In this document: positions 1 to 25,244 of the stretch, one piece after another
Layout: each line of letters begins with the position of its first letter
How positions within the stretch are numbered: the first letter of the stretch is position 1
DNA from: an uncultured Nitrososphaerota archaeon
GTDB taxonomy: Archaea; Asgardarchaeota; Njordarchaeia; Njordarchaeales; Njordarchaeaceae
Reading direction: 5' to 3'
DNA: 25,244 bases
Assembly: GCA_964518475.1 (NCBI GenBank)
Contig: CAZFGR010000024.1
Coordinates: 1-25,244, forward strand
Made by a program: the position numbers and the translations under genes
Notes under the pieces: generated by a model
Database searches by the model: none
Seen by the model: the letters and a program-made list of their open reading frames with translations, nothing else
What the model was told of the DNA's origin: nothing

Positions 1-2
1 AC

Positions 3-665
3 AAAGAACTCTTCTACACTACCCCTAACGGTACCATCATCGGGTATAAGCTTGGTCAGGGCATTCTATGGCACGTAGATACTAGGATTAGCCGATCCCA
101 CATTTATGTACCAACAATATTTATCGGGGTAAATAATACTGTTTCTGGACTTTTCATAATAAATACCTCCATAATCTCTGTCAATATTTTCAATGGAGAG
201 ATCTTTTGGGTCAGAAATCTCTCAAACTACTTTATGATAATCAACGTACTCTCGCCTACACTAATTGATTTTGATAAAGACGGTGTATTAGAAGTATTCG
301 TAGCAGGGTTTGGAGGGGAAAGCGAGTTTATCACTTTGAATGAATTTGGTGAGATAGAGTTTGCTGTCAATGTTTTGGATGAATTAATAATTCCCCTACC
401 TTTCTCAAATATTATTTTAGATGATATCGACTCTGATGGTGAGGACGAAATTATTGGTCTCAGTATCGACAAATTGTACGTAGTGGATCTCAATGATAAA
501 GTAGCTAATTTCATTAAGTTTCGTTTCTCATTAGGTCCGGAAAGACACACTGTTTTTTATCATAATGGCTTGGCGATCGTTAAGCTTTATGGTGAAAAGA
601 AAATCGTAGTAACTACGCTAAACCACATATTAATGCTAAATGCAACAAACACTGCATCATCATAG
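3..665 (+). CDS. FG-GAP/VCBS/PQQ-like beta-propeller repeat protein, C-terminal part (5' end outside window)
   Basis: The frame is open from nt 3 (KELFYTTPNGTIIGYKLGQGILWH...FNGEIFWVRN...) into the tracked 234..665 ORF. It has DxDxDG Ca-binding blade motifs (DFDKDGVLEV, DIDSDGEDEI), PQQ-like G-x-x-x-W repeats and several N-x-S/T sequons. Confidence 0.75.
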   Translation, partial: KELFYTTPNGTIIGYKLGQGILWHVDTRISRSHIYVPTIFIGVNNTVSGLFIINTSIISVNIFNGEIFWVRNLSNYFMIINVLSPTLIDFDKDGVLEVFVAGFGGESEFITLNEFGEIEFAVNVLDELIIPLPFSNIILDDIDSDGEDEIIGLSIDKLYVVDLNDKVANFIKFRFSLGPERHTVFYHNGLAIVKLYGEKKIVVTTLNHILMLNATNTASS

Positions 666-844
666 ATCTATATTTAATAAACATATTCCATGAGGAATTT
701 GAAGATATAAAAAAACAATCAATTATCTTTTGAAAAATAATTATGAAGCGGACAAAAGTAAAAACGGTAAAGGTTTTTTAGTCTAATTATTGGCTTAAAT
801 TTTGGGATTATTTCATGAATAATTTTTGTCTGAGGCGTTATGAA

Positions 845-1750
845 ATGTTTCACGGTGTAATTGTTCCCATGATAACTCCGTTTAAGAAGGACTATTCCAT
901 AGATTTTGAGGCTCTTAAATGGTTGACAGAGTTTCTTATGCGAAAAGGCGTTCATGGACTTTTCCCATACTCAACTACTGGGGAGTTCGTGCATCTAAAG
1001 CCGGGGGAAGGTATAAAGATTGTCGAAACAGTTCTAGAGGAAGCCAAGAACTCAGTAAAAATAATCCCTGGGATAAGTTCGAATACTACCTTAGAGTGTA
1101 TAGAACTCGGCAAGAAGATGGAGGACTTAGGAGTCGATGGAGTAATCGCCACACCCCCATTCTTCTTTAAACTTAAGACAAAACACCTTATAGAACACTT
1201 TTCGGGCATAGCGTCTAGATTATCCCTGCCAATTATTGTATATAACATTCCCTCGCTAACTGGTAACCCCATACCTGTCGAGGTTTATGAAAAACTGGCG
1301 AAGGAGCATAGTAATATTGCGGGGGCTAAGATTACTTACGACAGCGTCTCTTATCTAAGAAACTTAATCATAGCATTAAAGGAGGTTAGGAAGGACTTCT
1401 CAATCCTGACCGGTCTTGATGATATGTTCCTCTACACCTTACTAATCGGTGGCGATGGGGGAATAATGGCATGCGCTAACTTTGCTCCTCAGATCCATGT
1501 AGAGCTATACAATGCCTACAGAAATGGAGAGTATGAAAAAGCTATAGGACTCTCGAGAAAATTGGCAAAATTGGCGAGAATATATGATTATGCATCATCA
1601 TTCCCATCAGCAATTAAAACAGCTTTTAAAATCTTGGGGACTCCAGTAAAACCAGTCGTGAGGCCACCATTAACTCCAGAACCCTCGGAAGTAGAAGAAA
1701 AAATAAGAATGATTCTAACGGAGCTTGGGCTCGTGGGAAGCTCATATTAA
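845..1750 (+). CDS. DapA/N-acetylneuraminate lyase family class I aldolase (probably not true DHDPS)
   Basis: GVIVPMITPF, STTGEF, YNIP and Schiff-base Lys in GAKIT. ATG at 845 is preferred (GAGG upstream) over 815. Confidence 0.9.
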   Translation: MFHGVIVPMITPFKKDYSIDFEALKWLTEFLMRKGVHGLFPYSTTGEFVHLKPGEGIKIVETVLEEAKNSVKIIPGISSNTTLECIELGKKMEDLGVDGVIATPPFFFKLKTKHLIEHFSGIASRLSLPIIVYNIPSLTGNPIPVEVYEKLAKEHSNIAGAKITYDSVSYLRNLIIALKEVRKDFSILTGLDDMFLYTLLIGGDGGIMACANFAPQIHVELYNAYRNGEYEKAIGLSRKLAKLARIYDYASSFPSAIKTAFKILGTPVKPVVRPPLTPEPSEVEEKIRMILTELGLVGSSY

Positions 1751-2440
1751 CCTGAAAAAGATATATTGGGGGTACTCTGAGGCTCCTAGATAAGACATGA
1801 CTAAAAGATTTACAATATTCCTCCATTTCTTTTCTTCTAGTATCTCGGGGTATATGCGTAGAACTCCTTCCTCTAAGGAAATTTCATCAATTTCTGTCTC
1901 GGATAAGTAGGGTATTTTCTCACTCGACAACTTTGGCACGAAGCTTTCAGCCACTTTAAAGAGCCTATCTACAATATACCTACGTACTTGAAGGCACTTT
2001 AACCAATCTCCCTTCATCGCTAATACATGAACCTCCGCTCCTTTCTTGGAGAAAGACAACAGTGCCTTAATGTCCAACTCTGACGCTAATATGTAATCAG
2101 AAGCTAAGAAGTGCGGTGGAATAGTTGGCCATTCTCTAATAGCACCTATTATTCTTAAGCCCCTAGTGTTTACTTCTTCTAATATATCATCAATCTTTCT
2201 ATTCCGAAACTCTACTAATTCGAGAGTGTCCGTGACAAGAAATATAGAATCCCTAAAAGAGGAGGCGATGCCCTCAAATCCGTACTTTCTCAGCATCTCT
2301 TTTAACAAGACCTCGGTTTTAGAATAAGATATTAAAGCTCGATAATAATCATTAATAGGTACTCTAATGCTGGGCTCAGAATATTTAGTAGCTAGCTTAT
2401 TGACGGTAATGCGTAATAATTTTTCTAAGAGTTTTCCCAT
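1742..2440 (-). CDS. Hypothetical protein, possible inactive MPN/JAB (MPN-minus) domain
   Basis: 232-aa ORF convergent with the aldolase. GLRIIGAIREWPTIPPHFLASD keeps the JAMM spacing but lacks the His ligands. The ORF is solid; the fold call is an inference. Confidence 0.6.
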   Translation of the reverse strand: MGKLLEKLLRITVNKLATKYSEPSIRVPINDYYRALISYSKTEVLLKEMLRKYGFEGIASSFRDSIFLVTDTLELVEFRNRKIDDILEEVNTRGLRIIGAIREWPTIPPHFLASDYILASELDIKALLSFSKKGAEVHVLAMKGDWLKCLQVRRYIVDRLFKVAESFVPKLSSEKIPYLSETEIDEISLEEGVLRIYPEILEEKKWRNIVNLLVMSYLGASEYPQYIFFRLI

Positions 2441-2661
2441 GCGGGATCACTACAAGCATAAACTATAAAACTTGTTCTATAGAGATCAGAGAAAAATATT
2501 TACGACAGACATAGATTATAAAGCAATAATATGCATTGCATGAAATCCCTAATACGAACACAAATAAATAAAGTCTTGAGGTAAGATGCACCAATACAGA
2601 TTTCAATAGATGGATGCTTAACCTATTAAAAGACCTAAAAAAGAGGGGGTCCTTCACAAAA

Positions 2662-2686
2662 ATAGTATGTTTTTTATTCATACTAT
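2662..2686. promoter_or_regulatory. Perfect 8-bp inverted repeat ATAGTATG-N9-CATACTAT, candidate transcription-factor operator
   Basis: Seen directly in the divergent intergenic region, about 60 nt upstream of the 2749 start. Confidence 0.4.
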
Positions 2687-2748
2687 ATCAGCGGCATAGA
2701 TAATTCGTTTTTGGAAAAGTGGATTATGTATAGTATAGGTGTGGCGGT

Positions 2749-3327
2749 ATGATTAAGAGAGAGGTTGTGTACTTCGAAAATCCTGGGAAAGAAAATACTG
2801 AGAAGACGCTTGAATTAGCTAAGAAGAGAGCGGATGAATTAGGTATAAAAGATATTGTTGTGGCTTCTACTACTGGATATACAGCGAGTAAAGCAGTTGA
2901 AATTTTTAACCCTAAAGGATACAACCTTGTCATAGTGACTCATATGACTGGTTTTAAAGAGCCTGGTACTCAGGAGTTCCCCTCTGATCTACGTGAGAAA
3001 CTAGTGGCTGAAGGTGCAAAAATTCTCACATGTTCCCATGCCTTTGGTGGAATTGAAAGAGCGATTAGGAAAATTCTCAATACTTGGGGCCCGGTCGAAT
3101 TGATGGCTCAAACCCTAAGACTTTTCGGAGAGGGTTTAAAAGTCGCTGTTGAGATTGTAGTAATGGCCGCTGATGCGGGATTAATACCAGTAAATCGCGA
3201 TGTGATAGCTATAGCTGGAACTGGGAGGGGGGCTGATACTGCCTGTATCATAAAACCGGCACATACATCGAATTTCTTTGATTTATTTGTGAAAGAGATA
3301 ATATGCAAGCCTTTAAAACATTTTTAA
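2749..3327 (+). CDS. Pyruvate kinase C-terminal (alpha/beta)-like domain protein, MTH1675/COG1751 family
   Basis: YFENPGKENT, VVASTTG, VTH..GF, LRLFGEGLKVAVEI..MAADAG, GTGRGADTA and C-terminal EIICKP, all characteristic of this family. Confidence 0.85.
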   Translation: MIKREVVYFENPGKENTEKTLELAKKRADELGIKDIVVASTTGYTASKAVEIFNPKGYNLVIVTHMTGFKEPGTQEFPSDLREKLVAEGAKILTCSHAFGGIERAIRKILNTWGPVELMAQTLRLFGEGLKVAVEIVVMAADAGLIPVNRDVIAIAGTGRGADTACIIKPAHTSNFFDLFVKEIICKPLKHF

Positions 3328-3486
3328 ATTTTAGTAGGTTTGGCATGGTGTAACGATTAGACTAAGGAATATGCGAGACTGCGTAACAAATATTGTATCT
3401 TTAAATTAGTCTTATTTTTCGAATAATTTTGTGTTCGTGGTAATACGTAATTATACGTATAAAGCAGTATTATTGAGGGAATATTG

Positions 3487-4071
3487 ATGGAAAAAACAAG
3501 AACGCGTGAAATTGCTATTACTGCTGTTCTTACAGCTTTATCTATTGCTCTTGCATTATCTCCTATGGAGTATCCCTTCGCCCCATTACCATTCTTAAAA
3601 TTTGATATCGCGGAATTACCAGTTCTGGCCGTAAGTGCTATGCTTGGACCGGTATATGCCTTGTTATCAACTGTTATCTTAGCTCTCTCCTATGTCCCTA
3701 GGGATCCTATTGGTGCACTATTCAAGTTTCTAGCGATCTTATCAACGGCACTTCCTTTATCTCTTGTAACTTATGTAGGACTCAAATCGACGAGGAAGAA
3801 ATTAATCGCTTATTTCATGGGGATTATTAGCATAGTCACAAGATCATTAATTATGACGCTAGCTAATTATGTTCTCATCCCTATCTTGTACATACCGGGG
3901 ATTCCGCTAGAGACCGTTGCTTCTTGGTTTGGAATGAACTTATTCACGTTCCTAGGGTTTATATTCCTCTTTAATATAATTCAAGGTGCAATCAATGTTA
4001 TACCAGCAGTTACATTGGTTCTAAACCTTCCAAGGGAGTGGGCGCCAAATTGGCTGAGATCCTCAGATTAA
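3487..4071 (+). CDS. ECF transporter substrate-binding S component, RibU-like
   Basis: Very hydrophobic, about 5-6 TM segments, AxxxA helix-1 motif, FLKFDIAELPVL..AMLGP signature, directly upstream of ECF A and T genes. ATG 3487 (TTG 3484 alternative). Confidence 0.85.
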   Translation: MEKTRTREIAITAVLTALSIALALSPMEYPFAPLPFLKFDIAELPVLAVSAMLGPVYALLSTVILALSYVPRDPIGALFKFLAILSTALPLSLVTYVGLKSTRKKLIAYFMGIISIVTRSLIMTLANYVLIPILYIPGIPLETVASWFGMNLFTFLGFIFLFNIIQGAINVIPAVTLVLNLPREWAPNWLRSSD

Positions 4072-5747
4072 ACAATGTATCTTTCAGGTACATGTATCGG
4101 AAAGAGTATGCTTTGAGAGAGATTAACCTCGGCGTGAGAGAGGGGGAAATAGTCCTACTAGCTGGTCGCTCAGGCTCTGGAAAATCTTCATTAATTAGAG
4201 TAATTAATGGTTTAATACCTTTTTTCTACGAAGGATCGTTTGCGGGACAAATAATCTTGTCTGGGGAAGACATTACAGATTTTTCTCCACGAAATAGGTT
4301 GCGAAAAGGTATTGCAACAGTCTCACAGTTTCCAGAGGATCAAATTCTCGCCAGAAAAGTATGGCGAGCCGTGGCGTTTGGTTTGGCTAATCTTGGTTTT
4401 TCTCGCGAAGAGATTATTAAGAGAGTCAGAGAGGCTCTGAAATTTGTTGATATGTGGGAGTATTGGGATCGAGAAACATTATCCTTGAGTGCTGGCCAGA
4501 AGCAGAAGGTGGTTTTAGCAGCGGCTCTAGCTCTGCAACCAAAAGTTCTTCTCCTGGATGAACCTACGTCACAGCTAGATCCACTCAGTGCACAGAAATT
4601 TCTGTTATCTCTCAGCATTATTAGGGATGAATTAGATGTTACAATTATCGTTGCTGAGCATCGTTTTGATGAACTAACTATGATAGCTGATAAAGTTGTG
4701 CTGATAGAGAATGGCGAGGTAATAGCAGAAGGGCCCCCGAAGCACATTTTTGCTTCAAATATTCCCAAGGAAATTGGGATTGGTTATCCAAAGCTAGCAA
4801 TGCTTTCTAGGATACTTTTTTCTGATAATGAAATTGTTTTGAGCGTGAGTGAATTTAGGAAGAAGCTTGATGAGAAAAAGTGCAAAGTATTTAGAACTTA
4901 TAGTGTTCCTAAAGTAAGCGATGTACTTAGGAATTCCAGCGATGCAGTTGTTCTAGAGGATGTCTGGTTCGCTTATGATAAAGAGTGGATTCTAAAAAAC
5001 GTCTCCTTCAGAATTGGAGAGGGTGCTTTTGTTGCAATAGTGGGGCCTAACGGTGCCGGTAAAACAACACTATTGAAGTTGATTTCGGGAATTCATAAAC
5101 CTGTAAAAGGTAGAGTATTGATATATGGTAAGGATTCTCGAAAACTGAAGCTTAATGAGTTAATTGGTTTAGTAGGATATATGCCTCAAAATCCAGAAGA
5201 AATCTTCTTCAATGATACAGTATTTGATGAGATAGCCTTTGCTTTAAGAATGCAAAGAGTCCCTCTAGAAAAAATAAAAGAAAGAGTCTTGGAAATTGCT
5301 AAGTTACTTGGAATATCGCATTTGCTTAAAGAAAGTCCATTTAATATTTCTGGGGGAGAAAAATTAAGAGTAGCGCTAGCATCCATCCTTGTATTGGATC
5401 CTAAGATTTTGCTTCTTGATGAACCTACACGGGGCATTGACTGGAACACCAAATATACTTTCTTTTCAAAGATAAGAGAAGTTTTAAGTTCGAAAACAAT
5501 AATTCTTGCTACACATGATATTGAATTGTTGGCGGAATTGCCCATAGATAAAATAGTTTTAGTAAGTGAGGGAGAGATTGTTAAGGAAGGTGATAAAAGA
5601 ATTCTCGCAGACTCTGTTATTGAGAATCATAAGTTGGTCAGACCTAAAATAGCTCATCTTATGGATATGCTTGGCGTCAGAGGAGTTGTAAGTATTGAAG
5701 AAGCAGCAAAAATAATCAGGTGTGTAGAATGGTCTTACCAAAGATAA
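4038..5747 (+). CDS. ECF transporter fused dual ATPase (EcfA-A')
   Basis: Two ABC cassettes: GRSGSGKS/LSAGQKQ/LLLDEPT and GPNGAGKT/ISGGEK/LLLDEPT, with ECF-type Q-loops (QFPEDQ, QNPEE). The start may be TTG 4050. Confidence 0.95.
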   Translation: MGAKLAEILRLNNVSFRYMYRKEYALREINLGVREGEIVLLAGRSGSGKSSLIRVINGLIPFFYEGSFAGQIILSGEDITDFSPRNRLRKGIATVSQFPEDQILARKVWRAVAFGLANLGFSREEIIKRVREALKFVDMWEYWDRETLSLSAGQKQKVVLAAALALQPKVLLLDEPTSQLDPLSAQKFLLSLSIIRDELDVTIIVAEHRFDELTMIADKVVLIENGEVIAEGPPKHIFASNIPKEIGIGYPKLAMLSRILFSDNEIVLSVSEFRKKLDEKKCKVFRTYSVPKVSDVLRNSSDAVVLEDVWFAYDKEWILKNVSFRIGEGAFVAIVGPNGAGKTTLLKLISGIHKPVKGRVLIYGKDSRKLKLNELIGLVGYMPQNPEEIFFNDTVFDEIAFALRMQRVPLEKIKERVLEIAKLLGISHLLKESPFNISGGEKLRVALASILVLDPKILLLDEPTRGIDWNTKYTFFSKIREVLSSKTIILATHDIELLAELPIDKIVLVSEGEIVKEGDKRILADSVIENHKLVRPKIAHLMDMLGVRGVVSIEEAAKIIRCVEWSYQR

Positions 5748-6487
5748 TCTCATATGTTGAACGTGATAGTGTTTGGCATAGAGCTAATCCTTGCACTAAA
5801 TTACTTATAGTGACCACTCTAGTGTTTTCTCCTTGGATATCTGAAAGATTTCTTTTATCCGCCCTGATAATCTTGGCAATTTCATTAATAATGAGTAAGA
5901 GTATGCGAGATCTAACACATATTTATACTGTAATTCTCGTTTTCTCAGTGATTTTTCTACCGCTTAATACGCTCTTGTATTCTAGTCTTATCAAAGAAAA
6001 AACCTATCTTCTAAAGCCTTGGATTACTTTAGAAGGATTACTCCTAGCAGTAATAGCACTAATGAGAATTGTGATCGGTCTCCTAGCTATTGGTCTTTTC
6101 TTCGTCACAACAAGTCCTGAAGAACTAGAGGACTTTTTATTGAGACTGAAATTTCCAGCGTCTTTCATACTTGCTTTAACAGTCTCTACAATGTTCGCGC
6201 CTATGCTTTTAGAAGAGATTACTAGAATAAAGATGGCTCAATCTCTCAGAGGAGCTTTTCGCGGAGGATTCATAAATAGAATCAAGGCTTACGCCCGCGT
6301 CTTAGGGATTCCTTTAATAGTATCTGCTTTAAGGAGAGCGATCAGGTTGGCTGAAGCAATAGAATTATGGGGAGCCCCATCCCCAAATAGAACAGTGTTT
6401 ACTTCTATTAGTTTCAAAAAAGAGGATATGGTATTGATTTCAATGCTTGCTTTTCTAGTGAGTCTCTGCACTCTCGTGCCGTTTTAG
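5729..6487 (+). CDS. ecfT: ECF transporter transmembrane component T (EcfT)
   Basis: DS.WHRANP..K N-terminus, TTSPEEL, AQSLRG and EAIELWG coupling-helix motifs; overlaps the ATPase gene. Confidence 0.92.
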   Translation: MVLPKIISYVERDSVWHRANPCTKLLIVTTLVFSPWISERFLLSALIILAISLIMSKSMRDLTHIYTVILVFSVIFLPLNTLLYSSLIKEKTYLLKPWITLEGLLLAVIALMRIVIGLLAIGLFFVTTSPEELEDFLLRLKFPASFILALTVSTMFAPMLLEEITRIKMAQSLRGAFRGGFINRIKAYARVLGIPLIVSALRRAIRLAEAIELWGAPSPNRTVFTSISFKKEDMVLISMLAFLVSLCTLVPF

Positions 6488-8320
6488 AATTCTTTCTACA
6501 AGCTCATTAAAAGCTAAGAGATTTTCTTTTTCGGCCTCTTGGCGCATCTCATCGATTTTTTCAAGAGATTCGTCAACACCTAAAATAGCTAGAGCTTCTA
6601 TAAGTTTTAGTGTTACTGACCAGTATATTACTGGGTAACCCTTTAGAACCTCCCTTATGTTTTCGAATTCTTGAATGATTTGTTCCAGCAAGTCTCTCCG
6701 GATAGTTTTGAGTCTTATTGTATCCGCTATTTGTGTGAGTGTCCATAGTAGATTGGAATAGTAAAGAGAGAATTCTGTGGGAGAGAGAGTCCATAAGATC
6801 CAGATGTCCTCTCCGATAATTTCTTCTAACATATTGATTATTTCAGGAGACATCTCTCCCCTCCTAGCTAGAATCTCGGCTACAAAGCCGAGGAGTTCGG
6901 ACATCAGAATTGTATACTTAATCATTGGTATTCTCTCGGATAGCTTGTATTTGCCTAGGGCTCTAATCCATTGTATGATCTCTTTCAATTGGTTACTTAG
7001 GTAATCTTTACCAGTAGCTATTGACAAGATCTTTAGTATCTCGAGATATCTAAGATAAGTCTCCACCTTTATCGTTATTGGTATTTTCTCAGATTTATCA
7101 AGACAAGTTCTCCATTTCTTCCAACTCTTTTCAAAAACCTTTAGAATTTCCGACACTTCTTCCAGACTTATACCTTTCTGAAGATGTGATATGGATAAGA
7201 TCGTTACCCAAGCTCTAAGCCAAGACGTTGCATGGTCAAAGCTCTTTTTATCAAAGCTCCTTAAAGTTTCCTGTTGAAGCTCGCCAAGATAGTATAACCA
7301 TTCATCAGATGGTAGCTCGTAACCATATATGAACTTATACATAACCTCGTAACTTTTATTGAGAGTATGAAGTAGGGAACCTTTGGGAAGGATCTCGGCA
7401 TAAATTCTAGCAAGTTCGTTATCTATTGGCGGGAATGTTGCAAGAATATACGCTACAGACTCTTCTAAGTCTCTAGCAATATTTGATTTAATTATTGTCT
7501 TATTTGTGAGTATTAGTTTTGATTTAGTATTATAAGAGGAAATATTGTAGAATTCCGCAAGACTATACTCTAGTAGCATTTGAATAAAAACATCGGATAT
7601 TTCCTTTATGAGGCTCTTTAGTTCATCTGGATTTATAATTTCGGAGGAGCTGCTTTCCATCATTAAGAGTGCTGTTTTAACAAAAATTGTTTTTGCAGCA
7701 TTACTATAGTAGTTTTCGTTAAAGAATGCGAATGTCTTAGCGAGTATGTCCTTATAGTTTAGGTTAACTACATAATCCAATAATGCCTTGAAATCTTGGA
7801 GTGCTGTTTTTTTAAGTTTAATATCTTTGAGAGATATTTTTCGAGTTCTAATTGGTGGTGGTGTTAAGTCGAGTTTGGTTATTTTTCCATGACCAAGTAG
7901 GCCCTTCATCTTACCTATGATTTCTTTGATAAGGTTTATATCCGGTGGCGGAGTTCTTAGATAGCGGTCTATAAGATCCATTACTTCTTTCTTTATGCTT
8001 TCATCGATTTGAAGCTGAATTGGATCAAATCCGAGTCTTTCTATTTCAAGAGCAATTCTTTCAGCAATACTCTCCAGCTCGGGGTCTTCAATATCTGAGA
8101 ATAATGTAAAAATGAGGTTCTCGGTGCTCGCGAAATATAGATGAATACTTTCTGTCTCTACGTGTCGTAATCTGCTATGCACAAGCCCTTCAACAAATGA
8201 GTACATAACAGCACTTATTTGTGCAAAGAAGTTTCGCCCCTCTTTAGTAAGTATGGGAATATATTCCCGCGTAATTATCGGTGTGCCCCCAGAATCCGCT
8301 AGAATATATCCCAGAATCAT
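6455..8320 (-). CDS. Longin-like N-terminal domain fused to a long alpha-helical (solenoid-like) region
   Basis: The first ~125 aa follow the longin pattern (MILGYILADSGGTPIITREY; SAVMYSF; RHVETESIHLYF; LIFTLFSD; helix). The rest is Leu/Ile/Glu-rich amphipathic helices with no enzyme motifs. Confidence 0.65.
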   Translation of the reverse strand: MILGYILADSGGTPIITREYIPILTKEGRNFFAQISAVMYSFVEGLVHSRLRHVETESIHLYFASTENLIFTLFSDIEDPELESIAERIALEIERLGFDPIQLQIDESIKKEVMDLIDRYLRTPPPDINLIKEIIGKMKGLLGHGKITKLDLTPPPIRTRKISLKDIKLKKTALQDFKALLDYVVNLNYKDILAKTFAFFNENYYSNAAKTIFVKTALLMMESSSSEIINPDELKSLIKEISDVFIQMLLEYSLAEFYNISSYNTKSKLILTNKTIIKSNIARDLEESVAYILATFPPIDNELARIYAEILPKGSLLHTLNKSYEVMYKFIYGYELPSDEWLYYLGELQQETLRSFDKKSFDHATSWLRAWVTILSISHLQKGISLEEVSEILKVFEKSWKKWRTCLDKSEKIPITIKVETYLRYLEILKILSIATGKDYLSNQLKEIIQWIRALGKYKLSERIPMIKYTILMSELLGFVAEILARRGEMSPEIINMLEEIIGEDIWILWTLSPTEFSLYYSNLLWTLTQIADTIRLKTIRRDLLEQIIQEFENIREVLKGYPVIYWSVTLKLIEALAILGVDESLEKIDEMRQEAEKENLLAFNELVERILKRHESAETH

Positions 8321-8524
8321 GCTTTTCGACCCAGCTTCGTATTTTATCTTCAGTATTTAAAATCAATTATATTCTCAGTACCTCATTAATGGCTTCTCTT
8401 AAAAAATTATAATTTGGAAGTATTTCATAGTAATCATAATGCTAGTACATTTAACAAAAGGACATTATTCTATAAAAATTCTTCTGTGCCCGACAGAATT
8501 TCAATACGCATCTTGTCCGTATAG

Positions 8525-8557
8525 TCCTAATATATATTGAGCATATAACTATTAGGA
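8525..8557. terminator. Hairpin TCCTAATA-TATAT-loop-ATATA-AC-TATTAGGA downstream of apgM; possible terminator or operator
   Basis: Bulged inverted repeat about 20 nt past the apgM stop codon. Confidence 0.35.
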
Positions 8558-8576
8558 TTCCGTAAACATAGGATAA

Positions 8577-9899
8577 TCAAATTTCTAAGGGTTTTCCAGG
8601 AGCACCTATGTAAAAGACTGGTTTTGGCGAAGGCCTTAAGCCATATTCCATAACTCTATCAGCCAGATCTAAGAGAATCGGTAGAACATCGTTCCCTTTT
8701 ATGACTCCAAAAGCTCCTTTCTCAGCAAATTCTATCTCGTTAAAGTACTTGGAATTGTCGCGTCTAATCTTATCTGCCCAGAAGACTATTGGGAGGGGGG
8801 TTCCTATATGACGGCCCCGGAGACTGGATGTTGAGTGATCTCCGGTGACAGTGATTACTACATCGTCCAGCTCGGATAATGGAGATAAGGCCTTGTCTAT
8901 CTTTGCTATAAACTCAGCTTTTTGAGAAGGCTTTTTGTCATGAGACAGACTGTCTGTAGCTTTTATATGGAGGAAGACGAAATCGTATCCCATATTTAGT
9001 GCTCTAAGAACTCCTTCCACCTTTCCACTGAGATTGGTATCTGTTCGCCCTGTAGCTCCTTCAACTTTTATTTCCTCCATCCCCACTACCTTCGCAACGC
9101 CTTTGTATAAAGGGCCTCCAGCGACGAAGGCTGCTTTGAATCCCCATTTCTCCTTAAAACTTATTAAGCGGGTCGCTTTTCCAGCTCCTCTAGGCAAAAT
9201 AATGTTTGCTTTTAGTAATCCTTTTTTACTTCTCTCGATATTTATCTCATGATTATCGAGAACCTTGAAGGAAAGTTTTACTACTTGATTCACTATGTTG
9301 GCTGTATATTTTGCAGCCTCTACTTCTTCTGGTGGAGTATCCTGGAAAGGTTGCGAGGCAAGAACTGGAGCATTTTTCTCGTGAGGATCAACATCTGTTA
9401 TTCTCCAAGATAACTCTTTCTCAGGCTTGATTATCATGACTCCTCTATGTTCTAGAGTATGCTTAATAACCACCGGTAGCCCAGCTTCCTCAACTTTTTC
9501 TTGAAGAAATAATGCCAGTTCTTCCGCCACATCATCCCGTATTCTACCCGCTCTTCTGTCAAGAATTATTAATTTGTTATCAACTTTCTTCACGGTAGCA
9601 AAATTGAATCTAAGAGCGACTTCGCCATGTTTTAACTCTATGCCAGCACCAACAGCTTCAAAAAAACCTCTCCCGGGATACTCCTTCTTAATATCATACC
9701 CGAAAATTGAGAGATGAGCTGTATCGCTACCAGCTGGAATACCTGGAGCTATTGGATACATCAAGCCCCCGGCGCCTTCTCTAGTTAACTTATTGAGAAC
9801 TTCTAACTTATCAGAAAGATACTGTAGAGGAGTTCCTCCAAACTCTGGAATATATTCGTCTCCGAGACCATCTATAATGACGAGAATACAAGGTAACAT
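8577..9899 (-). CDS. apgM: Archaeal 2,3-bisphosphoglycerate-independent phosphoglycerate mutase
   Basis: DGLGD, PGIPAGSDTAHLSIFGYD (phospho-Ser), GRGFFEA.G, RRAGRI, D.LSHD, GDHST..H. A GGAGGAG SD precedes ATG 9899. Confidence 0.93.
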   Translation of the reverse strand: MLPCILVIIDGLGDEYIPEFGGTPLQYLSDKLEVLNKLTREGAGGLMYPIAPGIPAGSDTAHLSIFGYDIKKEYPGRGFFEAVGAGIELKHGEVALRFNFATVKKVDNKLIILDRRAGRIRDDVAEELALFLQEKVEEAGLPVVIKHTLEHRGVMIIKPEKELSWRITDVDPHEKNAPVLASQPFQDTPPEEVEAAKYTANIVNQVVKLSFKVLDNHEINIERSKKGLLKANIILPRGAGKATRLISFKEKWGFKAAFVAGGPLYKGVAKVVGMEEIKVEGATGRTDTNLSGKVEGVLRALNMGYDFVFLHIKATDSLSHDKKPSQKAEFIAKIDKALSPLSELDDVVITVTGDHSTSSLRGRHIGTPLPIVFWADKIRRDNSKYFNEIEFAEKGAFGVIKGNDVLPILLDLADRVMEYGLRPSPKPVFYIGAPGKPLEI

Positions 9900-9996
9900 A
9901 GCAATCTCCTCCAAGTACTAGGAAAAATCATTCATATTTTATTCATATAAACTTAACAAAATCATATGAGTTATCAAGGATTAAGGTGAAGATTTT

Positions 9997-10659
9997 GTGA
10001 ATAATTATGGAGAAGAAATTATCAAGAGATTAGAAAAAGCTATTGACTTATCTAAAGAATTATTTGTAGTCGATTATGTATCCAATGATCCATTTGAAAA
10101 AATCATTGCTATTATTCTTAGCCAGAATACAAGTGATAAGAACGCTATCAAAGCCCTAGAAAACTTGAAGAACAAGATAGGAATTTCAAGAGAATCCTTA
10201 TTAAAAGCTAGTGTCGAGAGTATTGAGGAAGCTATAAAGCCAGGGGGATTGTACAGGGAAAAAGCTCGGAGAATAAAGGCTCTAGCAGAGTACATCTCTG
10301 ATAGGGTGTTAGAGGAAATATTGAAAATGCCTGTTGAAAAGGCTAGAAAAGAACTCTTAAAATTTCCAGGTATTGGTAAAAAGACAGCAGATGTATTTCT
10401 AGCCTTATATGGAAAAGAGACTATAGGGGTCGATACTCACGCCGCTAGAGTAGCTAAAAGACTGGGAATAGCGCCACCTAATGCTGATTACGAGGGGATA
10501 AGAAAAGTATTGATGAAAGTGTTTTCATCCAGAAGCGGTAACTATGATATCGTTCATCGGTTCCTCATCGCATTAGGGAGGAGATGGTGTAGGGCAAATA
10601 AACCGGCGTGCAGCCAATGTCCTCTGAGAGATCTATGTTCTTATTCGAAAAAGAGTTAA
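9997..10659 (+). CDS. nth: Endonuclease III (HhH-GPD DNA glycosylase/AP lyase)
   Basis: LSQNTSD, HhH motif PGIGKKTA with catalytic Lys, VDTH, and C-x6-C-x2-C-x5-C 4Fe-4S motif. Confidence 0.95.
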   Translation: MNNYGEEIIKRLEKAIDLSKELFVVDYVSNDPFEKIIAIILSQNTSDKNAIKALENLKNKIGISRESLLKASVESIEEAIKPGGLYREKARRIKALAEYISDRVLEEILKMPVEKARKELLKFPGIGKKTADVFLALYGKETIGVDTHAARVAKRLGIAPPNADYEGIRKVLMKVFSSRSGNYDIVHRFLIALGRRWCRANKPACSQCPLRDLCSYSKKS

Positions 10660-10780
10660 AAAATTTTCACTAATTTTTCACTTTGTATTGTCTTACATAT
10701 ACTAATAAATAGATTTTTCCTAAAAATTTAATAAGCTCTTCATCTTTACCTTTTTAAACTACTTCGCTTTGGCGTCTCTT

Positions 10781-12157
10781 ATGGATACTGAAAAGAAGGT
10801 TTCTAAAGAGGAATTGTTAAAGAAAGCAATGGTCTGGAGAGAGATTGCTGAAAAGCTTCATAAATTTTATCGTGGCAAATTGATGGTACTTCCTAAATGT
10901 GCTATTGAATCCTATGACGATTTTGCATGGGTATATACTCCAGGCGTAGCACAGCCCTGTAGAATAATTCATGAGGATCCAGAAGCAGTATGGGACTATA
11001 CAAATAGGTGGAACTACGCAGCTGTCGTGAGTGACGGAAGTAGAGTTCTGGGTCTAGGAAATATAGGACCGGAAGCTGGTCTTCCAGTAATGGAGGGAAA
11101 AGCAGTCTTGTTCAAGTACCTAGGAGGAGTAGATGCCTTTCCACTGGTCACGCGTGCGAAGACTACTGAAGAAATGGTTCAATTCCTTAAATGGATAGAA
11201 CCTAATTTCGGAGCAATAAATCTAGAGGATATCGAAAAACCAAAATGCTTTGATATTCTAGAAAAGGCTAGAGAGGAACTGAACATCTGTGTATGGCACG
11301 ATGATCAACAAGGAACAGCAACTGTGGTCTATGCGGGGCTAAAGAATGCATTAAAGGTGGTAGGTAAAAAATTAAGCGAAGTAAAAATAGTCTTTCTAGG
11401 TTTCGGATCCGCCAACAAGAAAACAGCTGATGTTCTGCTCTTGGCTGGTGCGAAACCAGGGAATATTTATATAGTAGATTCCAAAGGACTCCTCGGCCCC
11501 CATAGAGAAGATGCGAAAGGCACTTACAAAGAATGGTGGGCTTTACACACGAATGCTGATCATAGAGAGGGAGGATTAGAGGAAGCACTTAAGGGAGCCG
11601 ATGTATTGATAGCAATGAGCAGACCAGGTCCAGGGGTTGTTAAACCAGAGCACATCAAACTAATGAATGATGATGCAATAGTCTTCGCATGTGCCAATCC
11701 CATACCAGAGATATGGCCATGGGAAGCGAAAGAAGCAGGAGCTAGGATTGTTGCTACTGGGAGAAGCGATTTCCCAAACCAGATCAATAACTCATTAGGA
11801 TTCCCGGCAATTTTCAGGGGAGTACTAGATGTAATGGCAAGAACAGTAACTGACGAAATGTGCATAGCCGCAGGAGAAGCTCTTGCTAAATTCGCAGAAG
11901 AGAGGGGAATACACGAGAACTACATAGTACCAAGAATGGATGAGGCTGATGTATTCCCCTATGAGGCTGCTGCTGCGGCTATGCAGGCTGTGAAACAAGG
12001 AGTTGCAAGAAGACCAACCACATGGCAGGAAGAGTACGAGAGGGCGAAGCAGATTATTGAGGAGTCTCAAGCAATGCTTGATATCTTAATAAAGCATGGT
12101 TTGATTAAGCATATTCCAGAGGAGATCAAAGCCCTCTATAGGAAGAAGAAAGAATAA
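10781..12157 (+). CDS. NAD(P)-dependent malic enzyme
   Basis: YTPGVA, DGSRVLGLGNIG, PVMEGK, NLED, HDDQQGT, ANP, ATGRSDFPNQINN. ATG 10781. Confidence 0.95.
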   Translation: MDTEKKVSKEELLKKAMVWREIAEKLHKFYRGKLMVLPKCAIESYDDFAWVYTPGVAQPCRIIHEDPEAVWDYTNRWNYAAVVSDGSRVLGLGNIGPEAGLPVMEGKAVLFKYLGGVDAFPLVTRAKTTEEMVQFLKWIEPNFGAINLEDIEKPKCFDILEKAREELNICVWHDDQQGTATVVYAGLKNALKVVGKKLSEVKIVFLGFGSANKKTADVLLLAGAKPGNIYIVDSKGLLGPHREDAKGTYKEWWALHTNADHREGGLEEALKGADVLIAMSRPGPGVVKPEHIKLMNDDAIVFACANPIPEIWPWEAKEAGARIVATGRSDFPNQINNSLGFPAIFRGVLDVMARTVTDEMCIAAGEALAKFAEERGIHENYIVPRMDEADVFPYEAAAAAMQAVKQGVARRPTTWQEEYERAKQIIEESQAMLDILIKHGLIKHIPEEIKALYRKKKE

Positions 12158-12309
12158 TCATACCATATTATCATACTACTTATACAGTTCAACATTTTTT
12201 CTTTGTTAAAGTTTTATTCTTCCTTTCTTGGCACTTTCACTGATTCTTAGGCTTGTTCTAGAGATCGACATATATGCTATCTTTTTATTTCTCTTTCTGA
12301 CGAGAGATA

Positions 12310-12337
12310 GTGTTACTTTTTCGTTAAAAGGTGTTAC
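12310..12337. promoter_or_regulatory. Candidate NikR-type operator GTGTTA-N16-TGTTAC overlapping a TATA-like element
   Basis: Same 6-16-6 geometry as the E. coli NikR operator (GTATGA-N16-TCATAC). TTAAAA lies inside the spacer and the site ends 13 nt before the MHIPDG start. Confidence 0.55.
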
Positions 12338-12350
12338 TCAGAGGATAAAA

Positions 12351-12986
12351 ATGCACATACCAGATGGCTTTTTGGATCCTATAATCTGCATTGTAACGTA
12401 TCTGGTAATGATTAGCTACGGAGTTTATGCCTATGTAAGGATTAGAGATTCTCTCTCCATAGAGACTATATCTAGAATGACTGTACTGGCATCTGGAATA
12501 TTTGTTGCTCAAATGATCGCATGGCCCATCCCTGGAGGAACTAGCTTGCATTTCTTAGGTGGAGGTCTTGCGGGTATTTTACTTGGTCCATACATGGGTT
12601 TCTTTGCGATGTTTCTTGTTCTTCTTGTCCAGTGTATTGTTTTTCATGATGGAGGAATAACCACACTTGGTGCGAATGTTCTCAATATGGCGATAGTAGG
12701 CGTTCTCGTTGGTTACTGGGTATACCAAGCTGTTACAAAAATTATAAAGGGTAGAAACGGGGCCTTAATTGGAGGATTCTTAGCTGGACTCTTCAGTCTA
12801 GGACTCGCTGGAACTGTTGCGGGACTAGAAATAGGTTTATCAACGCTTTTCGTTTATCCAATCTCTCTTACCGTACCGGTAATGGCTGGTTATCATTTCG
12901 CTCTTGGCGTTGTAGAGGGATTAATAACAGCTTTGGTCGTAGCTTATCTCTATTCTCGGGGTATGCTAAGTACGGAGGTGGCATAA
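12351..12986 (+). CDS. cbiM: Ni/Co ECF transporter S component CbiM/NikM (NikM-type N-terminus)
   Basis: The metal-binding N-terminus MHIPDG fixes the true start at 12351. Also GTSLH, GG..TLGAN and H...G..EG motifs. Confidence 0.93.
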   Translation: MHIPDGFLDPIICIVTYLVMISYGVYAYVRIRDSLSIETISRMTVLASGIFVAQMIAWPIPGGTSLHFLGGGLAGILLGPYMGFFAMFLVLLVQCIVFHDGGITTLGANVLNMAIVGVLVGYWVYQAVTKIIKGRNGALIGGFLAGLFSLGLAGTVAGLEIGLSTLFVYPISLTVPVMAGYHFALGVVEGLITALVVAYLYSRGMLSTEVA

Positions 12987-13283
12987 ATGATATTTACTAA
13001 CAAGAGAGTATGGATAGTCATAGTAGGTTTGCTCTTAATAAGTCCTATATTTGGAGTATACATAGCTAATCTCATCGGTTATAAGGAGCCGCTCGATATC
13101 ATAGCCGAGAAGGCCGGTTTGAGAGATCTTTCGGAAGAAATTAATTGGACACCCTTGTATGACTATAGTGTACCAGGATTAAATCCATTAATAGGCTATA
13201 TAGTAGCGGGTTTAATCGGTCTCTTAGTAATAGTGGCTATAGGTTTTATCCTAATGAGGCTCGTGGAGGCTAAGAAGCATTGA
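12987..13283 (+). CDS. NikN/PDGLE-domain accessory membrane component
   Basis: Two TM helices flanking EPLD..AE and PLYDYSVPG; position between M and Q genes. Confidence 0.85.
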   Translation: MIFTNKRVWIVIVGLLLISPIFGVYIANLIGYKEPLDIIAEKAGLRDLSEEINWTPLYDYSVPGLNPLIGYIVAGLIGLLVIVAIGFILMRLVEAKKH

Positions 13284-14059
13284 GAATGCTTACTGAGAAG
13301 TTTCTAGAAAATGTAGCTGATGCTTTGGACATTTTCAACGAAGAGAGGGAGATTTCCCTAGATCCTCGTGTAATCTTTTTAACAACAATCTTTCTAACAA
13401 TTTTTTTCTCATTTAATAAGAGGATCTGGGTAAGTATCCTAGGAATTCTTCTTTCCCTACTGCTTGGAATCATCCTTAATGTGAAACTTGTAAGATTATT
13501 GAAACTAGCGGGACTATTAGCCCTATTCACAACTATTATTACTCTCCCAGCGATATTCATAGGGTCTGGGGATGGATTATATTTGAACCTTGTTATAGTC
13601 GACGTCTGGGTTTCCTTAGAGGGGATTTTTAGCGCTTTCTCTCTCGTTTTGAGAACGTTAGCGGCTGGTATGGTTTCGGCTGTTTTTCTCTCCTATTTAG
13701 GATGGAGAAATATTATAATTGCTCTTAGGGGATTACATGTACCAGCAAAGCTGGTTTTAATGGTTGTATTATTCATGAAATTATTGCCTATACAGATAAG
13801 ATTATTTGCTAGGAGATTATTTGCCAGAGAGTCACGTCTATTAACAAAATCTCTAAGAAATTTGTGGTTCTTCCTCGCATCTATTCTCGGGGATATGATA
13901 ATTTTTTCGGAGTATTTTGCTTTGCGGTTAGCGTTAGGGCTTAGATCCAGAAACTTTGACTTAAGTGTTGAGCTTGATTACAAGTATAGAATGGGACCAA
14001 AAGATTTGTTACTATTGGTTACGTGTGTTGTATTCGTTAGTATTTTCTCGGTAATATAG
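13280..14059 (+). CDS. cbiQ: Ni/Co ECF transporter T component CbiQ/NikQ
   Basis: LDPRV, multiple TMs, ARESR and LRSRNF motifs, operon context. Confidence 0.9.
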   Translation: MRMLTEKFLENVADALDIFNEEREISLDPRVIFLTTIFLTIFFSFNKRIWVSILGILLSLLLGIILNVKLVRLLKLAGLLALFTTIITLPAIFIGSGDGLYLNLVIVDVWVSLEGIFSAFSLVLRTLAAGMVSAVFLSYLGWRNIIIALRGLHVPAKLVLMVVLFMKLLPIQIRLFARRLFARESRLLTKSLRNLWFFLASILGDMIIFSEYFALRLALGLRSRNFDLSVELDYKYRMGPKDLLLLVTCVVFVSIFSVI

Positions 14060-14836
14060 GTGGTTGCTTTGGAACCAATAATAGAGGTTCAAAACGTTAG
14101 TTATAGCTATGGAGGAGAAATTGTAGCACTCGAAAACGTATCCATCAAGGTACCTAAGGGCTCGGTAACAGTTATTCTTGGCCCGAATGGTAGTGGAAAA
14201 ACCACTCTCCTCTTAATTTGTGCAGGGCTCTTAAGACCGCAAAAAGGTAAAGTCCTCTTCGAAGGGGAAGACATCTTTACTTCGTCGAGAAATGTTAGAA
14301 GTGAGATAGGGATTGTTTTTCAAGATCCGGATGATCAATTGTTTAACTTAACAGTTTATGAAGAGATAAGTTTTGGACTAAAACAACTGGGCTTTAGTAG
14401 AGAGGCGATTAGGAAACGAGTCGAAGAGATAGCAAGGAAACTAGCTATAATGCATCTCCTGAATAGAAATCCGTTTAAACTCAGCTATGGCGAGAAGAAA
14501 TTGGTGGTGTTAGCAAGTATCCTTGCCACCAATCCCGAAGTATTAATTCTGGATGAGCCAACAGCGAATCTTAGCAACTATTATCGAGAGAAAATAACTG
14601 AAATAATTAGAGAGTATAAAAAAGTGGAGAAAACAACAATTATAGCGACTCACGACGAGATTTTTGGGTTAGAAAATGCTGACCATTTATACCTGCTCAA
14701 TTCTGGAAGAATTGTAGCAGGAGGAAGCGTAGTTGATATTCTGAGAGAACCAGATATTCTAGAGGAGGTAGGCATGAGTCACCCAAAGAAAATTCTAGAG
14801 AAATTAAGGAGAATTCTAAATATTGTCGATACCTAA
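14060..14836 (+). CDS. cbiO: Ni/Co ECF transporter ATPase CbiO/NikO
   Basis: GPNGSGKT, FQDPDDQLF, LSYGEKK, LDEPT, TH. Confidence 0.93.
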   Translation: MVALEPIIEVQNVSYSYGGEIVALENVSIKVPKGSVTVILGPNGSGKTTLLLICAGLLRPQKGKVLFEGEDIFTSSRNVRSEIGIVFQDPDDQLFNLTVYEEISFGLKQLGFSREAIRKRVEEIARKLAIMHLLNRNPFKLSYGEKKLVVLASILATNPEVLILDEPTANLSNYYREKITEIIREYKKVEKTTIIATHDEIFGLENADHLYLLNSGRIVAGGSVVDILREPDILEEVGMSHPKKILEKLRRILNIVDT

Positions 14837-14840
14837 TAAT

Positions 14841-14871
14841 AAAGCTTAAACTGGACAAGCTTTTTATTTTT
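14841..14871 (+). terminator. Putative terminator of the Ni/Co ECF operon
   Basis: AAAGCTT/AAGCTTT stem followed by a T-rich run, just after the cbiO stop. Confidence 0.4.
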
Positions 14872-14899
14872 CGGTATGTACCTCTATTGGTGAACATTA

Positions 14900-15256
14900 A
14901 TGAAACCTATCCGTTGGCTAGACAGAGCGAAGGAATTCTTTAGGTCCGCGTTAATGAATCTTAAAGCTGGAAACTTAGATGTGGCTGCTTTTGAAATTCA
15001 TCAAGCGATAGAGTTGGCGCTGAAAGCTGTGCATATACATAAATTCGGGTCACGACCCTATACACATAATTTAGTTGAACTTGGCAAGGCTGTTGGTTTT
15101 GACGATCCAAATTTAGAATTTATTACGTTTATGTATACTTACGCTAGATATCCAGAAGCTCCTATAGAAATATCTAAGGAAAGATTGGAGGTTTTTATCA
15201 ATGTTGCCGAGCGAGCGATTAAGTTTGCGGAACAAGAACTGGAGAAAGAACCTTGA
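14900..15256 (+). CDS. HEPN domain protein (COG2250-type)
   Basis: WLDRA, AF.IHQAIELALKA, THNL..L, Y..ARYP; overlaps the MNT gene. Confidence 0.9.
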   Translation: MKPIRWLDRAKEFFRSALMNLKAGNLDVAAFEIHQAIELALKAVHIHKFGSRPYTHNLVELGKAVGFDDPNLEFITFMYTYARYPEAPIEISKERLEVFINVAERAIKFAEQELEKEP

Positions 15257-15641
15257 AAAATTCATTGCGGAGGTTAAAAAGAGGTACGGCAAGGTAACAA
15301 TAATTTTATTCGGGAGTAGGGGTAGGGGAGACTATAGTGCTTTCAGCGACACTGATATTCTCGTCATAATGGAGAAAACAAATACTCAAATCCTTGAAGA
15401 CTTAATGACAATAGCTTATAAAACGGATCTTATCGCACCAGAAATCCACTTATTCGAAAAAAACTGGGTACTAGAGAATTTTGAAGAAAATACTATTCTC
15501 TTAGATGCGGTATACGAGGGGATAATCCTAACAGACGATCTAAATATCACAAACTATCTGAAAAAACGATTAGATAACATGATTAAATCAGGATGGAGAA
15601 AGCGCAAAGATGGATGGTTCCGAGAAAACGCTGAGAACTAG
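15201..15641 (+). CDS. Minimal nucleotidyltransferase (MNT), partner of HEPN
   Basis: LFGSRGRGD-x4-SDTDILV pol-beta-type motif; EG near the C-terminus. Confidence 0.9.
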   Translation: MLPSERLSLRNKNWRKNLEKFIAEVKKRYGKVTIILFGSRGRGDYSAFSDTDILVIMEKTNTQILEDLMTIAYKTDLIAPEIHLFEKNWVLENFEENTILLDAVYEGIILTDDLNITNYLKKRLDNMIKSGWRKRKDGWFRENAEN

Positions 15642-15807
15642 AATGTTCTTCCCCAAACCTCTTATTAATCAATCATGAGTAGACCTTCTATTTTTGGATT
15701 TGAAGAAGAGAATTATTCAATAGTATATCCGTGTCTCTTTACGCAAATATAATATATAAAGTAAGGATCAGAATTATCTCCTAAGGCTTTTTTATAGGGC
15801 CTTTATT

Positions 15808-17397
15808 ATGAAGAGGTTCGATGCCATAATTATTGGTGGCGGAGTAACGGGGGCGGGTATTGCGAGAGATCTAGCTCTAAGAGGCCTGTCAGTACTGCTT
15901 GTTGAGAGGAAAGATTTTGCCTCAGGGGCTACTGGGGGGTGCCATGGACTTCTTCATAGTGGGGGAAGATACGTTGTTAAGGATCCAGAGTCAGCTAAGG
16001 AATGTGCGAAGGAGAACATTATTCTCCGTAAGATCGCGAAACACATAATCGATGATACTGGTGGCCTCTTCATAGCCCTTAAGGAAGACCCCGAGGATTA
16101 CCCAGAGAAGTTCTTGAGGGGATGCAAGAGTACTGGAGTGGTTTGTAAAAGTCTGCTACCTAGCGAAGCGTTAAAACTAGAACCAAATATTAATCCAGAT
16201 ATAAGGGAAGCCTTCTGGGTAAACGATGCCAGTATAGATCCCTTCTTACTAACACTTCTCAACTTATTAGATGCTCACGACTCGGGGGCTGTAATAAAGA
16301 ATTATAGTGAAGTAGTGGGGTTCATTACTAGGGGTAATGAAATCACTAGAGTAAAAATATTAGATCATAGGAAGAAGATTCTAGAGGAGTTCCAAGCAGA
16401 TACAATAGTAAATGCAGCGGGGGCGTGGACCGGGAAAATAGCAGCCTTAGCGGGAATAACACTCCCGATACAACCAAATCAAGGCACACTAATAGTAGCT
16501 ACGGATAGGATAGTTAATAGGGTTATTAACCGTTTAAGACCCCCCAGTGACGGAGACATTATAGTTCCGCATCATACAACATCAATACTTGGAACCACAT
16601 CAGTTAATATAACGGATCCAGACAAGGCGTTTCCTACACAGGAGGAAGTTCTCAAATTATACAGGGAAGGTGTAAAAACAATCCCAAAACTACGTAATTA
16701 TCGTTTTATTCGGGTTTATGCGGCTGTGCGTCCTTTGGTTGGAGCTGGTACTGGGAGAGATATTTCGAGAACCTTTGTAATATTTGATCATGAGAATGAC
16801 GGCTTTTCAAACTTTATAACCATTGCTGGGGGTAAATTGACCACTTATAGGCTCATGGCAGAGAAAGCATCAGATATAGTCATGAAAAAGCTCGGTAAAA
16901 GTGGTAAGTGTGTAACGCATAAAGAGCCCTTACCAGGGTTTTACGATGAGAAAGAATTAACAAAACTATTGAAAAAAGCTAAGTTCATGCCAGAAATTCT
17001 CTTAAAAGCATTTAATAAATGGGGTCTATTAGCACGCAGATTCTTGAGAGATCCCGAGTTCAATGACATAGTTTGCGAATGTGAAATGGTTAGTAAAGCT
17101 GAGATAAGATACGCTATCAAGCATACTTGGGCACTGAGAATAAGTGATTTAAGACGTAGAACGAGACTTTCTATGGGTCCTTGTCAAGGCCAGAACTGCT
17201 TATTACCTAGTCTTGGAATTATCCATGAAGAGACTAATAGGGAAGAGCTAGAACTGGTTAAGGAGTATCTAAAGTATTTAGAGGGGAGATTCTCACCGCT
17301 TAAGCCTTTATTGTACGGATCCCAAGCGAGGCAGTACATTTTTACCCTATCAATATTGAGAATCCTAGGCAATTTTGACAAATTGCGAGGTCTTTAA
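15808..17397 (+). CDS. glpA: Anaerobic glycerol-3-phosphate dehydrogenase subunit A with BFD-like Fe-S domain
   Basis: GGGVTGAG FAD fold, HGLLHSGGRY, NRLRPPSDGDI, GTT, RPL, GGKLTTYRLMAE, CECE...MGPCQGQNC. Confidence 0.95.
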   Translation: MKRFDAIIIGGGVTGAGIARDLALRGLSVLLVERKDFASGATGGCHGLLHSGGRYVVKDPESAKECAKENIILRKIAKHIIDDTGGLFIALKEDPEDYPEKFLRGCKSTGVVCKSLLPSEALKLEPNINPDIREAFWVNDASIDPFLLTLLNLLDAHDSGAVIKNYSEVVGFITRGNEITRVKILDHRKKILEEFQADTIVNAAGAWTGKIAALAGITLPIQPNQGTLIVATDRIVNRVINRLRPPSDGDIIVPHHTTSILGTTSVNITDPDKAFPTQEEVLKLYREGVKTIPKLRNYRFIRVYAAVRPLVGAGTGRDISRTFVIFDHENDGFSNFITIAGGKLTTYRLMAEKASDIVMKKLGKSGKCVTHKEPLPGFYDEKELTKLLKKAKFMPEILLKAFNKWGLLARRFLRDPEFNDIVCECEMVSKAEIRYAIKHTWALRISDLRRRTRLSMGPCQGQNCLLPSLGIIHEETNREELELVKEYLKYLEGRFSPLKPLLYGSQARQYIFTLSILRILGNFDKLRGL

Positions 17398-17398
17398 A

Positions 17399-18691
17399 AT
17401 GAGCGAGCACAAGATTATTGTTGTAGGAATGGGATTCTCTGGAGCCTATGCTGCGTACTTACTCAAGAAAACGGGCTATGACGTAATCGTGCTCCACAAA
17501 GGATTTGGAGCAACAGCTTTCTCGTCTGGATGCTTCGACATTCTCGGATACTCTATAGAGAAAGGCGAATACTTAGAAGACTTTAAAGAAGGGATTGACG
17601 AAGTTTTAAGCAAGGAAAATCACCCCTATGCAATCGTGACAGACGCTTCTCGAACAAAATTCGAGAAAATGTTAAACGATGCCTGGCGTAACCTCCCGGA
17701 GGATCTTAAAGCCATCTATATTAACAACCGTAATAAGAACTGGTTCGTAATTACCCAGCTAGGAACAATAAAACCAACAGCTGCTATTCAGGCCTCGATG
17801 AAAGGTGCTATGATATCAGAGGAGAATGTAAGTATATGCATAACGGGATTTAAGGGTGATCCCGGATTTAATCCTAGTTTTGTAGCCAAGCTCTTGCGTA
17901 GTTATATCCAAGCATTAAGTTTTCCTAATATTGAGGTAACTCATGCAATAATCGATATCGGGGTAAGGGGTGTCGAGGAATTATCATACTATATTAATAT
18001 AAGGAATAATTTACATGATCTTTACAAAAAATTCAAGCAGCTTGCTCGTAGGAATCGTATAGATATCTTTCTTATCCCTGCACTTCTTGATTTAGAAACT
18101 TTTTCCTTACTAAAAGATCTGAATGGGGAGAGCGATTTTTTGATTAGTGAAATGCCTTCTGGGCCTAGATATTATGCGGGTTTTAGATTACAGAGATTAT
18201 TAAGTAGGGTTCTAGATGATACTGGAGTGCGCTATTCGCGAGTAAAAGAGTTACAAGTTACTCTGGAGGGTGAACGGGCTAAAGAAGTCCTATGGAGAGA
18301 TGCTATCAGTGATAAGACATTCAGAACGCAGGATTTCGAGGCAATAGTAATAGCTACTGGTGATATTATTGGAGGAGGATTAGCTATTCTCGCTGACGAA
18401 TCTCTCAACAAATACCTCCAAGACACAGTGTTTAACTACAGAATCAGAAATCTCGGTCTTGAAGGCGGGTTCGCTGATAGTTACATATGGGGAGATCACG
18501 AGGTTCTAAGAAGTGGATTAATAATAAACGAATCATCCCAAGTAATAATGGGTGAAAATGTCTTAGAGAACGTATTTGCTTGTGGTAGCGTATTAGGAGG
18601 CTACGATTATACTCGCGAGTTGAATGGTTTGGGAGTAGCCCTGATAACTGCTTATAATGTTGTTGAAAATATTAGGAGGTTAGTGAGTTGA
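17399..18691 (+). CDS. glpB: Anaerobic glycerol-3-phosphate dehydrogenase subunit B
   Basis: GMGFSG, SSGCFD, TQLGTIKPT, E.PS.P...G.RL, ATG..IGGG, ACGSVLGG, G.GVAL.TAY; directly after glpA. Confidence 0.88.
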   Translation: MSEHKIIVVGMGFSGAYAAYLLKKTGYDVIVLHKGFGATAFSSGCFDILGYSIEKGEYLEDFKEGIDEVLSKENHPYAIVTDASRTKFEKMLNDAWRNLPEDLKAIYINNRNKNWFVITQLGTIKPTAAIQASMKGAMISEENVSICITGFKGDPGFNPSFVAKLLRSYIQALSFPNIEVTHAIIDIGVRGVEELSYYINIRNNLHDLYKKFKQLARRNRIDIFLIPALLDLETFSLLKDLNGESDFLISEMPSGPRYYAGFRLQRLLSRVLDDTGVRYSRVKELQVTLEGERAKEVLWRDAISDKTFRTQDFEAIVIATGDIIGGGLAILADESLNKYLQDTVFNYRIRNLGLEGGFADSYIWGDHEVLRSGLIINESSQVIMGENVLENVFACGSVLGGYDYTRELNGLGVALITAYNVVENIRRLVS

Positions 18692-18960
18692 GTGGGCAAG
18701 AAAACCATCAAGCATGCTTGAGATGCGGACTTTGCTATAAGGTGTGCCCCCTTACGTGTATTGGTAGCGGTTTTAGATTCACTCCTCAGTTATTCGGCGT
18801 TGAAATAAGAAGACATGGCAAGAGACTTATTGAGAGAATGAATAATGCGCCTTTCCTCTGTCTTTTATGTATGCATTGCAGAATTGTGTGTCCAGCAGAT
18901 ATTGATCTACCTAGAGCTATAAGGAGCCTTAAAGCATCGCTGAACACCCTAGTTTGTTAA
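18688..18960 (+). CDS. 2x[4Fe-4S] protein corresponding to the GlpC N-terminal domain only
   Basis: CLRCGLCYKVCP and CLLCMHCRIVCP; 4-nt overlap with glpB; no CCG domains follow. Confidence 0.8.
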   Translation: MSGQENHQACLRCGLCYKVCPLTCIGSGFRFTPQLFGVEIRRHGKRLIERMNNAPFLCLLCMHCRIVCPADIDLPRAIRSLKASLNTLVC

Positions 18961-19048
18961 ATTAGTTATAGCACTGGGTAACAAATTTTTATGCTTTCGT
19001 TAGCAAATAGTATAAATCACCGTTCCCTTATTAGTTGAGGGAGTATAA

Positions 19049-19891
19049 TTGACTGATGAGTATCGTATAATTCCTACCCTATCGCCTAGAATGGAGCTAA
19101 AGAACATAATTAGGGACTTGAGAAAGATTGTTGCGGCAGAGGATCTCGAGAAAACAAGAGCCTTAGTAGATATGTTGCTGGAGGATGAAGAGTTAAGAGC
19201 GATGATGAATGCCACAAACATTATCGTTGTCAGTTATCTTAAATATAATGATCATGGCTGGTCACACGCTGTTATAACTATGAGGAACGCGCTCAAAATA
19301 TTGACAATAATAAAAGATATTCTCCCTCCGAACATAGTGAAATATAACTTAGGATCGTTTGACGATGCCGCTTTTGTGACAGCTCTTGCCGCTTTTCTGC
19401 ATGATGTAGGAAACATGATTCATCGTGAGAGTCATTGGGAGCATAGTTTATGGCTAACTCGCGATATGATATGGAACATCATTAACAGATTTTACGAGAA
19501 TGAGGATAAGAGGAAGAAGTGGCTTCTATTCGCTCACATTGCGAACGCTATCTATAGTCATGATGAAAAAGTTCAAGCATTTACCATCGAGGCCTCGGCT
19601 GTGAAAGTCGGTGATGGTTGTGATATGGCGGCCGGTAGGAGTAGAAAGCCATACAACATAGGAAAAGTGGATATTCATTCAGTGTCTGCACTAAGTATTA
19701 CTGATGTTGAAATGTCTAGAGGAATTAAGAAACCATTGAGAATAACTGTGAATATGACTAGTCCTGCTGGAATATTCCAAGTAGAGGATGTGTTACTCCC
19801 TAAAATCAAGACATCAATGCTGGAAGGAGAAATAGAAATCGAGACCCTTATAAACGGCAAGAGATTAAAGCTCAGCAAGAGTCCTCTATAA
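19049..19891 (+). CDS. HD-superfamily metal-dependent phosphohydrolase (COG3294-like)
   Basis: YNDHG..H, LHDVGN.IHR..H, SHDE, KVGDGCDM..GRSR, IHSVSA. GGAG SD before TTG. Confidence 0.88.
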   Translation: MTDEYRIIPTLSPRMELKNIIRDLRKIVAAEDLEKTRALVDMLLEDEELRAMMNATNIIVVSYLKYNDHGWSHAVITMRNALKILTIIKDILPPNIVKYNLGSFDDAAFVTALAAFLHDVGNMIHRESHWEHSLWLTRDMIWNIINRFYENEDKRKKWLLFAHIANAIYSHDEKVQAFTIEASAVKVGDGCDMAAGRSRKPYNIGKVDIHSVSALSITDVEMSRGIKKPLRITVNMTSPAGIFQVEDVLLPKIKTSMLEGEIEIETLINGKRLKLSKSPL

Positions 19892-19905
19892 ACGAAATCA
19901 ATTAA

Positions 19906-20339
19906 CTAATAATTCTTGATAATCCTTCTAAATACTCCTTTGACGGGAGGATATACCCCCTTAAGAAGCCTCATAACCAAATTGATACTATTAACCTCCT
20001 TGATCTTAACGAGTAGACACGCTTTTCCACCAAAATTATAGACAAAGCATCATTAGGTGTTGCGACAGGCTTACCTTTCACATTGATCTTTTCTCTAATC
20101 TCTTTCATAGTTCGATCCCTCGGCCTTACTTTAAGTTCGTATGGTCTCAAAAATCCTCATCATGCAAAAGAATAAGTTCATTATTCTTTCGTAACCCTAA
20201 CATCTACCTCGATAATATCTACTCCTAAAATCAATAGCTGTTTTAATGCCTTGATTATGTTTTCTGGAGCAAAACCAGCACCACCTCGGTGACCAATTAC
20301 AGATAATGGCTTGCGAGAAAGATAATCAAGAGTACTTAA
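19906..20339 (-). pseudogene. Glycerophosphodiester phosphodiesterase (GDPD, UgpQ/GlpQ-like) pseudogene
   Basis: The minus strand reads SVIGHRGGAGFAPEN...GVDIIEVDVRVTKE* (stop 20183-20181). Shifted frames continue with NELILLHDEDF*, then ...EIREKINVKGKPVATPNDAL, then GGKACLLVKIKE. No start codon and the C-terminal half is missing. Confidence 0.85.
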
Positions 20340-20436
20340 AATAATCTCTCTGGAAATTAGAGAAAAAAAATCTTCTAAAAGTAAGTAAAGATGAAGAAGA
20401 ATATTATTTATCTTTGTTCTGTTATGTCAAAAATTT

Positions 20437-20577
20437 CTACTCCTCTATTTTTTCAAATGAGCTCTTGGGAGCACCACATAGAGGACATTTCCAGTCATCG
20501 GGCAAATCCTCAAACTTCTTGTTTTCCTCTTCTTCATCGTATACATAGCCACAAACTTTACATCGCCATTTAGCCAA
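20437..20577 (-). CDS. rub: Short rubredoxin (46 aa), missed by ORF track
   Basis: TTG start with GAGGTG SD. Translation [46 protein letters not shown] contains CxxCGY and FEDLP.DW.CP.CG. Confidence 0.93.
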
Positions 20578-20800
20578 TTCCTAACACCTCGTAAAACCAA
20601 GTACAAACACTAGCAATTATTTAACTTTTTCTCTGAATAGACGCATTGCTATATTTAGTAGTACTGAGTATTTTTTAATAGCTCTATGAAACATTAAGGA
20701 AAACTTAAAGAAGTAAAGATAGTCATTCTGGAATATTGGTTCTAGAATTAGATCGTTTTTTTACTCTTCTTTATTATCACGTTTTACGGGTGCGTCAAAG

Positions 20801-21550
20801 ATGATTTATTGGCATGAGCATACTTGGGAAGAAATTAAGAACTTGCTTGATAAAATAGAGGCCGTTATTTTGCCGATCGGTAGTTGTGAGCAGCATTCCT
20901 TGCACTTACCGTTAGGTATGGATACTTATAGTTCAATAGTATTGTCTGAAAAGATAGCGGAAGCTCTCAATGGTAAAGTGCTTGTCTTACCACCAATATG
21001 GTATGGCGTATCTCCCCACCATATGAATTTTCCAGGAACAATAACGCTTTCTAGCGAGACATTAATAAGCCTTGTTTTTGATATTGCCAAGAGCCTGAAG
21101 CATCATGGAGTGAAAAAATTAATTATTATCAATGGACATGGAGGTAACACTGCCCCCTTAACTCTTGCTCTAAGGAAAATAAGGGAGGAGATAGGGTTAG
21201 AGACCGTTCTTGTTAATCCTTGGGAGTTAATAAGGGACGTAATCATGGAGACTCTTGAGAGCAGTGTATGGGGTCATGCATGCGAATTTGAAACTAGTGA
21301 AGCTCTAGTAATTATCCCTGATAAGGTAAGAATCAATAAAATCAAGAAGCCAGAGTTGAAAGAGCAAAAAGCACCATACATGGCGTTGTGGGAAAAAACA
21401 AAGGTAGTCTGGCCTTGGAACACGGATGAATTAACTAGCACAGGATCGATAGGTGATCCAACAAAAGCTAGTAGAGAAAAAGGCGAAAAATTGTTCAATG
21501 CGATGCTGGAGAGAACATTAGAATTCATAACAAAGTTTCTCGAGAAATGA
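20801..21550 (+). CDS. Creatininase/ArfB/MftE family amidohydrolase
   Basis: P.GS.EQH..HLPLG.D, YGVS.HH..FPGT, NGHGGN, HA.EFETS, G.IGDP..AS.EKG. Confidence 0.92.
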   Translation: MIYWHEHTWEEIKNLLDKIEAVILPIGSCEQHSLHLPLGMDTYSSIVLSEKIAEALNGKVLVLPPIWYGVSPHHMNFPGTITLSSETLISLVFDIAKSLKHHGVKKLIIINGHGGNTAPLTLALRKIREEIGLETVLVNPWELIRDVIMETLESSVWGHACEFETSEALVIIPDKVRINKIKKPELKEQKAPYMALWEKTKVVWPWNTDELTSTGSIGDPTKASREKGEKLFNAMLERTLEFITKFLEK

Positions 21551-21737
21551 GTAATTGCTTTCTTTCTTTTTTTATAATATGGTACAGCGTATACCAGAAT
21601 AAGTATGCTCGCTACAACCAGTTTCACTAAGCCTAGTGAGAATTTTTCTGCTTCCTCTGTGGAACCTCCACCAACCGAAATTGACTTATAATAAAATCTC
21701 TTCCTTTCCCAATATTTGAAATAGTGGAAATCTCGGA

Positions 21738-22244
21738 TTGGAGGCTATAGCGGTGCTGAAATTTGAATTTACGATAACTAAGAATGTGAAGGATACGCTG
21801 GCTAGGCTCGAAAAAGTGGTTAAAAATTATCAGATTGACGAGCAGGGAGTTGCGAAGGTTAAAATTAGAACAAGTGAAGGTACTATAACAGTTTTTCTCG
21901 CACCATTTTTGCTGAAGGAGAAACTTGGGTTAGGACTGAGAATCTGGGGTAAAACAAGCAATAGAAAGCATATTGAGTATCTTGAAGCATTTTTGGAAGA
22001 AAAAGCAATTGTACGAAGAATCAAACCATCAATAAATGATTTTGCAACAGAAATAGTGAAAGTTTATGAAGAGGGAGAAATTAAGGAGCTAAGAGATATT
22101 ATAGATAAGGTTTGCAAGAGACTAGGTCTTAGCATAGAGGAAGCAAGGAACTACATGAATTACATTCGGGATATTGGTAAAAGAGAAAGAGTACCAGAGA
22201 GCATCAAAAAGGCATATAAAATTATTGCTAGAGAGTCTCTATAG
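21738..22244 (+). CDS. Hypothetical protein (alpha/beta N-terminus, helical possibly HTH-like C-terminus)
   Basis: 168-aa Lys/Glu-rich ORF typical of this genome; no family recognised; start uncertain. Confidence 0.7.
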   Translation: MEAIAVLKFEFTITKNVKDTLARLEKVVKNYQIDEQGVAKVKIRTSEGTITVFLAPFLLKEKLGLGLRIWGKTSNRKHIEYLEAFLEEKAIVRRIKPSINDFATEIVKVYEEGEIKELRDIIDKVCKRLGLSIEEARNYMNYIRDIGKRERVPESIKKAYKIIARESL

Positions 22245-22435
22245 TAGCTAATTGAACAACTTCTTCTTGCAGTTACTTTTTTAACAAAATCTAGGCATAA
22301 GAATTATTTAGGATACCCTTGTGGAAATTGTTAGTAATCTCCATTCCAATTCTCTATAATTTCCTTCTACATTCACCAGAGCTCTCCTTAAAAATTTCCC
22401 TTAGTCTCTCTAAAGACTACGGAGGAGGGAGGTGC

Positions 22436-23734
22436 ATGGCGAGATTAGGTGCCTTGGTACTCTTATCTCCAACCCCTAATAGTAGACGTGACGAGTATTT
22501 GTTGAGAGAGGATGTTTTAGGTCTCTCAGTTTTGGAGAGAATTATTCTTAATCTCAAGGAGTGTGGGATTAAAAAGATGGTGATTCTGGGAGATAGGGAT
22601 AGCGAGTTGAAGGAATTTATTAGGTTTTCTCGCAGAGCGAGGGATCTTGATATTTTCTTTATTGGCGATGGAGAAAGGCTTGGTTCTATTCTAGAATTAC
22701 TAGAAAAGTTGCCTGAACGTTTGCTAATTCTGGTAGGACCATACTTCCTTGTGGAAGGATACTTGAGTAAAATCGTTGATGGGAAAGAGCACGAAAAAAC
22801 ATTATTCCTAGTTCTGAAGAGGGATGAGTTGAGAGGTAATGGAGAAGTAAAGGTATCCCTTAGAGATTCTAGGATTATAGACATAGGATATGATCTAGCG
22901 AATCCCGATGGGGTACTGGTGGGGCTTATAGTCTCTAAAAATGCCCTACTGAATATTACTAATGGCCTAGAGGAATCAGTATCGCTCATAGAGTTTCTGA
23001 AGAACATTATTAGGTTAAAGGATCAGAAGGTAATCTTTGTGGACGAGGAAAAAGTAGTGCATGTGGACTCGGAGGAGAAGCTCAAACTGCTTGAAAAGAA
23101 GCTATTGAGAAGCCTTAATAAGCCGGACGATGGTTTTATTTCATATTATCTTAACAGGAGGATATCGACTAGGCTTTCTAAATACTTGGTTAGAACCCCC
23201 CTGACGCCAAATATGATCAGTATAATTAGTTTCTCTCTAGCTCTTTTGGCAGCTTATCTATTTTCCCTCGGGAGTTATTTGTACACGGTAATTGCTGGGA
23301 TAATTACCCAAATAGCTTCAATAATCGATGGTTGCGACGGAGAAGTTGCGAGACTCAAGGGTCTTAAGTCGAAGTATGGGGCTGTCTTTGATACTATCCT
23401 TGATAGGTACGCAGATATGCTATTAGCCATAGGAATCGCTTATGGGTATTATACCATTGTTAAAGATCCGTTGATTCTTCTCTTATTAGCTATTCCCTTA
23501 ACTGGCTTCATAATGAGTAGTTACGCGAGAAAAGAGTACATTATTCGCTACCAGAGACAGCCAAGCAGGAAAATTCTTCTCTTAATAAGACGGGATCTAA
23601 GACTCTTCAGCATATTCCTAGGGGCACTTTTCGGGCTTAAATATGCGTACTACATCATGATATCTCTAGGCATTTTCTATCACATAGTGGTGGTCTGGCA
23701 TTACCTCATTAGTTTAAGAAAAGAAGGATATTAA
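22436..23734 (+). CDS. IPCT/DIPPS-like fusion: degenerate nucleotidyltransferase domain + CDP-alcohol phosphatidyltransferase
   Basis: Strong SD GGAGGAGGGAGGTG before ATG 22436. C-terminal K..DGFIS..LNRRIS, TPN.IS, DGCDGEVAR, GAVFD..LDRYAD, RDLR. The N-terminal domain lacks LAAGxGxR. Confidence 0.85.
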   Translation: MARLGALVLLSPTPNSRRDEYLLREDVLGLSVLERIILNLKECGIKKMVILGDRDSELKEFIRFSRRARDLDIFFIGDGERLGSILELLEKLPERLLILVGPYFLVEGYLSKIVDGKEHEKTLFLVLKRDELRGNGEVKVSLRDSRIIDIGYDLANPDGVLVGLIVSKNALLNITNGLEESVSLIEFLKNIIRLKDQKVIFVDEEKVVHVDSEEKLKLLEKKLLRSLNKPDDGFISYYLNRRISTRLSKYLVRTPLTPNMISIISFSLALLAAYLFSLGSYLYTVIAGIITQIASIIDGCDGEVARLKGLKSKYGAVFDTILDRYADMLLAIGIAYGYYTIVKDPLILLLLAIPLTGFIMSSYARKEYIIRYQRQPSRKILLLIRRDLRLFSIFLGALFGLKYAYYIMISLGIFYHIVVVWHYLISLRKEGY

Positions 23735-23790
23735 AAAAAAAGCTTTCAACATTTTTTATCTTCACAAACTCGGTAAGAGAGGATATAAAA

Positions 23791-25071
23791 TTGAAGAAAG
23801 TTAAGGTTCTCTTTTTCCTCGCCTTAATATTTCTAGGATTCATCGCTAATGACTCACTAACTAGTATTGAGAAGCTCAGTGAAAAACCCGTAATTACTAG
23901 TTTTCAGCCAATAGTTTCAGAAGGAATAGCTAATATCACAACGTTTGTCTCTCCTGATTGTGCTTATGATGCTCTGAAAGAAGCTTTAGAATCGGCGAAA
24001 AAATCTCTATTTGTAGAGATGTACAGTTTTAGTAATCCTTATCTATTAGATATAGTTGGGAATCTTAGCGCTGCTGGGATTAATGTCGTATTTATTCTAG
24101 AGGATGATCACGTATCTTATTATGAGAGTCAGTACACTTATTGGGCTGTGCGACAGTTATATCTTCGTGGCGTGAAGGTATACTGGGCATCAGATACGTA
24201 TAGATTTGCACATGCTAAGTTCGTGATAATAGATAATAGCACGGTAATTATTGAGAGTGAAAACTGGGCTAAATCAGGTATTCCGATAGACCCTACCTAT
24301 GGAAACAGGGGTTGGGGGGTAATAATTGAGGATCAAGAAATAGCTAGTTACTTCCTAGATGTATTCTTGTACGATCTCTCTATAGCAGAGCCCTACGACC
24401 CAAACACGGCACCTGAAGGCGAGGCTGTCTCTTATTATGTTCCTAAGGGGGACTATGTACCCTTATTCACAGCTACTAAGTATACCGAGTATGTAAAAAT
24501 GATTCCTATTCTCTCTCCAGACTTCTCGGAAAATCTCATAATTGATCTAATAAACTCCGCTAACGAATCCATCTATATTGAGCAAATGTATATTTACCCA
24601 ACTCTGAACGAGCTAATTAACGCATTAATCAATGCTAAGGAGAGAGGTGTAGAGGTAAAAATAATTCTCGATCCTAAGAGTGACGAGAATAATGAAACAG
24701 CTGAAATCCTGACTTCTCATGGAATAGAGGTTGCTTATGCTTATACAAAAGACTATGGTGAGCCACACTGGTTCGAAACAATGCATAATAAAGGAATGAT
24801 AATTGATGGAAAAATAGTGTTGATCTCAAGCATTAACTGGTCTCCCACATCTTTGAGGGAGAATAGGGAGGCAGGCATAGTAATAATTAACGAGAAAATC
24901 GCTCAGTATTATCTCCAAGTATTCAACTATGACTGGGAGAATGCTCCAGAAAAAATAATATCGGAGGAAACAAAACCATCGCAGAGTCTCTTGTCATATT
25001 TGAAAGACTTATCAATACTAATAATAATCCTAATAGTGATAGCTCTGCTTAAATGGCTAAGAAAGAAGTAA
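23791..25071 (+). CDS. Secreted, membrane-anchored phospholipase D superfamily protein (two HKD motifs)
   Basis: Signal peptide MKKVKVLFFLALIFLG; HAKFVIID..SENW..NRG and HNKGMIID..SINW..NRE; C-terminal TM followed by KWLRKK. Confidence 0.92.
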   Translation: MKKVKVLFFLALIFLGFIANDSLTSIEKLSEKPVITSFQPIVSEGIANITTFVSPDCAYDALKEALESAKKSLFVEMYSFSNPYLLDIVGNLSAAGINVVFILEDDHVSYYESQYTYWAVRQLYLRGVKVYWASDTYRFAHAKFVIIDNSTVIIESENWAKSGIPIDPTYGNRGWGVIIEDQEIASYFLDVFLYDLSIAEPYDPNTAPEGEAVSYYVPKGDYVPLFTATKYTEYVKMIPILSPDFSENLIIDLINSANESIYIEQMYIYPTLNELINALINAKERGVEVKIILDPKSDENNETAEILTSHGIEVAYAYTKDYGEPHWFETMHNKGMIIDGKIVLISSINWSPTSLRENREAGIVIINEKIAQYYLQVFNYDWENAPEKIISEETKPSQSLLSYLKDLSILIIILIVIALLKWLRKK

Positions 25072-25244
25072 GTGGGTCTCAATATATGGTATCTATGTCT
25101 AATCACTTGGGAATGGTAATAGTAATATCTCATAGCTGGAATAGCGGGGAGAAAAGAGCTAAAGAAGATTAAGGTTAAGGAAAAAAGACTTCTCACACTT
25201 CCATGAAGTTATTGCCCCATATAAATTTTCTCTAATCCTCTCTT

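Follow-up and report, generated by a model that had tools for sequence, protein, structure and literature searches.

A longin domain joined to a TPR-like α-solenoid in a protein family of Asgard archaea

Results

P0001 is an intact two-module gene with no named family

The window, meaning the whole 25,244-nucleotide stretch analyzed here, carries on its minus strand an intact open reading frame, P0001, which begins with ATG, ends with the stop codon at 6455–6457 and encodes 621 residues, exactly the extent (6455–8320) given by the original prediction. It is flanked by ECF transporter and phosphoglycerate mutase genes. TATA-like runs lie approximately 25–45 nt ahead of the ATG, and the spacer on the phosphoglycerate mutase side may, as read from the sequence, hold a candidate promoter of P0001’s own. 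Sediment and hydrothermal-vent metagenome runs contain this stretch of DNA, with no RNA run among those listed. The features discussed below, with the evidence for each, are:

6455–8320, minus strand: whole coding sequence of P0001, 621 aa plus stop (ORF list, translation, full-length homologs, model)
8321–8576, minus strand: AT-rich spacer of 256 nt between P0001 and the phosphoglycerate mutase gene (direct sequence reading)
7946–8320, minus strand: longin domain, aa 1–125 (DSSP of the model, Foldseek, VIA, N-terminal profile, Atlas)
7820–7945, minus strand: linker, aa 126–167 (model secondary structure, family alignment and conservation)
6458–7819, minus strand: TPR-like α-solenoid, aa 168–621, about 24 helices (domain model, VIA, Foldseek, Atlas, phmmer)
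6725–6811, minus strand: most conserved segment of the solenoid, aa 504–532, with W510, Y520, Y521, L525 and A532 (conservation count in the family alignment)

AlphaFold2 modeled full-length P0001 from a 43-sequence alignment with a pLDDT of 90.8 and a pTM of 0.90. In sequence searches, hmmscan at E up to 10 returned no Pfam or NCBIfam family for the protein, and the N-terminal 130 residues run separately gave the same outcome. A match to a known metabolic family, named in the original prediction as counter-evidence, was not found, and a metabolic enzyme identity was dropped because no such family matches.

The N-terminal domain is a longin

In a longin fold, helix 1 covers one face of a five-stranded sheet and helices 2–3 the other; unlike Roadblock domains, it has no N-terminal helix. 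DSSP assignment of the P0001 model (strands 2–9 and 14–19, helix 26–45, strands 53–55, 60–65 and 69–75, helices 80–95 and 100–122) gave the order β-β-α-β-β-β-α-α, with strand 1 opening the chain; a Roadblock fold was rejected, since the N-terminal helix is missing. The original prediction had assigned this longin order to nt 7946–8320, equal to aa 1–125, and the model, Foldseek, VIA, the N-terminal profile and Atlas all agree with it; the non-longin N-terminus that would have spoken against the assignment did not appear. Its hallmark segments were likewise located: S-A-x-x-x-S-F at S36–S41–F42, L-I-F at L69-I-F71, and I-x-D-x-x-G-x-P-I-x-x-R-x-Y at L7, D9, G12, P14, I15, R18 and Y20, the last being correct except for its first residue, which is L and not I. 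DENN/folliculin-type and tri-longin architectures were rejected, as the region beyond the longin is all-helical in the model.

Structural comparison did not assign the domain to one longin subfamily. The Foldseek matches included AP-1 sigma3 (9ddt_B, TM by target 0.71, probability 1.00) and many AP sigma/mu and COPI zeta/delta chains with TM by target of 0.6–0.7. VIA aligned 109–132 residues with more than 15 different longin entries (rmsd 2.6–3.7, Z 9.8–13.6), among them AP-3 sigma/mu, synbindin, VAMP7, Sec22, Fuzzy, Mon1-Ccz1 and TRAPPC1. AP/COPI chains scored Z 12.5–13.6, synbindin 12.4, Fuzzy 10.7, Mon1-Ccz1 10.2 and TRAPPC1 9.8; because synbindin, VAMP7 and Sec22 trail the AP chains by no more than about 1.5 Z, VIA singles out no subfamily.

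Sequence-based comparison favored TRAPPC1 and Fuz/Mon1. The N-terminal family profile matched Bet5/TRAPPC1 at E 5e-4, its only significant sequence-profile match in the PDB, and a Robl_LC7 protein at E 0.026, while relatives of P0001 gave weak matches to Fuz_longin_1 (PF19036; 17.9–19.4 bits, below the 26.1 cut-off). In Atlas, the clusters closest to the N-terminus were Asgard proteins labeled “first longin domain of FUZ/MON1/HPS1” (score 0.92), and its structural look-alikes were fused to Arf/Ras GTPases and V4R domains, with a response-regulator fusion among them. PF01217 (Clat_adaptor_s) was absent for P0001 in hmmscan at E up to 10 and from the 25 families listed for 43 members. PF04099 (Sybindin) had no match in the own genome, but it had none in any control genome either and is thus uninformative. 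Within the family the longin is the best conserved portion, with G12 invariant, Y62 nearly so, and S75 and D76 conserved.

A short linker leads into a TPR-like solenoid

The linker holds the end of a PPSI-type motif (aa 124–127), a helix (128–141), the TPPPIRTRK stretch and a short strand (160–162). Both proline-rich stretches that had been pointed out earlier are present, TPPPD at 122–126 and TPPPIRTRK at 153–161, yet only the first (consensus PPSI, aa 124–127) is conserved across the family.

The all-helical C-terminal region that had been claimed is borne out by the roughly 24 helices of the model, and the VIA, Foldseek and Atlas comparisons agree with a TPR-like solenoid. Modeled alone, it reached a pLDDT of 93.3 and a pTM of 0.93. 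The best VIA match was MalT domain III (1hz4; Z 16.1, rmsd 4.8, 335 of 366 residues aligned), followed by APC/C, Rap, AimR, NprR, separase, APPBP2 and LGN at Z 10.7–13.1, although values of 12–16 are common among helical repeat proteins and such matches may reflect a shared arrangement only; VIA itself cautions that repeats often score below about Z 13. Foldseek returned generic TPR/ARM/Apc5 matches, and Atlas TPR/PPR/HEAT look-alikes. At the sequence level, phmmer matched aa 544–614 to a designed PPR protein (E 3e-7); the C-terminal profile found only designed helical proteins among PDB sequences, at E above 0.05, and TPR/SUPR motifs were not recovered (no Pfam TPR family in P0001 at E up to 10). 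The best 50 VIA matches (lowest Z 8.8) and the best 50 Foldseek matches of the solenoid included neither an adaptin nor a COPI large subunit, and hmmscan at E up to 10 gave no match to PF01602 for P0001; a distant relation to these trunks may nevertheless exist.

Many VIA alignments to sigma/mu longin chains run from residue 1 of the model to 508–515, which means that one solenoid helix there occupies the place of a sigma/mu helix. Judging by these alignments and its conservation, the segment aa 504–532 probably packs onto the longin domain.

The family is restricted to a few Asgard lineages

Contig taxonomy, which the original prediction had left to be assigned, was read from cluster names and places the host in Njordarchaeales, an Asgard lineage. 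Among the 1.8 billion proteins of the library searched, about 40 (41) clusters at 50% identity share the whole length of P0001, and the architecture is therefore more than a chance fusion. The closest ortholog is 58% identical, and full-length forms occur only in Njordarchaeales and three other Asgard families. A single-protein scan of genome contigs found no relative; a family-profile search of the host genome counted five full-length paralogs. The P0001 family is an unnamed, lineage-restricted, fast-evolving superfamily. Another protein, P0039, joins the same longin module to a different repeat scaffold (LRR). The genome also encodes about ten Ras/Arf-like GTPases and six Roadblock proteins.

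One paralogous branch, and not the core family, is linked to a GTPase gene

No conserved neighbors were found for P0001, its close orthologs or family members; orthologs lie next to NurA (L014) or ZnuABC (L016). ABC-transporter genes adjoin three superfamily genes: P0001, the C13 paralog of P0001, and P0066, a family member in L016. No GTPase gene was present in the flanks of P0001 or its orthologs, and the contigs bearing core-family genes in the own genome, G011, G019, G029, G143 and G316 carried no Ras-type GTPase. Small GTPase genes are linked to some prokaryotic longin/roadblock platforms, as in mglA-mglB. Asgard longin/roadblock proteins and GTPases are mostly not encoded together (PMC10933270), and the missing adjacency at P0001 is accordingly expected.

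A different picture emerged for the divergent paralog P0073, which matches the P0001 family profile over positions 41–564 (hmmsearch, E 4e-18). A Ras-family, Rab-like GTPase gene (172.8 bits) lies 22 nt downstream, and this order is kept in all five testable same-genus genomes, in which the P0073 orthologs are only 27–52% identical; a Roadblock/LC7 gene then follows in three of the five. For P0073 and its neighbor GTPase, complex prediction gave a median score of 0.41 against 0.00 for the best control, in a range (up to 0.60) where the calibration mark was reached by only 7 of 80 solved complexes as against both passing mismatches; over all scores, 58 of the 80 solved complexes passed, as did 2 of 110 mismatched pairs. 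The runs agreed in at least 91% of contacts and the partner pLDDT was at least 80, and the prediction gave no interface. These models weakly suggest that P0073 might bind its neighbor GTPase.

Discussion

The analysis establishes the reading frame of P0001, both folds, the family and where it occurs, and the linkage of GTPase and Roadblock genes to one paralogous branch; on this basis we asked what P0001 does. Longin/roadblock domains dock GTPases in TRAPP, Mon1-Ccz1, Ragulator and MglB. As the best reading, to which we give about an even chance, P0001 would be a soluble two-module, GTPase-linked scaffold, effector or regulator. A longin of the Asgard Fuz/Mon1/TRAPP-like type, docked on the C-terminal TPR-like solenoid of about 450 residues, would act as the docking platform for one of the cell’s approximately ten Ras-superfamily GTPases; the solenoid would hold a further protein or peptide partner, and the protein would in this way couple the GTPase switch to a target. 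The proposal draws on the longin fold seen in the model and fold searches together with the profile similarity to Bet5/TRAPPC1 and Robl_LC7, on the weak Fuz_longin_1 matches, the Fuz/Mon1-type Atlas clusters and the Arf/Ras-fused look-alikes, on a superhelix of the type that in MalT and RRNPP receptors binds peptides or ligands, and on the roughly ten GTPases and six Roadblock proteins in the genome, the five paralogs and the P0073–GTPase–Roadblock linkage with its weakly favorable complex prediction. Against it, P0001 and its close orthologs have neither conserved neighbors nor a GTPase on the same contig, P0073 shares only profile-level similarity with P0001, its complex prediction is weak and without an interface, and neither catalytic residues nor GTPase contacts can be pointed out. 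Some longins, such as those of SNAREs and AP sigma subunits, serve functions that do not involve GTPases, which argues in the same direction. The GTPase regulator of the original prediction is supported indirectly, through the conserved pairing of a divergent paralog with a Rab-like GTPase gene; orthologs of P0001 itself have no adjacent GTPase.

Two further readings keep the fold assignments and dispense with the GTPase. TPR-like superhelices of MalT and of RRNPP receptors bind peptides or ligands, and the P0001 superhelix could do likewise, with the longin as a dimerization or output module. We regard such a GTPase-independent sensor as unlikely. The extensive superposition on MalT domain III, with RRNPP receptors next, fits it, subject to the commonness of such Z scores among helical repeats, as does the core family’s lack of a GTPase neighborhood. 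Asgard longins fused to two-component signaling domains have been described (bioRxiv 10.1101/2020.10.19.343400), and a response-regulator fusion is among the look-alikes of the N-terminus; P0001, however, lacks an output domain of the DNA-binding, kinase or NTPase type, and the P0073 branch is linked to GTPase and Roadblock genes. Slightly less likely, in our estimate, is a general interaction scaffold or assembly factor, for example in proteostasis or a cell-envelope complex, in which the longin would only cap the solenoid structurally. Likeness to APC/C subunits, proteasome Rpn-type subunits and separase, and the recurrence of the longin module on the LRR scaffold of P0039, would agree with this role, as would the ABC-transporter genes that happen to adjoin three superfamily members; these neighbors are nevertheless of three unrelated types, one pair being convergent, and the longin is better conserved across the family than the rest of the protein (G12 invariant, with Y62, S75 and D76), which speaks for a role of its own.

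The original prediction had also raised a proto-adaptor. In such a protein the longin would correspond to sigma/mu and the solenoid to the large-subunit trunk within one chain, and paralogs would pair into a coat-adaptor-like complex that an Arf-like GTPase recruits. AP sigma/mu and COPI zeta/delta chains do head the Foldseek and VIA lists for the longin, both modules are modeled as a single confident body, the conserved solenoid helix near W510 replaces a sigma/mu helix in many alignments, and there are several paralogs per genome. Yet synbindin, VAMP7 and Sec22 score nearly as well, sequence similarity favors TRAPPC1 and Fuz/Mon1 over Clat_adaptor_s, and the solenoid is of the TPR type (MalT III, RRNPP, APC/C), with no adaptin/COPI trunk among its best 50 VIA matches. 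P0001 lacks an appendage or mu-homology domain and any Pfam adaptor match, and no Arf-like gene lies nearby. The generic longin fold is thus the one piece of positive evidence for the claim, which we consider very improbable. More improbable still is the evolutionary version, that the family is the surviving single-chain longin-plus-solenoid ancestor of the AP/COPI/TSET half-complexes, its longin docked adaptor-like and its paralogs pairing as a GTPase-recruited proto-coat adaptor.

Known systems share parts of this design. The TRAPP core (Bet5/TRAPPC1, Trs23/TRAPPC4 synbindin), Mon1-Ccz1, Fuzzy-Inturned and HPS1-HPS4 have the same longin fold and topology as P0001, but TRAPP and the tri-longin RabGEFs use small single-domain subunits or three longins in a row where P0001 has one longin and a solenoid; to our knowledge, a helical solenoid of 450 aa is not fused to the longin in any of these proteins. 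The longin finds its best structural matches in the AP/COPI sigma, mu N-terminal, zeta-COP and delta-COP domains, which, as the longin of P0001 probably does, lean on an α-solenoid. In AP/COPI, however, the two lie on separate chains with a HEAT-like trunk and appendage domains, whereas P0001 is a single chain and TPR-like. Nearly all of MalT domain III (SUPR) superposes on the P0001 solenoid, and Rap/AimR/NprR reach Z 12–13; compared with these receptors, P0001 has no sequence similarity, no NTPase or HTH, and a longin as partner domain.

The closest setting is that of the Asgard multidomain longin/roadblock proteins, with which P0001 shares its phylum, its longin type and, as the two papers cited next describe generally, an architecture confined to certain lineages and not observed in eukaryotes. 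Longin-GTPase fusions have been reported in Asgard archaea (Tran et al. 2024, PMC10933270), as have 130 Roadblock/longin asCOGs, whose architectures are lineage-specific (Liu et al., bioRxiv 10.1101/2020.10.19.343400). The Asgard longin/roadblock literature searched contains no description of a longin plus TPR-like solenoid chain, and Njordarchaeales lie outside the surveys of Tran and Liu. P0001 adds a new and well-defined domain architecture to a class already known; it does not represent a new kind of system.

Asgard archaea have many longin/roadblock proteins and many small GTPases, and matching regulators to GTPases is hard because their genes are rarely linked (PMC10933270). In the P0001 family, a eukaryote-type longin is built into a single chain with a large interaction scaffold, and its P0073 branch offers a concrete three-gene set for biochemical tests: a longin-solenoid protein, a Rab-like GTPase and a Roadblock protein. 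If the solenoid packing proved adaptin-like, the family would be relevant to how vesicle-coat adaptors arose; if the longin does dock a GTPase, it would show a pre-eukaryotic wiring of GTPase switches to scaffolds.

A conserved Njordarchaeal protein with longin and solenoid modules

The gene under study opens with ATG and reads as one uninterrupted frame of 621 codons:

6455-8320 (-), P0001, longin-solenoid protein of 621 aa

Its 3' end overlaps by 33 nt (6455-6487) the 3' end of a convergent gene for an ECF-transporter T-component (CbiQ), and 256 nt of AT-rich DNA lie between it and the same-strand upstream gene for phosphoglycerate mutase. Translation recovered the longin motif segments quoted in the original prediction, except that the first I is actually L; nt 7946-8320 encode residues 1-125. 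A 232-aa ORF elsewhere in the window, at 1742-2440 (-), has no Pfam match. The source assembly (G000) comprises 2.33 Mb in 121 contigs and is 91% complete, and the DNA runs containing this stretch are sediment and hydrothermal-vent metagenomes.

Searched alone against Pfam, NCBIfam and PDB sequences, P0001 matched no family, apart from one designed protein: residues 544-614 matched a designed pentatricopeptide protein (E 3e-7, single-sequence PDB search), which points to helical-hairpin repeats in this segment. A word-indexed search yielded two relatives (58% and 33% identity), and an exhaustive search of 1.8 billion representatives yielded 41 related clusters, nearly all of 600-635 aa and aligned to P0001 over the full length. 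In the 43-sequence family alignment G12 is invariant, and conservation is otherwise highest at Y62, the S75-D76 motif, residues 124-127 (a PPSI-like motif) and the stretch around W510-A532. Judged from these relatives, P0001 is a real, conserved protein. NCBI members of the closest clusters are assigned to Candidatus Njordarchaeales archaeon, Njordarchaeia archaeon and Njordarchaeum guaymaensis, with one older record under Korarchaeota; on these names the window comes from an Asgard archaeon of the Njordarchaeales. Genome G002, of the same genus, also carries an ortholog. Two full-length homologs from same-order genomes (G008:C11:58-1926 and G007:C15:39129-40982) carry one in-frame TAA each; a pseudogene, a split gene or a misassembly may account for it.

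The N-terminal domain adopts a longin fold

The AlphaFold2 model built from the family alignment (pLDDT 90.8, pTM 0.90) places residues 1-125 in the order beta-beta-alpha-beta-beta-beta-alpha-alpha with no N-terminal helix, which in the model is longin topology; the same order, lacking that helix, excludes a Roadblock fold. In Foldseek against the PDB the top match was AP-1 sigma3 (TM by target 0.71, probability 1.00), with dozens of chains of AP sigma, the AP mu N-terminus, zeta-COP and delta-COP behind it. The independent structure search VIA gave AP-3 sigma (Z 13.6), AP-3 mu (12.7), synbindin (12.4), VAMP7 (12.1) and Sec22 (11.9), then Fuzzy (10.7), Mon1-Ccz1 (10.2) and TRAPPC1 (9.8), values too close together to single out one longin subfamily. 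The anticipated longin fold is thus upheld by the modelled topology and by matches to solved longins in both searches.

A sequence profile built on residues 1-150 reached yeast Bet5/TRAPPC1 (E 5e-4) and a Robl_LC7 protein (E 0.026), and some P0001 relatives gave below-threshold matches to Fuz_longin_1. Closest in the ESM-Atlas are clusters of Asgard proteins (score 0.92, 192 features in common), whose label "first longin domain of FUZ, MON1 and HPS1" is an automatic naming. Look-alikes of the Atlas's own low-confidence model of the N-terminus carry Arf/Ras GTPase domains, V4R domains or response regulators in the same chain.

A TPR-like solenoid follows the longin domain

Modelled by itself, the segment 168-621 forms about 24 helices (pLDDT 93.3, pTM 0.93), bearing out the proposed all-helical repeat region as a TPR-like alpha-solenoid. 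Its first VIA match was MalT domain III (Z 16.1, 335/366 residues, rmsd 4.8), and the next (Z 10.7-13.1) were APC/C TPR subunits, phage and Bacillus Rap/AimR/NprR receptors, separase, APPBP2 and LGN; because Z values of this size are common for helical repeats, as the tool itself warns, we name no specific relative. Foldseek and the Atlas returned generic TPR, PPR, ARM and HEAT look-alikes, and none of the best 50 matches in VIA or in Foldseek was an adaptin or a COPI large subunit. The high pTM of the full-length model suggests that longin and solenoid form one body. Many VIA alignments to sigma/mu chains span model residues 1 to 508-515, and the conserved W510 sits on the helix where these alignments end.

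The fusion is lineage-restricted and has several paralogs

A second copy lies on contig 13 of G000 (24% identity), and the full-length profile A1 recovered three further full-length relatives, giving five in this genome with P0001.

Longer full-length paralogs in G000 (coordinates or contig; length; E value; profile positions)
G000:C5:27891-30074 (-); 727 aa; 8e-32; 1-563
G000:C15:16423-18618 (+); 731 aa; 2e-28; 1-563
P0073, contig C14; 667 aa; 4e-18; 41-564

The C5 and C15 paralogs show longin-plus-helical architecture and run on for about 110 aa at the C-terminus, and the C5 paralog also has a weak Robl_LC7 match. In a quick tree P0001 groups with its relatives P0002-P0004, the contig-13 copy sits in a different clade, and the longer three paralogs fall outside. 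The same profile found the longin part alone in two short G000 proteins. In a 280-aa protein (G000:C1:182160-183002, L035), roughly 110 N-terminal residues with a weak longin-profile match (E 0.015) precede an Arf/Ras domain at aa 114-254; this protein is likely a longin-GTPase fusion such as has been described for Promethearchaeum.

Among 400 genomes of the phylum, full-length matches were confined to the window's own order (families f1-f4) and three other families (f10, f33 and f22); outside these, the match covered only the first 70-140 residues and fell on small proteins, in 49 of 85 genera. This makes the longin module an Asgard-wide type and the fusion a lineage-restricted one. In P0039 (305 aa, Logan contig) the same longin-plus-linker module (P0001 aa 1-187) is joined to leucine-rich repeats (LRR_4, E 7e-27), with no helical solenoid.

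Many Roadblock/longin families have been described in Asgard genomes, often as lineage-specific multidomain proteins unseen in eukaryotes (PMC10933270; bioRxiv 10.1101/2020.10.19.343400), as have longin-GTPase fusions (PMC10933270). Our literature search found no published description of the P0001 family or of a TPR-like solenoid placed after a longin domain.

The gene of a divergent paralog is paired with a Ras-family GTPase gene

Close orthologs and the other family members compared have no common neighbours: P0001 lies beside the ECF transporter and phosphoglycerate mutase genes, others beside NurA and HerA-like genes, a ZnuABC operon and dCTP deaminase, or rubrerythrin. No Ras-type GTPase is encoded on the contigs of core-family genes in G000 or five other genomes, each of which has 8-22 such GTPases. 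A separate Ras-like GTPase gene in G000 (C5:19234-19689, -) adjoins a Roadblock/LC7 gene (C5:19826-20059, -) within C5:19234-20059, an MglA/MglB-like pair.

The divergent paralog P0073 lies 22 nt upstream of P0074, a Ras-family, Rab-like GTPase (172.8 bits); the pair lies at G000:C14:9968-12490 (L026:5969-8524; L027). This order is kept in all five same-genus genomes with downstream DNA present, despite only 27-52% identity among P0073 orthologs. In three of them (L030, L031, L032) the gene after the GTPase encodes a Roadblock/LC7 protein; the third gene in G000 and G002 instead encodes a 213-215-aa protein, with a PF04060 FeS motif in the G000 copy. Complex prediction for P0073 and P0074 gave a median score of 0.41 (best control 0.00). 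Of 80 solved complexes used for calibration, 58 reached the mark, as did 2 of 110 mismatched pairs; with scores up to 0.60 the mark was reached by only 7 of the 80, against both of these mismatches. Runs agreed on at least 91% of contacts with partner pLDDT of at least 80; no interface was reported. This prediction lends weak support to a P0073-P0074 complex.

Functional interpretation

The folds and family of P0001 are solid, and its link to eukaryotic adaptors is unsupported. All that speaks for the proposed proto-adaptor is a longin fold of generic type and a model in which both modules form one body; the TPR-like look of the solenoid, a sequence indicating TRAPP/Fuz-type longins and the absence of Arf linkage tell against it, and we regard it as highly improbable. 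A MalT/RRNPP-like ligand- or peptide-sensing protein unrelated to GTPases would echo the leading solenoid matches, of a strength common among helical repeats, and is unlikely; a general assembly scaffold is a rather poor candidate.

For the superfamily, a GTPase-linked scaffold or regulator is most likely, given the GTPase/Roadblock linkage of P0073, the complex score and the GTPase-related roles that PMC10933270 summarises as established for longin and roadblock domains (TRAPP, Mon1-Ccz1, Ragulator, MglB). The suggested GTPase regulator gains indirect support from the gene linkage of the divergent paralog and none from the contigs of P0001 and its core family; by homology, the chances that P0001 itself has such a role are about even. 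The P0073-GTPase-Roadblock set is itself directly testable.
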